Assembly: GCA_044222185.1 (NCBI GenBank)
Contig: JBGANV010000011.1
Span: forward strand, 113,611-177,610
DNA: 64,000 bases
Reading direction: 5' to 3'
Source: Planctomycetota bacterium
GTDB taxonomy: Bacteria > Planctomycetota > GCA-002687715 > CAIWVZ01
The position numbers and the translations under genes are program-made. Shown one piece after another: positions 1 through 64,000 of this stretch. Every line of letters begins with the position of its first letter. Position 1 is the stretch's first letter. The notes below the pieces were generated by a model that saw nothing but the letters and a program-made list of their open reading frames with translations, ran no database searches and was not told the origin of the DNA.

Positions 1-2
1 AC

Positions 3-1073
3 GGTGCGTCGGCGACTTTCTCGAACTGCACGATCACCGACAACATCTCAGCGCAGAATGGCGGTGGCGGAGTGACGGTCGTCGGTGGTGCCGCCGTCAC
101 CTTCACGCTGATCACGTGCAAGGTGAGAGGCAACCACACGAACGGAACCGGTGGCGGTCTGAGCCTCGCCACCCAGTTCACGCTCACGAACTGCATGGTC
201 GTCGACAACTCCGCGACGCAAGACGGAGGGGCGGTGTACGCCAACGGCGCCGGCACCATCCAGGCGACGACCTTGAGCGGAAACACGTCGGCCGCAACCG
301 CCGGAGGAATCGTCTGTGTCGCCGGCCTCTCGGTCGTCAGCTCGATCGTCTGGGGCAACTCGGGGATCGACATCCTTCGCGACATCTACGCTCCCTCCGC
401 TTCGGCTCAGTCCGTGAGCTACTCGGACGTCGGCTTCGTCTCGGGGGCGACGTTCGCCAGCGGCGTGATCACCGCCAATCCACGCTTCGTAGATCCCGCG
501 AACGGCGACTACCACCTCGCCGCGTCGTCACCGTGCCGCAACGCCGGCGTGCCCAACGCCTCCGGCTATCCGACGACGGACACGGACGCCGGCCCGCGCA
601 TCGTCGGACCTTCGATCGACATGGGCGGCGACGAGATTCCCGTCCTGGCACTCCCGGGTTCCAACGAGGACGTGGAACTCTACGGCTACGTGAACGGCGG
701 CGGAGACCCGCTCGCGTCGTCGCGCGCGGCCGCCGCGGGAAGCATCGCCAGGCTCCTCATGCGGTCGCCCGGTGGGTCGTTCATCGGAACGACTCCGCTG
801 GTCGTGGGTCTGCTCTTCCCCTCGAACACGCCCCCCGCGCACCCGGCCGGGCTGCCCCAGGTCTGGGTGAGCGGGCCGATCTTCGTCCTCCACGGCGCAC
901 TCGGCGCCCCACCGTTCACTGTGCCGGGCCTCTCCTCGGCGGGGCTCACGTTCGACTTCGCCGTCCCGCCGGGACTCGGCGGACAGACCGTTCGCTTCCA
1001 GGCACTGGTGGTCTCGCCGAGCGCGTTGAACAGCGCGTTCGCGGTCACGAACGCGACCGACTTCATCCTCTGA
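3..1073 (+). CDS. Parallel beta-helix repeat secreted protein with C-terminal module type C (5' partial, starts before the window)
   Basis: Frame is open from base 3. Contains NCTITDN/GGG/SIVWGN repeats and the PRFVDPANGDYHLAASSPCRNAG...DMGGDE motif. Ends PGSNED...RFQALVVSPSALNSAFAVTNATDFIL. Confidence 0.8.
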   Translation, partial: GASATFSNCTITDNISAQNGGGGVTVVGGAAVTFTLITCKVRGNHTNGTGGGLSLATQFTLTNCMVVDNSATQDGGAVYANGAGTIQATTLSGNTSAATAGGIVCVAGLSVVSSIVWGNSGIDILRDIYAPSASAQSVSYSDVGFVSGATFASGVITANPRFVDPANGDYHLAASSPCRNAGVPNASGYPTTDTDAGPRIVGPSIDMGGDEIPVLALPGSNEDVELYGYVNGGGDPLASSRAAAAGSIARLLMRSPGGSFIGTTPLVVGLLFPSNTPPAHPAGLPQVWVSGPIFVLHGALGAPPFTVPGLSSAGLTFDFAVPPGLGGQTVRFQALVVSPSALNSAFAVTNATDFIL

Positions 1074-1100
1074 CGCCAGTCGACGTTCGATTCGACACGG

Positions 1101-1128
1101 CGGCCCGCGGGCACTCTCCCGCGGGCCG
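1101..1128. terminator. GC-rich hairpin between convergent genes (possible bidirectional terminator)
   Basis: CGGCCCGCGGG-CACTCT-CCCGCGGGCCG forms a perfect 11-bp stem. There is no U-tract. Confidence 0.45.
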
Positions 1129-1154
1129 GCGCCTTCACCGAGACACGAACGCGA

Positions 1155-4100
1155 TCACTGGAACGTGACCGACGCCACGTTCGAGTGCCCCGTCGGCGTG
1201 AACGTCGCCGGGTTGAACGTGCTCGTCAGTCCGTAGAGCGTGATGCCGTTCAGGGCCGGCGTCACGGTGAAGGGCGGCAGCACGAACGAGGATCCACCGG
1301 TCGGATCGAGCTGTCCCACGAACGGCGGAGCGCCGGCGAGGAACTGGTCGATCAGATCCGGCAGGCCGATCGTCAGCCCGAACCAGAAGCCCGTGCCAGG
1401 ACTCGTGCCGTTCGTCGGATCGACGGAGAACGCCGAGAAGTACGCGGCGCCCGCGGGTCCGAACGTGTTGACGGCAGCGAGCGAGCCGGTCCCCAGCGGC
1501 TGGGAGAGCGCAAACAGCAGGTCGTACAGCGTGAGCGACGCGGGCGTGCTCGTGACCTGCTGGCCACAGGCGTCCGTGACGACCACCGTGTAATTGCCGA
1601 CCGAGCCGGCACCGACGGACGGGATCGTGAAGGTGCTGCCCGTCGCGCCCGAAATCGGGCTGCCGTTCAGGCGCCACTGGTACGTGAGGAACCCGATGCC
1701 CGTCGCGCTCACCGAGAAGCTCACGGGATGACCGATGACGCCGTTCTGGTTCGCCGGCTGCGTCGTGATCAAGGGCGGCAGGGCGATCACCGTGACCGTC
1801 TGCGTGCACGTCGCGACGTGGTTCGACGTGTCCAGCACGAGCCAGGTGACCTGGCTGGTGCCGGCGAAGAAGACGGGCGGCGCGTTGTTCGAGATCGACA
1901 GGATCCCACAGTTGTCACTGACGGTCGGCGTCCCGAGTGACACGTTCGTCGCGATGCACTGGCCTGGGATGCTGTTCACGGTCACGTTGGGTGGACAGGT
2001 GATCGTCGGCGCGGCGATGTCGACGATCGTGAACGTGGTCGTGCACGTCGTCGTGTTGCTCGATCCGTCCGTCGCCGTGAACGTGATGGTGTTCGGCCCC
2101 AGATTCCCGATCGAACCCGCGGCGGGTGACTGCGTGATCACGACCGCGCCGCAGTCGTCGGAGGCAACGACGCCCGATCGCAGGTCCGGGACCGTCGCAT
2201 GGCACGCGCCGTCGGCGATCGCCTGCGCGCCTTGTGCGCACGTGGTGATCGTCGGCGCCGTCGTATCGAGGACGGTGAACGTGGCCGAGCACGTCGCCGT
2301 GTTGTTCGCCGCATCCGTCACCGTGAAGGTCACGGCGTGCGGGCCCAAGCCGGTCGAGCTTCCCGGTGCGGGGACTTGCGACACGGTGACCGTGCCGCAG
2401 TTGTCCGCGGCGACGACGCCGGCGCGCATGTCCGGGACGGTCGCAGTGCAGGCCGGCCCGGCGGACGCCTGGGCGTTCGGCGCGCACGTCGTGATCACCG
2501 GCGCCGTGACGTCGACGACCGTGAACGTACGCGTGCACGTGGCGGCGTTCGATGCGGCGTCGACCACCGTGAAGGTGATCGTGTGCGGGCCGATGCCCGT
2601 CAGCGTGCCCGCGACCGGCGACTGCGTCACCGTCACGGCACTGCAGTTGTCCGTCGCGACGACGGCCGCGCGCATGTCAGGCACGGTCGCCTGGCATGAC
2701 GCGTTGGCGTTCGCCTGGGTGTTCGAGCCGCAGGACGTGATGGTCGGCGCCGTCGTATCGACGACCGTGAAGATCGCCGTGCACGTTGTCGTGTTGCTCG
2801 ACCCGTCCGTCACGGTGAACGTCACCGTGTGCGGACCGATACCGACTGCGGTGCCCGCCGTCGGCGACTGCGTCACGGCCACGGCGCCGCACACGTCGCT
2901 GGCGATCACGCCGCTACGCATGTCGGGCACGTTCGCCTGGCACGTCGCGCCAGCCGATGCCTGAGCGTTCGCCGCGCAGGTCGTGATGACCGGAGCGGTG
3001 ACGTCGATCACCGTGAACGTGCGCGTGCAGGTCGAGCTGTTGCTCGCGGTGTCGGTGGCTGTCAGCGTCACCGTCTGCGGGCCCAGGCCCACCAGCGTTC
3101 CAGGCGCCGGCGACTGCGACACCGTCACCGCGCTGCAGTTGTCCGTGGCGACGATCGCGGCCCGCATGTCGGGCACGGCGGCCTGGCAGGACGCATTGGC
3201 GTTCGCCTGTGCGTTCACGCCGCAGTTGGTGATCACGGGGGCCGTCGTGTCGACGACCGTGAACACGCTCGTGCACGTCGTGGAGTTGCTGCTCGCATCG
3301 GTCACCGTGAACGTGATCGTGTGCGGACCAATCCCCTGAACCGATCCGATGCTCGGCGACTGCGAGATCGTCACCGATCCGCAGTTGTCCGATGCGACGA
3401 CTCCCGCCCGGAGGTCCGGCAGCGTCGTCTGGCAAGCCGCGTTGGCGCTCGCCTGCGACGCCGGCGCGCAGCTCGTGATCGTCGGCGCGACGATATCGAT
3501 CACCGTGAACGTCGCCGTGCAGGTCGTGCTGTTGCTGGAGGTGTCCGACACGGTGAACGTGACGGTGTGCGGTCCGAAGCCCAGAAGTGTGCCGGGTGCT
3601 GGCGATTGGACGATCGTGACGCTCGTGCATCCGTCCGAAGCCAGGACGCCCGCGCGCATGTCCGGGACCGCGGCCTGGCAGTTCGTGTTGGCGATGCCCG
3701 ATGCGTTGGACGCGCATTGCGTGATGACCGGTGCCGTCACGTCCAGGACCGTGAAGGTCGACGTGCAGGTGGACGAATTCGCGTGCGTGTCCGTCGCCGT
3801 GAACGTGATGGTGTGGGGCCCGACGCCCAGCACGGTTCCCGCGATCGGTGACTGCGCGAGAGTCACGCCGCCACAGTTGTCGGTCGCCGAGACGCCGCTG
3901 CGCAGGTCCGGCAGTGTCGCCTGGCACGTGGCGTTGCCGGCCGCCGAGCTGTTCGGGGCGCAGTTCGCAAACACCGGCGCCTGGGTGTCGTTGACCGTGA
4001 CGGTGAACGAGCACGTCGTCGTCAGGTTCGCGAAGTCGACGGCCGTGTACGTGACGGTCGTCGTGCCCACGGGAAACGGCGCGCCCGGGCTGTGCGTCGA

Positions 4101-5678
4101 CGTGAAGCTCGCGACGGTGCAGTTGTCGGTGGCGGTCGGCGGAGTCCACGAAACGTTCGCCGAGCAAAGGCCGTTCGCGGCGTTGACGACGATGTTGGTC
4201 GGGCACCCGGTGATGACCGGCGGCACCGTGTCACCGAACAGCGACGTGGAGACCACCCACAGCTCGTTGCCGTGCACGCCGTCCTGCGCCTGGAAGAAGA
4301 TGTTGTTGCCGGAGACCTTGAACCCCGCCGGGTTCGCATTGCCGTTGCCGGGGAACACGTCGGCGACGATCAGCGTCGTGGCCAGGGTTCCGTTGGAGTG
4401 GTACGGCTCGTTGCCGATCCCGTTGCCGCCATCGGCGGCGAACATGAGCCCGGAGCCGCAGCCGGTGACGATCGACGTGATGCTCCCCGGGCTCGCGCTG
4501 CCGGATCCCGCGAAGATGTCGCGAACGAGCACCGTGCCGGCATTCGTTCCGTCGCTCTTCCACAGCTCGGCGCCCGTCGAGCCGTCCGAGGCGCTGAAGT
4601 AGGCGACGCCTCCGGACTCGACCATGTTGATGATGCCGGACCCGGGGATCCCGGGGCGGATGTCCTTGACGATCGCCGTGCTGCCGCCGGGAACGGCTTT
4701 CCACAGTTCCAATCCCACGCTTCCGTTGTCGGCCGCGAAGAGGAGGTTTCCGTTCAGCGCGATCATGCTCACCGGGTTCGACGCTTGCGGACCCGGGCGA
4801 ACGTCGAGCGTCACCACGGTGCCGGCAGTCGTTCCGTCCGTCTGCCATAGCTCGTTGCCGATGACGCTGTCGTCGGCCGCGAAGTAGAGCAGGTTCCCGA
4901 CGGCGACGAGGTTCGTCGGCGTCGCGTTGGACGCGCCGGGGCGGATGTCCTTCACGAGCTGCGTGCCCGCCGTGGTTCCGTCCGACACCCAAAGCTCGCG
5001 CCCGAGCACGCCATCCGTTGCGGCGAAGAAGAGCCGCGGAGGATTGCACGCCACGGTGATCGAGGTGGGGTTGCTGTTCACGCCTCCGAGCGGGTCGAAC
5101 GCGATGTCCTTCACGAGCGTGACGTTGGTGCCGTCGAACCTGTACAACTCGATGCCGAAGGCCGTCGGGCCAGCGGCGATGGCGTTATCGGCTGCGAAGT
5201 ACAACGCTCCGTTGTAGACCACGAGTTCGTGGGGGCTGGATCCGGGCGCCCCGGCCGCGAGGTCGAAGACCATCTGCGTTCCAGCGGTCGTGCCGTCGGT
5301 CCGCCAGAGCTCGACGCCGTTGGTCCCGTCCGTCGCCGTGAAGTAGACGAGCGAGTTGAAGAGGATCATGTTCGCGGGCGCTGACGGCTGCGGGCCCGGA
5401 TTGATGTCCTTGATCAGAACCGTGCCGCCTACGGTCCCATCGCTCTTCCAGAGCTCGGCCCCGAGGCTGCCGTTGTCGGCCGACATGATCATCGCGCCGT
5501 TGAAGTTGATGAACTGCGACGGGTTGGACCCGCCGTTGCCGGGACGGATTTCGATGAGCGTCGCCTGTCCGGCAGCGTTAAGCGCCGTCAACGTGATTAA
5601 CGCCGCAACACATGCGGCAACGCGCAGAGTTCCAACGAGCCTGCCGAAACCTGCTGGGAATGACTGATCGCACTGCAT
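1155..5678 (-). CDS. Large surface protein: ELWxxDGT-repeat propeller + 10 HYR-like repeats + Ig domain + C-terminal module type A
   Basis: Signal-like ACVAALITLTALNAAGQ, about 9 ELWxxDGT variants, DxTAPxITxC...DNC...TCT repeats, and an ITTQP...YQWR Ig domain. Start chosen at MQCDQ and is uncertain. Confidence 0.88.
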   Translation of the reverse strand: MQCDQSFPAGFGRLVGTLRVAACVAALITLTALNAAGQATLIEIRPGNGGSNPSQFINFNGAMIMSADNGSLGAELWKSDGTVGGTVLIKDINPGPQPSAPANMILFNSLVYFTATDGTNGVELWRTDGTTAGTQMVFDLAAGAPGSSPHELVVYNGALYFAADNAIAAGPTAFGIELYRFDGTNVTLVKDIAFDPLGGVNSNPTSITVACNPPRLFFAATDGVLGRELWVSDGTTAGTQLVKDIRPGASNATPTNLVAVGNLLYFAADDSVIGNELWQTDGTTAGTVVTLDVRPGPQASNPVSMIALNGNLLFAADNGSVGLELWKAVPGGSTAIVKDIRPGIPGSGIINMVESGGVAYFSASDGSTGAELWKSDGTNAGTVLVRDIFAGSGSASPGSITSIVTGCGSGLMFAADGGNGIGNEPYHSNGTLATTLIVADVFPGNGNANPAGFKVSGNNIFFQAQDGVHGNELWVVSTSLFGDTVPPVITGCPTNIVVNAANGLCSANVSWTPPTATDNCTVASFTSTHSPGAPFPVGTTTVTYTAVDFANLTTTCSFTVTVNDTQAPVFANCAPNSSAAGNATCQATLPDLRSGVSATDNCGGVTLAQSPIAGTVLGVGPHTITFTATDTHANSSTCTSTFTVLDVTAPVITQCASNASGIANTNCQAAVPDMRAGVLASDGCTSVTIVQSPAPGTLLGFGPHTVTFTVSDTSSNSTTCTATFTVIDIVAPTITSCAPASQASANAACQTTLPDLRAGVVASDNCGSVTISQSPSIGSVQGIGPHTITFTVTDASSNSTTCTSVFTVVDTTAPVITNCGVNAQANANASCQAAVPDMRAAIVATDNCSAVTVSQSPAPGTLVGLGPQTVTLTATDTASNSSTCTRTFTVIDVTAPVITTCAANAQASAGATCQANVPDMRSGVIASDVCGAVAVTQSPTAGTAVGIGPHTVTFTVTDGSSNTTTCTAIFTVVDTTAPTITSCGSNTQANANASCQATVPDMRAAVVATDNCSAVTVTQSPVAGTLTGIGPHTITFTVVDAASNAATCTRTFTVVDVTAPVITTCAPNAQASAGPACTATVPDMRAGVVAADNCGTVTVSQVPAPGSSTGLGPHAVTFTVTDAANNTATCSATFTVLDTTAPTITTCAQGAQAIADGACHATVPDLRSGVVASDDCGAVVITQSPAAGSIGNLGPNTITFTATDGSSNTTTCTTTFTIVDIAAPTITCPPNVTVNSIPGQCIATNVSLGTPTVSDNCGILSISNNAPPVFFAGTSQVTWLVLDTSNHVATCTQTVTVIALPPLITTQPANQNGVIGHPVSFSVSATGIGFLTYQWRLNGSPISGATGSTFTIPSVGAGSVGNYTVVVTDACGQQVTSTPASLTLYDLLFALSQPLGTGSLAAVNTFGPAGAAYFSAFSVDPTNGTSPGTGFWFGLTIGLPDLIDQFLAGAPPFVGQLDPTGGSSFVLPPFTVTPALNGITLYGLTSTFNPATFTPTGHSNVASVTFQ
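1780..4230 (-). repeat. Intragenic tandem array of 10 HYR-like units, period about 246 bp (82 aa)
   Basis: The DNC-type motif recurs at about 1909, 2152, 2398, 2644, 2890, 3136, 3382, 3628, 3874 and 4120. Confidence 0.85.
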
Positions 5679-5989
5679 GAAAGGGACCTCTTCGACCACG
5701 CGATGAGCGAAAGGGACACCGGGCCACTGCGCGCCGGTTCGTTCGCCGATGAGAGATAGAAACCCCAACCTGAGCGAGCGAGATTTCTTTCGTAACCAAC
5801 AGGTGCAAAGCAGGTTGACGCATTCTCGGGATGCCCGTTCGGACGGCGATCGGCGCCTCCGTCGCAACGACGAAGAGCGGGGGCGGGGCCGAAGGTCGCG
5901 CACTCCGACGAAGACGGCTTCACACCGGATCAGGCCCCAGGCCCGGCCTCACGCGTCCACCACGCGGAGGCCGGTCCGTTCACGGGGCC

Positions 5990-6365
5990 ATGAACTCGAA
6001 CGGCGCCATCGCAACGCCCGAGCCGAAACCGGAATTCCGGCTCGGACGAGAGCGCGGTCCGAACCGCAGCGACCCATGCGGCGCGCCAGCGCACGAGACC
6101 TCGCGTCGACCCCAGCGCGCCGTGAGACTCGTTGCGCGAGTGGTCCCGCGGCAAATCTCGCGCGGCCGTACCGGTTCACGTCGCGCGGAGTCCTCCGGGA
6201 TGCGGAGGCGCAACGTCCTGCTCCCGTCATGCGCAGGCTCGCATCACCCAGCGTGTGCGGTCGCCACGCGAACCGTTGGAACGCTCGTCACGACGGCTCG
6301 CGAGCCGTTCCTCGGATGCGACGTTTCACGCCATGCCGTTCCCGGTCGACGAGGAGCCGGTCCTG
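5990..6365 (-). pseudogene. Possible highly decayed REP-associated tyrosine transposase (RAYT/Y1) remnant
   Basis: Fragments PRRPGTAW, NRYG...GPL and LVRAGI...RWRRSS occur in RAYT order across frames. No intact HUH motif. Confidence 0.3.
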
Positions 6366-6480
6366 CCCGTCGATGGGCACGGGCCCTTGGCCGCTGATCG
6401 CGCTCGGGTGGCGACGCGACGAGCACGGCGGTCCCGATGACAGGCGGGCAGACGCCGGAGGACACGTCGTGCCCGCGCCG

Positions 6481-8595
6481 TCACGGCACGTTCAACACGC
6501 GATCCTGCGAGATGTGAAACGCGCCATTCGGCGCCGACGTGTCCAGCACGAACCCCTGGAAGTAGAGCGTTGTGCCCGACGGCAAGCCCGTAGGACCGAA
6601 CGTGTACGTGAACGTGTAGAGGCCGCATCCATCGGTCGCCGCTGACGGATTCGGCGATGAGAAGACACCGGGTCCGTCGGCGAGCGGCGCGAACGGCGCG
6701 CCGAGCGACACGTTGATCGTCCCGAGGGCGCCCAAGCTCGTGGGGCCGGGCTGCGTCCCCGCGAGCAGAAGCACGAGCCCGCCAACCTTCGAGCTGAGGA
6801 TCGTCGCGCCGAACGTGGAGTTGGCGGTCCCGTGGCCGGCGAGCGTCAGGTTGGCGGACTGAGGCACGAGCGCCTGTCGCACGTAGCGCGTGGTCGTGAG
6901 CGGCGCGGCCGAGCCCGGCGCGTTGAACGACGTCAGGATCCCCGAGTTCCCCGACGGCGACTCGATCCCGCGTGTGGCACTCGCCCCACCGTCGGTCGTC
7001 TGAAGGATCGTCGTCGACACGGTGCCAGTCGTCTCGTCGACGATGATCTCGAACGACTCGGGATTGGTGGTGCCGAACCGGTAGACGCCCGACCACTGCA
7101 CGGCGAAGCGGCGATTGGGCGGCTGCCCGACGACGCCCCAGGTGATGCTCCCGCTGCCGGGAGGAGCTCCGACGTGAAGGTCGTCCCAATATCCCGCGAT
7201 GAAACCATCGGGGGCTCCACTCGTCGGGATCGCCACGTTCTGCCAGAGGTTGCCCGCCGTCGACGGCATGTAGAGGTAGCCGTTCGTCGAGATGCCGATC
7301 TGCGTCAGCGTCATGTCGAAGAACGGCAGCGCGAGCCCTCCGGGAAGCGTGACGACCATGCCGATGTCGTCGCCCGTCGGGCCGGGCTGTCCCACGCCCG
7401 TCAACACGACGTGATCGAACGGGACTGACGGGTTCTGCGTGTAGACCGTGGCCGTCGGCACCACGGGCGGCGGCGGGCACGAGTACGGCTTGTAGGGAAT
7501 GAGCGTGAACCCTGTCGGCGCACCGCCCACGGCGATGAACGCGAACGTGTACGTCGTCCCCCATCGGATGGCGTTCGCCGTCTGGTTCTGGAGCCACGTC
7601 TCCCCCGCCCATGAGATGGACGAACTCGTGATCGTCGGCGTCCAGTCCGTACCCGAGATGGTCTCGCCCGAGTGGTAATCGACGTCGTGGAAGTAGGCGC
7701 CGAAGACCTGGGTTCCGGGAGTCAGGTCGACGTGGAACTCCTGGCACGCACGTTCGGAGTTCAAGTTGTGGACGGCGTAGACGACCGTCTGCACGCCGGG
7801 GCTCCACGTCGTGACCTTGCGCCCGACGATGAAACGCCCGTCGGGAACGTCGACGTACTGGATCGTCACCAGCGGATCGTAGGCGGCCCAGGCTTCGATG
7901 GCCGCGTGCTGCTGGACGGTCGAACCCGTCAAGGCGAGGGTGTAGTTCCCCGCCGTCCCGCCAACGGTGCACGGACGCCACGACGCGTTGTTCGCGGTGT
8001 TGCCCGCCGTCGCGTCGTCAGGCGTGACGTACTGCCCCTCGGCGATGTAGACGGCACCTGCATTTACCGCCGGATCCAGGTCCGATTCGTGGACCTGGAG
8101 GCGACGGTCGATGATCGTGGCGAACGGCGGCGCGGAGAATGGATAGGGAAACACGCCCGTCGTGGGATTCACCTGCGAACGAGGCCCGAGGATCGGCTGG
8201 TTTCCATTGGTCCCCGAGCCGTAGGGATCGGAGCACCCGACGCCCATGATCTGGCTGTTGTTCGGGTTCTGGCACGTGCCGCAGAGGTTGCCCGTCGACG
8301 AGCCGAATCCGTGCTTCACCCACGACATTCCGACCTGCTCGAACCGACCGTTCAGGATCCGGAACAAGCTCTGGGAGATGGCGGGGTGGTGGTTCGTCGC
8401 GGCCTCCCACGGCATGGGCTGGCTGCCCACGTTGCACGACGTCGTACCGAGCGCGAAAGCGGCGATGCCGCCGATCGACCCGTAGTTCGTGGGCGCGGTG
8501 AGGTCGCCGACGATGACGTCAGGACCCACGCCTTGAGCGAGCGATGTGAACGCCGTGACGGACGCGACGGTGAGCGCGGCGACGATGGGTTTCAT
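6481..8595 (-). CDS. Secreted Cys-containing protein (GPDVIVGDL...GTTSCNVG type) with C-terminal module type D
   Basis: Signal peptide MKPIVAALTVASVTAFTSLAQ, 704 aa. Ends TLYFQGFVLDTSAPNGAFHISQDRVLNVP. Confidence 0.85.
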   Translation of the reverse strand: MKPIVAALTVASVTAFTSLAQGVGPDVIVGDLTAPTNYGSIGGIAAFALGTTSCNVGSQPMPWEAATNHHPAISQSLFRILNGRFEQVGMSWVKHGFGSSTGNLCGTCQNPNNSQIMGVGCSDPYGSGTNGNQPILGPRSQVNPTTGVFPYPFSAPPFATIIDRRLQVHESDLDPAVNAGAVYIAEGQYVTPDDATAGNTANNASWRPCTVGGTAGNYTLALTGSTVQQHAAIEAWAAYDPLVTIQYVDVPDGRFIVGRKVTTWSPGVQTVVYAVHNLNSERACQEFHVDLTPGTQVFGAYFHDVDYHSGETISGTDWTPTITSSSISWAGETWLQNQTANAIRWGTTYTFAFIAVGGAPTGFTLIPYKPYSCPPPPVVPTATVYTQNPSVPFDHVVLTGVGQPGPTGDDIGMVVTLPGGLALPFFDMTLTQIGISTNGYLYMPSTAGNLWQNVAIPTSGAPDGFIAGYWDDLHVGAPPGSGSITWGVVGQPPNRRFAVQWSGVYRFGTTNPESFEIIVDETTGTVSTTILQTTDGGASATRGIESPSGNSGILTSFNAPGSAAPLTTTRYVRQALVPQSANLTLAGHGTANSTFGATILSSKVGGLVLLLAGTQPGPTSLGALGTINVSLGAPFAPLADGPGVFSSPNPSAATDGCGLYTFTYTFGPTGLPSGTTLYFQGFVLDTSAPNGAFHISQDRVLNVP

Positions 8596-8682
8596 GAGTG
8601 TCCTCGGGAGGGCCGCGAGTCTACCCGGGAACCCAAAGGCGTGCCGTCGATGCGGGAATGGCCGCCGCGTTCCGCACCGCCG

Positions 8683-10134
8683 TCACTGGATCGTCACGCG
8701 AAGTCCGTTCGATGCGGAGAAGACTCCGTTCGCCGCGCCAGGGTCGAAACCCGCGTACTGGAACCAGATCTGCGCCCCTGCGGGGACGGCGGGCGGAAGC
8801 GTCCAGCCGATGGAGTAGGCCCCGACCGCATTCAGCGTGACGTAGAGCGGCGGGAAGATCGTTCCGCCGAGCAGGAGCGTGCAGCCCTGGATCGGCGTCG
8901 CGCCAGCGGCCGTCGCAAGCAGCAGCACGCCGCTCCCGAGCACCTGCCCGTTCGTGACGTCGACGCCCGCGACGTGGTTCGGCCTGGGATCGCCGAACGC
9001 CGCGAGGATCGGCGTGCGGTTCGCGCTCCCGGGACAACCGACGCCATAGGTCGACGTGGGCTCGTTCCACTTCACGACGTTCGCCGACCCGGTGCCGTCC
9101 ACGCTCGAGAAGATCCCGCCGACGGCCAGGTCCACGCCCCACGGGGACAACGCGTACGCCGCCTGCACGGTGCCGCCGCTCGACATGTAATTGGCGACGG
9201 GTGACCACGCGTAGCCATTCCACTTCGCGACGTTCGCCGCGGGAAGCCCGCCGGCCGTCGTGAAGATGCCGCCGGCGATCAGGTCACCGGCATAGGACGT
9301 CACGGCCAGCACGTAGCCATACACGCCGCCTCCGATTCCGGAGCCGAAGCCCGACCAGCTCGTGCCGTTCCACGCCGCGACGTCGTGGGCCGGGACTCCG
9401 CCGGCCGTGGCGAAGAGCCCTCCAACGACGAGTTGCCCGTTCCAGTTGGTGATCGAATACGGGATGTTGTTGATGCCACTGCCGAGTGCGGACCACGCCG
9501 TGCCGTTCCACTTGGCGACGTGGCTCGCCGGGTTTCCGCCGGCCGACGTGAAGAAACCCGCGGCGATGAGATCGGCGCCGTAGGTGCCGACGGCCATGAC
9601 CTGGCCCTGCGTCCCGCCGGACCCGCTGCCGAGCGGCGCCCAGTTGTTGCCGTCCCAGCTCGCGATGTGATTGGCGGGCCCGTTCGCGTCGGTGAAATAA
9701 CCGCCAGCGATCAGCTTGTTGTTCCACACGCCGAGGCACTGGACCTGGGAGTTCATTCCGCCCTCGAGGTCGGTCCATGCCGTGCCGTCCCAACTCGCGA
9801 TGAAGTTGACGTTCACGGCGCCCGCGTTCACGAAGCTGCCGCCGGCGATCAGGTTCCCCTGGTAGACGGTGAGCGCCCAGACGTCTCCATCGAGACCCGA
9901 GCCGAGCGCCGACCACGACGTTCCGTTGAATCGCGCGATGTGGCTCGCCTGAACGCCGCCGGCCCAGGTGAACTTGCCACCGGCGATCAGATCGCCGTTC
10001 CAGACCGTCGTGGCGTACACCCAGTCGCTCACGCCGCCGGCGAGCGTGGACCACGTCTGCGCTGGTGCGGATGACAGGACGACGCACGTGACGACCGCCA
10101 CTGCGGCTGCGCGGCAGAACTGAACGTGACTCAT
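8683..10134 (-). CDS. Secreted beta-propeller (WSALGSG / LIAGGxFTxAGG repeats) with C-terminal module type D
   Basis: Seven repeats of L(I/V)AGGxF...A.WNG..W. Tail reads YGVGCPGS...WFQYAGFDPGAANGVFSASNGLRVTIQ. Confidence 0.88.
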   Translation of the reverse strand: MSHVQFCRAAAVAVVTCVVLSSAPAQTWSTLAGGVSDWVYATTVWNGDLIAGGKFTWAGGVQASHIARFNGTSWSALGSGLDGDVWALTVYQGNLIAGGSFVNAGAVNVNFIASWDGTAWTDLEGGMNSQVQCLGVWNNKLIAGGYFTDANGPANHIASWDGNNWAPLGSGSGGTQGQVMAVGTYGADLIAAGFFTSAGGNPASHVAKWNGTAWSALGSGINNIPYSITNWNGQLVVGGLFATAGGVPAHDVAAWNGTSWSGFGSGIGGGVYGYVLAVTSYAGDLIAGGIFTTAGGLPAANVAKWNGYAWSPVANYMSSGGTVQAAYALSPWGVDLAVGGIFSSVDGTGSANVVKWNEPTSTYGVGCPGSANRTPILAAFGDPRPNHVAGVDVTNGQVLGSGVLLLATAAGATPIQGCTLLLGGTIFPPLYVTLNAVGAYSIGWTLPPAVPAGAQIWFQYAGFDPGAANGVFSASNGLRVTIQ

Positions 10135-10510
10135 GGCTGGGCTCCTCGATCAGATGGCAAGGCGTGACCTTCTGCGGGGCCCCAATCAGCAAGGTGCGGG
10201 CCGTGGCGCGAACGCACGGCGCAGCATTCTCGGCCGCGGAGTCTCGGGAACCGGTCGCGACACGGCACGTTCGCGCGTCGCCCGGAGCCACAGGTCGGTT
10301 TTCGCTGGGGAAATCGGCTGTCTCGATGACGGCCCGAGCCTTCTTGCCGCGCGCCCTCCAGCATCGGAGGCGGCCAAGGTCGAGTCTCATGCGCGCCTGC
10401 GGCGTGCGAGTGCACTCCGGTTTCACCAGACTCCGCGTAAGAAGTGCGGAGCGGGACGCACCAAACGGGCATACCCGGCTCGAAGCCCGCGCACACGATT
10501 CGGAGTCTCC

Positions 10511-11041
10511 ATGCAGATCCTCGCGATTTCAGGCAGCCTGCGGCGGCGCTCGTCGAACACCGCCGCGTTGCGCGCCGCCGCGTCGCTCGCCCTGCCGCCC
10601 GTGACGATCGTCCTCTACGACGGCCTGGCGGGACTCCCCCATTTCAACCCCGACATCGCCGACCCGCTGCCACGTCCGGTTGCGGAACTGCGGGGCTGCG
10701 TGCAGGCAGCGGACGCCCTCATCATCTCGTCTCCCGAATACGCGCGCGGGGTCCCCGGAAGCCTGAAGAATGCGCTCGACTGGCTCGTGGGAGGAATCGA
10801 GTTCGTCGACAAGCTCGTGGCGCTCGTCAATACGTCCCCGCGAGCGACGCACGCCCAGGCGTCGCTCGCGACCACCATCACCACCATGGCGGGTCGGCTC
10901 GTCCCGTCGGCCGACGTCACGCTTCCTCTCCTCGCGAAGGACATGGATGAGTTCGCAATCGCGTCCCATCCGACCTTCGCGGCCGAGCTCCGTCGCGGGA
11001 TCGACGCGCTCGTCCGCGCCGTCAAGGAGCAGCGGCCCTGA
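10511..11041 (+). CDS. NADPH-dependent FMN reductase (flavodoxin-like)
   Basis: MQILAISGSLRRRSSN and SPEYARGVPGSLKNALDW motifs. GGAG lies upstream of the ATG at 10511. Confidence 0.93.
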   Translation: MQILAISGSLRRRSSNTAALRAAASLALPPVTIVLYDGLAGLPHFNPDIADPLPRPVAELRGCVQAADALIISSPEYARGVPGSLKNALDWLVGGIEFVDKLVALVNTSPRATHAQASLATTITTMAGRLVPSADVTLPLLAKDMDEFAIASHPTFAAELRRGIDALVRAVKEQRP

Positions 11042-11081
11042 CGCATGCCACCACCGCATGCGTCCGGGCCGCGCTGCCCGA

Positions 11082-12209
11082 TCAGGCGGAGACGTAGAAC
11101 GCGGCGGTGAACACCACGCCGCACGTCGAAGTGCTCGGCTGGAACACGAGTCCTTGCATGTTTGCGAGCGGCGTTCCCGGCAGGTACGGGGGAACCACCA
11201 TCGTCTGCTTGGCATAGCCGCAGTTGTCGAGCCAGAAGAACGCGCCGATGAACGGTGCGAACGGGTCGAACACGATGTTGATGTCCGAGAACGCGAAGGG
11301 TGTCCCGATGTCGATGATGCCCGTGCAACCGAAGTTGAATGCGCCTGGATTCTGCGGTCCGACGATGAGCACGAACGGCTGATTCGCCGGTCCGTTCCAC
11401 TCGAGGGTCATGGTGCTGCCGGCGGGCGTCGTCACGGGGAAGGGTCCGCGAATGCCAGGAGCACCCGGAACGGTGTTCGCCGTCCGATTGACGAAGAGAG
11501 ACGCCGCGGCGCTGTTCGCTTGCCCCACGTTCGCGTAGTTGCCGTTGGCGACGGTCACGTACTGCCAATCCACGTCGGCACCCTGGGGCCCGCCGGCCGA
11601 GTCACCGAAGTACCAGCCGTTGGCTCCGGCGCCGCTTGCGGGCGCGATCGCCGGTCCAACGAGCGGCGCGCCGTCGACGAACAGTGTCACGACGGTCAGG
11701 GGGCCGTTCGGAACGGCTTCGATGCGATAGGTGTGTTGGATGAAGATGCCGCCGGGTACTGCTGCCGGGACATAGCCCGAGTTCGTCTGCAGACCGATCG
11801 TCCCCGCGATGCAGTCCACCCCCAGCGCCACGTTTCCTCCGTGGACGGCCCCGAGGATGTTCGTCGTCCCGAACGACGCCAGGCCGACGACCCGAAGGTT
11901 CGCCTCCAGCACCACGGGCAGCGCCGAGCTCAGCGTGACGGCCGTCGCCGGATATCCCGAGAACGTGCCGCCGTAGAAGAACGCTCCGAAGCTGTTGTTG
12001 GTTCCCGTACGTTGTTGCATCACGCCGCAGGTCGGGCTGAAGAGCGTTGCGCTGGGATAGGCCGTGAGATTCCCCAGGTTCACGTTGGCCGTCGCCGTCG
12101 GCATCGGCGTCGGCAGATCGAACTCGAAATGGAAGGCGAACGGCGCAACCTGTGCGGAAACGGCCGCGCAAAGGACGAGGGACGCGATCAAGGTGCTGAA
12201 CGGACGCAT
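11082..12209 (-). CDS. Secreted beta-sandwich protein with C-terminal module type B
   Basis: Signal MRPFSTLIASLVLCAAVSAQ. Tail reads GQANSAAASLFVN...GPF...MQGLVFQP...VVFTAAFYVSA. The longer track ORF start is judged spurious. Confidence 0.8.
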   Translation of the reverse strand: MRPFSTLIASLVLCAAVSAQVAPFAFHFEFDLPTPMPTATANVNLGNLTAYPSATLFSPTCGVMQQRTGTNNSFGAFFYGGTFSGYPATAVTLSSALPVVLEANLRVVGLASFGTTNILGAVHGGNVALGVDCIAGTIGLQTNSGYVPAAVPGGIFIQHTYRIEAVPNGPLTVVTLFVDGAPLVGPAIAPASGAGANGWYFGDSAGGPQGADVDWQYVTVANGNYANVGQANSAAASLFVNRTANTVPGAPGIRGPFPVTTPAGSTMTLEWNGPANQPFVLIVGPQNPGAFNFGCTGIIDIGTPFAFSDINIVFDPFAPFIGAFFWLDNCGYAKQTMVVPPYLPGTPLANMQGLVFQPSTSTCGVVFTAAFYVSA

Positions 12210-12344
12210 GACACAACTCCTGGGGGGGATGTGAATCAGACCCGGTGAACGCCCATCGGCGTCGCCGCTGGTGATGAGTGACGCCGTCTCCTCGAATTTG
12301 GACAGGAAGGTGGGGATCTTTTTCCTGCGGGTGTTCCCCGGAGG

Positions 12345-12490
12345 GCACGGACACGTCGAAGTCGCCTGAGCCAGTGCGCCGCGAGCAGCGCGCAAGTCCC
12401 CGGACGCAGGATTTCGCCCGCCGAATCGCGATTCGAGCCCGGTTTCAGCCCGATGTCGTCGCTGAGACGGGCCGAGCCGCGCGACACGGA
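12345..12490 (-). repeat. Degenerate second copy of the 3' part of the DUF4338 remnant (matches about 14741-14886)
   Basis: Colinear similarity over about 140 bp, with an identical 21-mer CCGAATCGCGATTCGAGCCCG at 12421 and 14816. Confidence 0.75.
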
Positions 12491-12684
12491 TGGACCGTCC
12501 GCCGCGAGGTGGATGAGTCCGCGGTGCTTTGCGCAGCGTCCGAGCGATCAGCCCGCGATGCGAACGCCCAGGAGGCCCGGAGTCACCTCTGGGTGTCGTG
12601 CGTAACGGGATGCGCGTGCGCCGTCCGATCGGAGGAGTCAGCGGCGGACACGAATGACGCCCGCCGGTCGGCTCCGCACGCCGA

Positions 12685-14340
12685 TCACGGCGCGAACGAG
12701 AGCGCGAGCCCGTTGGAGACCAGCGGCGGCGAAGCCGCAGGGAACATGGCGCCCTGCAGCCAGAACGTAGCTCCGACGAGGCCGGGCTGCCGAAGGTCGA
12801 CGAGGGTGCTGGCGACGCCCGTCGCCGGAATGGCGATCGGGATCGCCAGGAAGTGTCCCGGAAGCAGGTCGACGACCACGGGCACGCCAGCGACGGTCGT
12901 GGCCGACGGCGCGATGCTCGCGACCAGCACACCCGGTCCTGCGGAAGCACCGGACAAAATGACGGCCCCGGAGGATCCCTGGGTGTGGTTCCACGCAAGC
13001 GTGAGCGGATACGGCCCCGAGGCCTGACCGAAGACGTCGGCAACCGCGAGGCCGCCGATGCGAATGCTGCCCCCCGCGAATCCCGCTTCCAGGCTCGAGC
13101 AGATGCCCACCTCCGGGAATCCATCTCCGTTCTGATCACCGAGCCCCGCCACCGCGAGCCCCACCTGGCCAAGGGGCGTCGATCCGACGTAGCTCGCGAG
13201 CAAGGCTCCGGTCCCGGAATACACCGCGACGCGCCCGACGCCCGGGACGATCGGAGCGAGGGCCGAGTAGCCGGGTGCTCCGACGACGAGGTCCGGGATC
13301 CCGTCCCCGTTCAGGTCACCGGCTCCTGCGATCGAGAGGCCGAACTGGGCGCCGAACTGGGGACCACTCAACGTGGTCATCAATCCGCCGGTCGACCCCG
13401 AGAAGATGAAAACGCCGTTTTGGAGGATCGCGCCCGAAGCGAAGTCCGCGATGCCATCGCCGTTGGCGTCACCGATCGTGGTGAGCGAGAACCCGAGCCC
13501 GCCGTTGATCAAGAAGGCCGGATTCAAGCCGGTCAGGCTGATCGTGTAGAGGACCGCTCCACTCGCACCGGAGAAGGCGCGCACATACCCCCCGGAGATC
13601 GGAGGTGTGATCGGCGTGTTGTCGGTCACGAGCGTGAGCTCGGGCGCGCCCGCTGCGAGGTCCTCGACGCCGTCACCATCGACGTCGCCGAGCCGCGTCA
13701 CCGAGCTGCCGAGGAAGTCCGGCGCGCCCACCCCGACGATCGTGCGGATCGTCGACCCGGTCGCGCCTGAAATCACTCGCACGTAGCCAGTCGCGACCAT
13801 GGAGCTCAGCTGCAGGGTGTCTCCTTGCGGAGCGCCGGCGACGAGGTCGCCCACACCGTCGCCGTCGACGTCGCCGATCGCGCACAACGACCACCCGAAC
13901 AAGTCGCCCGTGCTCGATCCGACGATGGTGCGCAGGACCGCACCGCTCGCGCCCGAATACACGTACACGACGCCGGCGTGGTACGGCGCGCTCGAAGGCA
14001 GATAGGGCATCCCGACTGCATAGTCCGCGACGCCATCCCCGTCCACGTCGGACAGGCCCGCGATCGCCTTCACCTTCGCGTCGGTGGAATTGGGAACGAT
14101 CGTGGTCGAGCGGATGACGGCGCCGTTCGAACCGGACACGACGAGTATCCCCGCCTGACCGGGCGCCGTCCTGACCGCGCCGACGACGAGGTCCGGAAGG
14201 CCGTCGGCATTCACGTCACCTACGCGGGCGACCGCCGAGGGGCGAGGCCAGACGGCCGAGGTCTGGCCGAAGGTGAGCCGTGTATGGAGCTGACCCCATG
14301 CCGGAGCGACCACGAGCAGCGCGATGGCGAGGAGTTTCAT
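12685..14340 (-). CDS. FG-GAP / integrin-alpha-like beta-propeller with C-terminal module type D
   Basis: Seven GDVxGDGxxD...GAP repeats and signal MKLLAIALLVVAPAWG. Tail reads FWLQGAMFP...VSNGLALSFAP. Confidence 0.9.
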   Translation of the reverse strand: MKLLAIALLVVAPAWGQLHTRLTFGQTSAVWPRPSAVARVGDVNADGLPDLVVGAVRTAPGQAGILVVSGSNGAVIRSTTIVPNSTDAKVKAIAGLSDVDGDGVADYAVGMPYLPSSAPYHAGVVYVYSGASGAVLRTIVGSSTGDLFGWSLCAIGDVDGDGVGDLVAGAPQGDTLQLSSMVATGYVRVISGATGSTIRTIVGVGAPDFLGSSVTRLGDVDGDGVEDLAAGAPELTLVTDNTPITPPISGGYVRAFSGASGAVLYTISLTGLNPAFLINGGLGFSLTTIGDANGDGIADFASGAILQNGVFIFSGSTGGLMTTLSGPQFGAQFGLSIAGAGDLNGDGIPDLVVGAPGYSALAPIVPGVGRVAVYSGTGALLASYVGSTPLGQVGLAVAGLGDQNGDGFPEVGICSSLEAGFAGGSIRIGGLAVADVFGQASGPYPLTLAWNHTQGSSGAVILSGASAGPGVLVASIAPSATTVAGVPVVVDLLPGHFLAIPIAIPATGVASTLVDLRQPGLVGATFWLQGAMFPAASPPLVSNGLALSFAP

Positions 14341-14695
14341 GGCCAGGCCCAAGCAAATCCGATTCCGCAGGTTTTCCCCGAGGAGAACCCCGTGGACCAA
14401 CGGGCGCACCTGCGCTCCCGTCACCGCCCGGTAGCGATCTCTCGAGGGGCGTCGCGCCAGACGACACACGCTCGCGGGGGCCTTTCGCTCCCGTTTCGAG
14501 AATGCCGCGAACACGGGTACACGGCTTCGTGCGCGGCGCGGGCGGAGACGAGGGCGTTACTCGCGAAGGGAGAGGAGACGAACCCCTGGCGCCGAAACGA
14601 GCTGCCCCAGAGGCCGGGCGGGATCTGGTGGCTCGAGGCGCCCTCGTCGGGCGCGAGGCCGGGGAACTGAAGCATGCTGCCCGATCCGCCAGGAA

Positions 14696-15472
14696 TCAGG
14701 ATCTCCCGCGAGAGGTGCATGCGGGTCGAGGCTGGTGCGGCACGAACACGTCGAGGTGGCCTGAGCCTGGGCGCCGTGAGCGGCGCGCAGGTGCCCGGGC
14801 GCGGAGATCCGTCCACCGAATCGCGATTCGAGCCCGCGTTCGATCGGATTTCGTGTCTGAGAGGCGCCGAGCCGCGCGTGACGCGAGGTTCGGCGCGAGG
14901 TCGTTCGGCCCCGGGAGCACGAGGACGCGCGTGTCGTTCGCCACGGGGTGGAGACGGTGATGCCGCGTCGGTGAATCCCGTCCGATCCAGCCATTCCGAG
15001 GCGAGTCTTGGAGTGCGGCGCCCGACCACACCGGAAGCGCGACCGGCCTTCGGCTGAGGGATGCGACATGAAACACCGACTCGCCGGGCGAATTGCGGAA
15101 TCCAAGATAGTGGTGGCGGTCCATCAGCGAACGGGATCTCTCGTGTCCGGCCATCTCGAGGGCGCCGACGATGAACGTCGTGTCCTCCGGCCCGCGGATC
15201 TCGAACGCTCCCACCAGCCGATCACCCGGACGGATTGGCGTAGCCTGTCGGCGCCGCCGTGGTGGCGAAAGTTGGATCAGTCCACGCCGCTCGAGCCCTC
15301 GAAGCACGTGAGCACACGACTCGACGGCAGGCGCGCCTGTTCGTCGCCGCCATCCGAACAGCTCGCACCCGCGCCGCGCGATCTCCTTGCGCCGATGATC
15401 GGCTGCATGCCGGACGATCCGGCGGATCTGAGAGACCGCGTTCGGTCCAAGCGTCGTGCCGCGATACGTCAC
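14696..15472 (-). pseudogene. DUF4338 (DruA-like, IS-associated) domain gene, degraded and frameshifted
   Basis: YRG...IRRI...IARxxCELFGW, MDRHHYLGF, WIG and VANDTRVLVLP...NLASR motifs. Several conserved residues are altered and the 3' part is out of frame. Confidence 0.7.
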
Positions 15473-15717
15473 CCGCTCGGAGTCCGCGTGCGTCCGGTGC
15501 TTTCCGATCCCGACGACGGGACGAAGCCAAAGCCCTATCGGAAGCGCTCGGGGGAAACTACGAGATGAGCCGCCGTCGGCTCGATCTCCCGACCTTGGCG
15601 GAGTCGTGCCCCGGAGGGCATAACCGGGCGCTTCCGGCAGGTTTCGCCTGGAGCCGAATTGCAGACTATGCTTCGGTCGAGTCCCCCATCCGTCCGCCGA
15701 TTCGACCGGAGATCTCC

Positions 15718-16089
15718 ATGAACCGTCCCACGGCTCTGTTCGGTGCCACGCTGCTCACCTGCGCCGTCTTCGCGTTTCCCATGCAGGACTCCAAACCGGT
15801 GACGCGTCCCGATGACTCGGCCAAGAAGATCGAGTCGCTCGCGAAGGCGCTGGATGCGGAGAAGCGACATTCGGCCGACCTGGAACGGCGGATCGATCGC
15901 CTCGAATCCGCCATGGTTTCGCTGCGCACGGCCGCCGAGCGGCTCGACTCCGCCGCCAACGACGCCCGCAAGAACGGGTTCGAACAGGCGGGTCCGAATC
16001 CGCTCGCCCACACGAACCTGCTGGACGGGCTGAAAGGGTTTGCCGCGCTGATCACGAGCCCGACCGCCGAGCCCACGCCGCCGCGGTGA
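15718..16089 (+). CDS. Small secreted coiled-coil protein
   Basis: Signal MNRPTALFGATLLTCAVFA and a heptad region. GGAG lies upstream. Confidence 0.7.
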   Translation: MNRPTALFGATLLTCAVFAFPMQDSKPVTRPDDSAKKIESLAKALDAEKRHSADLERRIDRLESAMVSLRTAAERLDSAANDARKNGFEQAGPNPLAHTNLLDGLKGFAALITSPTAEPTPPR

Positions 16090-18211
16090 GGACGCACGCG
16101 ACCCAGTAGGGCGGGAGCGTCACCGCCTCGGGATTCCGCAGACGCACACGCACCATCGCTGGGTGGTGAAGCGTCGCCTTCGCGTCGAGCGTCATGTCCG
16201 CGAGGTTGGACGAGTTCCACCTTCCGCCGTCGGGCCCACGCACGGAGACACTGAGCGGATCCGCGCCGACCGTCGCGAGCCGCGCGACCCCGCGCTCATC
16301 GGTCCGCGCGCGGGCAGGCCCCATCTTGGCCGCACGCTGCATGAACGTGATGGTCGCATCCGGGATCGGCTTCCCGGTCTCGTCGGTCACCACGACGCGT
16401 CGCACCGTGGTCTTCCCCCGCAAATCCAGGGGCCCGAGTTCGGTCGGCACGATGGAAGCGCCGCGAATCACATCAAGGCCCTCGACTTTGCAGACCTCGA
16501 CGTCCGAGACGAGAACCGTGACCGTGGCTTTCCCAGGCGGAAGCGGGGTGACGGCGAACCGCCCGTTCACGGGAGCGACAGAGATTCGGTTCGCCCGGAA
16601 GGTCTCGAGCATCGATTCACCGCTCCAGCCTGGGGCCGCGCGGTCCGGCGTGACGTCCCGTTCGAACTCCCCCGTGACTTCGACTCGGATGCTCCCAATG
16701 GGAACGCCTTCGTCGACGAGGATCTCGCCCCGGATCTCCGCTCCGCGCAGCACGATCAGTTGCACGTCGCGTCGACCTGCGGTGAACGGTCGGCCGCCGG
16801 GCTGGTAGAACCCTCGTCGCGATGCCACGAGCCGGAGCTCGCCTGACGGCAATACGCCGCGGATCGTGAATCGGCCGTCCATGCCTGACACCGCTTCCAG
16901 ACCCGCCACCGGCACCCAGTTGGTGAACGCCATCTCCTTCACGCGGTCGGTCGCCTCGGTGAACTCGATGCCGAACATCGTCCGACGGTTGCACTCGACG
17001 GTGATCATCGCGCCGGGGACCGGCGCGAGGTCGGAGTCGACGACCGACCCGCTCGCCACGACGGCTGCTGGCGGGATGCGAACGTCACCCACGTCGTCGA
17101 CGCCCGGTCGCAATCCGCGTGGGACGACGATCTCACCGCGTCGACGCCAAGTTCCCACGAGCGACGGTCCGACGCCGACCGCCACTCGCACTTGAACCAA
17201 CGGGTCCGGGTCGGCGAACTCCGGAATTCGGATCCGGGCTCGCCCCTCGGTGTCGAGCGCGATCGCGCGCCAGAGGCTGCCGCCGGTTGGCCTCGGTCGA
17301 TGCGGATCGATGACGGCCGCCGACGGCTCGGTCACGACGTTCACGACGACGTGCGTGTTCGCCAGCGGCTTTCCGCTGGGCGCGAGGACACGCAGCGCGA
17401 GGTCGACGTCCGCGCCGGCATCCGCGGGTGACAACGCGACATCCATCGATCTGGTGGCGTCGGCGTCCGCGGGGATCTGCACCTCGGCGAAACGCGGCCT
17501 CGTCTCCGTCTCCACCTGCGCCGCGACTCGCACGCGTTGCCCGGCGCCGACTCTCGAAAACCGCGCCACTCCGTCCTTCGCAGCCACGGTCGCGCCGCGC
17601 ATGCCGATCGCTTCACTCGTCATCGCCGACGGCGCCTGCGCGAGACGCGCGACGCTCACGACGGCGGGCCGTGAATCGGTCCCACCCTTCGCGTCGACGA
17701 TGCGGACGTGCAAGGGAACGGACGCCGGGCAGACCAGCGTCACGGGCTCCTTCGGGAGGTGGCCCATCTCGAAGCGCGTCGACCGTGCCTCGGGGATTGG
17801 CGCCCCGAGCCGGACCTCGACGGGAATCCTCTCGGCGCCGATCGCGCCCGCGAGCATCACGAGCGGCACGCCGCCGCGAATCAACTCGAGTGCGCACGTG
17901 CCCGTTGCGTCGCTGACGGCGGACACGACGAGCGGCTGCGCGGACCATGGCGACGTGCCGAATCTCGTCCCGAACACCGCCGGGACGAACCGCTCGCCGA
18001 AGGGAAACACGGCGACGACGGGCACGCCCGCGAGCGGTCGGCCAGCCGCGTCGACGACCCGGACCGCCACGACGCGATCCCAGTCGAACGTGTCCGGGTC
18101 CTGGGCGACGGCATACGCCGAACACAGGAACGCCAAGAAGAGCCATCGCGCCGTCGTAGCTCGTCGGCATGAACCCTGACGACTCACGCCATCGCTGGGC
18201 CGGCGCGTCAC
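16052..18211 (-). CDS. Carboxypeptidase-regulatory-like (Cna-B/TTR fold) repeat protein, possibly 3' truncated
   Basis: VRVVDAAGRPLAGVPV, SGSVVDSDLAPVPGA and VTDETGKPIPDA repeats. The 3' end overlaps the convergent gene. Confidence 0.75.
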   Translation of the reverse strand: MTRRPSDGVSRQGSCRRATTARWLFLAFLCSAYAVAQDPDTFDWDRVVAVRVVDAAGRPLAGVPVVAVFPFGERFVPAVFGTRFGTSPWSAQPLVVSAVSDATGTCALELIRGGVPLVMLAGAIGAERIPVEVRLGAPIPEARSTRFEMGHLPKEPVTLVCPASVPLHVRIVDAKGGTDSRPAVVSVARLAQAPSAMTSEAIGMRGATVAAKDGVARFSRVGAGQRVRVAAQVETETRPRFAEVQIPADADATRSMDVALSPADAGADVDLALRVLAPSGKPLANTHVVVNVVTEPSAAVIDPHRPRPTGGSLWRAIALDTEGRARIRIPEFADPDPLVQVRVAVGVGPSLVGTWRRRGEIVVPRGLRPGVDDVGDVRIPPAAVVASGSVVDSDLAPVPGAMITVECNRRTMFGIEFTEATDRVKEMAFTNWVPVAGLEAVSGMDGRFTIRGVLPSGELRLVASRRGFYQPGGRPFTAGRRDVQLIVLRGAEIRGEILVDEGVPIGSIRVEVTGEFERDVTPDRAAPGWSGESMLETFRANRISVAPVNGRFAVTPLPPGKATVTVLVSDVEVCKVEGLDVIRGASIVPTELGPLDLRGKTTVRRVVVTDETGKPIPDATITFMQRAAKMGPARARTDERGVARLATVGADPLSVSVRGPDGGRWNSSNLADMTLDAKATLHHPAMVRVRLRNPEAVTLPPYWVACVLTAAAWARRSGS

Positions 18212-19680
18212 AGCCAGCCTCGGAACGCGGTGTCGAGTTCCTCGAACGTTTCACCGAGTGACCGCTTCACGGTGACCGCAATGTCGTCTCGGTGACTCTC
18301 CGTCAGCCAGCTGAGGAACTTGTCCTTGCGCGTCTCGAGGAAGAACGCCATGGCCGCGATCGACATCGTGTCGTGCTCGGAAGTGAGCTGGTCGATCTTC
18401 GAGCGGAAGAGCGTCTCCATGTGCATGAGATCGCCGGCCCTCCTCGAACCACGCAGCAGGGCGCGAACCGAAGCGAGCGTGGCGCCCTCCGGTCCATGAA
18501 CGTCGCCTCCGCGCGCGTAGCGATCCTGCGCTTTCAGCAGGACCCGCGCCTCTCCCAGCGTCGCAATCTCGCAGTGGAGGCCGGCCGCGCGGTGGAGCCA
18601 ATAGGGCGCCCGACCGTGAGTGCTCGTGAGGAGGAACAGGCTTCGCGATCCCATGTCGTCGGCGATCATCGGCTGCGGCGACGTGTCCCGCTCCTCGGAG
18701 TAGAGGTTGCACAGCTCCTTGAACCCGATCCCCGCCAGCCCTTCCGAACGCCTCGTGCCGGGTCTCAGGCCGTGGATGTCCCCGCACTCGGCGATGAACC
18801 GGTGCATGTCGGCATCGTGCGGCACGGCGATGAGGCGCGCGATGGGCGTCAGGACGAGGTCTTCGGCCTTGGGGCCGAACGTCCTCCCGAACCACTGCCG
18901 GCACTTCTGCTGGAAGTCGGCGAGCTTCTGCGCCTCCGCACGTGACCTGGTCGTGAACGCGACCGAGCCGCCGGAGCGCGCGATGGAGAGCTGCAGTCCG
19001 AGAGCCTCCTTGAGCCGCCGCGCGACGTCGATCTCCGGTTGGAAATCGGACGTGTACCATTCGCCGCCCCAGGCAAGCAGGCCGCGTGACGTCATGACCT
19101 CGACCACGGTTCGCCAGCGGCGGTCCGGGTCGACCATCCAATCCTTCGGCGCTGCCCGGATCGCAGCCACATCGGCCTTGAGCGCCCATCCGTCGTCGAT
19201 CCGAACGCGTCCCTCCTTCGTCATCACTGAGATCACCGCCTGGTCCGCCGCCGACTTGCCCGCATACCAGACACCGTCGACCTTCACGTGCCCGAGCACG
19301 GCACGGGCCGCCGCATGATCGGGGTTCCGCGCGACGATGCGCCGAGCGAGCCGCTTGCCGTCACTGGCGAGGAACGAGTCCTTCGCCGCCCACTCGGCGA
19401 GGCCCGCGAGCGCGTTCGCATCCGACGGATCGATCTTCGCCAGCCTCTCGGTCACGCGCGACGACATGGGCTTGCCGCGCGCGATCGCTTCCACGTCGGC
19501 CTTGACGAGTCTCCGCAGCTCGGCGTTCGGCGTGACGAGTTCGACCGACCCTTCCGTCTCGCTCACGACGTCGCCGAGGAGCGTCGAGCCGTCTTTCAGC
19601 TTCACCGTGTCCTGGCCGAGGCACAGGGCGACGCAGAGGATGAACGTTGCCATGCCGGCTATGCCTGGTGATCGCAGCAT
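18208..19680 (-). CDS. Secreted hypothetical protein (DTVxLKDG N-terminus; HxxARxxLGH motif)
   Basis: Signal peptide followed by QDTVKLKDGSTLLGDV and PDHAAARAVLGHVKVDGVW. GTGA coupling to the next gene. Confidence 0.75.
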   Translation of the reverse strand: MLRSPGIAGMATFILCVALCLGQDTVKLKDGSTLLGDVVSETEGSVELVTPNAELRRLVKADVEAIARGKPMSSRVTERLAKIDPSDANALAGLAEWAAKDSFLASDGKRLARRIVARNPDHAAARAVLGHVKVDGVWYAGKSAADQAVISVMTKEGRVRIDDGWALKADVAAIRAAPKDWMVDPDRRWRTVVEVMTSRGLLAWGGEWYTSDFQPEIDVARRLKEALGLQLSIARSGGSVAFTTRSRAEAQKLADFQQKCRQWFGRTFGPKAEDLVLTPIARLIAVPHDADMHRFIAECGDIHGLRPGTRRSEGLAGIGFKELCNLYSEERDTSPQPMIADDMGSRSLFLLTSTHGRAPYWLHRAAGLHCEIATLGEARVLLKAQDRYARGGDVHGPEGATLASVRALLRGSRRAGDLMHMETLFRSKIDQLTSEHDTMSIAAMAFFLETRKDKFLSWLTESHRDDIAVTVKRSLGETFEELDTAFRGWL

Positions 19681-19820
19681 GAAGGGCTCCGTGCGAGACA
19701 TCTTGCCCCAATCGTGGTCGGATCGCCAAACCGAGCGAGACGCCGTGGCACCGCCCCGCTTCCAATCGCGATGCCGTGGAGGCTCACTCGAGGCGCCGAC
19801 GCGCGACCGCCGCCCCTGAC

Positions 19821-20675
19821 TCACCGCGACCGGATCTCGAACGGAGAGTCCTCCATGTGCTCGTCGTCGAGGTTCGGCCGACCGTCCCATCCCGGAAGCC
19901 GAACCCGGATCCAGGCCTCGACTGGCTCCCAGTGGTCGGGCGGTTCGTCACGCATCGGGCGCGATTCGGCCGTCGCCATCGGCGCGCCAGCGCGGATGCG
20001 CAACACGCGATGCTCGCGGGTGAACACCCCATCCACTGCGCACCGGAAGGTGAGCTCGCCAGGAACCGCGACCACCACCGGCATCTCGGAGATCGTGGTG
20101 CGGAAGTTGCAGATCGGCCGCCGCACCTGGACTTCTCCGAACTCGACCCGGCACGCGACCGAATCCTCACGGATCGCACTCGGCGTGATGGTCACCCGCG
20201 GGCCGTCCTCGATCGTCTGGATCCTGGCCGCAAGAATGTGCCAGGAAGCCTGATGCCCTTCGACGTCGAAATCGAGCGACACAGGCTGGCGAGTGCGGGC
20301 ATCCGCGACGACGCAGCGTCGCTCGTCGAGGAATTCGCGGGTCGCGATGAGCACGTCGTCGATCCGTGAGCAGATCAACGGACGCACCACGTGTACGAAC
20401 TCCAGATCCGTCGCCCAGCGGATCGTCGCCTCGTCGGTGACGCTGGTGCGTTGCGCGCGAAAGACGACGACCTCGACTTCCGCACGCGGATGATCCGAGG
20501 CGGCTTCGGCCTCTGCGACGGACGACGTCGCTCGAGGCGCCATCTCGCAAGCCATGCCGCCGGCGAGCCACGTGAGAATCAGGACGAGCCATGCAGCCGT
20601 ACGCCTGTTGGATTCTCGTCCGCAGCGGCCGGTCGCAAGCCGCCGATCCGGCGCCACGGCGTCTCTCGCCGCCAT
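19821..20675 (-). CDS. Hypothetical protein, possible lipoprotein
   Basis: Hydrophobic stretch ending LAGGMAC. TGATG coupling with the upstream gene. Confidence 0.55.
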   Translation of the reverse strand: MAARDAVAPDRRLATGRCGRESNRRTAAWLVLILTWLAGGMACEMAPRATSSVAEAEAASDHPRAEVEVVVFRAQRTSVTDEATIRWATDLEFVHVVRPLICSRIDDVLIATREFLDERRCVVADARTRQPVSLDFDVEGHQASWHILAARIQTIEDGPRVTITPSAIREDSVACRVEFGEVQVRRPICNFRTTISEMPVVVAVPGELTFRCAVDGVFTREHRVLRIRAGAPMATAESRPMRDEPPDHWEPVEAWIRVRLPGWDGRPNLDDEHMEDSPFEIRSR

Positions 20676-20911
20676 CACCACCCGGCCCGCACGGCGAGGA
20701 TGAGCGCACCGATCACGGCCGCGCCGATCCCAAGCATCCACCAGAGGCTGCCCACGAAGTACGGGTACACCGTGAGCACGCACCCTGCGATGAGCTGGGG
20801 CCAGCGGCGCTGCTTCTTGCCGTAGATGAACAACCCGAACCCGACGCTTCCGATCGCCAGCGAGGCGAACAGAAGCCACGTGAAGTCAGGTGAGTCAGTC
20901 GAGATCGGCAT
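20675..20911 (-). CDS. Small membrane protein (G..G.G.F.YGKKQ...L..YPYF type)
   Basis: Three hydrophobic segments with recognisable YGKKQ and YPYFV motifs. Confidence 0.8.
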   Translation of the reverse strand: MPISTDSPDFTWLLFASLAIGSVGFGLFIYGKKQRRWPQLIAGCVLTVYPYFVGSLWWMLGIGAAVIGALILAVRAGW

Positions 20912-21060
20912 GGAGTTCCTCGGTGGAACGAGAACGCCGCGAGCCACGCGGGCCCGCATCACGCGCCGCCGATCCTATCCGACTGTCCGCCGCGAGCGCC
21001 GGAACATCCGACCCCACCCGTTCCAAAGAGGGACAGCACGGCGCGGACCCGGACCCCACG

Positions 21061-22203
21061 TCAGAGGCCGGAGATCTCGCTCGTGATCGCCTGCTCGAGT
21101 TCGTCGGGCTTGAACCCGAATGGTCCGGGCGCGGATCGGTACGCGACGCGTCCCTCGCGGTCGATCAGCACCAGCCGATCCGGCCAGGCCTCGTACGCGC
21201 GATCGACCGAGTTCGCCATGTCGTCGACGAGTGCCGGGATGGGCTCGAGCGCGAGACGCGTCATGCACGACGCGGCGACCGCATGGCGCTCGGCGGCGGT
21301 GACGGGCTCTTCGACCATGGGCAGATCGGCGCTCGTCATCGGCCACGGCGAATCGATCGCGTGCGCCTCGCGAATGTAGACGACGAAGAAGCTGACCTCG
21401 CCGCGATGCTCTTCCCAGAGGTTCTTCAGCCGACCGGCTGATTCACGGAAGGGCGGTCAAGTGAAGCTCCCGAAGATCAGCGCGACGGGGCGTTTGCCGC
21501 GAAGGGATGAAAGGCGAACCGGCTCGCCACCGGCTTCGGGCGCGAGTTCGAAATCCGGAGCCATCTCGCGGTCTTCGGCTGCGATGGCGCCGACCGGCGG
21601 CTCGCGCCCCTCGGTCGCACGCTCGCGCGGGAGCATGATCCCGTCGCGGTTCACGTCGCGGCGATCGAACCCCGCGAGGGCTTCCTCGACGGTGATCGCT
21701 CCGTCGTGATTCGCGTCGAGCGCCGCGAGGAGCGAGCCGAACGAATCGGTGGCGCCGGCACGCGGAGCGGCCGCGGCCGGACCCATGTCCGCCCGCGTGA
21801 GCTTGCCATCGTGGTCGCGGTCGGCGCGGAGGAAGCCCGTGGGCAGGTCCTCGCGCCTCAACTGCGCCGCGCCCGGATCGCCGAACATGCGGATGAGGAG
21901 GAACGGCGTGGCCAGCTCGGTGGGCATGATGACCGGCAGGTCGAAGTCGGCCGCCGTGATCGCGCCATCGCCGTCACGATCGAGCGCTCGGAACGCGTCG
22001 CTCCCGCGGTCGTACTCGTCGGCGCGGACCTGGCCGTCGCCGTTCCGGTCGTAGCGCTGCGCGAGGAAGCGCCAGGCCGGATCGCCGCTGGCCGAAGCCG
22101 CGGGAGCGACGGCCGGTGGTGTGGAGGTATAACCGGCCAGGATCACGAAAACCGCGACCACCGACCTGCGGTGCGGGATGCGGGCGAGTCTCATGCCGCG
22201 CAT
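21061..22203 (-). CDS. EF-hand + iodothyronine-deiodinase-like (thioredoxin fold) selenoprotein; UGA=Sec at 21457-21459
   Basis: Reading through the TGA gives RPVALIFGSFT-U-PPFRES...FFVVYIREAHAIDSPW...LVDDM.N....Y.AWPDRL...G..GPFGF, all in one frame (380 aa). Five DxDxDG loops lie upstream. Confidence 0.92.
21426..21441 (-). promoter_or_regulatory. Bacterial SECIS element candidate
   Basis: mRNA reads UGA-CCGCCCUUCCGUGAA-UCAGCC-GGUC-GGCUGA, a perfect 6-bp stem with a GGUC loop starting 22 nt after the UGA. Confidence 0.8.
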
Positions 22204-22234
22204 CCTCGCATGGACACGAGGGCCGCGCGAGAAG

Positions 22235-23083
22235 TCAGTTGATGTTCAGGCTCGCGACGCTCGTGACACCAATCTGGATCGTGAGCGTGGGATCGAAGAA
22301 CGTGGTCACGGCGTAGAGGTCAGGCAACGCGGGCGAAAGCGCGCCCGGCGGGAGTGAGAAGTCGGCGATGCCAGCGAAATCGAGCGCGCCGATGAACGGC
22401 GCGACACCGGTCTGCGCCTGCTGCACCACGTCCAGAAGGCTGATGTGGAGGCCTTGCCACCATCCGAGGCCCGGGGACGTCGCGTTCGCCGTGTGGAAGC
22501 TGAACGCGGTGAAGTAGATCGCGCCAGCGAAACCGGCAGCGGGTGGCCCGTAGACGTGGACGAGCAAGCTGCCCGACCCCTGCGGCTGGCTCAACGTCAG
22601 CTCGACCGCGGGCGAGGTCAGACTCACGAGCCACGCGCCAGGCCCCCAGGTGATGACGTTGTTCTGGAAGCCGGTCCCGTCGATCGTCGTGAATCCCGGG
22701 CTGCTGAACGACTGCACGAGCCATCCATCCGGCGCCGTCGCGCTGGAGTGGTATCCGATCCAGCGCGGGCCGCCGTTCGAGAGGGTGTACTGCGGCGCGC
22801 CCATCACGCTCACGAGAGTCTGCCCCGTCGGGGCGCTCTTCCCATTCAGTGCGTTGATCTGCGCGCTCGTCGCCCAGGTCCAGATCTGGCTCGACTGAAC
22901 GAACGCGTTGATCGCCGCGCGCGTCTGGCCCACCCATAGCGCCGGGTCGTACCAATAGAGCCCCGTGGAGCTGTCGTAGAAGTACTGGCCGGATTGCCCC
23001 ACGTTCACGAGCTGCGTGAAGGCCGGCGATCCGAGTCCGAGGCAGAGGATGGCGATGGTCAGCCCGCGATTTCTCGAAGTCAT
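22235..23083 (-). CDS. Secreted protein (DxxTGLxW passenger) with C-terminal module type A
   Basis: Signal MTSRNRGLTIAILCLGLGSPAFTQ. Tail reads LSQPQGSGSL...YFTAFS...PGLGWWQGLHI...APFIGALD. Confidence 0.85.
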   Translation of the reverse strand: MTSRNRGLTIAILCLGLGSPAFTQLVNVGQSGQYFYDSSTGLYWYDPALWVGQTRAAINAFVQSSQIWTWATSAQINALNGKSAPTGQTLVSVMGAPQYTLSNGGPRWIGYHSSATAPDGWLVQSFSSPGFTTIDGTGFQNNVITWGPGAWLVSLTSPAVELTLSQPQGSGSLLVHVYGPPAAGFAGAIYFTAFSFHTANATSPGLGWWQGLHISLLDVVQQAQTGVAPFIGALDFAGIADFSLPPGALSPALPDLYAVTTFFDPTLTIQIGVTSVASLNIN

Positions 23084-23418
23084 TGTGGTCCCTTTTCGGC
23101 GTTGACGTTGGCGAACTGCGGAGAGCGTCCACGGGGCGTGGTCGAGGCAGACATCCGACGATGCTGCGAGAGAAACGAACGAAAGCGAAGTCGCACTGGA
23201 GGCGCCAGGCTTGATCCGGTCAGCGCCGGCGCAAGCAACCCTCTCGAACGAGCGCGCACGGCACGGAGGAATCGAACCGCCCTCATGCCGCGCGCGTGAT
23301 AGCCGCGGCAGTATCGGGCGGGGCCGGGTGCCAGTCAAGGCCGATGTGGGCTCGGTGACTGACGGCCCGCCACGCCATGGTCACGTTCGTACACCGGGCC
23401 ATCGCCTCAGTCGCGCGC

Positions 23419-23691
23419 TCAGGGGGTACCGAGAGCGGGATGAAACGCGACGTGAGCCGTGCCGATGAGGCCAAGGCGTTCGAGAACGGCACTCGCCCGC
23501 TCGAACGTGCGGCGCGGCTCCCGCGTCGGGATGAAGATGTTGGCCTCCCCGCATCCCATGTCGTGGCCGTCGACGTCATCGCTCCTCGGAAGCGCGTCCG
23601 ACAATTCGAGTTCCACGGCGATGAGACTGTCGTAGTCGATCAGCGCCGCTCCGGACCATTGGATGACGAGCTGGTATTCGTTTGCCTGCAC
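23419..23691 (-). CDS. Small conserved hypothetical protein (VDGHDxGxGExNIFI), possibly 3' truncated
   Basis: YQLVIQW...DYDSLIAVE...VDGHDMGCGEANIFI. Confidence 0.65.
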   Translation of the reverse strand: MQANEYQLVIQWSGAALIDYDSLIAVELELSDALPRSDDVDGHDMGCGEANIFIPTREPRRTFERASAVLERLGLIGTAHVAFHPALGTP

Positions 23692-23825
23692 GAGATCGAC
23701 CTCGACGACGTTGCGATGACCACGATCCGTCCCACGCCGTCGGTGGCGTGCCGAGGACGCGCGTCACGGACTCCGAGCTCCGCTCCGAAGTCCGGTGCGC
23801 GGCTCCGGTGCGGATCGTACGCGCT

Positions 23826-24545
23826 TCAGGGCCGTCGATCCCACAGGCCGAGGGCGTCGGGTTCCGTGATGTACCAGAGGTTGAAGCGGAGGCCGTCGCG
23901 GAACGATTCGTCGACCTCGTCCTCCACGTTCATCGCCTGGATCGTCCGGCTGGATTGCTCCGCGGTCCGGGCGCAATACACATCCCAGGGCTCGACGCCC
24001 CGCCTTCCACCGGTGTCCCAGCCGCGAACACACCTGTTCCCCGCCCGATCGGGGATCACACCGTGAACCGTGCCGTCCACGATCGCCCACACCTCTCCTC
24101 CGAGCACAGCCTGCCGCGTCGCCGCGATCTCTTCGAGCACGTCGACGACATCGGCCCGACGCCATGCCAGCTCGCCGTTCGCGGCGCGGTAGGCGCGACC
24201 GGAGAACTCCGCCCGAAGGACAGGAACGTCGCCGAGCACGACGCCACGCGCCACGACCAACGGCCCCTCGACCAGCTCGAATGCGACGCCGGCCAGAAGG
24301 GCCGAGTCGTCGACCTGCTCGTCCATGAGCTCGAACTCGAATCGCTGTGGCAACCCGGGCTCGACTTCGGGGCCAGCGACGAGTCGGACGCCCAGGTAGT
24401 CACCGCCACCCTGCACGACCAGGTGCGGCATGTACCAGGCGCCGTTGGCACCCCACGGCTGTTGCGGCGGTACCCGGCGGCCTCCGTCTCGGTGCGCCAG
24501 GAACGTGAGATCGACGGCGATTCGCCGGGATGGTCGCGGACGCAT
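23826..24545 (-). CDS. Fusion of an EF-Tu domain-III-like beta-barrel and an Imm40-like immunity domain
   Basis: N-half reads FL...GGR......Y.PH...PG...F.L.EG..VVARG.V. C-half reads ELAW...V..V...AVLGGEVW...W..Y..R.....I. Confidence 0.55.
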   Translation of the reverse strand: MRPRPSRRIAVDLTFLAHRDGGRRVPPQQPWGANGAWYMPHLVVQGGGDYLGVRLVAGPEVEPGLPQRFEFELMDEQVDDSALLAGVAFELVEGPLVVARGVVLGDVPVLRAEFSGRAYRAANGELAWRRADVVDVLEEIAATRQAVLGGEVWAIVDGTVHGVIPDRAGNRCVRGWDTGGRRGVEPWDVYCARTAEQSSRTIQAMNVEDEVDESFRDGLRFNLWYITEPDALGLWDRRP

Positions 24546-24822
24546 CCTGCCAGCCACGCCACCGTGCACTGTGAGTCGCTCCCCGCCTCGGTACCGCGCG
24601 CAGGTTGCCGCAGGCGGCGCGGCGACCGCGCCGGGTCGCAGTGCCGTCGACGTTTTCGCGAGCCGGCCACCGCGTCGCCGCCACGGACGCGGTCCGCTCG
24701 ATCGCCAGCAACGCCGGCCGCGCGACGCACGAGATTCACTCGGCGGAGGCGCACGCGTCGCGCGGGTGCGACGCCCGGCGCTTCATCGACGATGGCGGCG
24801 TTTTCCCCGTCAGGTCCGCGCG

Positions 24823-25353
24823 TCAGCTCTTCGGTTGTGGCCCGGGGCTGACCGTCGTCGTCTTCTTGTCGTTGGCCGTGGTCGCATCACTCGGCGTGAC
24901 CTCGAGCGTCCAACGGAGCTCTTTCTCGAAGTACTTCTTGTCGGTCGCCTCGAACTTGAAGACGTGTGTTTCGCCGACGGCGAGTTCAGGAATCGTCTCG
25001 CTCTTGACGCTCTCCGGCTTGCCGTCCTTTCCCTTGATCGTCAGGTAGGCGGTTCGCGAACCCTTGAACTCGCCGGGGCCGACGTTCTTCACCGTCGCCG
25101 TGATCTCGAGAGTCTTCGCGTCCTTCCACTTCGCCGTGATCGAGAGCGCCGACAGGTCGGCCGGCTTCTCGACGGTAGGCTTGGAGTCCGTTTCCGTTCC
25201 GTTGTCCTTCGGAGCGGCCCCTCGGTTGGAGCCACCGCTGCCGCCCCGCGCCCCGCCGCCGCGACCGCCGCGGCCGCCGCCCCGTCCCTGTGCATCGAGC
25301 ATGGCCGGCAGAACCGCCAGCAACACGACGACAATCAACCAAGCCTTGTTCAT
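24823..25353 (-). CDS. Secreted CARDB/Ig-like protein with an RGG-rich linker
   Basis: Signal peptide followed by ADLS...ITATVKNVG...IPELAVGET...D....ND. Confidence 0.75.
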   Translation of the reverse strand: MNKAWLIVVVLLAVLPAMLDAQGRGGGRGGRGGGARGGSGGSNRGAAPKDNGTETDSKPTVEKPADLSALSITAKWKDAKTLEITATVKNVGPGEFKGSRTAYLTIKGKDGKPESVKSETIPELAVGETHVFKFEATDKKYFEKELRWTLEVTPSDATTANDKKTTTVSPGPQPKS

Positions 25354-25914
25354 CTGAGTTCCTTTCGCGACGCGTCCGGGAGTCGGGTTGGGGCCGAACT
25401 CGGACCTCCGACAGGTTATTCAACGCACGGGCCCCTGTCACCTTTCCGCCTCACCGCTCCCCCACTGGCTTGCTCGATCGACGCCGCGCGATCGGCCACG
25501 CGACACCGGCGCAGAACCGAGCCGGACGAGCCGGTTCCAGCCTGCGACAGCCCCGCCGGATTACCCGTCGTCCGCGCCCCAACGCGACGTAACCCGCTCG
25601 ACCGAACGCGCGTACCTCGCCGGCCAGCCCGGTGAGGGGTGGTGGACGGGCGCCGCGGCATCAGGCCGAATCGGGCCGTTTTCACCGGCCAAGAGCGTCT
25701 CTATTGCGCGAGGTCCCGCAACCTTCGGCGGCGCGTCCACGACTCCCATCGCCCCGGGCCGCGCCGTCGTTCCCGGCTGAACCCCGCCTGAGGGACCCGG
25801 CCCGTGCATCCCTCACACGGCAGCGCCGCCGGGAGCATCCGTGAGCCTGCCGCTTGGGCCTGAGTCGCCCCGGACCTCCACGGGACCGCGATTCCCGGCC
25901 GGTACACTCCCGCC

Positions 25915-26793
25915 ATGCCATCCACCCGCAAACCGAGTCCGAAGGCGGCGAAGGCCGTCGTCAAGAAAACACCCCCCAAGAAGGCCGCCGTCGAGAAGGC
26001 CGCTCCGAAGAAGTCCGCGGCCGTGAAGCCCGCGTCCAAGAACACGAAGCCAGCGGGCGAAGCCATGTCGCTCGCGGACGTCATGCGTGCTCTCGAGAAG
26101 GCCGGGTCCGAGAAGACCCGGAAGACCTACGCGCGACACGGCGCCACGGGCCCCATGTTCGGGGTGGCCTTCGGAACGCTATTCGACCTCCAAAAACGGA
26201 TCCGCGTCGATCATTCGCTCGCGCTCGCATTGTGGGATACGGGCAACGTCGACGCGCGCAACCTCGCGATGAAGATCGCAGACCCCGCCGTGATGAAACC
26301 GGCGGACCTCGATCGCTGGGCGCGCGAGAACGCCATGCGAATGTGCAATCTGTACATCGGAAGTCTCGCGTCCGAGTCGCCCCACGGTGCGACGAAGGCG
26401 CGTGAGTGGCTCGCCTCGTCCGACGTGAAGCTCCGCGCCGCCGGCTGGACGCTCGTCGGCATCCTCGCCAATCGCGACGAGTCATCGCCGGATGCGGTCT
26501 TCACCAAGTACCTCGAGCAGATCGAGAAGGGCATCCACGGAGCCCCCAACGAGGAGAAGGGCGCGATGAACGGCGCGCTCATCGCGATCGGAGGTCGCAG
26601 CGCGGCACTGCGAAAGTCCGCGTGCGCCGCCGCGAAGCGCATCGGCAAGGTCGAGGTCGATCACGGCGACACCGCCTGCGAGACGCCGGACGCGATCCCG
26701 TACATCGACAAGCTGTGGGCGCGCTCGGATGGGAAGTTCCCCTCGCCTGCCGCCGCGGAGCGCTCACGGGAATCGATGCGAACACGGTGCTGA
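25915..26793 (+). CDS. DNA alkylation repair (AlkD-like HEAT repeat) protein with a Lys/Ala/Pro-rich N-terminal tail
   Basis: RHGA..PMFGV, DHSLALALWDTGNVDARNLA and IGKVEVDHGDTACETPDA motifs. Confidence 0.85.
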   Translation: MPSTRKPSPKAAKAVVKKTPPKKAAVEKAAPKKSAAVKPASKNTKPAGEAMSLADVMRALEKAGSEKTRKTYARHGATGPMFGVAFGTLFDLQKRIRVDHSLALALWDTGNVDARNLAMKIADPAVMKPADLDRWARENAMRMCNLYIGSLASESPHGATKAREWLASSDVKLRAAGWTLVGILANRDESSPDAVFTKYLEQIEKGIHGAPNEEKGAMNGALIAIGGRSAALRKSACAAAKRIGKVEVDHGDTACETPDAIPYIDKLWARSDGKFPSPAAAERSRESMRTRC

Positions 26794-26952
26794 TGCGGCG
26801 CGTTCGGCCAGCGTCGCGCGAGTGCGCGAGGCGCCGGCATCAGCGCGCAGCCCCGCCCCCAGATCCGAGGAACGGCGCCACCTGCGAAGCCCAGCCGCGC
26901 GACGCCGCGGCCGATTTCACGCCGAGCAACCGGAGGCGCGGCGGCGACCGGA

Positions 26953-27783
26953 TCACCCGCCCTTCGCGCCCTTGCCGCGAAGCGTCTCGAGGAGATCCGC
27001 CACCTGGGCCGCGAATTTCATCCGCTGGAAGATGATGCCTGGTGCGCCGCGGTCACCCCCGAAGGAGCGCGCCTGATACTCGCGCGTCTTCGCCGCATAG
27101 TTCGTGAGGAACCGCGAGAGCGGCTCCACCGCTGGCGTGCCGATCTGGCGGAGCCGCACGGCTACGGACTCGAACTCGATCTCGTCCTTCGCGAGTCGGC
27201 CTATCAGGGCATCGACCTCCGCAGAGACTGAGGGCGATGCCACGGGCGCGCCGGGCTCGTTCGCCCCCGCCTCGCCGCACGAGGAGAACGTCGCGAAGCA
27301 GGTCGCCGCGAGAAACATCGCCGCGGCGATCCCACCCTCGGGTCGGGGTAGCCCAGGGCGCGAGGCCTCACCCGAGGGCTGCGCCCCTCGGCGCAGCTTC
27401 CCTCGGATGGCGATGACGGAGGCCGCGATGACGGTGCCGACGCCGACGAAGAGGAACCTTTGGACCCAAGCGGCCTCGCGATGAGCCCGCGCCTCGAACT
27501 CCTGCGACGCAGACCAGTTCTTCCTGGCGACGGCGGCATTGATCGCCGCCGCAGTCGGGTCATCTCGCTGCGCACTCGAACGGTCGCCCAATCTGCCGGT
27601 GGGCGTGATTCCGTAATGCGCAGCGAGCGTCTCGTTCATCTCTTCCTCGGACATCGTCGTCGGGAAGAGCAGGAGTGACGTCGCGCCAAGTACACACGCG
27701 ACGGCTGCAAGCGTCCCGACGGCTCTCCAGGAAACGCGCCGCCGCGTGGATACCGCATCTGATCGTGGATTCGTGACGGACAT
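26953..27783 (-). CDS. Hypothetical membrane protein with a short HEAT-like C-terminus
   Basis: Three hydrophobic segments and LRQIGTPAVEPL. GGAGG RBS upstream. Confidence 0.55.
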   Translation of the reverse strand: MSVTNPRSDAVSTRRRVSWRAVGTLAAVACVLGATSLLLFPTTMSEEEMNETLAAHYGITPTGRLGDRSSAQRDDPTAAAINAAVARKNWSASQEFEARAHREAAWVQRFLFVGVGTVIAASVIAIRGKLRRGAQPSGEASRPGLPRPEGGIAAAMFLAATCFATFSSCGEAGANEPGAPVASPSVSAEVDALIGRLAKDEIEFESVAVRLRQIGTPAVEPLSRFLTNYAAKTREYQARSFGGDRGAPGIIFQRMKFAAQVADLLETLRGKGAKGG

Positions 27784-27864
27784 GCGATCGACCCTCCCTT
27801 GACTGCGCGGCAGCGGCGCTCATGTCCCCGGGTCCCTCCATCGGGGCGCAAACGTCCGCCGCGC

Positions 27865-28812
27865 TCAATTCTTCATCTGCAAGTGTTCCCGTGCGTTCTT
27901 CAGTGAGCGCTGTGCGATCGAGTCGCCTGGGCGGAGCGCGAGCGTCCGCTCTGCTTCGGTGCACGTGTCCTCCCAGCGCTCCAGCTGGTGGTACACGGCC
28001 GTGAGCCAGGAGTGCGCATCGGCGTCGTCGGGCGCGAGTTCGATCGCCCGTTTCAACGGCGCGATGGCGGCTTCGGACCTGCCCGATAGATGCAGCGCCC
28101 GCCCGAGGTTGGAATGCGCCCTCGGGAAGTCGTTCCGCAAGGCGATCGTTCGCTCACATTCCGCGATGGCGTGCCCCCAGTCTTTCAGCTCCCCACGCAC
28201 CATCGCCAATCGGAAATGCGTTTGCGGATCCGCCGGGTCGAGCTCCGCGATCACGGTGAGTTCCTGAAGCGCCTCTTCCCATCGACGCAACCTCGACAGG
28301 GCGTCCGTGAGATTCGCCCGAGGTTTGACGTACGTCCGGTCGAGCGCCATCGCGCGGCGGAACGCATCGATCGCGGCCTCGTCGTTGCCGAGCGCCGCAT
28401 GAGCCGAGCCGAGGGTGTTGAAGGTCTTCGGGTTGGTCGCGTCCAGCGCGATCGCACGCTGGCAGGCCGCCACGGCCTCGGCGCTCTTGCCGCTCGCCAG
28501 CAAGGCCCAGCCGAGATTGCTGTGAGCCTTGGCGTTCGACGGATCGATGCTGATGGCTTTTCGCGTCTCCTCGACGGCCTCGCCCCACTGCTCGATCTGT
28601 CCCAACGCATGCCCGAGCTTGCGGTGCAACTCGGCATCGTTCGGGTTCTGCGCGACCGCCTCCCGGAAGGACCGGGCGGCCTCGCGATAGTCGCCCTTGG
28701 CGGCAGCGTCATTCGCGCGCTCGACCGCAGGCCGTGAATCACACCCGCAGAGGGCGACGAGGATGCACGCGAGACAAGGACTCAGAAGTACGCGCCGATT
28801 CGAACGTGACAT
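27865..28812 (-). CDS. TPR-repeat lipoprotein
   Basis: Lipobox-like LCGC and about 8 TPRs (AHSNLG...A...A...A...P). Confidence 0.9.
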   Translation of the reverse strand: MSRSNRRVLLSPCLACILVALCGCDSRPAVERANDAAAKGDYREAARSFREAVAQNPNDAELHRKLGHALGQIEQWGEAVEETRKAISIDPSNAKAHSNLGWALLASGKSAEAVAACQRAIALDATNPKTFNTLGSAHAALGNDEAAIDAFRRAMALDRTYVKPRANLTDALSRLRRWEEALQELTVIAELDPADPQTHFRLAMVRGELKDWGHAIAECERTIALRNDFPRAHSNLGRALHLSGRSEAAIAPLKRAIELAPDDADAHSWLTAVYHQLERWEDTCTEAERTLALRPGDSIAQRSLKNAREHLQMKN

Positions 28813-29079
28813 CTCGAAACTCGACCTGAGGCTCCACCAAACCGAACTCAGGACAAGATAGACAGACCGCGATCAGAGTTACGCGAGCTCCGTTGGATCG
28901 AAGACTGCGAATCCCCTCCCTCCGTCTCGTCGATCGTATGTCCCCAAATCAGGACGCCGCGGACCCCGGTAGTCCGGACGCATGTCCCGCAGTGACGCTC
29001 GCTCCGCCATGTCTGGGGGCCATGTGAACTCTCTGGCTCCGCCGTCGAGATCGATGTCGCGCGGAGCGCGCGAGAACGT

Positions 29080-29415
29080 CTATCCCCAACTCCGTCCCGT
29101 GTACCAGGAGGGGCGGTCGGCCGCGCGGCCGTGCCAGCCCCAGTCATCGAGGGTGGACGCGAAGGGCTCCCTCCGAAAGATCCGATAGGACGCACCGAGT
29201 CGAGAGACTCTGTAGCCCGTCGCCTCGATCTCGCCGAGTTCCGCCGGATCGGCCGACGTCACGACGATCCCTCGCGGACCGCCGAAGTCGGAAAGGAACG
29301 CCTCGAGTCGCAACTCGCCGCCGTCGGGTCGCGGAACCACGAACGGAGCGACGACTCGTATCCGGAGGGCCGTCCCGACCTCCGCCCACGCACGGCTGAT
29401 GTCTGCGTCGAACAT
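29080..29415 (-). CDS. Small hypothetical protein (PF...FG...G...DWGW.G...P.WY)
   Basis: 111-aa ORF with GAAGGG RBS and a recognisable conserved-looking motif pattern. Confidence 0.65.
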   Translation of the reverse strand: MFDADISRAWAEVGTALRIRVVAPFVVPRPDGGELRLEAFLSDFGGPRGIVVTSADPAELGEIEATGYRVSRLGASYRIFRREPFASTLDDWGWHGRAADRPSWYTGRSWG

Positions 29416-29514
29416 GCCCTTCCTTCATCGAGCCCGCGACGCGTCGGTCTACGGAGCGAAAGTCAGACCTGGCGCCCGGACTCGAGTGAGCGATTCTGCC
29501 AGCGGGATCGACGC

Positions 29515-31032
29515 TCAACGCAGGATGAGGTCGACCGCCGGCGACAGGCTGTAGCCTCCGTTGGCGGCGAGCGGATCGATCACGACGCCCTGCAAGCGGC
29601 ACGTGATTCCAGCAACCCCTGGTGGAACGAGGAACACGACGTCGATGCCAGCGGGCGGCATCAATGGCAGACCGAACGGAGAGATCGGCGCACCGAAGAC
29701 GAAGATCGCCGACGCGGGATCGACGTGGAGGACGCCTGCGTAGCCCGAGGGAGGGAGTCCGCTGGCGAATGCCTGGCCGACGAGCGCGCAGGGTCCGAAC
29801 GCCGTTCCCTGGAACCGTGCGACGACCATGTCCCCGACGGATGCATGCTTCTGCATCTCCGTCCACAGCCCCGCGCCGTTCACCTGCAAGCCGAGGAGCG
29901 CGCGGCCGTCCTCCGTCCCACCGAGCCATTCGTCGGCACCCATGTCCGGCAACGCGGCCGCCGGGCCGCAAACCCGTGGATCACCGTCGAGGTCGGTCGC
30001 AGGGAGGCCGCCGGGCACATCGAGGGTCCCCGCTCCGCGGCACGGCGAATCGGATCGCAGATGCAGGCCGAACCCAGCCTCGAATCCAATCGAGCCCGGA
30101 GCGCGCACGAACCTCGGATCCAGGGACACGTTGCCAACTCCGGGATATGCGCCGCTCACGTCGCAAGAGCGAACGTCGAGCGAGTCGCCGATGAACTCGC
30201 CCGGGCTCGGGCCGATCGTGTTGGATCCCGAGTCGTCCCAGAAGATCGAGTTCAGGACGACGCCTCCCCACGAAATCAGTCCGCCGGGCGCGCCTCCGTC
30301 CGGCCCTCCGGTGGGTGTCCCGCCGGAGTTCGCCGTGAAGGTGCAGTGGATGATCGTCGCGGAACCGAATGCGTGAACGCCGCCGGCACCGACTTCGATG
30401 CCGGTGTTCCACGGGAAGCCACCGCGATCGCCTCCGACGTTCTGGGTGACGATCGTGTCGACCAGCAGCAAGTCACCCGAGCCATCGATTCCCCCACCGG
30501 CACCCGGCCCAGGGCTCTGAACGACGAAGGGATAGCCGCCGACGTACCCATCTCCACCAGCGCCTCCGCGGTTGTCGACGATGATGCAGCGGATGACCTG
30601 GAGAGGGCCATTGAACTGGATGCCGCCACCACCGCCGCGGCCTCCCGGCTCGAATTCCGTCGCCGCGAGTCCCGCAGCACCTCGACCGTGAGTCACGGTG
30701 AGGCCGATGATCGCGGAACCTGCCGAGGCCAGGATGATCGGGTCCAGGTCGTCGCCATGGACGACGGTCGCCTGCGGTCCGTCGGGCGCGATCAACGTCG
30801 TACCGGATGGCATCGAGATGTGGCGCTCGTGATAGACGCCGCGCCCCACTCGGATCGTGTCGCCCGTCGACGCCATCGCGACGCCAGCCTGGATGGTCGG
30901 GAACGGGAACTGGAGGCTCCCGTCTCCGGGAGGCGTGGCCGTTGCCGACACGTGCCACACGGACTGCGCGTGCACGGTCCAGACCAGGAGGATGAGCGCC
31001 AGCGAGTGCGTGCCGATGCGAATGCGGACCAT
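29515..31032 (-). CDS. DUF1565-like / beta-helix secreted protein with C-terminal module type C
   Basis: WHVS...GDGS...PF.TIQ.G, DPRFV...L...SPC..AG...DMGADE. Tail reads GTED...VNG...RLQGVVIDPLAANGGYSLSPAVDLILR. Confidence 0.88.
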   Translation of the reverse strand: MVRIRIGTHSLALILLVWTVHAQSVWHVSATATPPGDGSLQFPFPTIQAGVAMASTGDTIRVGRGVYHERHISMPSGTTLIAPDGPQATVVHGDDLDPIILASAGSAIIGLTVTHGRGAAGLAATEFEPGGRGGGGGIQFNGPLQVIRCIIVDNRGGAGGDGYVGGYPFVVQSPGPGAGGGIDGSGDLLLVDTIVTQNVGGDRGGFPWNTGIEVGAGGVHAFGSATIIHCTFTANSGGTPTGGPDGGAPGGLISWGGVVLNSIFWDDSGSNTIGPSPGEFIGDSLDVRSCDVSGAYPGVGNVSLDPRFVRAPGSIGFEAGFGLHLRSDSPCRGAGTLDVPGGLPATDLDGDPRVCGPAAALPDMGADEWLGGTEDGRALLGLQVNGAGLWTEMQKHASVGDMVVARFQGTAFGPCALVGQAFASGLPPSGYAGVLHVDPASAIFVFGAPISPFGLPLMPPAGIDVVFLVPPGVAGITCRLQGVVIDPLAANGGYSLSPAVDLILR

Positions 31033-31311
31033 TAGTCACCTCCGTTCGCGCTTCGTCGTGCGATCACGCGCAGCCTATGAGTCGACGACGGACGCGGGAA
31101 TGCGCCGATGGACGCACCGCCATCGGGAATGGAGGCGCACGACGGGACTGGATACTGAGATGAACACGCGACGTCGCGGTGGCGGCACTTGCGCGCCGCT
31201 TGCGTCGCGCGCGACCCTCTGCGCATGTCTATCGACGCCGGCGTGAACGGCCTGCGATCGCAGTCACGTCATCGGGCCGATGGCCGCTCGGGGTGGACCC
31301 GTCCGCGCCCG

Positions 31312-31770
31312 TCAGTCGCCCAGCACGCCCGTGAGCGTGGGTGGCAGGAGGCACACGAGGACGAGCGCGACGGTCGTGTTCATGCCGATGAACAGCAGGC
31401 TCGAGAGTGCCAACGCAGCGGAACCGGAGCGTCGGGCGATGAGACCGGACCACGCCAGCCCGATCAGGCACGCGGAGACGAGCACGACGAGAGTCATCCA
31501 GTCGGAGAAGGCCCTCGACCACGCCATCGCGAACGCAGCGGCGGTCGGCACGTGGGTGACCGCGACGACTCGCCAATGGGCGCGCCGCAGACCCCTCGGA
31601 ATGAACGCGGCGACGCCAGACTCGATCCCCATTGCCACGACGAGCGGGAGCGCCCACATCGGCACCAGGTACGGGGCTCGGCCGACCGCGAGCGCCGTGG
31701 CGATGAATGCGATGGCGATTCCGCCCATGACGAATGGGATGGGAGTGTCTTGCCGACTGCCGTCTCGCAT
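31312..31770 (-). CDS. Integral membrane protein
   Basis: Four to five hydrophobic helices. Start is uncertain. Confidence 0.55.
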   Translation of the reverse strand: MRDGSRQDTPIPFVMGGIAIAFIATALAVGRAPYLVPMWALPLVVAMGIESGVAAFIPRGLRRAHWRVVAVTHVPTAAAFAMAWSRAFSDWMTLVVLVSACLIGLAWSGLIARRSGSAALALSSLLFIGMNTTVALVLVCLLPPTLTGVLGD

Positions 31771-31864
31771 GCGTTCAGTGATGGAGAGTTCCCTCCTCGA
31801 CCGGCAGGCCATCAGTGGAAGCGCGACCGACGATGACGGGCCGTTCGGAGCGCGGCATGACCTG

Positions 31865-32128
31865 TCACCCCTGGTCGTCGGCGGCCGCGGCCTGATCCCG
31901 CTCCGCGTCTCGCCCCTCGACGAGCCCGAAACGCCGTGCAACGACGATGAAGATCCACAGAAGAAAGCCGCTGACTGGGACCACTGGCGCGGCCGCCGCG
32001 ACCGCGAATGCGGCCAGCTCGCCGTCGGACTGCGACAGGACGAACCCCGCGCCAGCGAGCACCCAGAGTGCGATGAGCACGAACCACATGTCGCGTGCTG
32101 CCGCGAGCCGCGGTCTCGGGTCGTTCAT
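31865..32128 (-). CDS. Small 2-TM membrane protein
   Basis: ATGA coupling with the upstream gene and two hydrophobic helices. Confidence 0.55.
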   Translation of the reverse strand: MNDPRPRLAAARDMWFVLIALWVLAGAGFVLSQSDGELAAFAVAAAAPVVPVSGFLLWIFIVVARRFGLVEGRDAERDQAAAADDQG

Positions 32129-32808
32129 CGTCCCGCCCGATCCGCGGCGTTCGCGCGTTCGATGTAGGGGGCGAGGCCAGTCGAGCACACCTCTCCCATG
32201 CGCCCGAAGGCTGCCTCGATCACGGCGCAGAACGCCGTTCGCTGTTGCGGCGTGACGCGTCGGTCGAGGGAGACCTCCATCCAGATCGCGTCGTAGAAGC
32301 AGCGCGCGCGGACGCCGCTCGAAACTCCGTTTTCGTCGACGTGAAACGAAACGACGTGCCACGATCGCACCGCCTCCGGCCGAGAGTCCGGTGGGCCCTG
32401 TGCGACCACGGTCCACGGCTCGTCGCTCGCGAGCAACGCCGCGCGCCGCCTCCGGATGCCTTCGGTGCCCTCGACGCCGAGGTGGCCCACGCCCTCCTGT
32501 CCCCCGGGTCCCGACAACCAGCGCTGCGAGCAAAACCGCGTCGAACTCCGATCGAAGCGAAACCGCACGAAGCCGTGCTCGGACGCCGGCGCTGCCGGCA
32601 GCCCGGCGGCGACCCAGACCGCGCGCGGGAGAATCTTCTCGAATGCGCCGTCGAGGTCGCGCTCGGCCTGCTTGACTTCCGGATGCATGGCGTCGTCGAC
32701 GCGGGACTCGACGAGGCCCCATGCGGGCGACCCCCCGATGACGATTCCCCACGCCGACGCAATCGCCAGGATCGGCAGCGCGGCCGTGACGAGGGCGCGA
32801 CGAAGCAT
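32125..32808 (-). CDS. Hypothetical exported protein
   Basis: N-terminal hydrophobic anchor and coupling to the downstream gene. Confidence 0.55.
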   Translation of the reverse strand: MLRRALVTAALPILAIASAWGIVIGGSPAWGLVESRVDDAMHPEVKQAERDLDGAFEKILPRAVWVAAGLPAAPASEHGFVRFRFDRSSTRFCSQRWLSGPGGQEGVGHLGVEGTEGIRRRRAALLASDEPWTVVAQGPPDSRPEAVRSWHVVSFHVDENGVSSGVRARCFYDAIWMEVSLDRRVTPQQRTAFCAVIEAAFGRMGEVCSTGLAPYIERANAADRAGR

Positions 32809-32984
32809 GAACGCAGTCTACGCATGCGGAACGGATCATTCGGTGAACGCGACCGAGGACGCAACAAGTGCGGCGAACGAAGCCTCGCGGACGGTGCGGG
32901 ACGCGGCGCGTCCGCCGGATGGCCGCGTATCACGGGGCAGCGCCCTTCCGAGCCATCGGGCGACGGCAACCTCGGGCTGACGGA

Positions 32985-34223
32985 TCAGCGAGTCGCACGA
33001 GACGTCGGCCGACTCACCGGTTGACGCGCGGCGAGGAAGTCGAGCCAGCGGGTCGCGAATGCGGCGACGTCGGCCCGGGAGCGGGATTCCTCTGGCGCGA
33101 GCTTCGGCCCGTCCGGGTGAAGCCCGATCAACGTCGCCTGCAGTTCGTCGAGGCTCGCGTATTCAGCCGCCTTCAGTCGTTCGAGCCCGATGATGAGTTG
33201 CGACGTGTCACCGAGAGCCGCGAGCGTCACCAAGGCGAACGGCACCTGCGCGGCATCGATGGCGGCGATCCGGGCTCGAAGCCGTGGAATCACCTGCGAC
33301 GCGTCGAGCGTACGCATGGCCTCGATGGCGACGATTCCCTTCAGTCCGCGCCCCGACTCGTCGAGCAGGGCGGTGAGAAGCGCGACGGACTCCGGGAAGC
33401 CGTGAGCTCCGATCGCCGCGATCGCGTCGATCGTGTCGTCACCCGCGAGATAGGGCTTCAGGCGCTCTGCCGTCGGTGCGAGCAGATTGTTCGCCGCCGA
33501 CAACCTCCTGCGGGCGATCGCGTCGGCGGCCGTCTTCGGGAACAGATCGACGACTCTCTGGTACTGAGCGTGCGCGTCGTCTGCGCGGTCGTTCAACTCG
33601 AGCAGCAGCCCGTGACGCAAGTGGAGCGCGCAGACGTTCTTCGAATGAAGCGCGAACTGCACGTTCGCGACGGCCCTCTCATGGGCGGCGAGCGCCTCTG
33701 CGAACTGCCCCTTCTTCTGGAGGATCGCGGAGCGGCGCGTGTCGACGGCGAGACTGACCGTCGCGACCCAATTCCCGCATCCGCCGCCGGCCCTGATTCG
33801 GTCGAGGGCCTTCATCGCGCCATCGAGGTCGCCGCTGATCTCGCGGAGGATCGCCCCTCCCACACCCGACGCCGATGCCACGAAGTAGATCCGTTCGGAA
33901 TCTCCTCGAGGTGGTGCCGCGGCAGCCTTCGCCAGCGCCTGAACGTCGGCCCAGCCCTTGACGTTGTCGGGGGGAACACCGAAGGACGGCTCGAACAGGT
34001 CGATCCTTGCAGCGAGCGCGGTGAGCCCCTGCATCGACGTCTCGAAGTCCGGAATCCTCGTGCCCACCACGCCGGGAGGGTGCTCGAAGGAGCCGACGCA
34101 CGCGGACAGCTCCGCGAGGATCGCAGCAATCTCGGCTTCAGCCGCCTTGCTGCCTGCCTGTGCCGTCGCCACGTCGGCGGCTCCCATCAACAGCAGGCAA
34201 ACGGACGCGTACTTCAGGCTCAT
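32985..34223 (-). CDS. Secreted TPR/HEAT helical protein
   Basis: Signal MSLKYASVCLLLMGAADVATA, GGGCGN motif, TPR-like AHAQYQRVVDLFP, and a HEAT-like C-terminus. Confidence 0.7.
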   Translation of the reverse strand: MSLKYASVCLLLMGAADVATAQAGSKAAEAEIAAILAELSACVGSFEHPPGVVGTRIPDFETSMQGLTALAARIDLFEPSFGVPPDNVKGWADVQALAKAAAAPPRGDSERIYFVASASGVGGAILREISGDLDGAMKALDRIRAGGGCGNWVATVSLAVDTRRSAILQKKGQFAEALAAHERAVANVQFALHSKNVCALHLRHGLLLELNDRADDAHAQYQRVVDLFPKTAADAIARRRLSAANNLLAPTAERLKPYLAGDDTIDAIAAIGAHGFPESVALLTALLDESGRGLKGIVAIEAMRTLDASQVIPRLRARIAAIDAAQVPFALVTLAALGDTSQLIIGLERLKAAEYASLDELQATLIGLHPDGPKLAPEESRSRADVAAFATRWLDFLAARQPVSRPTSRATR

Positions 34224-34603
34224 CGGAGCTCCCGTCAAAGGACTGCCATGTTCCAGCCGCGCAGTATCGCGCGGGTGGAGCGGGTCACCGCTCCGACAGC
34301 AACCACGGCCGAACGGACGATTACTTAGATTCGCGCACGCTGATGCGTACCGCGAGCCTGGGCTGCCGACGTCATCGAAGACGGCGAACGCACGACCGCG
34401 GCGATCGAGTCTCACGCCGTCGGGGTCAGTCCGACGGCTCACTTCGCCCACGACGCGTCCGCTCCGGCCGCCGGACCCGCTTCGCGCGCACCGTCGACCG
34501 CCGCATCACGCGGCCGCCGAGCTTCCCGGTTCGGTGTACGGGCGCATTCCGCGTACGACGCGCCTCCAGGCCGCGACCCGTCGCTCGGTACGCCCCCTTT
34601 GGG

Positions 34604-35371
34604 CTACGCCGAGAAGTGGCCCGCCGTGAACCACAGGCTTCGTTTGAATCGATCGAGCGCCGCGTCGAGCCATGACGCGTGACGGGGGTGAACGACGATG
34701 GCATAGGCCCGGGGGGAAATCCTCCGGTATCGGACGACGCTGACGGTCGCGGGCGCGCAAGCCTGATCGAGGCGCTGCTTGAGATTCCTTGCCTGCGCGC
34801 CGTGCGGCATCGAGCGATCGAAATGGTGATAGAGAACGGCACTCGCGCCCTGGCCGACGATCGCGGACGCCTCCGCATGGAGCATGTGCTTGGGCGACGG
34901 GCGGCTTTCGTTGTCGAAGCCGGACCGTGCCATGCCGTTGTCGGGGTCGCAGCAGATGAGATCGGAGCCTGCAACCTCGAACATCGCCCGCCGGAACCAC
35001 TCGCTCCGCTCCGAGACGACTCGACGCCTGGGCGTGCGTGCTGAGTAGAAGCACGTCCCCTGCGGCCACGGTGCCAACCGCTCGAGGGCCGCGATCGAGC
35101 GCGCGCCTCCACGCGCGACCGCCTCCCGAAATGCGTCGAAAAGCTCGGGGTCGCAGCGTCGAATGGCTTCGCTCGCCTTGGAGAGACCGTGGGACCGCGA
35201 CTCCGCAAGATAGGTCACGTGCTTGCCGTCGTTGCGATCGACCTCTCTCCCATCGGGCTCATTGGCATACCAGATGACCCCGAGGCGGCGCTCCGCCGCG
35301 GTGGCCATCAGGGCGCGCAGAAGCCCGCACTTCGAGAAGTCTCCGATGTCGAACGCGTAACGGTCCTGCAT
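34604..35371 (-). CDS. Conserved hypothetical protein (MQxRYxxDIGDFxKxGLLR...DPDNG), possible Rossmann/MTase-like fold
   Basis: DIGDF.K.GLLR, WY...DGKH..YL, DPDNG, KH and Y.H motifs. Confidence 0.75.
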   Translation of the reverse strand: MQDRYAFDIGDFSKCGLLRALMATAAERRLGVIWYANEPDGREVDRNDGKHVTYLAESRSHGLSKASEAIRRCDPELFDAFREAVARGGARSIAALERLAPWPQGTCFYSARTPRRRVVSERSEWFRRAMFEVAGSDLICCDPDNGMARSGFDNESRPSPKHMLHAEASAIVGQGASAVLYHHFDRSMPHGAQARNLKQRLDQACAPATVSVVRYRRISPRAYAIVVHPRHASWLDAALDRFKRSLWFTAGHFSA

Positions 35372-35462
35372 CGCCGCGAGCCTATCGAATCCGCGCGCGA
35401 CGTCGATCCAGGTCGCGGACATCTGGTCCCGACGCCGGGACCTCGCTCCATCGCGGCAGGAT

Positions 35463-36300
35463 TCAGTTTCCGACGGTCACACGAAGGCCTTGGGTGAGCG
35501 AAGCCCCTCCGCTTGCTGACGGGTCGAGGATTCCCGCCTGCGCGAAGAACGTCATTCCGGCCGTGAAGGCATCCAGTGGGAACGTGAACCACCACGATCC
35601 GACGCCTGCCGTCCACGCTGTTCCTCCCGTGTGCAGCGGCCAGTCGACGAGAGGTGTGATCAGCAGCGCGCCGCCGAGGTTCCTTTGAAACGTGGTCGGT
35701 CAGCCGCTCGCCGTTCGCCGCAGCCCGACGACGCCATCCAGTGCCGGTGATCGACGACTGCGAGCGGACGCGGCCGCCGCATGCCCGAGGCCGGGCCGGC
35801 TCCACTCGCCGGCACTCCGGAGCAATCACGGGAGAGCTTGCGATTCCTCCCGAGATCGGCTTCGAGAGACGTCTGCCCAGGCACACGATGACCCCGCCGA
35901 GGTCGCCCTCGTTCGTCCATCCCTTCGCACCTGGACCCCGGGACCCCGCCGTAGGCCACGAGGTCGCCACAGTCGCGCGATTCCCGCTTCTGCACCACGA
36001 ACAAGATCACCAACACTCTTGCCTCGACGCGCCCGCCAGCCCGGGGGGGGGCATGCGGTCCGTCGCAGGACCCGATACACGTCGTGGATTGGAGAGGCAG
36101 GACCTGATTGCCGGTCGTTGCTGCAACCCCACTGCGCTCGGTGACACCACCAACGCGGCTGCGGTTCGGATTGATCCTGAGAAGACGCGGAAGTCGCACC
36201 GAAGACCGTCTTCGCCGCCGAGGCGGGATGCGAGCGAACACGCCTCCGAGAGCAGTCGCTCGGATTTCACACGCTGAACCCACGGGCTTGTCGCGACCGT
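35463..36300 (-). pseudogene. Decayed secreted-protein gene retaining an intact type-D C-terminal module end
   Basis: Frame 35700->35463 reads NLGGALLITPLVDWPLHTGG...AGMTFFAQAGILDPSASGGASLTQGLRVTVGN*. An in-frame TGA and scrambled frames lie upstream. The 5' limit is approximate. Confidence 0.6.
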
Positions 36301-36682
36301 CTCCGCGTGATGACCTCACCATCGGCGGCCGGACACCGGAGCGTGCGGCTGAGAGACACGCATGACCTCACCTCGCCGCCAGCGGCCCGCGCGGCTGGCC
36401 CACGGCACGGCACACGGGCGGGTGCGGCGAGCGTTCGCCCGCAGGCTGAACGGAAGGTCTGGGCGTCGCACCGGTATCCCCTGGCCCGCGCGACGACGCC
36501 TCACGCGTTCACCTTCGGCAATGGTGGGGACCGGCGACGTCATGACGAGCGAAACTGCGAAGGAACGATCAGATCGCCCATGCTGCGCGATCACTGGTAG
36601 TTCAGACCCCTGGTACTATCGGACCCCAGCCGTCGTCGAACGACTGCCATCGCCCATCTCACCGAATACACGGAACGGAGGC

Positions 36683-36970
36683 ATGATCATGAATGCAGGC
36701 GCAGGTGCAGCGGCGGCGGCAGCGGCCGCAATCGCCCAGGCCATCAAAGCATCCGGCACGATCGTTCGGGTCGCGCCGGAGGAATTCGTGAGGATCCTCG
36801 GACGGCAACAGGAGCCCTTGGTCGTCCGCGCAACCGGCGGCTTCTTTGGCACCAGCTTCCAGTACCTCTCGAGTTACAAGGGCCTCGCGTTCTTCACGAA
36901 ATCTCCAACGACGCTCAGTCTGCCGACCCGGTGCGAGATCATCGACTCCGAAAAGATCTGGATTCCTTGA
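36683..36970 (+). CDS. Small conserved hypothetical protein (AAIAQAIKASG...Y.Y...Y.GL.F.TKS)
   Basis: GGAGG RBS, 95 aa, ends KIWIP. Confidence 0.8.
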   Translation: MIMNAGAGAAAAAAAAIAQAIKASGTIVRVAPEEFVRILGRQQEPLVVRATGGFFGTSFQYLSSYKGLAFFTKSPTTLSLPTRCEIIDSEKIWIP

Positions 36971-37514
36971 TAGGGCGGAGCCCGTATCCAGCCGCTCCTC
37001 GTCGCGAGTTGCGCCGCGCGACGACGGTCCACCGCGACGGGACGATGTCCCCCGAGCATCATTGGGACGCTCGAAACTCGAGGCAGAGGAGATGCCACGA
37101 CGCGGGCGGACGGGACCACGACCCGAGCCGGCTCCGACGCCGCAGTCGCGGCGATCCAGCCCGCTCCGCGGCAGCTTCCGCCGACTTCTGCGTACCGATC
37201 GCGCCACAGGTGGAATCGCACGCCCCAAGCCCCGCGGCGTGTTCGGATGAGCTGTGACTTCAAGTCGAGCGCAACGGCGCGGTTGGGTCCGCACGCGTTT
37301 CGACGCCCGGACGGCGTCGACGTTCGGCCCGGTTCGCACACCAAACGGATTCGCTCGCGGCGACCTCCGCTCCGTAGCCCTGAGACTGCGATCCGCCGGC
37401 GCGGCTGATACCCACAGGAGCTACGTCGGCGGGCGACCGTGACGCCATAGGATCCGTGTGCACCGGGCCAGTCCAGTGGTGGACTGTCCATCTCGAGGCA
37501 TAGGGGTAACCACC

Positions 37515-38657
37515 ATGAAACCGATCGTCCGACTCGCAATTGCTGCGGCGGTCATTGGCGCCGCGGTTCCATCGCAATCTCTCGTCTTGTGGAACACGCT
37601 TGACAGCGACGCGGCTGCGCTCTCGAGCGTCGTCGGCCCACCGCTCACCTTCTTCACAGGCGGAGCGCCCTATCCCTCCGTCATCGGGACGCGCACCTAC
37701 GTGCCTGGAGTGGCAGGTAACGCGCTGACGCTGGGTCCCGCACCCTATCTCGCCGGAGTTCGCGCGCAGGTCCTCACGCTCATGAACCCGGGAGCAGTGC
37801 TCAACCCGGAGAGAGGCACGATCGAAGCGTGGTATCTGACACGCGAAGAGTCGATGCCCTATTACAACAACTCGCACTGCATGTTCGGCTCGATGCGTGA
37901 ATGCGGTTTCGAGGCAGGAATCGTCCTGGCGACGTCGAACGTCTCCGGAGCACCGCAAGGAACGCGGCTCTACTTCATGATCGAGGCGTGTGGAACCCCG
38001 GTCGACGTGTACTCCCTCTTCGACGGCGCGCAGGGGTTCGCCATCGGAGGGCTCACCAATCGCTGGTTGCACGTTGCAGCCTGCTGGGACCGGCTCGGCA
38101 TCGCCGGCACGCAGCACACGATGCGTCTGTATCTGAACGGACGGGTGGTCGCGGTGAGCATGGACCCGAGTTGGGGTCACCAATTCGGCTGGGGCGCCAC
38201 CGTCGGAGGAGCCAGCGACTCACACATCGCCCGGAAGTTCCTCGTCGATGAACTGAAGCTATGGGACGGGGCCAAGACCCAGTTCGGTCTCGACCTCGGG
38301 CTGTATGCGGCGCAGCTCGACGGTGCAGGTTCGGCCATCCTCGTGAACTGCACGGGAAAGCCCGGGTGGAAGTACTTCACGGCAATCACCGGTGATCCCG
38401 CGAACGGCGGCGCCGGATTGGGGACCGGCCCATGGGGCGGGTTGCATATCTCCCCCGGTGAACTGTTGCTCGAGTGGTCGACGCAGCAGCCGCCATTCGT
38501 TGGATTCTTGGATGCGTGGGGGGACTCCTCCTTCGTGCTGCCGGCAGGAACCCTGAACGCGCTCTCCGGCGTCGACCTCTATCTCGTGAGTCACATGCTC
38601 AATCCCTGGGGCGGCGTCGAGGAAGCATCGGCACCAGTTCACATCCGGTTGAACTGA
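37515..38657 (+). CDS. Secreted LamG/concanavalin-like protein with C-terminal module type A
   Basis: Signal peptide followed by GTIEAW...WLHVA.CWD...RLYLNG...DELKLW. Tail reads YFTAIT.DP.N...G.GPWGGLHI...PPFVGFLD. Confidence 0.88.
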   Translation: MKPIVRLAIAAAVIGAAVPSQSLVLWNTLDSDAAALSSVVGPPLTFFTGGAPYPSVIGTRTYVPGVAGNALTLGPAPYLAGVRAQVLTLMNPGAVLNPERGTIEAWYLTREESMPYYNNSHCMFGSMRECGFEAGIVLATSNVSGAPQGTRLYFMIEACGTPVDVYSLFDGAQGFAIGGLTNRWLHVAACWDRLGIAGTQHTMRLYLNGRVVAVSMDPSWGHQFGWGATVGGASDSHIARKFLVDELKLWDGAKTQFGLDLGLYAAQLDGAGSAILVNCTGKPGWKYFTAITGDPANGGAGLGTGPWGGLHISPGELLLEWSTQQPPFVGFLDAWGDSSFVLPAGTLNALSGVDLYLVSHMLNPWGGVEEASAPVHIRLN

Positions 38658-39129
38658 CGCGGACCAGCGGTCCACGGCGCACGTGCCACCATCCACGCGG
38701 AACGGCTTGGAGTGTGAATGCGCCATCTCGCTGGCCGTGCGACACCGGCGGCGCCGAACCACCGCCCGTTCGATCGCATGAGGTCTGTCTCTTTCGTTGG
38801 GTCTTCGAGCGTCGGAAGACTCGGCGCTCGAACCGCATCGGGCCGCCAGGCGGGCTGGCGGCTGGCGACCGACATCCGGCAGACCAAACCGGGGCGCAGC
38901 CCTATCACGCTGGCTGCAAAGCTGGCACGACGGCGCCGCCGCGTCGCGAGCTGGAAGTCGTCATCCCCGCGAAAGACGCGATGCCCCCGTGTCTCGCACG
39001 ACGGTCGGTCGCCCGACATCGCGGCGCGCGGATGCCCGCAACTCGTCGCCTGGCCGACGCGCGCGCTCGCGCGGGCCGTTGGGACCGGCTCGAGGAAGAG
39101 CGACCGGTCCCGGTCACGCCGCTTGCTCG

Positions 39130-40254
39130 TCAGTAAACCGAAAACCTCACCGCAGGCGACATCGGTCCGACGACGCCGCCCGTCACGTCGACGCAGATCG
39201 ACTCGAATGTCAGGCCGATCGGCTCGAAGTGCGGGCCGAACACCGCCGTCACGCCCGGTGCGACGAAATGGACCGGCACTGCACCCACCGGCAGCTGGAG
39301 CTGGAAGATCAGAAACGACAGATCGCTGAAATAGAGCCCGCCCCACGGTCCGGTACCAAGTCCGTTGGGGGCCCAGTCGCCACTGAACAGGTTGAAGTAC
39401 TCATGGCCCGCCACGAGATTCGAGCTCGTCCCGTAGAGGGCCGTGCCCGAGCCGCCGGGTTGATGGAAGGTGGCGCGTGGTTCGATCGGCAGCTTCGCCC
39501 GATCCCATGCCTTCAGCTCGTCCACGTAGAACTTGCCCGCGATGTCCCAATCTCTCCCGCCTGCCACGGCAGCCACGGGCCCAAACGATGGCCCCCAACT
39601 CGCGGCGACGGTCTTTGCCACGAGCTCACCGTTGACATAAAGACGCACCCGGTCGGCGGTCCCAGCGATCCCTGCGCGATCCCACACGGCGGCGAAATGA
39701 ATCCATTGGTTGAGCATGTTCACCAACGGATGACCCGGGAGCCCATCGACGATCGACATGGCGTCGACGGAGGCGCCGCAGAGCTTGATCGTGAACACCA
39801 CACGTGCCGTGCTCCAGAACTCGGGATGATTCACATACAACGCCATCCCTGCCTCGTAGGCGCATTCCTGCGACTGCCCGAACAGCATCTGAGCGTTGTT
39901 CACATAGGGTGCGAGTTCTTGCTTGCTGAGGTACCAGACCTCGATCGTCCCGTGCTCGGGATTCAGCACGGCTCCCGGGTTCGGGAGTTCGATGGCGTGG
40001 GCCGGCATGTTGGATTCATAGGGTCCAGGGCCGAGTGTGAACGCGCTCGAAGAAACCCCCGGCACGTAAGCCCGCGTCGCGACGATCGTCGCGTAAGGGC
40101 GGTTACCTCCCGCGTAGAAGACGAGCGGCGGGCCGACGACGCTGTTCAGCACTGCCACATCGCTGTCGAGCGTATTGTGGAGAACGAGCGTCTGCGCGGC
40201 ACCGCCTGAAGCGATCATCAAAGCGCACAAGCCGATCAACAGGGGCGCTCTCAT
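39130..40254 (-). CDS. Secreted LamG-like paralog of 37515-38657 with a variant C-terminal module (A')
   Basis: LHNTLDSD...SVVGPPL and GTIEVW...WIHFAAVWD. Tail reads FHQPGGSG...EYFNLFS...GTGPWGGLYF. Confidence 0.88.
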   Translation of the reverse strand: MRAPLLIGLCALMIASGGAAQTLVLHNTLDSDVAVLNSVVGPPLVFYAGGNRPYATIVATRAYVPGVSSSAFTLGPGPYESNMPAHAIELPNPGAVLNPEHGTIEVWYLSKQELAPYVNNAQMLFGQSQECAYEAGMALYVNHPEFWSTARVVFTIKLCGASVDAMSIVDGLPGHPLVNMLNQWIHFAAVWDRAGIAGTADRVRLYVNGELVAKTVAASWGPSFGPVAAVAGGRDWDIAGKFYVDELKAWDRAKLPIEPRATFHQPGGSGTALYGTSSNLVAGHEYFNLFSGDWAPNGLGTGPWGGLYFSDLSFLIFQLQLPVGAVPVHFVAPGVTAVFGPHFEPIGLTFESICVDVTGGVVGPMSPAVRFSVY

Positions 40255-40650
40255 GGTCGTGTCTCCGTTTCTCCGCGGCGTCTCAAAGGTCGCGGGGCCG
40301 CCTCATGCCCGTCGCACGAGGCCGGGGCCCCAGAGCACGTGGCGGCTCGGCCCATTCAGGCCGCGGTCGGCTCACCAAGCCTGGGCAGAGCCCGTGGCGC
40401 GATCACTCCGTACGAGTGCGGAACCTACGCGCGCTGCACGACGGTTGGCGCCCGCAGTCGTGGGCAGTCCGCATGACACGGAGTCGCCGCCAGCGGGCGC
40501 GATCGAAGCGAGAGCGGTTCTCGCGTGCAACTGCGACGACGAAGCTCCGGACGTCGGGAATGGCCGAGCGGAGTCGTCGTGATGAACGCAGGCTGCTCTT
40601 GCCGACTCGATTCGACCGAGCGCCTTCACTGAACCAGCGCCGCCCTGACG

Positions 40651-43600
40651 TCAGCGAACGGCTCCAACCACGCCGAGGTGGCGGTCGAACCACGGCAACG
40701 CGTGCGCGAACTTCACGGCGGGCGACAGCATGTGGTGGCCGCCGGGATGCACGACGTGTTCCTTCACTTCGCTGCCGAGAAGATCGAACATGGGCACCTG
40801 CGCCTCCTTCACCGGGTAGATGGGGTCGGCGTCGCCGTTCAACATCAGCACTGGCACCCGAACGTGAGGCAGATACTGCGGCCAGATGCGAAACACGTGT
40901 CTGGTGGACAGTGCGTTCGGCTCCAAGCCTCCAGCCTCGAACACGGCCGCGCGCACGCGCGGCTCGATCGCGAGCAGACTCCCGCCCCACATGGCACCGC
41001 GACTGAATCCGTAGTAGCCGATGCGTTCACCATCCAGGCCATTCCGTTGCACGACGTAGTCGACCGTTCGCATCAGATCCCGGCCGATCAACAGCCTGAG
41101 ATCCTCCGCCGCCTTCTCGTCGCGCGCGGAAAGCGCGAGTTCGCGCCGCTCGTAGGTGCCGGCGAACACGGGGCGCACGAGGGCGCGCCCACTGCGCACG
41201 ATGGCGTCGATCCCGTACTCCTGTGCGAGAGGCCGCATGCGCGGGAGCATCTGGGCGTCGGCCGGCGGCGCGTAGATGATCGCCTGATGGCCGCGCGCAG
41301 GCCGCGCGCCCTTCGGCAAGTAGAGGTGCACCGTGAGCCTTTCCTGACGGCCCCTCGCGTCGAAGTACGCCGCATCGAGTTGCGCCGTCACGTGGTGCCA
41401 TGCGCCCTCGTCGGTTTCCTCTTCGCTGACGTTCAGCGGCTTCGCGTGGTCGTAGTCGAAGCGATCCCGGACTGCGACTTCGAACGTGGCCTCATTGGCA
41501 AGCTGGGCGTGGGTGAGCGGTGCCGGCCACGTGCGTGTGGCGAGAGCTTCGAACGCCGCCGGCGGCCCGACTGCGTCGCCCAACTTCACGCAGCGAAAGC
41601 CCGTGTGCGCGTCGCGCTGAAGCGGCGAGCGGCGATCGAGCGTCAGAGGGATGTAGACCGGTTCCCCGCAGGCGCCTCCGAGCGCGAAGCGTTGACCATC
41701 GGCGGTGCCATTGATGCACCACTCGCGCGCATTGCCGGCGAGGCCGACCGTTCCGTAGAGGCCGACGTCGTGCAACGCCGTCACCGGCTGGAGACCGGCG
41801 CCGAAGTTCCACATTCGGACGAGATCGTCACCCCCGAGCACCACCGAGAACTCGGCCTGGCAGGCGAGCGCCCAGTGGTAAACGGTGGGAAGGCCCTTGC
41901 CGGCGAACCGCGCAAACGCCATGGCTTCGAACCAGCTCAAGCCCGTGACGGGGAGATCGCGCTCGCCTGCCGCAAACGAGCCGCGCCGCCAGTTAGCGGG
42001 GCCGGGTGACCCGGTCGAGTCGACGAGCAGAGGCCTCACCGCCTCCCACGTCGAGGGTGCGCCCTGTGCGTCGACGAACGGCAAATCGCCCCAGAATCGC
42101 GGTTCACCATAGCCGCCGCTGCGCACGAACCGCTCGTAGTCGCCATTGGTGACTTCGTGCCGATCGACGAGGAATGGCGCCAACTCCAGGTCGCGAAACA
42201 CGACCACCTGCTCCATCCCCGGGCAGGCAGGCGCGCCGCCGCCGACGCGCACCATGTCCGGCGGAGTCGCGTCCTCCTCCTCCAGTTCGAAGTGGACGGA
42301 CTGTGGCGGGCGGAGACCGACCACGTCGCGATAGCCGGATTTGCTCGCGCGCCACGCGAGCTCGCCGCGCGGCACGCGCAGGAGCCGCGCTCGATCGTTC
42401 GTGCGTATCACCGGCTGCCACGCGTCGTCCGCGCCATCCAGCCACCGGATCGAGACGTCCGCGCCTGGCGGATTCGAGGAAACGGTGCAGGTCTGCGCGC
42501 ATTGCTCCCACAACTCGGGCAAGCTCGCATGATCCGGCAAGAGCACGCTGATGTCCTCGAGCAGGCGGAATGCCGCACGGTAGTCACCGCGCCGGATCGC
42601 CCGCTGCACGTCGGGAATGCGATCCATCGCGGCACGCTCCTGCTGGGCGCGATCGGCCGCGGCATGCATGGCGAGGCTGAGCCACCCGGCCGCAGCGAGG
42701 GACGCAACGCAGATCACGAGGAGGACCGAGACACGGTGCCGGCGCGCGAACTTCCGGAGTCGGTAGGCCAGCGACGGTGGGCCCGCAAGCACGGGAGCGT
42801 CGGCGAGGTGGCGACGGACGTCAGCGGCCAACTCGCCCGCGGACTCGTAGCGGCGGTCCGGGTTCTTCTCGATGGCCCGCATCACGATCCAATCGAGATC
42901 TCCGCGGACGAGACGCCCAAGTCGCTTGACGGTGGTGCGGCGCGCGGTCGCGACATCCTCCGCGATGCGAGTGCTCGGCCGGCGTGCCTCGTCTTGTTCG
43001 AGGCGGCGCAGGCGCTCGATGGAGCTTCCATCGTCGTGCGGGCCTTTGGAGAACGGCGTCGCGCCGCAGAGCAGTTCGTAAAGCAGGACCCCGAGCGAGA
43101 AGATGTCGCTGCGGGTGTCGACGGCCGCCGTGCCCTTTGCCGCCTGCTCGGGACTCATGTAGTCGATCGTTCCGACGATCGCACCGTGCTGCGTGTGCAC
43201 CGATATGTCGCCTGGCTGTGGCGAGATCGCCTTGGCGATGCCGAAGTCGATGACCTTCGCGGTATGCCGCCCGTCGGACTGCGTGACGAGCACATTCGAC
43301 GGCTTGATGTCGCGGTGGATGATTCCCTGCTGGTGTGCGTGCTGTATGGCGGACAGACGGAGACGAACAGCTCGAGCCGTTCGCGCAGAGCCACACGCTG
43401 CGCGTCACAGTAGCGTGTGATCGATTCGCCACGCACGAGCTCCATCACGAAGTAGGGCCGTCCCGCCGGCGTCGCGCCCGCATCGAGAACGCGAGCGATG
43501 TTCTCATGGTTCATTCGCGCGAGCGCCTGGCGCTCGGCCGCAAAACGCGCGACGACCTCGGCGCTGTCCATGCCGAACTTGATCAATTTGAGCGCGACCT

Positions 43601-43910
43601 GCCGTCGTACAGGCTTCTCCTGCTGCGCGAGCCAAACCGCGCCCATTCCGCCTTCGCCGATTCGTTCGAGCAGCACGTATGGGCCGACCTCGGCCCCTGC
43701 GACCTCGGTGACGGCCGATGATTCCACGTCGAGCTGCCCGATGATCGCGGGCTGATCGAGGAAGCTCCCCGCTTCGAGCATGCGCTGCACCTGGTGAAGT
43801 AGCGATTGGTTCGCGCCGCACGCAGCTCGCAAGTACGCGGAACGCTCCTCTGACGACGCCAGGGCGCGCGCGTTGAAGAAGATCGACTCGAGGGAAGACG
43901 GGTTGCTCAT
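40651..43910 (-). pseudogene. Ser/Thr kinase + TM + FGE/SUMF1 + alpha/beta-hydrolase fusion, frameshifted at about 43351 (real lesion or sequencing error)
   Basis: IGEGGMG and VALK lie in one frame; HRDIKPSN, DFG, YMSPEQ, HEVTN..Y, GNAREWC, GFRC, GFSRG and H lie in another. The junction TGT-CC-GCC lacks one base. Confidence 0.85.
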
Positions 43911-43977
43911 GACGGCCGTTCACCATCCGTGCGACGGGTGTCGACCGAAGCCCTCACGATGGCGGCAGAATTCACCG

Positions 43978-44535
43978 TCAGGCTCCGCGCGCCAGTTCTG
44001 CGTAAAGCCATGCGCGGGCGAACGTCCAGTGCCGCTCGGCCGTCGCGAGCGAGATCTCGAGCGCCGAGGCGACCTCCGGCATCGTGAGCCCCGCGAAGAA
44101 GCGAAGCTTCACCACCGCGGCTTTCTGTGGCTCGATCCGGGCGAAGCGATCGAGTGCTTCGTCGAGAGCCATCAGGTCGAGCGACGGCGGATCCGCCACG
44201 CCGCAGCCCGAATCGAGGTCGACGCGCTTCTGTCCGCGGCCGTGCTTGAGGCGTCCGTGCCTACGCGCCTTCTCGATGAGGATCCGGCGCATGGCCTCCG
44301 CCGCTGCGGCGAAGAAGTGCCCGCGGCCGTTCCAGCTCGCGTCGGCTTTGTCGCCGCCGAGGCGTAGCCACGCTTCATGAACGAGGGCCGTCGCTTGCAG
44401 CGTATGACCGCGCTCGCGGGCGAGCTGGGCACTGGCGAGGTGCCGCAACTCGCCGTAGACCGCGAGCAGCAATTGATCACTCGCGCCGACGTCGCCCATG
44501 CGCAGTCGTTCGAGAATCCGCGTGACGTCGCCCAT
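43978..44535 (-). CDS. ECF sigma-70 factor, TIGR02999-like (kinase-associated)
   Basis: VYGELRHLA...HTLQATALVHEAWLRL...HFFAAAAEAMRRIL...WTFARAWL. Confidence 0.95.
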   Translation of the reverse strand: MGDVTRILERLRMGDVGASDQLLLAVYGELRHLASAQLARERGHTLQATALVHEAWLRLGGDKADASWNGRGHFFAAAAEAMRRILIEKARRHGRLKHGRGQKRVDLDSGCGVADPPSLDLMALDEALDRFARIEPQKAAVVKLRFFAGLTMPEVASALEISLATAERHWTFARAWLYAELARGA

Positions 44536-44643
44536 CGCGCGCAACCTACCACGAGCAGGATCGGCGCGGCGAACTCAGGGAGGTTCTGATCCGGCGGGGC
44601 CGGGTGTCATTTCTCACGGCGCGCTCGAGACCTCGGCCAGGGC

Positions 44644-45999
44644 TCAGTTGCCGATGTTCGACGACTGTGCCTGCTGGATGATCGCGCTCGCGTCGGCGGC
44701 AAGCAGGTACCCGTGCGCCTGAAGGAATGCCGCGTGCTGCGTGATTCCAGCGACGTAGGAGGCGTGGCTCGTGAAACTGGCGGTGCGGTCGATGTGCCCG
44801 CCGGCAAGTGCGCGGAGCTGTCCCGGCAACGTACCATCGATGTAGGCCGGTGCGAACGGAATGTACTGGTTCTCGCCCACGGCGACTGCCGGCAACCGAT
44901 ACTGCGTCGTATTGAACGGCTGGCGGCCGACGAAACGCACGAGAGCGTTGCCGTTCGCGTCGCGTGTGATCGTCGCGTCGTTTGGCGCTCCGAGCCACAG
45001 ACTGGGTGGCGGCAGGATGCCGTCGCACCAGTTGTTCCCGACGACGAAGAACGTGCGGAAGAACGGAGTCCAATCCGCCGTGTTGGCACTGGCCGGATCC
45101 GCGAGGCCGAACTCGGCCGCATCGACCGCCCGCAAGTGCGCCGCGCCGGCGAACTGGTAGCAGCGGTAATTTGCCTCTTCGTGGCGTGTCTTGTGGGCGT
45201 CCAATGCGAGGACGTCCGTCTCCGACTGGAAGTCGATCTCGAGGCCGGCGCCGCATCGCGGCGGCTTCTCGGCGTTGGAGAACGCGAGGCCATTGCCGGT
45301 CGGATGCATGAACCCCTTGCCGGTGCCCCCGACCAGCGAGAAGTGGAATTGACCGACGCCCTCAGGCGACCGCAGGAGGCCGCGCAGGCGGAAGCCGCCC
45401 GTCGAATACGAGAACGCCGCGCGCCGTTGAATTGCGCCCGTCTTCTGAAGCGCGATTGGATCGCTGCGCAACGCGTTCAGAAAACTCACGACGATTTCGA
45501 ACTCATCGCCAGCCGACGTGATGAACTCAGACGTCGTGTCCAGCAGACCATCGGACCATGGCCGTAAGGGATTGCTCACCACCGAGCGCCGGCCGATGCC
45601 CGCCTGATCGCAGCGAACCGTCGCGTAGACGAGTCCCCTACCGAAGAGGAATTCGTCGCCCATCGTGTAGCGTGCGTCTGCCTGTTCCTGGCCGACGGCG
45701 GTGGCGATGGTCGTCGCGACGAGCCAATCGAAGAGCAGCAGCCCCGAACCCTGGCTTGGATTCGTGGGGGCAATGATCTGGCACGGAACCCGGAACGGAT
45801 GGTTGTCGGACGTGACGCCCTGGAACATCGCTTCGTAGCGCGAATAGGCAACGCCATTGAACGTGCCCTGTGGGGCGGTGACCACCGTGTTCGGATCGAT
45901 GGCACCCTGGGGAGCGGACTGCCCGTTCGCGACGCCAGTCGGAACGAGCCCAATCATCGGGAGGACGAGAGCGAGCGGAAGGACGAAGGACCGCAGCAT
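44644..45999 (-). CDS. Secreted alpha/beta-hydrolase-domain protein
   Basis: Signal peptide, FSYSTGG nucleophile-elbow-like motif, QSETD, Y.FAG.AH, RDANGNA and GYLL..DA. Confidence 0.78.
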   Translation of the reverse strand: MLRSFVLPLALVLPMIGLVPTGVANGQSAPQGAIDPNTVVTAPQGTFNGVAYSRYEAMFQGVTSDNHPFRVPCQIIAPTNPSQGSGLLLFDWLVATTIATAVGQEQADARYTMGDEFLFGRGLVYATVRCDQAGIGRRSVVSNPLRPWSDGLLDTTSEFITSAGDEFEIVVSFLNALRSDPIALQKTGAIQRRAAFSYSTGGFRLRGLLRSPEGVGQFHFSLVGGTGKGFMHPTGNGLAFSNAEKPPRCGAGLEIDFQSETDVLALDAHKTRHEEANYRCYQFAGAAHLRAVDAAEFGLADPASANTADWTPFFRTFFVVGNNWCDGILPPPSLWLGAPNDATITRDANGNALVRFVGRQPFNTTQYRLPAVAVGENQYIPFAPAYIDGTLPGQLRALAGGHIDRTASFTSHASYVAGITQHAAFLQAHGYLLAADASAIIQQAQSSNIGN

Positions 46000-46537
46000 G
46001 GGAATCTCAGATCTGTCCGCGCAGTTGGCGACGAACGGCAGTGCTCGCGGACGACTTCGCCCACCGTTCGCCCTTCCGTGCGACGCCCGAGTCTCGCCCC
46101 CCTCACCTCGCTCTGCATTTTCTGCCAGCCCAGGGTCCCGAGCTCGTCCTCTCGCTCCGGTGCGCCGCGCCGCGCGCGCCCTCGATCGGGGGCTCCCGAG
46201 GGCGAGCCATGGCCGAATGGGCTTCGAACTCGGAGCCTCCACGGTGAGCACGCAGGCGCGGCCGTCGGCGCTGGCATGTGCGTCGCCTCAAACCGGGGCC
46301 GACCCATGGTCGCGGGCGGCGGTTCTCCGGCGTCGGTCGGTCCCGACTTCCGGTCCTCCGCGGGCAGAGGCACCTTGCCCCGAGCCCCAGGATGCGAATA
46401 GGCTCCCGTCGTGATGCGTGGGCTCGGGTTCCGCCGAAGTGAGCGCCGAAGCGTGCACGGCCATTCACCTCACGCGGGCCTTCAGGCAGACGCAACGGTT
46501 GGAAATTCGAGCCCCTCTCACCGGCGCGAGGTGCAAC

Positions 46538-47440
46538 ATGACGACGACGAAGATCGCATTCATCAGCTATCGGCGGGAGGACAGCTCGGCGGCGGCTCGA
46601 AGCCTGCGAGAGAACCTCTTCGCGGCCTTCGGCGACGCCATCTTCATGGATATCGACGAGATCAGGGTCGGAAACGATTGGCCGCAGGATCTCGAGCGCG
46701 CGCTCTCCTCCGCATCGGTGCTCCTCGTCGTCATCGGCCCTACATGGCTGCGCCTCTCCGACCAGTATGGTCGGCGCCGCCTCGACTTGCCCAACGATTG
46801 GGTTCGCACGGAGATCGAACGCGCCATCGGTCGAAAGATCCCGATCGTTCCCGTCATAGTCGGACGCGCGACCATGCCACCTCGCGAAGCACTCCCCGCG
46901 GCGATCGCGGACCTATCGAATCATCAGTACGTCGCGTTGCGGGAGAGCCATTGGAAGGAAGACCTCCAGCCGCTGGTAGATGTCCTGTCGTCCGCACCCC
47001 TTTCATTCCCACGGGCGGGGTCGAGGGTGCCCGTGCCGGTCTGGAGCGCTGCCAAGAGACCGGAGACCCTGCCTCGCGCACTCGAGCCAGACGAAATCCA
47101 ACAAGCGCTCGCGAGGCACCCGGGCTGGACGATCGTCCGGAGTCCCCTGCCCGGGGATTACCCAAAGGAACGCGTGGAACTGCATCGCGTCTTTCGGTTC
47201 GCCGACTTCGACCACGCGATCGATTTCATGAGCGATGCACGACCGTTCATCAACCGAACGAACCACCATCCGCGCTGGGAGAACGTGTTTCGCGCGGTGT
47301 CGGTCTGGCTCTCGACGTGGGATGTGGGTCACCGGATCTCGAAGCTCGATCTCGCGCTCGCTGCCCACCTGGACGAGCTTCATGCGAAGGTCGTTTCAGC
47401 CGCGCAGGCGCCCTCGACGGGAACGACGAGCGCGCCCTGA
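46538..47440 (+). CDS. TIR domain + pterin-4a-carbinolamine dehydratase (PCD/DCoH) fusion
   Basis: TIR part: FISYRRED...FMD...W...WVRTEI...IPIVPV. PCD part: GW...R.F.F.DF..A..F...HHP.W...V...L.TW......D..LA. Confidence 0.88.
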   Translation: MTTTKIAFISYRREDSSAAARSLRENLFAAFGDAIFMDIDEIRVGNDWPQDLERALSSASVLLVVIGPTWLRLSDQYGRRRLDLPNDWVRTEIERAIGRKIPIVPVIVGRATMPPREALPAAIADLSNHQYVALRESHWKEDLQPLVDVLSSAPLSFPRAGSRVPVPVWSAAKRPETLPRALEPDEIQQALARHPGWTIVRSPLPGDYPKERVELHRVFRFADFDHAIDFMSDARPFINRTNHHPRWENVFRAVSVWLSTWDVGHRISKLDLALAAHLDELHAKVVSAAQAPSTGTTSAP

Positions 47441-47760
47441 ATTGCCCGTGGCCTGGCCGGTGTCCAGGGGTCGGCTGGCGGATCATCCGCTCTCCACCGA
47501 GCGGGCGACCGTTCTCTTCAGCCGCCGAGGCACTGCGGCGGCAGTGGCCCGAGGCGGGTACGGGACATGGCGGACGAAGCGCTGGCGCCGTGTGTGCGCG
47601 GAATGCGCAGAATCGATTGGCAGCAGATCCGAATCCGGCCACGACACAACGACCCGCGTTCGCCTCGGCGTGGCGCCGATCGAACGACACGGGTCGCTGC
47701 CCTCAAACCCGACTCGTTCGTGCTCCGCCCGACCCGCTACGATCACGCCCCTCATTGCCC

Positions 47761-48546
47761 ATGGCCACATCCCCTGAAATGCCCCACGCTCGTGCGAACT
47801 ATGGAGTCGACGCGCCGGGAGTCGTTCGCAACCTGGTCGTTGCCGCCGCCGTCGGACTCCTGCTCTGGACCCTCACCTTCACGGGGATCTGGTCCGGCGT
47901 CCTGGTGCTCGGGCCGGTGGCGTTGAGTTTCGGTCCGATGTGTCTGATCACGGGCGTCCTCTGCACCGGGATGGCTGCGTGGATGCTCTTCGAGAGCAGA
48001 GTTGGGAAGCTCAGAGAGCGCGAACGTCTCCTGGACCTCCTCCCGTGGACCGGTCACGAGCACGTGCTCGACGTGGGGTGCGGGCGCGGATTGATGCTGA
48101 TCGGCGCGGCCAAACGGCTCACGACGGGCAAGGCCACGGGCATCGACCTGTGGCATTCATCAGATCTCTCCGGGAACCGGCCCGAGGCTGCGCTCGAGAA
48201 TGCGCGCAGGGAAGGCGTCGTCGAGCGAGTGGAGGTCGTCACAGCGGATATGCGGTCCTTGCCCTTCCCCGACGCGTCGTTCGACGTCGTCTTGTCCTCG
48301 AACGCAATCCACAACCTCGAGGACGCCGCGGACCGCGATACCGCGATCGCGCAGATCGCCCGCGTCCTCAAGCCTGGCGGGCGGGTGCTCATCGTCGACA
48401 TTCGTCACCCCAACCAGTACGAGTCCGGCCTCCGCGCCGGCGGCTGTATGGAAGTGTCGCGCCGAGGGAGCGCGCTGCTCGCGCTCGGGCTCGGGATCCT
48501 GACTTTCGGCTCGCTCCGTCCGACCACGCTGCTTTGTCGAAAGTGA
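47761..48546 (+). CDS. Class I SAM-dependent methyltransferase with N-terminal TM helices
   Basis: VLDVGCGRG, DMRSLPFPDASFDVV and RVLKPGG motifs. Confidence 0.92.
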   Translation: MATSPEMPHARANYGVDAPGVVRNLVVAAAVGLLLWTLTFTGIWSGVLVLGPVALSFGPMCLITGVLCTGMAAWMLFESRVGKLRERERLLDLLPWTGHEHVLDVGCGRGLMLIGAAKRLTTGKATGIDLWHSSDLSGNRPEAALENARREGVVERVEVVTADMRSLPFPDASFDVVLSSNAIHNLEDAADRDTAIAQIARVLKPGGRVLIVDIRHPNQYESGLRAGGCMEVSRRGSALLALGLGILTFGSLRPTTLLCRK

Positions 48547-48644
48547 CACGCCTGATGACCAGAGCCCTGTCGATGATCCGCGGCGAACCTCGATCGGTGT
48601 CCAGGAATCGCCGATCGGCGTCGCGCCACAATAGAATGACGCCG

Positions 48645-49259
48645 ATGTCCAAGCCTCACACCTTGCGGTTCCCGATGGCGCCGTCGACCTTCGCAGCGCT
48701 CGGGATATCGCTGTTCCTACAGGGGTGCGCATCCGCGACCTGGGTTCCAGTGGAATCCGAGCCGTCAGGAGCCCGCATCTTCGTCGAGGGTCGCGATACC
48801 GGCGAGGTCACGCCGGCGCTCGTCGAGATCTCCGCCCATGCGCCCGATCCTGATGCACCGGCAGCGATCCAGGTTCTATTGCCGGACCATCCACCGACGA
48901 CCTCGCTTGCGTATTCGCCAGTCCACCGCTGCGATCAGCTCATCTGTGAGCACAAGCGGCGACGGACGTTGCCGTGTCGACTCCCGATCCTCGCTGCGGG
49001 AGGTGGCATCCGCTTCGACGCCCTCGATGAATCGTGGGAGGTGCAAATCGACGGTGGGCCTTGGCTGCGCGTTGACGGACCACCCGGCTATCCCCTGGCT
49101 GCCGCAGGATTGAGCATCCCCGCATCGCCAGGCGCGCACGCCTTTTCCTGGCGACTCGCCGATCCCGCGCTCCGCCGGCGGACCCCCGAAACGACTCGCA
49201 CCGTCGAGGTCCCGGAGTCAGGGTGGCTCGCCCTCACCGCCCGCCATCTGCCGTGGTGA
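48645..49259 (+). CDS. PEGA-domain lipoprotein
   Basis: Lipobox LQGC and VESEPSGARIFVEG...G..TP. Start is uncertain. Confidence 0.7.
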   Translation: MSKPHTLRFPMAPSTFAALGISLFLQGCASATWVPVESEPSGARIFVEGRDTGEVTPALVEISAHAPDPDAPAAIQVLLPDHPPTTSLAYSPVHRCDQLICEHKRRRTLPCRLPILAAGGGIRFDALDESWEVQIDGGPWLRVDGPPGYPLAAAGLSIPASPGAHAFSWRLADPALRRRTPETTRTVEVPESGWLALTARHLPW

Positions 49260-50708
49260 TGGGCGCGGGACTTCGTCGGGCGCCGACGAGTGGTCGACGC
49301 CTGCAACTCCGTGCGTTTTACAGCCCGTTGAAGAACCCCGCCGCCCCGTGCGCCAATGTCGTCGGAACCGAATTTCAGTGCCGCTTCGGCTGATCGTCGC
49401 GGGCCGCTGAGGCAATCGCTGTCGCTGATAGCCGCGCGTCAAGTGTCGGATAGCGAGCGCGAGCAGGCGCGAGAGCGCCCCGAGGGCCTCGGCGAGGCCT
49501 TTCGGCGTCCCGAACCCGCACAACTTCCTCATCACCAACCCGAGATTGAACGCGCTGACCTGCAGGAGGTAGCGCTTCTCGTTGTTCTCCCGACCCCGCA
49601 GGTGTGTGCGCCTCAGCCCACCAGTGTCGAGCAGATGAGCGAACGACCGTTCGACCATTTCCCCGCGCTTGCGCAGCAACCGTTTGCCGTGGTCGCTCCG
49701 GATCCGCCGCCGGTTCTGCTTCCAGCTCCGATGCGCGATCTCCGGTTCCGAAGCCCATCGGCGCTTCCCGCGAACGATAGGCTCGGCGATGCACGTCTTG
49801 ATGCCCGCGGTCGCGCAACCGGCAATCACCGATTCGGAGCGGTATCCCTTGTCGGCGATCACGGTGAAGTTCTCGCTCGGGATCTCCAGTTCATCGAAGG
49901 TCGCAACCACCGAGGTCAGCGTTGCAACCGAGGTGGCGTGGTCAGATTCATCGGCTGCGTTCACCGTGGCGGCGACGATCGCGCCGGTTTCCACATCGAC
50001 CGCATGTTCCGGCTTGTATGCCAAGTGCGTGCGACCGTCTTTCGTGCGGGCGATCTTCGCGTCTGGATCGATCGGCGACTTCCAATCCTTGTTCGAGGTC
50101 GACCGGTCCTCGCGCTTGCGGTCGAAACGGGCGACGTCTTCGCGCGTCGGCGCGGGCTCGCCCGCTTCCTTCGCGAGGCGCTCCACGTATCCGGCATAGC
50201 TCTCGTTCGTGTCGCGGCGGACGATCGTGCGCATCGCCGCGTTGGCGTCCATCGTGCTCGCATCGAGCGCCAGCGCGCGGCCCTTCGGAAGACCGGACTT
50301 CTTCAGGATCTCGAGGACGAGCCTGTTCACCGCGCGGAAGACCTCGATCGGGAGGCGCCGCCGCACGATCGACAACGAACTGTGATCCGGGGCCGCGTCC
50401 GCGGGGCCCAGCCCGATGAACGACTTCAGCGACATCGAATCGTCGAATCGCCAGGCCAGGCCGCGCTCCGAACTGATGCACTCGAAGTACCCGACCATGA
50501 CCATGCGGAAGTAGCGCCCAGGAGGGATCGAGGGGCGGCCGTTCCTACTTGCGTAGTGCTTCTCGCAGAGCGTCTCGACCTTCGCATCGAAGTCATTCGC
50601 CGCGAGAATCTCGTTCAGCTTGCCGAAGAACGGGTGGCTCGGCGTCTTGATCTCGGTCGTCGCCACCCACAGATCCCCTTGCCGCGGCCCCGTGCGTCCC
50701 ATCGACAT
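49218..50708 (-). CDS. IS1182-like DDE transposase (reads through the element end)
   Basis: GRPSIPP, PDHSSLS..R.R, DAS...ANA, DPDA, YK..HAVD, ADKGY and VERSF motifs. Confidence 0.92.
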   Translation of the reverse strand: MSMGRTGPRQGDLWVATTEIKTPSHPFFGKLNEILAANDFDAKVETLCEKHYASRNGRPSIPPGRYFRMVMVGYFECISSERGLAWRFDDSMSLKSFIGLGPADAAPDHSSLSIVRRRLPIEVFRAVNRLVLEILKKSGLPKGRALALDASTMDANAAMRTIVRRDTNESYAGYVERLAKEAGEPAPTREDVARFDRKREDRSTSNKDWKSPIDPDAKIARTKDGRTHLAYKPEHAVDVETGAIVAATVNAADESDHATSVATLTSVVATFDELEIPSENFTVIADKGYRSESVIAGCATAGIKTCIAEPIVRGKRRWASEPEIAHRSWKQNRRRIRSDHGKRLLRKRGEMVERSFAHLLDTGGLRRTHLRGRENNEKRYLLQVSAFNLGLVMRKLCGFGTPKGLAEALGALSRLLALAIRHLTRGYQRQRLPQRPATISRSGTEIRFRRHWRTGRRGSSTGCKTHGVAGVDHSSAPDEVPRPSPRQMAGGEGEPP

Positions 50709-50781
50709 GCGCTTCTCCTCAAGGAGTCGCAGCGATTACGTTCGAGATCGCCGGGGACTTCGCGAGTTTTTCAACGGGCTG
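49321..50781 (-). mobile_element. IS1182-like (IS5-related) insertion sequence with TIRs and a TTA duplication
   Basis: Left end CAGCCCGTTGAAGAACCC; right end reverse-complements to CAGCCCGTTGAAAAACTC. TTA at 49318-20 and 50782-84. Confidence 0.88.
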
Positions 50782-51305
50782 TTACGCGTGTACTAAGCGT
50801 GTACAGGATCGAGGCGATCGGACTACCGTCAGTGGGGCCGAGACGTCGCCTGGCGTCGCGCCGCACGTTCCGTCCAACGGCGCCGAATCGTCCCGACCGA
50901 GCACGCATTCGAGCAAATCATGCGTCCCACACCCGAGTCCTGCCGCCTGCACTCCCGCCTCGCGCAGTACCGCGATGCCCCTCATGCCTCCCCCGCTCGG
51001 CGCAGGTGGCGCAGGCGAGTTGCGAAGGCGTGCGGCATCTTCCTCGGGGCTGTGGACGCGGCCGAGATCATCGTGGGCGTCACCGGCGTGATCATCGCCG
51101 TCGGCTGGATCCTCCGCGCGATGTAAGGACCCGATTCGATTTCGCCGTGGGTGGAAGACCACGCCTCCGACTCCTCCCGCCTCCTGGGCGTCACTCTCTC
51201 GACAGGGTCGCCCCTCGGCCCCACAATTCGCCCTGCGAGGCCCGCTTCGAAGCTCGACCGAGTTCGTGCACCAGACGGGCGTGAAACATGCCCCGTGGGC
51301 AAGGA

Positions 51306-54300
51306 CTACTCAAACCGGATCTCGTGTGCCGCTGCCATGGCGCGGACCCCTAACGGGTAACCCGGGTCGAACGTCGTGAAGGACATCCAGATCGTCGTGC
51401 CGCGCAGCGTCGGCTCCCCCGGCACCACGAGCGAAGCCGTCGCCTCCCCCGTAGGGCTGAGCACGCCGCTGAAACCCACGAAGTTCGGCAGCGACTGAGA
51501 GATCGACAAGAACAGCAAGTCGTCGGGGGTCAGCGGAACCACGCGGGAATCGGTGCCCAGCGGGTCAAGGAGCGCCAGCGGGAAACCGGGACTGTTGGCG
51601 AACGCAACGGCGGCCAGGTACGGACGGTTCGGGTCCTGCGGCGACTTCAATGTCCACGATGTGACGGCGCCGAGCGGGGCAGTGAACGAACCAACAACCT
51701 CCGGCGTACTGAAGTCACGGAGTTGATAGGGGCTCGTCGTGTGTGCCACCGAGACGGATTGGATGGGCACGAGGTCCTGGGTTCCGTCGAAAAGTCGCAG
51801 GTCGGCGAGAACAAAGTTCCCGGCCATGCCTGCGGCCACGATATCGCTCGCCGGGAACTCGAGAGTGAACGCGTGGGGGCTGGCACTCGGAAGGAGCCCG
51901 TTGCGGCTCGTGGCCGCATACGAGACGTGCGCGCCGCCAGCTGCCCGGAGTTCCCCGGACAGCACAAAGGTTCCTGTGGCACCAACAATCACGGGCACCG
52001 TCAGCCGCAGCACGTCGAATACGCCGTTGTGATCAGTGTCCACGGCTGCCTCGGCGATCGGCCCGCCGAGCTGCGCCGAGTTCGGTGAAACTTGGAAGGC
52101 GCCGACTGTCACGCGCGACAAGTGTTGACCCGCAATCGCTGCCCTGATGCTGAACTGGTAGGTCCCCGGCAAGCTCGTACCGAGGAACTGATTCGCGTAC
52201 GTCCCATCGCCGACGGCACCGTCCCCGTGCTGGCCATCGTCGAACAATGTTAGGCCCGCAATCGTCGTATCGGGGCGCATGATCGTCGCGACAGTTGTCG
52301 CGCCTGGCAACCCCACGCCGCCATCCGAAAGAATGGCTGTGAGGTTCACTGTCGCTCCGGAGGCATAACTTGGAAGGCCGCCCGGGACAGTTAACGCGAT
52401 CGCGCTCTCGGATGTCGCGACCGTCGAATACTCGATCCCGGCAGCGGGAATTGCGCCGGACGCGCTCACCTGCGCCGTCCATGTCCCCGCCTGCGGCGTC
52501 GAAATCGTCCAGGTCTCAAGGGCTCCTGCGTCCAGATCCTGGATTTGATGCGTGACGCCTGGCGAACTTGGGGTGAGCAGCTGTCCGAGCGGCGTCGTTA
52601 GGGTGATATGAGTCCCGCTCGACGCCGACAGCAGGATCACGCTGGTGGTGGTCGGACTGTCCAACATGAATGCGTGGTTCACGACAGGCACTGACGGCGT
52701 TAGCAAGCCCGCCCCCACCGGGACAAGTGGCGGCTCCGTGGACGTGCGTGGAGTGTCCGTCGCGGACGATGGCGTCAACGTGATGGGAGCTTCGTGCTCG
52801 AGTAGGCGTCGATAGTCGTTGTAGGGCGCGCCCGAGAGGATGTCGTGCAGCCCTGTGTGGATATTATCTGTAATCCACCTCGATCCTGGCAGAGCTGAGC
52901 CTCTCGCAGACGAGCTGCCCACAAACATATCGTTTTGTTCACCCCCAAATAGGGTCAACTGGAGTGCCAGAGCGGGAGCGCCGCTACTTTCACCGGCGAC
53001 GAATTCCCAGCGCACGCCGCTCGACCGCCGATAGGTGAGATTGAATGGGCCAAACGGTGCCAAGTACGCCTCAGAGAGGCCCAATCCACCGAAAGCCGCG
53101 AACAAGCCTGTCGCGAGCTGACCAGCGAAGCCAGAACTCAAGCCGGTGCGCACGATCCGCTCGACCCACGGAGATCCGTGATGCGGAGTCCCAAGCATCA
53201 TGACGGTGTCGATATCGTTCCTATAAATACCAGAGTCGCAGACGTACACCCGCGCCGTCAGTCCGCCCATGCTGTGCACGATCAGATTCTTCTTGGGAAG
53301 CTCCGCCAGGTGGTAGCCGAGGTCGACATCTACGTGATTCTGAATGAAACTGCGAAGGATAAGGCCATTGACGCCGTGATATGGGATGGGCGTCGTGTTG
53401 ACCACGTAGGTCGGATAGCCATGTTGCTGAAGGTACATCGCTAGGTGGCCGGGGTTCACCCAGATGGTCCCATTGCTGAGAACCCCGTGAACCATGATCA
53501 CCGGCTGACCAAACTTCAGATCCACGCCGCTCGTGACTTGATTCTGCACAACGGTGACGACCGTGGGTCCCGGCGTGTTTGGGTCCGTGTCGTGGGATGC
53601 GACTGCGGTTCCCGTGACCGCGCTCCCATAGTTTGCGACGGACGTGACCTGATGCGCCAGCCTTGCTCTTACGACATACGGTCCCGGCGGGAGGGCCTTA
53701 ATCAGGTACTTTCCATCGCTATCTGAGTAGTCGGACCCGCTGCTCGTGGGCGAGGGAGAACCGTTCGAGGTGACGGCATAGGCGCCAACTAATGCGCCAG
53801 CGACGGGAGTAGGTGCACCCAGCCCAGTTGCCATAGCGACACGTCCCGTTATTCCACTGGGACAAGCACACAGATTCACAACCCAAATCGAATCTCCCAG
53901 ACAGTTGGTGAGAAACGCGCCGTAGATTCCACCATCGGCTGGTGTCACATTCGGGATGGAATAGCTTGTGGGAGTCGAGGTAGAAGAAGCGATTGGAACG
54001 AAGTCAAACGCGCCAGGGCCGGTATACCTACGCCACTGATAGCTTTCAGTCCCCCATGTCATCGGAGGGGCCGGGAGGACGGCCATCTCACCACAAAGGA
54101 CGACGATCGGATCCGGCTGAGAATATAGGTCTGGCGGCCCCGTGGGGTAAAGAGGGTCGGGAGAATACGGTGACGTGTTGTAAACCCATGAATATGTGCA
54201 TTGCGCGATCGGAGCATTGCAGCCGCCACCTGATACAGCGCCGCTCACAAACTCATCGATTGCCCAAGGATCGCTCGGCGGAAAATCCGCTGTGCTGATG

Positions 54301-54620
54301 CCGATTGGGATCGAAACGACGAGTGGAGAGTCTAGCCCCCCACCTGTTCCGCCGGTCTGCACGAAGATGGCCTGCGTGAAGCTTGTGGCGACATTCCGCA
54401 GAGTCACTGAGATGGTGACGGTTTGATTCGTGCACGCAAACGGAGCAATCGAGAGCTCGAAGTCGAAGTGGTGGACGGTCGGAAAGCTGGCATTTGAGCA
54501 GAACCGCCAGTGTCCACGGACGTATTGGATGATGCTGCACCCATTCTGTCCCACCGCGGAGGCCGTCAGTATGAGAGATGCGACGAGCGTCAGAAAAGCC
54601 ATGTTATGCCGGCGCGACAT
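51306..54620 (-). CDS. Large secreted protein: Ig + carboxypeptidase-regulatory-like + lipase-like alpha/beta hydrolase + DDG-HGD domain + C-terminal module type E
   Basis: Signal peptide followed by PVIMVHG...HSMGG...LGTPHHGS...ND..V...H and LFDDGQHGDGAVGDGTY. Tail reads PNRPY..A...PG...VPL..DDL...GF.G.L...G.A. Confidence 0.88.
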   Translation of the reverse strand: MSRRHNMAFLTLVASLILTASAVGQNGCSIIQYVRGHWRFCSNASFPTVHHFDFELSIAPFACTNQTVTISVTLRNVATSFTQAIFVQTGGTGGGLDSPLVVSIPIGISTADFPPSDPWAIDEFVSGAVSGGGCNAPIAQCTYSWVYNTSPYSPDPLYPTGPPDLYSQPDPIVVLCGEMAVLPAPPMTWGTESYQWRRYTGPGAFDFVPIASSTSTPTSYSIPNVTPADGGIYGAFLTNCLGDSIWVVNLCACPSGITGRVAMATGLGAPTPVAGALVGAYAVTSNGSPSPTSSGSDYSDSDGKYLIKALPPGPYVVRARLAHQVTSVANYGSAVTGTAVASHDTDPNTPGPTVVTVVQNQVTSGVDLKFGQPVIMVHGVLSNGTIWVNPGHLAMYLQQHGYPTYVVNTTPIPYHGVNGLILRSFIQNHVDVDLGYHLAELPKKNLIVHSMGGLTARVYVCDSGIYRNDIDTVMMLGTPHHGSPWVERIVRTGLSSGFAGQLATGLFAAFGGLGLSEAYLAPFGPFNLTYRRSSGVRWEFVAGESSGAPALALQLTLFGGEQNDMFVGSSSARGSALPGSRWITDNIHTGLHDILSGAPYNDYRRLLEHEAPITLTPSSATDTPRTSTEPPLVPVGAGLLTPSVPVVNHAFMLDSPTTTSVILLSASSGTHITLTTPLGQLLTPSSPGVTHQIQDLDAGALETWTISTPQAGTWTAQVSASGAIPAAGIEYSTVATSESAIALTVPGGLPSYASGATVNLTAILSDGGVGLPGATTVATIMRPDTTIAGLTLFDDGQHGDGAVGDGTYANQFLGTSLPGTYQFSIRAAIAGQHLSRVTVGAFQVSPNSAQLGGPIAEAAVDTDHNGVFDVLRLTVPVIVGATGTFVLSGELRAAGGAHVSYAATSRNGLLPSASPHAFTLEFPASDIVAAGMAGNFVLADLRLFDGTQDLVPIQSVSVAHTTSPYQLRDFSTPEVVGSFTAPLGAVTSWTLKSPQDPNRPYLAAVAFANSPGFPLALLDPLGTDSRVVPLTPDDLLFLSISQSLPNFVGFSGVLSPTGEATASLVVPGEPTLRGTTIWMSFTTFDPGYPLGVRAMAAAHEIRFE

Positions 54621-55532
54621 GCGATTCTCCAAGCGGTCCTGCTGGTAAAGACACTGGAATTGGCGGGGCCAATCGCCGGAAGCATGTGGACACCTGATGG
54701 TAGGGATAGGTGGCGCCCGCTCGGGTGAAGGTGATGCGGCCGAACAGTTCCATGGTCGAGAGCATGCGCCGAGCACGGCTGCCGAAGCACGGGCCTGGGT
54801 CGCCGAGTCGTCGCGACCGCCTCATCAGCCTGACGCCATCCTCGGCCTCCGCGTCCCGGTTCCCTGAACCGACGCGGGCGAGCATCACCATGTCCTTCAT
54901 TCTCATGGCGGCTCCTCGACGCCTGCTTTGGCACGGCGCGCACCACATCAACATGACTTCACCTTGCGGCGGTTCCGGGGGTCGTCCTCAGGCACAGGCT
55001 TCTCGGAGACAGCGCGCGGAGCGCGGTCGAAAGCATGAGCACGGTCCGGCGGGAAAACCCACGCACGATGAGATCGAATCGAACCGTCATCCGAACACTC
55101 ACGCCGCGGAACCGGCGAGTTCGGCTCTTTCAACTTCCCCGGCTCAGGTTCACTCGCGCTGGGCGCTCGCTTCGTCCTCAACCTACACCCGCGGCCCCGT
55201 CGGCGCTACGGGCGGGATGCTGAAGTCGACCTTGAACGCAGCCACGGCCGAAGCGTTCCTTCCGCGACCCGAGCCACTACGACGCGCGGTCGCCCCGCCT
55301 TCTCCCGCCGCCGACCACGTACATGCCTCGGACCTTATGCCCGGCGCCGTCTCGGACCTGCCGTCGCGGGCCTGTATCGCCGTCGTTCTACACCCGCGGC
55401 CCCCGGCGGTGCTACGGGGCTGCGACGGATGCTCAGGCTTGTTGTCGGACGCACTCCACCAGAGAGCCTTAGCGGGCCGGGCGACCGCGTGGATCACCTC
55501 GGCGCGCGGGTTGGCGTCGTGTCCAGACTCCC

Positions 55533-56087
55533 GTGCGAGGATCGAAAAGCTTGAACCGACGGGAGTCGCGCGCCGCGGCCCTCCGTCAGATCGTTCGTCG
55601 GATACGGCTCGTCCCGCCATCGAGGAACCGCCGGTACGATGTCTGGGTGACTCCTCTGATTTACCTCGGCCGCATCGGCGATCTTCACGCCATCATCTGG
55701 GTCGCGGTGACGATCGCCGGATGGTCTGGTCTTGCCCGCCTGCTGTTTAGGGCACCCGAACCGTTCGGGCGACTTCAAACCTACGGCGTCGCGCTATCCG
55801 TGATCCTCTCGACCTTCGCCTTGGGATGGTCGATCCGAGCGTTCACGATCCTGCACGGGCATCCATTGGTTCAGTACAACGAACCGAATTCGGACGTCTG
55901 GCACTCCTGGACTCGAACGTGGCCCTATCTGTTCTTCGGCCTTCCAATCGGTGGTTTAGTCATGCTCGCGCTGAAGCGGATCGTGCCCTGCGCGAACACG
56001 GCCGGCATGAGACTCGCGGTTTGGCTCGCGCTAGTGCAGACGGTTGTTAGCTGGGTTTCCGTGTTTGCGAACTTCCCCTCGGCATGA
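55533..56087 (+). CDS. Integral membrane protein (about 4 TM)
   Basis: Four hydrophobic segments. Start is uncertain. Confidence 0.55.
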   Translation: MRGSKSLNRRESRAAALRQIVRRIRLVPPSRNRRYDVWVTPLIYLGRIGDLHAIIWVAVTIAGWSGLARLLFRAPEPFGRLQTYGVALSVILSTFALGWSIRAFTILHGHPLVQYNEPNSDVWHSWTRTWPYLFFGLPIGGLVMLALKRIVPCANTAGMRLAVWLALVQTVVSWVSVFANFPSA

Positions 56088-56846
56088 GGAGCGTGGCGAT
56101 CGACTGACGATCGAGCGCGGTCCGACGCGACGCGCACGCGATCGACACGTCCGATAGCGACGTCCTGGGTGAGCACCCGCAGCCCCCGGGCGGCGCCATT
56201 GAGGAGGTCGTTGTGCGCTGGCTGACTGCCAGCCGCTGCCCGGCTTCACCGTGGCCTCGACGGGCGCAGCGGCTGCGTGGCCGCCACCTTGGCTCCCGAC
56301 GGCCGGGGGCGCGGAAGAAGTGCTGGGAACGCGCTTCCTGAGTGTCGATGATGCGGGCGGCAGCAACGACGGCGCGGGCGGCTGAATCGGACAGGATCTG
56401 CCGCGGGAGTTCCGTAACGTGGCGGCATCGCGGTCCAGGGCTACGTCCGTCACCTTCACGTCGACGCAGGGCTTCCCGGCGACGTCCGTGCCCTCCGTCA
56501 ACGCGAGCACGACTTGGATGGAGCCGCCTCAGGGTCAGTCCGTCACAGCTGCTCAACCGGCGCCCCTCGACGCGGGCACGCCTGCGGCCACGATCAGCCT
56601 CAGCCTGCCAACGATCACGCGAACCGCCGTGACAAACGATCTGCTTGCTCCGACCGTTCTCCCGCCGGGCCGGCGGCTCCCGGCGGTTTCGTAAGACGGC
56701 TCCGCGTGACACAGGACGAACGTTCGGACCGCGGGAGTCGCCGAAGCACCCGTCACAACCATCCCCATCGGGCGCCGGCCCCAGCGCAGTTGACACCAAC
56801 CGACCGGGGACGAGCATGGCCTGAATTGAAAGGGGATCACGCGGTC

Positions 56847-57101
56847 ATGCCAGACGATGCTTCATTACATGTCAATGTGGGGGCTGTTGATTCCTTCAGC
56901 GGGAAGATGTCGTTTTCGGTTGTCGCGCGCCCGAACGGTGACGGTTACGTCCAAGTTTATTGTTCCGACCCGTCAAATTTCCGAAAGGCGGGAGTTCTGT
57001 TGACTCTCGATCAGGCCGCATTCGCGAGGCTGAAGGAACTCGTCGCGAAGTCTGACGAAACCGTCGAGTGGGGGTATCGTCTTCGAGCAGGAGTCGGCTG
57101 A
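56847..57101 (+). CDS. Small hypothetical protein
   Basis: AGGGG RBS and an 84-aa globular-looking sequence with lower GC. Confidence 0.5.
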   Translation: MPDDASLHVNVGAVDSFSGKMSFSVVARPNGDGYVQVYCSDPSNFRKAGVLLTLDQAAFARLKELVAKSDETVEWGYRLRAGVG

Positions 57102-57121
57102 TGTGAGCGGTGTCCCCCGGC

Positions 57122-58063
57122 CGGTGTAGGTTTCGGCCCCCGATCAGAGGACCAAGTCCATGAAGCATGCCGCCTTTCCCGAGACGCTCCTGGAGTTCGA
57201 GAATCGATTCCGCGACGAAGCGGCGTGCTGGGACTACCTGCGAGCGATGAAGTGGCCGCATGGATTCCGTTGTCCGAAGTGCGACGGCCGGCGTGCGTAC
57301 TTCGTCATTGAGCGCGGTCGCGATGAGTGCGCGAGCTGTGGCCACCAAACATCGGTCACGTCGGGAACGATGTTTCACGGCACGCGGACGCCGTTGCGAA
57401 CCTGGGCTCGCCTACGACACGGCGTGGACGTGGCTTCAGAAGATCCGTGACTCGTTTTTCCGGCCGGAGCGGGAATCGCTGAAAGGGAGGGTTGAGGGCG
57501 ACGAGACCTACGTCGGTGGGCCGGAACCGGGCAAAAGAGGACGAGCGCGCGGCGAGAAGACGATCCTCGTTGCCGGAGCCGTCGAGATGAAACCGAGGAA
57601 GGGCCTCGGGCGAACGAGGCTTGCGCCGGTTGACGACGCGAGCGGAAAGTCGCTCAAGCCATTCGTGGCAACGGTGGTGAAGGAGGGTTCCAGGGTTTGC
57701 ACGGACGCATGGCGCGGCTATTTGGGGTTGAAGATCGCGTACAAGCACAAGGTTGACGTGATCGGCGATCCCAAGCGCGCGTCGAAGCTCTTCCCGGGAG
57801 TCCATCGTGTGTTCTCACTTCTCCGGCGCCTAATCCTGGGCACCTATCACGGGTCTTGGAGCCGGAAGTGGGCTGCGCTCTACTGCGAAGAGTTCACGTT
57901 CCGCTTCAATCGGCGCACGGCATGCACACGGACTCACCTGTTTCGTCGCGCGCTGGAAGGTGCGCTCCGACGCGCGCCGAGAATCCATCTGCTGACCGGC
58001 GAAGCCCGCACGGCCAGCGTGGTTCCTGCATGAAGGCGATACCCCCATCCGGAAATTACACCG
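57122..58063 (+). mobile_element. IS1595-family element with an internally deleted, frameshifted transposase
   Basis: Zn-ribbon WPHGFRCPKC...CxxC..QTS.T.GT.F...RTPL..W, then in another frame YDTAW, EGDETYVGG, TDAW.GY and Y..EF.FRFNRR. Imperfect IRs CGGTGTAGGTTTCGG / CGGTGTAATTTCCGG match at 12/15. Confidence 0.85.
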
Positions 58064-58104
58064 CCATTTTTTCCGGAACCGACAGCGTCTGTACGATTCG
58101 CCCG

Positions 58105-58450
58105 ATGAATTCACCCGAGCCGAGTTCCGCGGGAGGCGCTATCCGCAACGTTCAGCCGTCGAACTCGAAAGCGGACCGCCGCGTAGTCTGGATCCCGATC
58201 GTTTCGTGCCTCACGTTGGGCGGACTCGGGCTCTACCCAGGCAGCGTGTTCTCCTCTTCGTGTTTCGCGCCACTCTTATTCGCCGGCCTCGGGCTGGTAG
58301 GCACGATCGTCTGGTTGCGTGCCCTGTGCGAAACGAGATTCCGCTTGCCGGTCGTGCTGATTCTCGCGGCCGCGGTGATCGGGACTGGCTTGGCAGCCGA
58401 CTACGACGACAAGGAGAAGCGCACCAATCGAGGGCTTCACGGAGGCCCCC
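58105..58450 (+). pseudogene. Membrane-protein ORF (3 TM), 3' end appears disrupted
   Basis: Three hydrophobic helices, then the frame runs into low-complexity sequence and an integrase remnant. Confidence 0.4.
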
Positions 58451-58540
58451 GGCGTACGCGATGTTCCCCCAAGCCGACCCTCTCGGCTTCAAGAACACCC
58501 GATGCGAACGGGACCCCGCACCCGTTGGCGGGCCCGCCAG

Positions 58541-58612
58541 GTCCTGATGCGGGCCGGTGTCCCGCTTACCGACACCCAGGCGCTACTCGGCCGCAGCGAT
58601 CCGAACCTGTAC
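58541..58612 (+). pseudogene. Tyrosine recombinase C-terminal remnant
   Basis: LMRAGVPLTDTQALLGRSDPNLY resembles the box II consensus L..G..l..vq.LLGH.....T..Y. Confidence 0.5.
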
Positions 58613-58626
58613 GCCGCACCTGCAGC

Positions 58627-60198
58627 TCAGATTGAAAGCCGGAATGCTGCGGTCAAGACGACAGGTGCGAAGCACCCCGGTTGGATAACTCCACCTTGGA
58701 TGTCGATTACGGGCCCCGGCGGCAACGCGGGGAGTGTGAACGACTGTGTCGCCGTTCCAGTTGCTCCCGTTGTGAAGAGTAGACTCAATGGCGCGAGCGT
58801 TCCGTCGAACAGTACGCCGAGGCCTGGGAGGGCGATGTCGAGTCGGCCGCTACACCCCATATCAATGCTGCATGGCGCCAATGCGCCAGTGACGATTACG
58901 AGCGCCGAACCTGGAGGGCCGGTCCAGGAGAAGGCAACCCGCCACGCATCCGGACCGCTCGTCGGGATCGTCACGAAGAATGGTCCAACTGGATACAGGC
59001 CAAGCGACGACGGGCCTCCGACACCGTTCACTACGAGCGAAGCGGTCGAGCTGTTTGGTTGCGGCGTCGTGCCCGAGCAGCCTGGGCTGACGTATGGAAT
59101 CTCGATAATGCCGAATCGCCCCCCAGTTGCTGTACAGACGCCTCCACCAGGGCACTGGACCGGCGCTCCCCCGCTGGGTGGTGAAGGGACATCGTTCCAC
59201 TTTCCATAGCTCGCGTTGGTTGGGCAACAGAGCTGGATCTCGGCAAAGTCCTCGCCAGGGACGACCGCTCCCGGGCATGGAGAATTGCTGGGCTCGCCTG
59301 GCATCCAATTCATGTACGCGGCGGGCTCGCCGCTGTCCCACACGAATGTTCCCGGGGTGCACGCGTCGCTGAGTCCGATCCATGCGTTCATGTTCTGAGC
59401 CGTCAACAATGGTCCGAAAGTGCCTACGACGAAAGTATTCTCGGCCGCGCTGTTGATTGCGACCAAGTGGCCGCCCAGAGTTGCGGCACTGGCTCGTGCT
59501 GTGTGGACGTCACATACTGTCGCCGTGATCGCGTAGAGGTGGCCATTATTGGGGTTCTTGTAAGACGGTACCTCGATAATCCCGAATCGCCCCCCCGTTG
59601 CTGTACAGACGCTTCCACCGGGACACTGGATCGGCGCTCCCGCGCTGGGTGGAGAAGGGACATCGTTCCATTTCCCATAGCTCAGGTTGGTTGGGCAACA
59701 GAGCTGGATCTCGGCGAAGTCTTCGCCCGGGAAGATCGCTCCCGGGCAAGAGGAATTGTTGGGCTCGCCTGACATCCAATTCATGTACGCAATGGGCTCG
59801 CCGCTATCCCACACGAATGTTCCCGGGGTGCACGCGTCGCTGAGTCCGATCCATGCGTTCATGTTATGTGCCGTCAGAAACGGTCCGAATGCGCTCACGA
59901 CGAAAGCATTCTCGGCCGCGCTGTTGATTGTGACCAGGTGGCCGCCCAAAGCCGCAGCCTGAGCACGTGCGGTATGCACATCACACGGCGCAGACGTCAA
60001 GGCATAGATGTGCCCGTTCGAGTTGACATACATCTGACCGACTGCGATCGACGAGATGAGCGCAACACCAGCGATGGCAACGGCGAGGCGCAGCGCTGCG
60101 CCCGGGTGCGAGACGGCGACCAGCGAACCGCGGCATCGTCGGCCGGGGCCTTTGCCATGTGAATTCGAACCCGGACCGGTCCGGTGAGCTCGCATCAT
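58627..60198 (-). CDS. Secreted protein with two tandem C-type lectin domains and C-terminal module type B
   Basis: Two copies of NGH.Y...A..LGGHLV.INS.AEN...WIGLSD...G.F.W.SGEP..Y.NW..GEP.N...WND. Tail reads QPNS.TASL.VNG...LTAAF. Start is uncertain. Confidence 0.9.
   Translation of the reverse strand: MMRAHRTGPGSNSHGKGPGRRCRGSLVAVSHPGAALRLAVAIAGVALISSIAVGQMYVNSNGHIYALTSAPCDVHTARAQAAALGGHLVTINSAAENAFVVSAFGPFLTAHNMNAWIGLSDACTPGTFVWDSGEPIAYMNWMSGEPNNSSCPGAIFPGEDFAEIQLCCPTNLSYGKWNDVPSPPSAGAPIQCPGGSVCTATGGRFGIIEVPSYKNPNNGHLYAITATVCDVHTARASAATLGGHLVAINSAAENTFVVGTFGPLLTAQNMNAWIGLSDACTPGTFVWDSGEPAAYMNWMPGEPSNSPCPGAVVPGEDFAEIQLCCPTNASYGKWNDVPSPPSGGAPVQCPGGGVCTATGGRFGIIEIPYVSPGCSGTTPQPNSSTASLVVNGVGGPSSLGLYPVGPFFVTIPTSGPDAWRVAFSWTGPPGSALVIVTGALAPCSIDMGCSGRLDIALPGLGVLFDGTLAPLSLLFTTGATGTATQSFTLPALPPGPVIDIQGGVIQPGCFAPVVLTAAFRLSI
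59096..60030 (-). repeat. Near-identical 471-bp intragenic tandem duplication (C-type lectin domains)
   Basis: CCGAATCGCCCCCC.GTTGCTGTACAGACG occurs at 59111 and 59582, and long identical tracts recur at the same 471-bp offset. Confidence 0.9.
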
Positions 60199-60538
60199 TC
60201 GACAGCTCCTTGTTGCAGGGGACAAGCGACCGCTCCAGCACGAGAGATCTGCCCGGGGCGATCGGAAATTTGAACATAGACGCGGCGGCGAACGCGGAAT
60301 CGTGCAGGCCAGTACACGAGAATCTGGGAAGAAAATCCCCGGAATCCGGCGAAGGACCGCTCCCGATGGATCGACGCGTTGCAGACGACCGAACGCGCGC
60401 AACGCAGGGAAGTAGGAACTCTCACACCAGAGCGATGCTGGAAATCACAGAGATTCACTCTCAGGCTTGCGGTCCCTGACGGACCAACGACCAGCGATCG
60501 GGCGGGGCTCCGTTCCATCGCTTATCATCGGCCCCGGA

Positions 60539-61075
60539 ATGGCCGTGAGCATCACCAACGATCTCGTCCGCCGAGCGGCCGCGCGCGACCGCGCGGCCAT
60601 GGACCAACTCTTCACCCGTCTCCACGCCGAAGTGAAGAAGATCGTCGTAAGTCTGGGACGCCGCCGCCCCTGGACCGTCGATGTAACTGATGTCGTCGAC
60701 CGCGTCTACGAGCGGCTTATCAAACAGCGGGATCCAAAATGGACCGATCGAACACACTTCCTGCGATTCGTGGTCCTGATCGCGCGTCGGGCGATCGCGG
60801 ACCTCAATCCTCGCAAAGTTGCCACGCTCGTCAGTAGCCAGGCCGTCGCCGACGGGAACGGGATCAGCTTCGCCGACCTCGACGAATGTATAAGGCGGTT
60901 GGAATTACGTGGCAAGTCGGGCCCGCGGATAGCCGAAGTCGTCCTACTGCGCTGTTTTACCGACCTTCAGTGGCCTGAGATTGCTGACGTCCTGCATGTG
61001 TCGGAGCGGACCGTCAAGGGGGACTGGTCCTTCGCTCAGGCCTTTCTCCGGGCAAAGCTCAGCCCGACCGAATGA
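60539..61075 (+). CDS. ECF sigma factor, divergent TIGR02999-like
   Basis: IT..L.R...D..A.DQL...WTDRTHF...A.VV.LR.F..L...EIA..L.VSERTV..DW.FA.A.L. ATGA coupling to the kinase. Confidence 0.85.
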   Translation: MAVSITNDLVRRAAARDRAAMDQLFTRLHAEVKKIVVSLGRRRPWTVDVTDVVDRVYERLIKQRDPKWTDRTHFLRFVVLIARRAIADLNPRKVATLVSSQAVADGNGISFADLDECIRRLELRGKSGPRIAEVVLLRCFTDLQWPEIADVLHVSERTVKGDWSFAQAFLRAKLSPTE

Positions 61076-63969
61076 CAGACGGCATTGAAGACCGGCTCGA
61101 TCGGGTCCGGCAGATTTTCCTCGATGCCGTGGCCCTTACGGCGTCGGACCGCGCCGCGTTCCTTGATGCGCAGTGCGACGGCGACCGCGGCATGCGCGCA
61201 GAAATCGAGGAGCTGCTCTCGGCCGCGGTGGGGTCGGAGGGCACCGGCGACGCGAATCTCTTCGTTCAAGGCTTGCTCGGCGGCATCCGCGCAGCCGTGG
61301 AAACCTGCGCGCCGGACCGCCTCATTGGGACTCGAGTGGGCCGCTACCTCATCACCGCGAGGCTGTCCGAGGGCGGAATGGGCGCCGTCTACGAAGCCCA
61401 CCAGGACGAACCCGCGCGCAGAGTGGCGCTAAAGACCATCAGATTTGCCAGGATTGGTGATGAAACGACGCGTTCTCGCTTCAAGCGTGAAATCGCGCAT
61501 CTCGCTCGGCTCGACCACCCCGGCATCGCGAAGATCTACGAAGCCGGAACGCACGATGATCCGGCCATAGGCCTCGTTCCCTACTTCACGATGGAGTTCG
61601 TCCAGGGTGCAGCGTCACTCACGCACGCATGCGAAGCGCGAGGCCTCTCGCGCGCCGACCGGCTGCACCTGCTTGCAGCTGCTTGCGACGCCGTCCACCA
61701 CGCGCACCAGAAGGGGATCATCCACCGCGACCTGAAGCCTTCCAACATCCTCGTAGATCATGCCGGCCGACCAAAGGTCATCGATTTCGGCATCGCGCGG
61801 GCACTCGACGCAGAGGGCGAGACAGTCACACTCGACGGCACCACCCCAGGCACTCCTGAGTACATGAGCCCCGAGCAATGCGACCTTGCTTCGAATGAAG
61901 TGGATGTCCGGTCGGACGTGTTCTCGCTGGGGGTCGTCCTGTTCTCCCTACTCTCCGGTCGGTTGCCCTTTGATTTCCCGGCCGATGCGAGCGCGAGCAC
62001 GAAGATCGCAATCGTCCGCAATACGACGCCAAAGCGGCTGTCGGCGGTCGTCCCCTCGCTCAAGGGCGACCTCGACGCCATCACCGATCGAGCGCTCGCA
62101 ATCGATCCCAACGACCGGTATCAGTCGGCGAACGAGTTCGCGGCCGACATTCGCAGGCACCTGAACCATGAGCCAACCGTCGCAAGACCGCTCACGCTGC
62201 CGGAGCGCGCTGCGCGACTTGTGATCCGCAAGCCCTGGCAGAGCCTGGGCGCTTCGTTGATCGGTGCGCTCGCACTGACGACGGTCGTGCTACTACAGAC
62301 GACGAGAGACCGCCGCCTCGCTGAAGACCGGGCGCAAGCCAGCAGACTGACCGCAGACCTGGCGGATAAGGCCGCGGATCGCGCTCGGCGCGAGGCGCAG
62401 AGGGCCGAAGCTTCCGAATACAACCGAGCCTTGTTGATGGCGGAGGTGGCCCTGCGGGAGAACGACGCGCCGGGCGCCGAACGCATCCTGTCTGAGCATC
62501 TGAGCGCTGGTTGGGAGCATGCGCATCTTCAGAATCGAGTCGGGACGTCGACCGGTGAAGTCAAAGGATTCGATCAACCGGTGGTCGACATTGCTGTCAA
62601 CCCGAACGGAAAGGTCGTGGCGGCCGTGCCCAAGGGCGCGACGTCGATCTGGCTATTCGATGCAGCTCGGCTTGCCCACGAACGCCTCTCTTTGTCCCAG
62701 GCGCTTTCGGTAATTCGCCTGATGGGCCGTACGTGTGGGATCGGGTTTTCGAGCGACGGCACCAGCCTCTGGTGCGCCGAGAATTCGGCATCCGGGCTGT
62801 CGTGCGGCGTCGAGGTCATCGACGTCACCGATCCGTGCTGCCCCAAACGCGGTCCGGTCGTCGCCATGCAGGGGATCGTGAAGTCAGCAGCAGCCGACTT
62901 TCAAGCGGCGAAAATCGCGCTGGGCTTCAACGACGGTGCCATCCGAGTACTGCGAGTTGGGAGTCCGTCGCCGCCGATCGACGTCGACCGTGGCCCAGCC
63001 CAACCGACAACACTCGCATTCTGTCCGAACGGCAGTCGTCTATGCTTGGCGGACGAGCGGCATCAGATACGGCTTTACGACATAGCGGACCCAGCCCATC
63101 CCAGGTGCACGCTGGAAGCCCTCGTCCACTTTCACAATGTCGAGGAAGTCGCCTGGAACCGAGGCAGCTCGCGGCTCGCGACCGCTTCGGGGGACATGAG
63201 CGTGCGGATCCTGGATGCATTTGCGAGCGAAGGCCGCCAGTCCGCAACTGAAATCTGCCAACTTCTGCATAGCAGCGGAATTCAATCCGTCGACTTCGGG
63301 CCGGCGCTTGGTTTCGACGACGGACGATACGCCGTAATCACCGGCGCGGCCGACCGGCTCGTCTCTTTCTGGGACGTTCGTGAACACGTGCCTTTCGCGT
63401 GCTTCCCTACCAGTAGCGGAGTGCCACGGCCGCTCCAAACCCGATTTGGTGGCCACGAGGGTCCCGTGCGGCGGGTGAGAATGAGCGCCGACCATCGCAC
63501 GATCTACTCCGCATCAGACGACATGTCCGTGCGAGCATGGCCGGCATGCGCCATCGAGCCCGTGTTTGCAATCGACGTGCGGGAGACGTCCGTCGTCGCC
63601 GCGAGCTTTAGCCCGGATGGTTCCCGCGTGTGTTCCATGGATGCCAACGGACGCATGGCGGTGTGGAGGGTCGAGACGGGGCTGGGGTCGAGTCCGATCG
63701 CGGTTGGACTCCAGGCGTCCGAGGGCAGCTGTGCGTGGCACCCCCATCTGCCGGTCGTCGCGTGCGCCACGAAGGACGGAGCGATCACGCTCTGGGACCT
63801 GCGCATCGATTCCCAGCCGCAGTGCATTCGGGTTCTATCCCGCGGCGGCGACGACCCTCTCTGTGTGAACGCCGCCCCAAAAGTGCGGCACCCGGGCGCC
63901 CTCGCGGGCGCCGGTCGAAAAGTGAGACGCCGGTGGCAGTGTCCTGCCCCGGGGTCGTGGTGGATCTGA
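61072..63969 (+). CDS. Ser/Thr kinase + TM + WD40 repeats, apparently truncated by an IS insertion at about 63864
   Basis: EGGMG, VALK, HRDLKPSN, DFG, GTPEYMSPEQ and GH...WD repeats. The last ~35 codons are not WD40-like. Confidence 0.88.
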   Translation: MTDGIEDRLDRVRQIFLDAVALTASDRAAFLDAQCDGDRGMRAEIEELLSAAVGSEGTGDANLFVQGLLGGIRAAVETCAPDRLIGTRVGRYLITARLSEGGMGAVYEAHQDEPARRVALKTIRFARIGDETTRSRFKREIAHLARLDHPGIAKIYEAGTHDDPAIGLVPYFTMEFVQGAASLTHACEARGLSRADRLHLLAAACDAVHHAHQKGIIHRDLKPSNILVDHAGRPKVIDFGIARALDAEGETVTLDGTTPGTPEYMSPEQCDLASNEVDVRSDVFSLGVVLFSLLSGRLPFDFPADASASTKIAIVRNTTPKRLSAVVPSLKGDLDAITDRALAIDPNDRYQSANEFAADIRRHLNHEPTVARPLTLPERAARLVIRKPWQSLGASLIGALALTTVVLLQTTRDRRLAEDRAQASRLTADLADKAADRARREAQRAEASEYNRALLMAEVALRENDAPGAERILSEHLSAGWEHAHLQNRVGTSTGEVKGFDQPVVDIAVNPNGKVVAAVPKGATSIWLFDAARLAHERLSLSQALSVIRLMGRTCGIGFSSDGTSLWCAENSASGLSCGVEVIDVTDPCCPKRGPVVAMQGIVKSAAADFQAAKIALGFNDGAIRVLRVGSPSPPIDVDRGPAQPTTLAFCPNGSRLCLADERHQIRLYDIADPAHPRCTLEALVHFHNVEEVAWNRGSSRLATASGDMSVRILDAFASEGRQSATEICQLLHSSGIQSVDFGPALGFDDGRYAVITGAADRLVSFWDVREHVPFACFPTSSGVPRPLQTRFGGHEGPVRRVRMSADHRTIYSASDDMSVRAWPACAIEPVFAIDVRETSVVAASFSPDGSRVCSMDANGRMAVWRVETGLGSSPIAVGLQASEGSCAWHPHLPVVACATKDGAITLWDLRIDSQPQCIRVLSRGGDDPLCVNAAPKVRHPGALAGAGRKVRRRWQCPAPGSWWI

Positions 63970-64000
63970 GGGAGTTCCTCGGTGTCCAACCCTCTCCGTG
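63864..64000 (+). mobile_element. Probable IS21-family terminal repeat (element continues beyond the window)
   Basis: Starts TGTGAACGCC and has tandem subterminal repeats GCCGCCCCAAAAGTGCGGC and GCCGGTCGAAAAGTGAGAC. Confidence 0.65.

Follow-up and report, generated by a model that had tools for sequence, protein, structure and literature searches.

The two open reading frames at positions 21061 to 22203 of the window (the whole 64,000-nucleotide stretch of DNA that was analysed) are one gene for an exported deiodinase relative with EF-hands. A TGA at codon 249 of this gene very likely encodes selenocysteine (Sec), as judged from comparative sequence data and the Sec machinery of the genome. 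Taking all lines of evidence together, we consider it highly probable that the product is an exported selenoprotein in which UGA is read as Sec and which functions as a selenol/thiol redox enzyme. The features of the locus, with the basis for each in brackets, are:

21064..22203, minus strand: whole coding sequence, 380 codons with one UGA readthrough (translation shows one internal U)
22090..22203, minus strand: export signal or membrane anchor at the N-terminus, residues 1-38 (a basic stretch precedes hydrophobic VVAVFVILAG and Y25)
21622..22074, minus strand: EF-hand module, residues 44-194, five canonical loops (Pfam, loop pattern, AF2)
22050-22015, 21981-21946, 21822-21787, 21717-21682 and 21657-21622, minus strand: EF-hand loops 1-5 (regular expression)
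21082..21567, minus strand: deiodinase-like thioredoxin-fold domain, residues 213-374 (PF00837, NF038285, PDB sequence and fold matches)
21457..21459, minus strand: UGA codon 249, predicted Sec, in FGSFT-U-PPFR (TGA/Cys column in relatives; TGA kept in contigs from other studies)
21426..21441, minus strand: SECIS-type hairpin UCAGCC-GGUC-GGCUGA, 6-bp stem and 4-nt loop (fold, synonymous freezing, covariation, Sec versus Cys forms)
21361..21378, minus strand: YIREAH motif, residues 276-281, which begins the deiodinase-type insertion loop 277-302 (conservation, AF2)
21265..21267, minus strand: codon of Cys313, candidate resolving cysteine, in helix 303-316 (conservation, AF2 helix)
21061..21063, minus strand: terminal TGA stop codon (frame translation)

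An in-frame UGA and its SECIS-type hairpin

Translation of the minus strand with TGA as U gave a single frame of 380 codons (22203-21064) whose sole internal stop is TGA. The first-pass annotation, which had seen two ORFs in the same frame with only TGA between them, was therefore borne out, as were the two motifs it had named, FGSFT-U-PPF (here FGSFT-U-PPFR) and YIREAH. It had also expected standard annotation to split the gene; the public gene call on the same contig (P0002) is 245 aa long and ends at the TGA, so that the catalytic domain is lost and the call is wrong. Translation may start at M1 (22203) or at M4, the start used in the public call.

Comparison of 115 distinct relatives, an alignment that the first-pass annotation had proposed, placed TGA in the column of codon 249 in 81 of them (hereafter Sec forms) and Cys in 34 (Cys forms); Cys also occupies this column in 79 full-length database homologs. 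On a tree of the 115 domains the Sec/Cys state changed 4 times, versus a mean of 29.5 when states were shuffled. Exactly one in-frame TGA was present in 38 of the 42 matches spanning residue 249 within 41 related genomes, and the TGA fell at the identical column in 19 of 20 loci examined. Among 301 sampled Planctomycetota genomes, 90 contained matches to the profile NF038285, nearly always as TGA forms (114 of 122 matches with one TGA). The codon was also checked in independent DNA for TGC or TGT, and bridging contigs from two other studies read TGA unchanged; downstream of it, three of four strain differences in contigs from other studies are synonymous, the fourth being E265D. Metatranscriptomes provided one short contig each in X11 (21169-21401) and X19 (21889-22079), neither of which spans the UGA and for both of which DNA carry-over is possible; they were given no weight as a sign of expression.

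The genome encodes the complete set of selA, selB, selC and selD whose presence had been proposed as a check. All four exceeded curated cut-offs in profile searches: selA at 487 bits, tRNA-Sec (selC) at 74.7 bits and located 81 nt after selA, selB at 330 bits, and selD at 370 bits, the last itself containing a UGA (GGGU-ACK).

The hairpin described in the first-pass annotation was recovered at 21441-21426. It starts 15 nt after the UGA, and 21 nt separate the UGA from the loop, which thus begins at the 22nd nucleotide. The published bacterial SECIS model has a loop of 3-9 nt, a stem of 4-16 bp, a G in the first two loop positions, a UGA spacing of 16-37 nt and a minimum free energy (MFE) of -7.5 kcal/mol or lower; the hairpin (MFE -10.1 kcal/mol for nt 10-45) falls within every one of these bounds, in agreement with the earlier assignment. 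The loop of the E. coli fdhF SECIS contains GGUC. Folding energy was dropped as evidence for a SECIS: 69 of 200 dinucleotide shuffles of the 66-nt region fold at least as well (z = -0.28), synonymous-codon resampling of the window hairpin produced 101 of 1000 sequences as stable or better, and two of four Cys control forms, both from genome G136, also fold unusually well (34 and 33 of 1000). Under this resampling 31 of 35 Sec forms lie below 0.5, most only modestly. As folding energy is too weak alone, synonymous-site conservation and the comparison of Sec with Cys forms were used instead.

Codons +7 to +9 after the UGA read GCC GGT CGG in 15 of 15 diverged genes (protein identity 36-49%), where GGT makes up only 17% of Gly codons and third-base agreement at other invariant four-fold codons is 0.40-0.73. 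Hairpins combining a G-first loop with a stem of 5 bp or more were found in 70/81 Sec forms versus 8/34 Cys forms, with median MFE of -12.1 versus -6.8 kcal/mol, respectively. Covariation on a fixed helix exceeded both kinds of control, with 72.4% of cells paired versus 62.2% in shuffled and 19-49.5% in slid controls. RNAalifold returned no consensus pairs when given the full set of 35 Sec sequences, as the register of the stem varies among clades. A search against Rfam, which is not known to hold a general bacterial SECIS family, gave chance-level matches only (E > 1).

Domain organisation and proposed redox cycle

The N-terminus is hydrophobic across residues 14-24, as the first-pass annotation had observed. 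Its suggestion of export is supported, at the level of sequence, by a hydrophobic N-terminal segment in 103 of the 115 distinct relatives and a lipobox-like motif in 26 of them. Y25 stands where relatives and sibling strains carry the lipobox Cys: codon 25 is TGT (Cys) in contigs of runs X3 and X7, and relative L021 has LLAGC at the lipobox. Since this Cys is Tyr in the present assembly, the exact mode of anchoring is uncertain. Residues 1-39 have pLDDT below 50 in the AF2 model (mean pLDDT 86.8, pTM 0.80). Tat export was considered on account of an HRRS motif and rejected, as the twin Arg is not conserved among relatives when inspected by eye.

With an EF-hand defined as a 12-residue DxDxDG-type loop with an acidic position 12 and helices on both sides, all five loops claimed earlier are canonical, their first residues being 52, 75, 128, 163 and 183. 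The Pfam families EF-hand_6, EF-hand_5, EF-hand_1 and EF-hand_7 exceed their cut-offs, and the module is modelled as helical, with helices around the loops and pLDDT mostly above 90. Identity with lanmodulin or XopAW was rejected, the scores being far under the cut-offs.

In both sequence and fold, the C-terminal domain most resembles mouse Dio3 and Dio2. PF00837 (T4_deiodinase) matches residues 232-371 at 84.2 bits (cut-off 27), the best PDB sequence matches are 4tr3 (Dio3, E 1.4e-17) and 9h48 (Dio2, E 6.7e-14), and the same two entries are the top two Foldseek matches (TM by target 0.78 and 0.80). Conserved residues comprise Cys313, Arg253, Arg343, Ser246, Thr248, Tyr276, Glu279 and His281. 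The Y, E, A and H of YIREAH each occur in 80/81 Sec forms and 34/34 Cys forms, and Cys313 is Cys in 74/81 and 32/34, respectively.

In the proposed mechanism, the gene product would be a 380-residue exported selenoprotein, either membrane-anchored or periplasmic (and probably a lipoprotein in sibling strains). From the sequence and the machinery present, codon 249, UGA, would be decoded as Sec once SelB, carrying Sec-tRNA(Sec), has bound the hairpin with the GGUC loop. The mature protein is predicted to consist of the five-loop Ca2+-type EF-hand module packed on the deiodinase-like thioredoxin-fold domain. The selenolate of Sec249, surrounded by Ser246, Thr248, Arg253, Arg343 and a Tyr276/Glu279/His281 network, may attack an electrophilic atom of a small extracytoplasmic substrate; Cys313 would then form a selenenylsulfide with the oxidised selenium and so resolve it, leaving the Sec249-Cys313 pair to be re-reduced by a thiol-disulfide relay outside the cytoplasm. 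Our best guess, a matter of judgement, is that the substrate is a peroxide-like or sulfur-based oxidant, not an aryl halide. In an extracellular setting the EF-hands more probably serve for structure or docking, stabilised by Ca2+, than as a regulatory switch, and regulation of the enzyme by Ca2+, as first suggested, is speculative.

The neighbourhood of the gene points to no particular partner. Window neighbours match FG-GAP, CarboxypepD_reg and DNA_alkylation or have no Pfam match. No conserved neighbour gene hinting at a reductant or substrate was found, either within 1.5 kb at 20 loci, where no common neighbour occurred, or within 4-kb flanks at 81 loci. In these flanks DUF1559/N_methyl genes were found at 20/81 loci and FG-GAP/ASPIC genes at 7/81, the window locus belonging to neither cluster; both families have expanded enormously in Planctomycetota.

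Alternative readings

An extracytoplasmic selenol/thiol redox cycle through Cys313 is the favoured interpretation, and three others were weighed against it. That the TGA is a real stop, with the locus split into two genes or decaying as a pseudogene and its downstream frame no part of the protein, agrees with the behaviour of gene callers (P0002) and with the unexceptional energy of the hairpin. Such a stop would interrupt the catalytic domain halfway through its active-site motif, in a genome with complete Sec machinery; relatives have either TGA (81) or Cys (34) in this same active-site column, and the sequence downstream is conserved throughout the phylum, with strain differences that are mostly synonymous. 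We regard this reading as extremely improbable. Readthrough in which a near-cognate Trp or Cys tRNA decodes the UGA, yielding a full-length enzyme free of selenium, has no specific support beyond the fact that Cys forms are functional in other lineages. Against it stand the retention of selA, selB, selC and selD, the frozen synonymous sites at the top of the hairpin, and the occurrence of a G-first-loop hairpin at a SelB-type distance in Sec forms that is mostly missing in Cys forms; it is scarcely more credible than a true stop.

A true reductive dehalogenase resembling the vertebrate deiodinases, in which Sec249 would take the halogen from a halogenated phenolic under a Ca2+ switch provided by the EF-hands, is the bolder reading of the first-pass annotation; we find it unlikely, though less so than these two. 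Dio3 and Dio2 are the nearest solved structures, FGSxT-U-PPF and YIxEAH are retained together with the loop inserted between them, and the proposed proton relay keeps its Ser, Thr, Tyr, Glu and His. Three other positions weaken this reading, since all are Pro here: Pro300 at the site of the relay His (Dio2 His182), which is Pro in 77/81 Sec forms and 34/34 Cys forms; Pro359 at the substrate clamp (Dio3 Arg275/Dio2 Lys241), a column with 31/81 Pro and 25/81 Arg in Sec forms and 32/34 Arg in Cys forms; and Pro323 at the distal Cys site (Dio2 Cys205), ten residues after the family's own Cys313. As to the switch, Ca2+ outside the cytoplasm is usually not limiting. No halogen-related genes were seen among neighbours in the window or at the 81 loci with 4-kb flanks, and the available text of the 2005 description of the bacterial family anticipated a different, redox function (PMC1088965). 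More broadly, the EF-hand-fused Sec enzymes as a group could be Ca2+-dependent extracellular dehalogenases of natural or man-made halogenated phenolics, counterparts of the deiodinases and possibly their evolutionary source; this is a long shot, and if true would give the family a substrate, which it has lacked since 2005.

Significance and comparison with known systems

The locus represents no new kind of system or biology. Its novelty had been rated too high at first pass: the family has been in print since 2005 (PMC1088965), and databases already list the EF-hand fusion in its Cys form, NF038285. The deiodinase family is among the few selenoprotein families common to bacteria and animals, with no bacterial substrate known, and the gene-call error caused by truncation at UGA recurs across Planctomycetota, as the NF038285 matches in the 301 genomes indicate. 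The locus offers a well-supported test case: the sequence is full-length and the SECIS defined, Cys313 is a candidate for the resolving residue, Arg253 is specific to the family, and an inventory of deiodinase residues retained and lost is to hand.

Bacterial deiodinase-like selenoproteins were described in 2005 by Zhang, Fomenko and Gladyshev (PMC1088965) and are listed in two reviews of 2022 and 2026 (PMC9312934 and PMC13188914); according to the accessible portions of these sources their function is unknown and presumed to be redox. The window protein resembles the family as outlined there (PMC1088965) in PF00837, an in-frame UGA aligned with Cys, and a SECIS just 3' of the UGA. The redox motif given for the family in the available text of PMC9312934 and PMC13188914 is UxxC, whereas the window clade has U-P-P-F and no Cys at +3, a comparison with the listed motif only; in this respect the clade resembles the animal enzymes. 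The term EF-hand is absent from the available text of the 2026 review.

The Cys-type family NF038285 ('deiodinase_rel', Planctomycetota) has the same EF-hand plus deiodinase architecture: matches in relatives span profile positions 34-346 of 347, and both Pfam domains, EF-hand and T4_deiodinase, are found in full-length Cys forms, which measure 400-430 aa. When its Sec was scored as Cys, the window protein reached 232.2 bits, under the 250-bit cut-off, and is thus a close relative outside the equivalog threshold. The window has Sec in FGSFT-U-PPFR where the Cys clade has FGNFT-C-GPFR, and it carries a fifth EF-hand loop and lacks the N-terminal 'GWF' segment.

After the deiodinases, the fold is best matched by extracytoplasmic thioredoxin-fold oxidoreductases of the ResA/TlpA/DsbE type (Foldseek, ResA 1su9 at E 1.3e-9). 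These and the atypical 2-Cys peroxiredoxins are likewise exported and pair a nucleophile with a second Cys, and Cys313 may be comparable to the resolving Cys of Tpx/BCP-type peroxiredoxins and Arg343 may correspond to the peroxiredoxin catalytic Arg. Unlike the ResA/TlpA/DsbE type, the window protein has no CxxC and has a 26-residue deiodinase-type insertion. The Pfam families Redoxin and AhpC-TSA barely exceed their cut-offs (AhpC-TSA 26.5 bits versus 26, residues 213-281 only). The peroxiredoxin (AhpC/TSA) active-site motif PxxxTxxC is absent from the corresponding segment, P239-VALIFGSFT-U, where Pro lies at -10 and Thr at -1.

With Dio3 and Dio2 the protein shares Sec in xGSxT-U-PPF, YIxEAH, the insertion loop, the thioredoxin fold and, in the D/E-R-L strand, a conserved Arg. 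Unlike them, it has Pro at the relay His, Arg/Lys clamp and distal Cys sites, and its own conserved Cys313 and Arg253. It carries an export signal and EF-hands where Dio3 and Dio2 have a single transmembrane anchor, and its SECIS is of the bacterial kind, inside the coding region.

A predicted selenoprotein gene split at an in-frame UGA

A single 380-codon frame was found on the minus strand from the ATG at 22203 to 21064, with a sole internal stop, the TGA at 21459–21457 (codon 249); the two separate ORFs listed in the first-pass annotation are the stretches 5' and 3' of this codon. Two further features complete the gene:

21441–21426, minus strand: hairpin UCAGCC-GGUC-GGCUGA, 21 nt from the UGA to its loop
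21063–21061, minus strand: terminal stop TGA, end of the 380-codon frame

The predicted protein contains a hydrophobic stretch (residues 14–24), five 12-residue loops of canonical EF-hand type (first residues 52, 75, 128, 163 and 183), the Sec codon in the context FGSFT-U-PPFR, and YIREAH downstream (residues 276–281). Pfam assigned T4_deiodinase at 84.2 bits (cut-off 27) and placed four EF-hand families above their cut-offs. The first-pass description of one frame split by TGA, with its motifs, hairpin, EF-hand loops and hydrophobic N-terminus, was confirmed as written. We conclude that the gene is genuine, very likely encodes a selenoprotein and has been mis-called; the public call on the same contig (P0002, 245 aa) is an N-terminal fragment stopping at FGS[FY]T.

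The genome from which the window comes, 16 contigs totalling 7.08 Mb at 93.8% completeness, contained the full Sec machinery proposed as a check, with selA (487 bits), selB (330 bits), selD (370 bits) and selC, the tRNA-Sec (74.7 bits, 81 nt downstream of selA), all above curated cut-offs. The selD gene (G000:C14:427704-428624; L141:305-1225) itself has one in-frame TGA, located in its N-terminal GGGU-ACK loop; the genome thereby has another Sec codon that does not depend on the window gene. A second, divergent thioredoxin-fold selenoprotein gene was observed ∼4 kb upstream of selA/tRNA-Sec (G000:C1:1627004-1627396; L140, frame from about 1073), encoding a signal peptide, a CGFT-U-PPFRR motif and, at the C-terminus, a long helical extension, and matching Pfam AhpC-TSA (30.7 bits), not T4_deiodinase.

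The possibility that the TGA is a sequencing error was ruled out using contigs from sequencing runs of two other studies, X3 (703 nt, 21246–21948) and X7 (347 nt, 21212–21558), both of which bridge 21457–21459 unchanged, with neither TGC nor TGT, while differing from the window at other places. Five of the nine in-gene strain differences are synonymous, as are three of the four located 3' of the TGA (the fourth is E265D); although these numbers are small, they fit coding constraint beyond the UGA.

Homologs carried both residues anticipated at this column, TGA (Sec forms) or Cys (Cys forms). Among 42 matches spanning residue 249 in 41 related genomes, 38 had exactly one in-frame TGA and four, all weak, had none. 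In 19 of the 20 loci fetched from this search the TGA occupied the same column of FGS[FYW]T-U-PPFR...YIxEAH, the twentieth (L039) lying outside the motif pattern used. The NCBIfam deiodinase_rel profile (NF038285), applied to 301 genomes from the phylum with matches accepted at E up to 1e-20, matched in 90 genomes, with one TGA in 114 of 122 match rows and none in eight. For 120 relatives in the protein database, the column held Cys in 79, Trp in seven (P0057, P0062, P0071, P0072, P0076, P0089 and P0104) and Leu in one (P0009), and about eleven were N-terminal fragments ending at FGS[FY]T; the Trp residues presumably reflect gene calls that read TGA as Trp. A further architecture, TPR repeats with a T4_deiodinase domain (377–530 aa), was seen in P0097–P0119.

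A scan of species-representative genomes retained 80 loci, giving 81 rows (one locus has two copies): 41 Sec with EF-hands, 28 Cys with EF-hands, nine Sec without, two Cys without and one unresolved. By record title, nearly all are Planctomycetota MAGs; a few short Sec forms fall outside (Acidobacteriota, Thermoleophilia, a Tepidiformaceae MAG and a MAG labelled 'delta proteobacterium'), and one Cys form is from an isolate, Tundrisphaera sp. TA3. One Gemmataceae MAG chromosome (L139) carries one copy of each form at a single locus, Sec (FGNFT-U-PPYR) and Cys (LGNFT-C-GPFR). Only 4 changes are required to explain the Sec/Cys distribution on a FastTree phylogeny of 115 distinct domains, compared with a shuffled mean of 29.5, and the supported clade that includes the window protein comprises 46 Sec forms with a single Cys form.

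The hairpin downstream of the UGA

The folding energy of the hairpin region was unremarkable (z = −0.28), and 101 of 1000 synonymous-codon resamplings that kept the protein were as stable or better; energy alone thus does not single the hairpin out, and three other lines of evidence were stronger. The published bacterial SECIS model, as quoted in a 2026 review (PMC13188914), specifies a 3–9 nt loop with G in its first two positions, a 4–16 bp stem, a spacing of 16–37 nt and an MFE limit of −7.5 kcal/mol. With a 4-nt loop, G at both first positions, a 6-bp stem, 21 nt spacing and an MFE of −10.1 kcal/mol, the hairpin agrees with this model on all four counts.

Synonymous sites were compared across 15 EF-hand-fused Sec genes (36–49% protein identity). 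The hairpin-top codons were GCC, GGT and CGG in all 15, although GGT and CGG make up 17% of Gly and 22% of Arg codons in these genes, and third-base agreement at twelve further invariant residues in the vicinity, all with four- or six-fold codons, reached only 0.40–0.73. The lower stem showed compensatory changes, from UCAGCC/GGCUGA to GAAGCC/GGCUUC or GCAGCC/GGCUGC.

Between 81 distinct Sec forms and 34 Cys forms, sequences that are related to one another, a perfect stem of 5 bp or longer, closed by a loop whose first two bases include G, was present in 70/81 versus 8/34, with median stems of 7 versus 4 bp and median MFEs of −12.1 versus −6.8 kcal/mol. In Sec forms the loop began 14–24 nt past the codon, and it read GGUC in 47 of 81. 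RNAalifold returned no single consensus over the Sec sequences because the stem register shifts between clades. Two full-length Cys-type NF038285 paralogs in one genome (L056 and L057, G136) have unusually stable hairpins at the SECIS place (34 and 33 out of 1000 resampled synonymous sequences fold as stably), which may be relics of a Sec ancestor's SECIS.

Export, fold and proposed role

A hydrophobic 12-mer precedes the first EF-hand in 103 of 115 relatives, and a lipobox-like motif occurs in 26 of 115. In L021, the closest relative, LLAGC stands in place of the window protein's ILAGY; codon 25 (22129–22131, minus strand) is TAT (Tyr) in the window but TGT (Cys) in the X3 and X7 contigs, where Cys completes the lipobox ILAGC, so these sibling strains would encode a lipoprotein. 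Tyr25 is either a strain variant or an assembly consensus error. Judging from the hydrophobic N-termini and lipobox data, the window protein is predicted to work outside the cytoplasm.

An AF2 model built with a 52-row alignment (mean pLDDT 86.8, pTM 0.80) had low confidence only at residues 1–39. Foldseek against the PDB ranked the vertebrate iodothyronine deiodinases highest (mouse Dio3, 4tr3, E 9.8e-13, TM by target 0.78; Dio2, 9h48, TM by target 0.80), followed by ResA-type exported thiol-disulfide oxidoreductases, and sequence searches concurred (4tr3, E 1.4e-17; 9h48, E 6.7e-14). Using Dio2 functional residue numbers from PMC11592359, mapped onto the sequence alignment, Ser127, Thr129, Sec130, Tyr157, Glu160 and His162 are kept as Ser246, Thr248, U249, Tyr276, Glu279 and His281; however, the second relay His (Dio2 His182), the distal Cys (Dio2 Cys205) and the clamp residue (Dio3 Arg275/Dio2 Lys241) align with Pro300, Pro323 and Pro359. 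Across the 115 relatives Pro300 is near-invariant; at position 359, 31 of the 81 Sec forms have Pro and 25 have Arg, compared with Arg in 32 of the 34 Cys forms. Three other residues are widely shared by Sec and Cys forms: Cys313 (74/81 and 32/34), Arg253 (76/81 and 34/34) and Arg343 (80/81 and 34/34). Arg343 may correspond to the peroxiredoxin catalytic Arg, and helix 303–316 to the resolving-Cys helix of Tpx/BCP-type peroxiredoxins. The L140 selenoprotein also has a Cys at the Cys313-equivalent place.

We regard the single frame, the Sec machinery, the conserved TGA/Cys column and the constrained hairpin as established, along with the predicted deiodinase-like fold, the EF-hand motifs and the export signals. 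In the mechanism we propose, SelB-dependent insertion of Sec at the UGA would supply a selenolate nucleophile at residue 249, which Cys313 would resolve and an extracytoplasmic thiol relay would re-reduce, with the Ca2+-loaded EF-hands possibly serving as a structural or docking module. Redox chemistry directed at peroxides or sulfur compounds seems to us more likely than aryl-halide reduction, because three deiodinase-specific residues are lost, because exported thiol oxidoreductases come next in the fold ranking, and because a redox role was what the family's original authors expected (PMC1088965).

No conserved neighbouring gene informative on role was found among the window neighbours and the compared loci. 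DUF1559 (SBP_bac_10) genes with a prepilin-type N-terminal methylation motif adjoin the deiodinase-like gene in 20 of 81 loci (among L081–L136), mostly Cys-form; this family is very abundant in Planctomycetota, and the adjacency may therefore be chance.

Relation to known deiodinase-like selenoproteins

A 2005 study (PMC1088965) described deiodinase-like selenoproteins in bacteria, together with their Cys homologs and bacterial SECIS elements, and the family is listed in 2022 and 2026 reviews (PMC9312934, PMC13188914). A full-text literature search, judged by titles and abstract openings, found no description of an EF-hand/deiodinase selenoprotein fusion in bacteria, and the term 'EF-hand' is absent from the 2026 review. 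Databases already contain this architecture with Cys: 'Iodothyronine deiodinase/EF hand' is the JGI name for such proteins, and relatives match positions 34 to 346 of the 347-position NF038285 profile, which gives the window protein 232.2 bits, slightly under its 250-bit cut-off. The window protein is a new member of an already known family; it would not surprise a specialist, but its gene is of use to annotation and offers a well-characterised case for asking what the family does. Where both reviews give the redox motif of the family as UxxC (PMC9312934, PMC13188914), all 81 Sec forms here read U-[PG]-P-[FY], with no Cys at +3; the table entry either refers to another subfamily or is imprecise.
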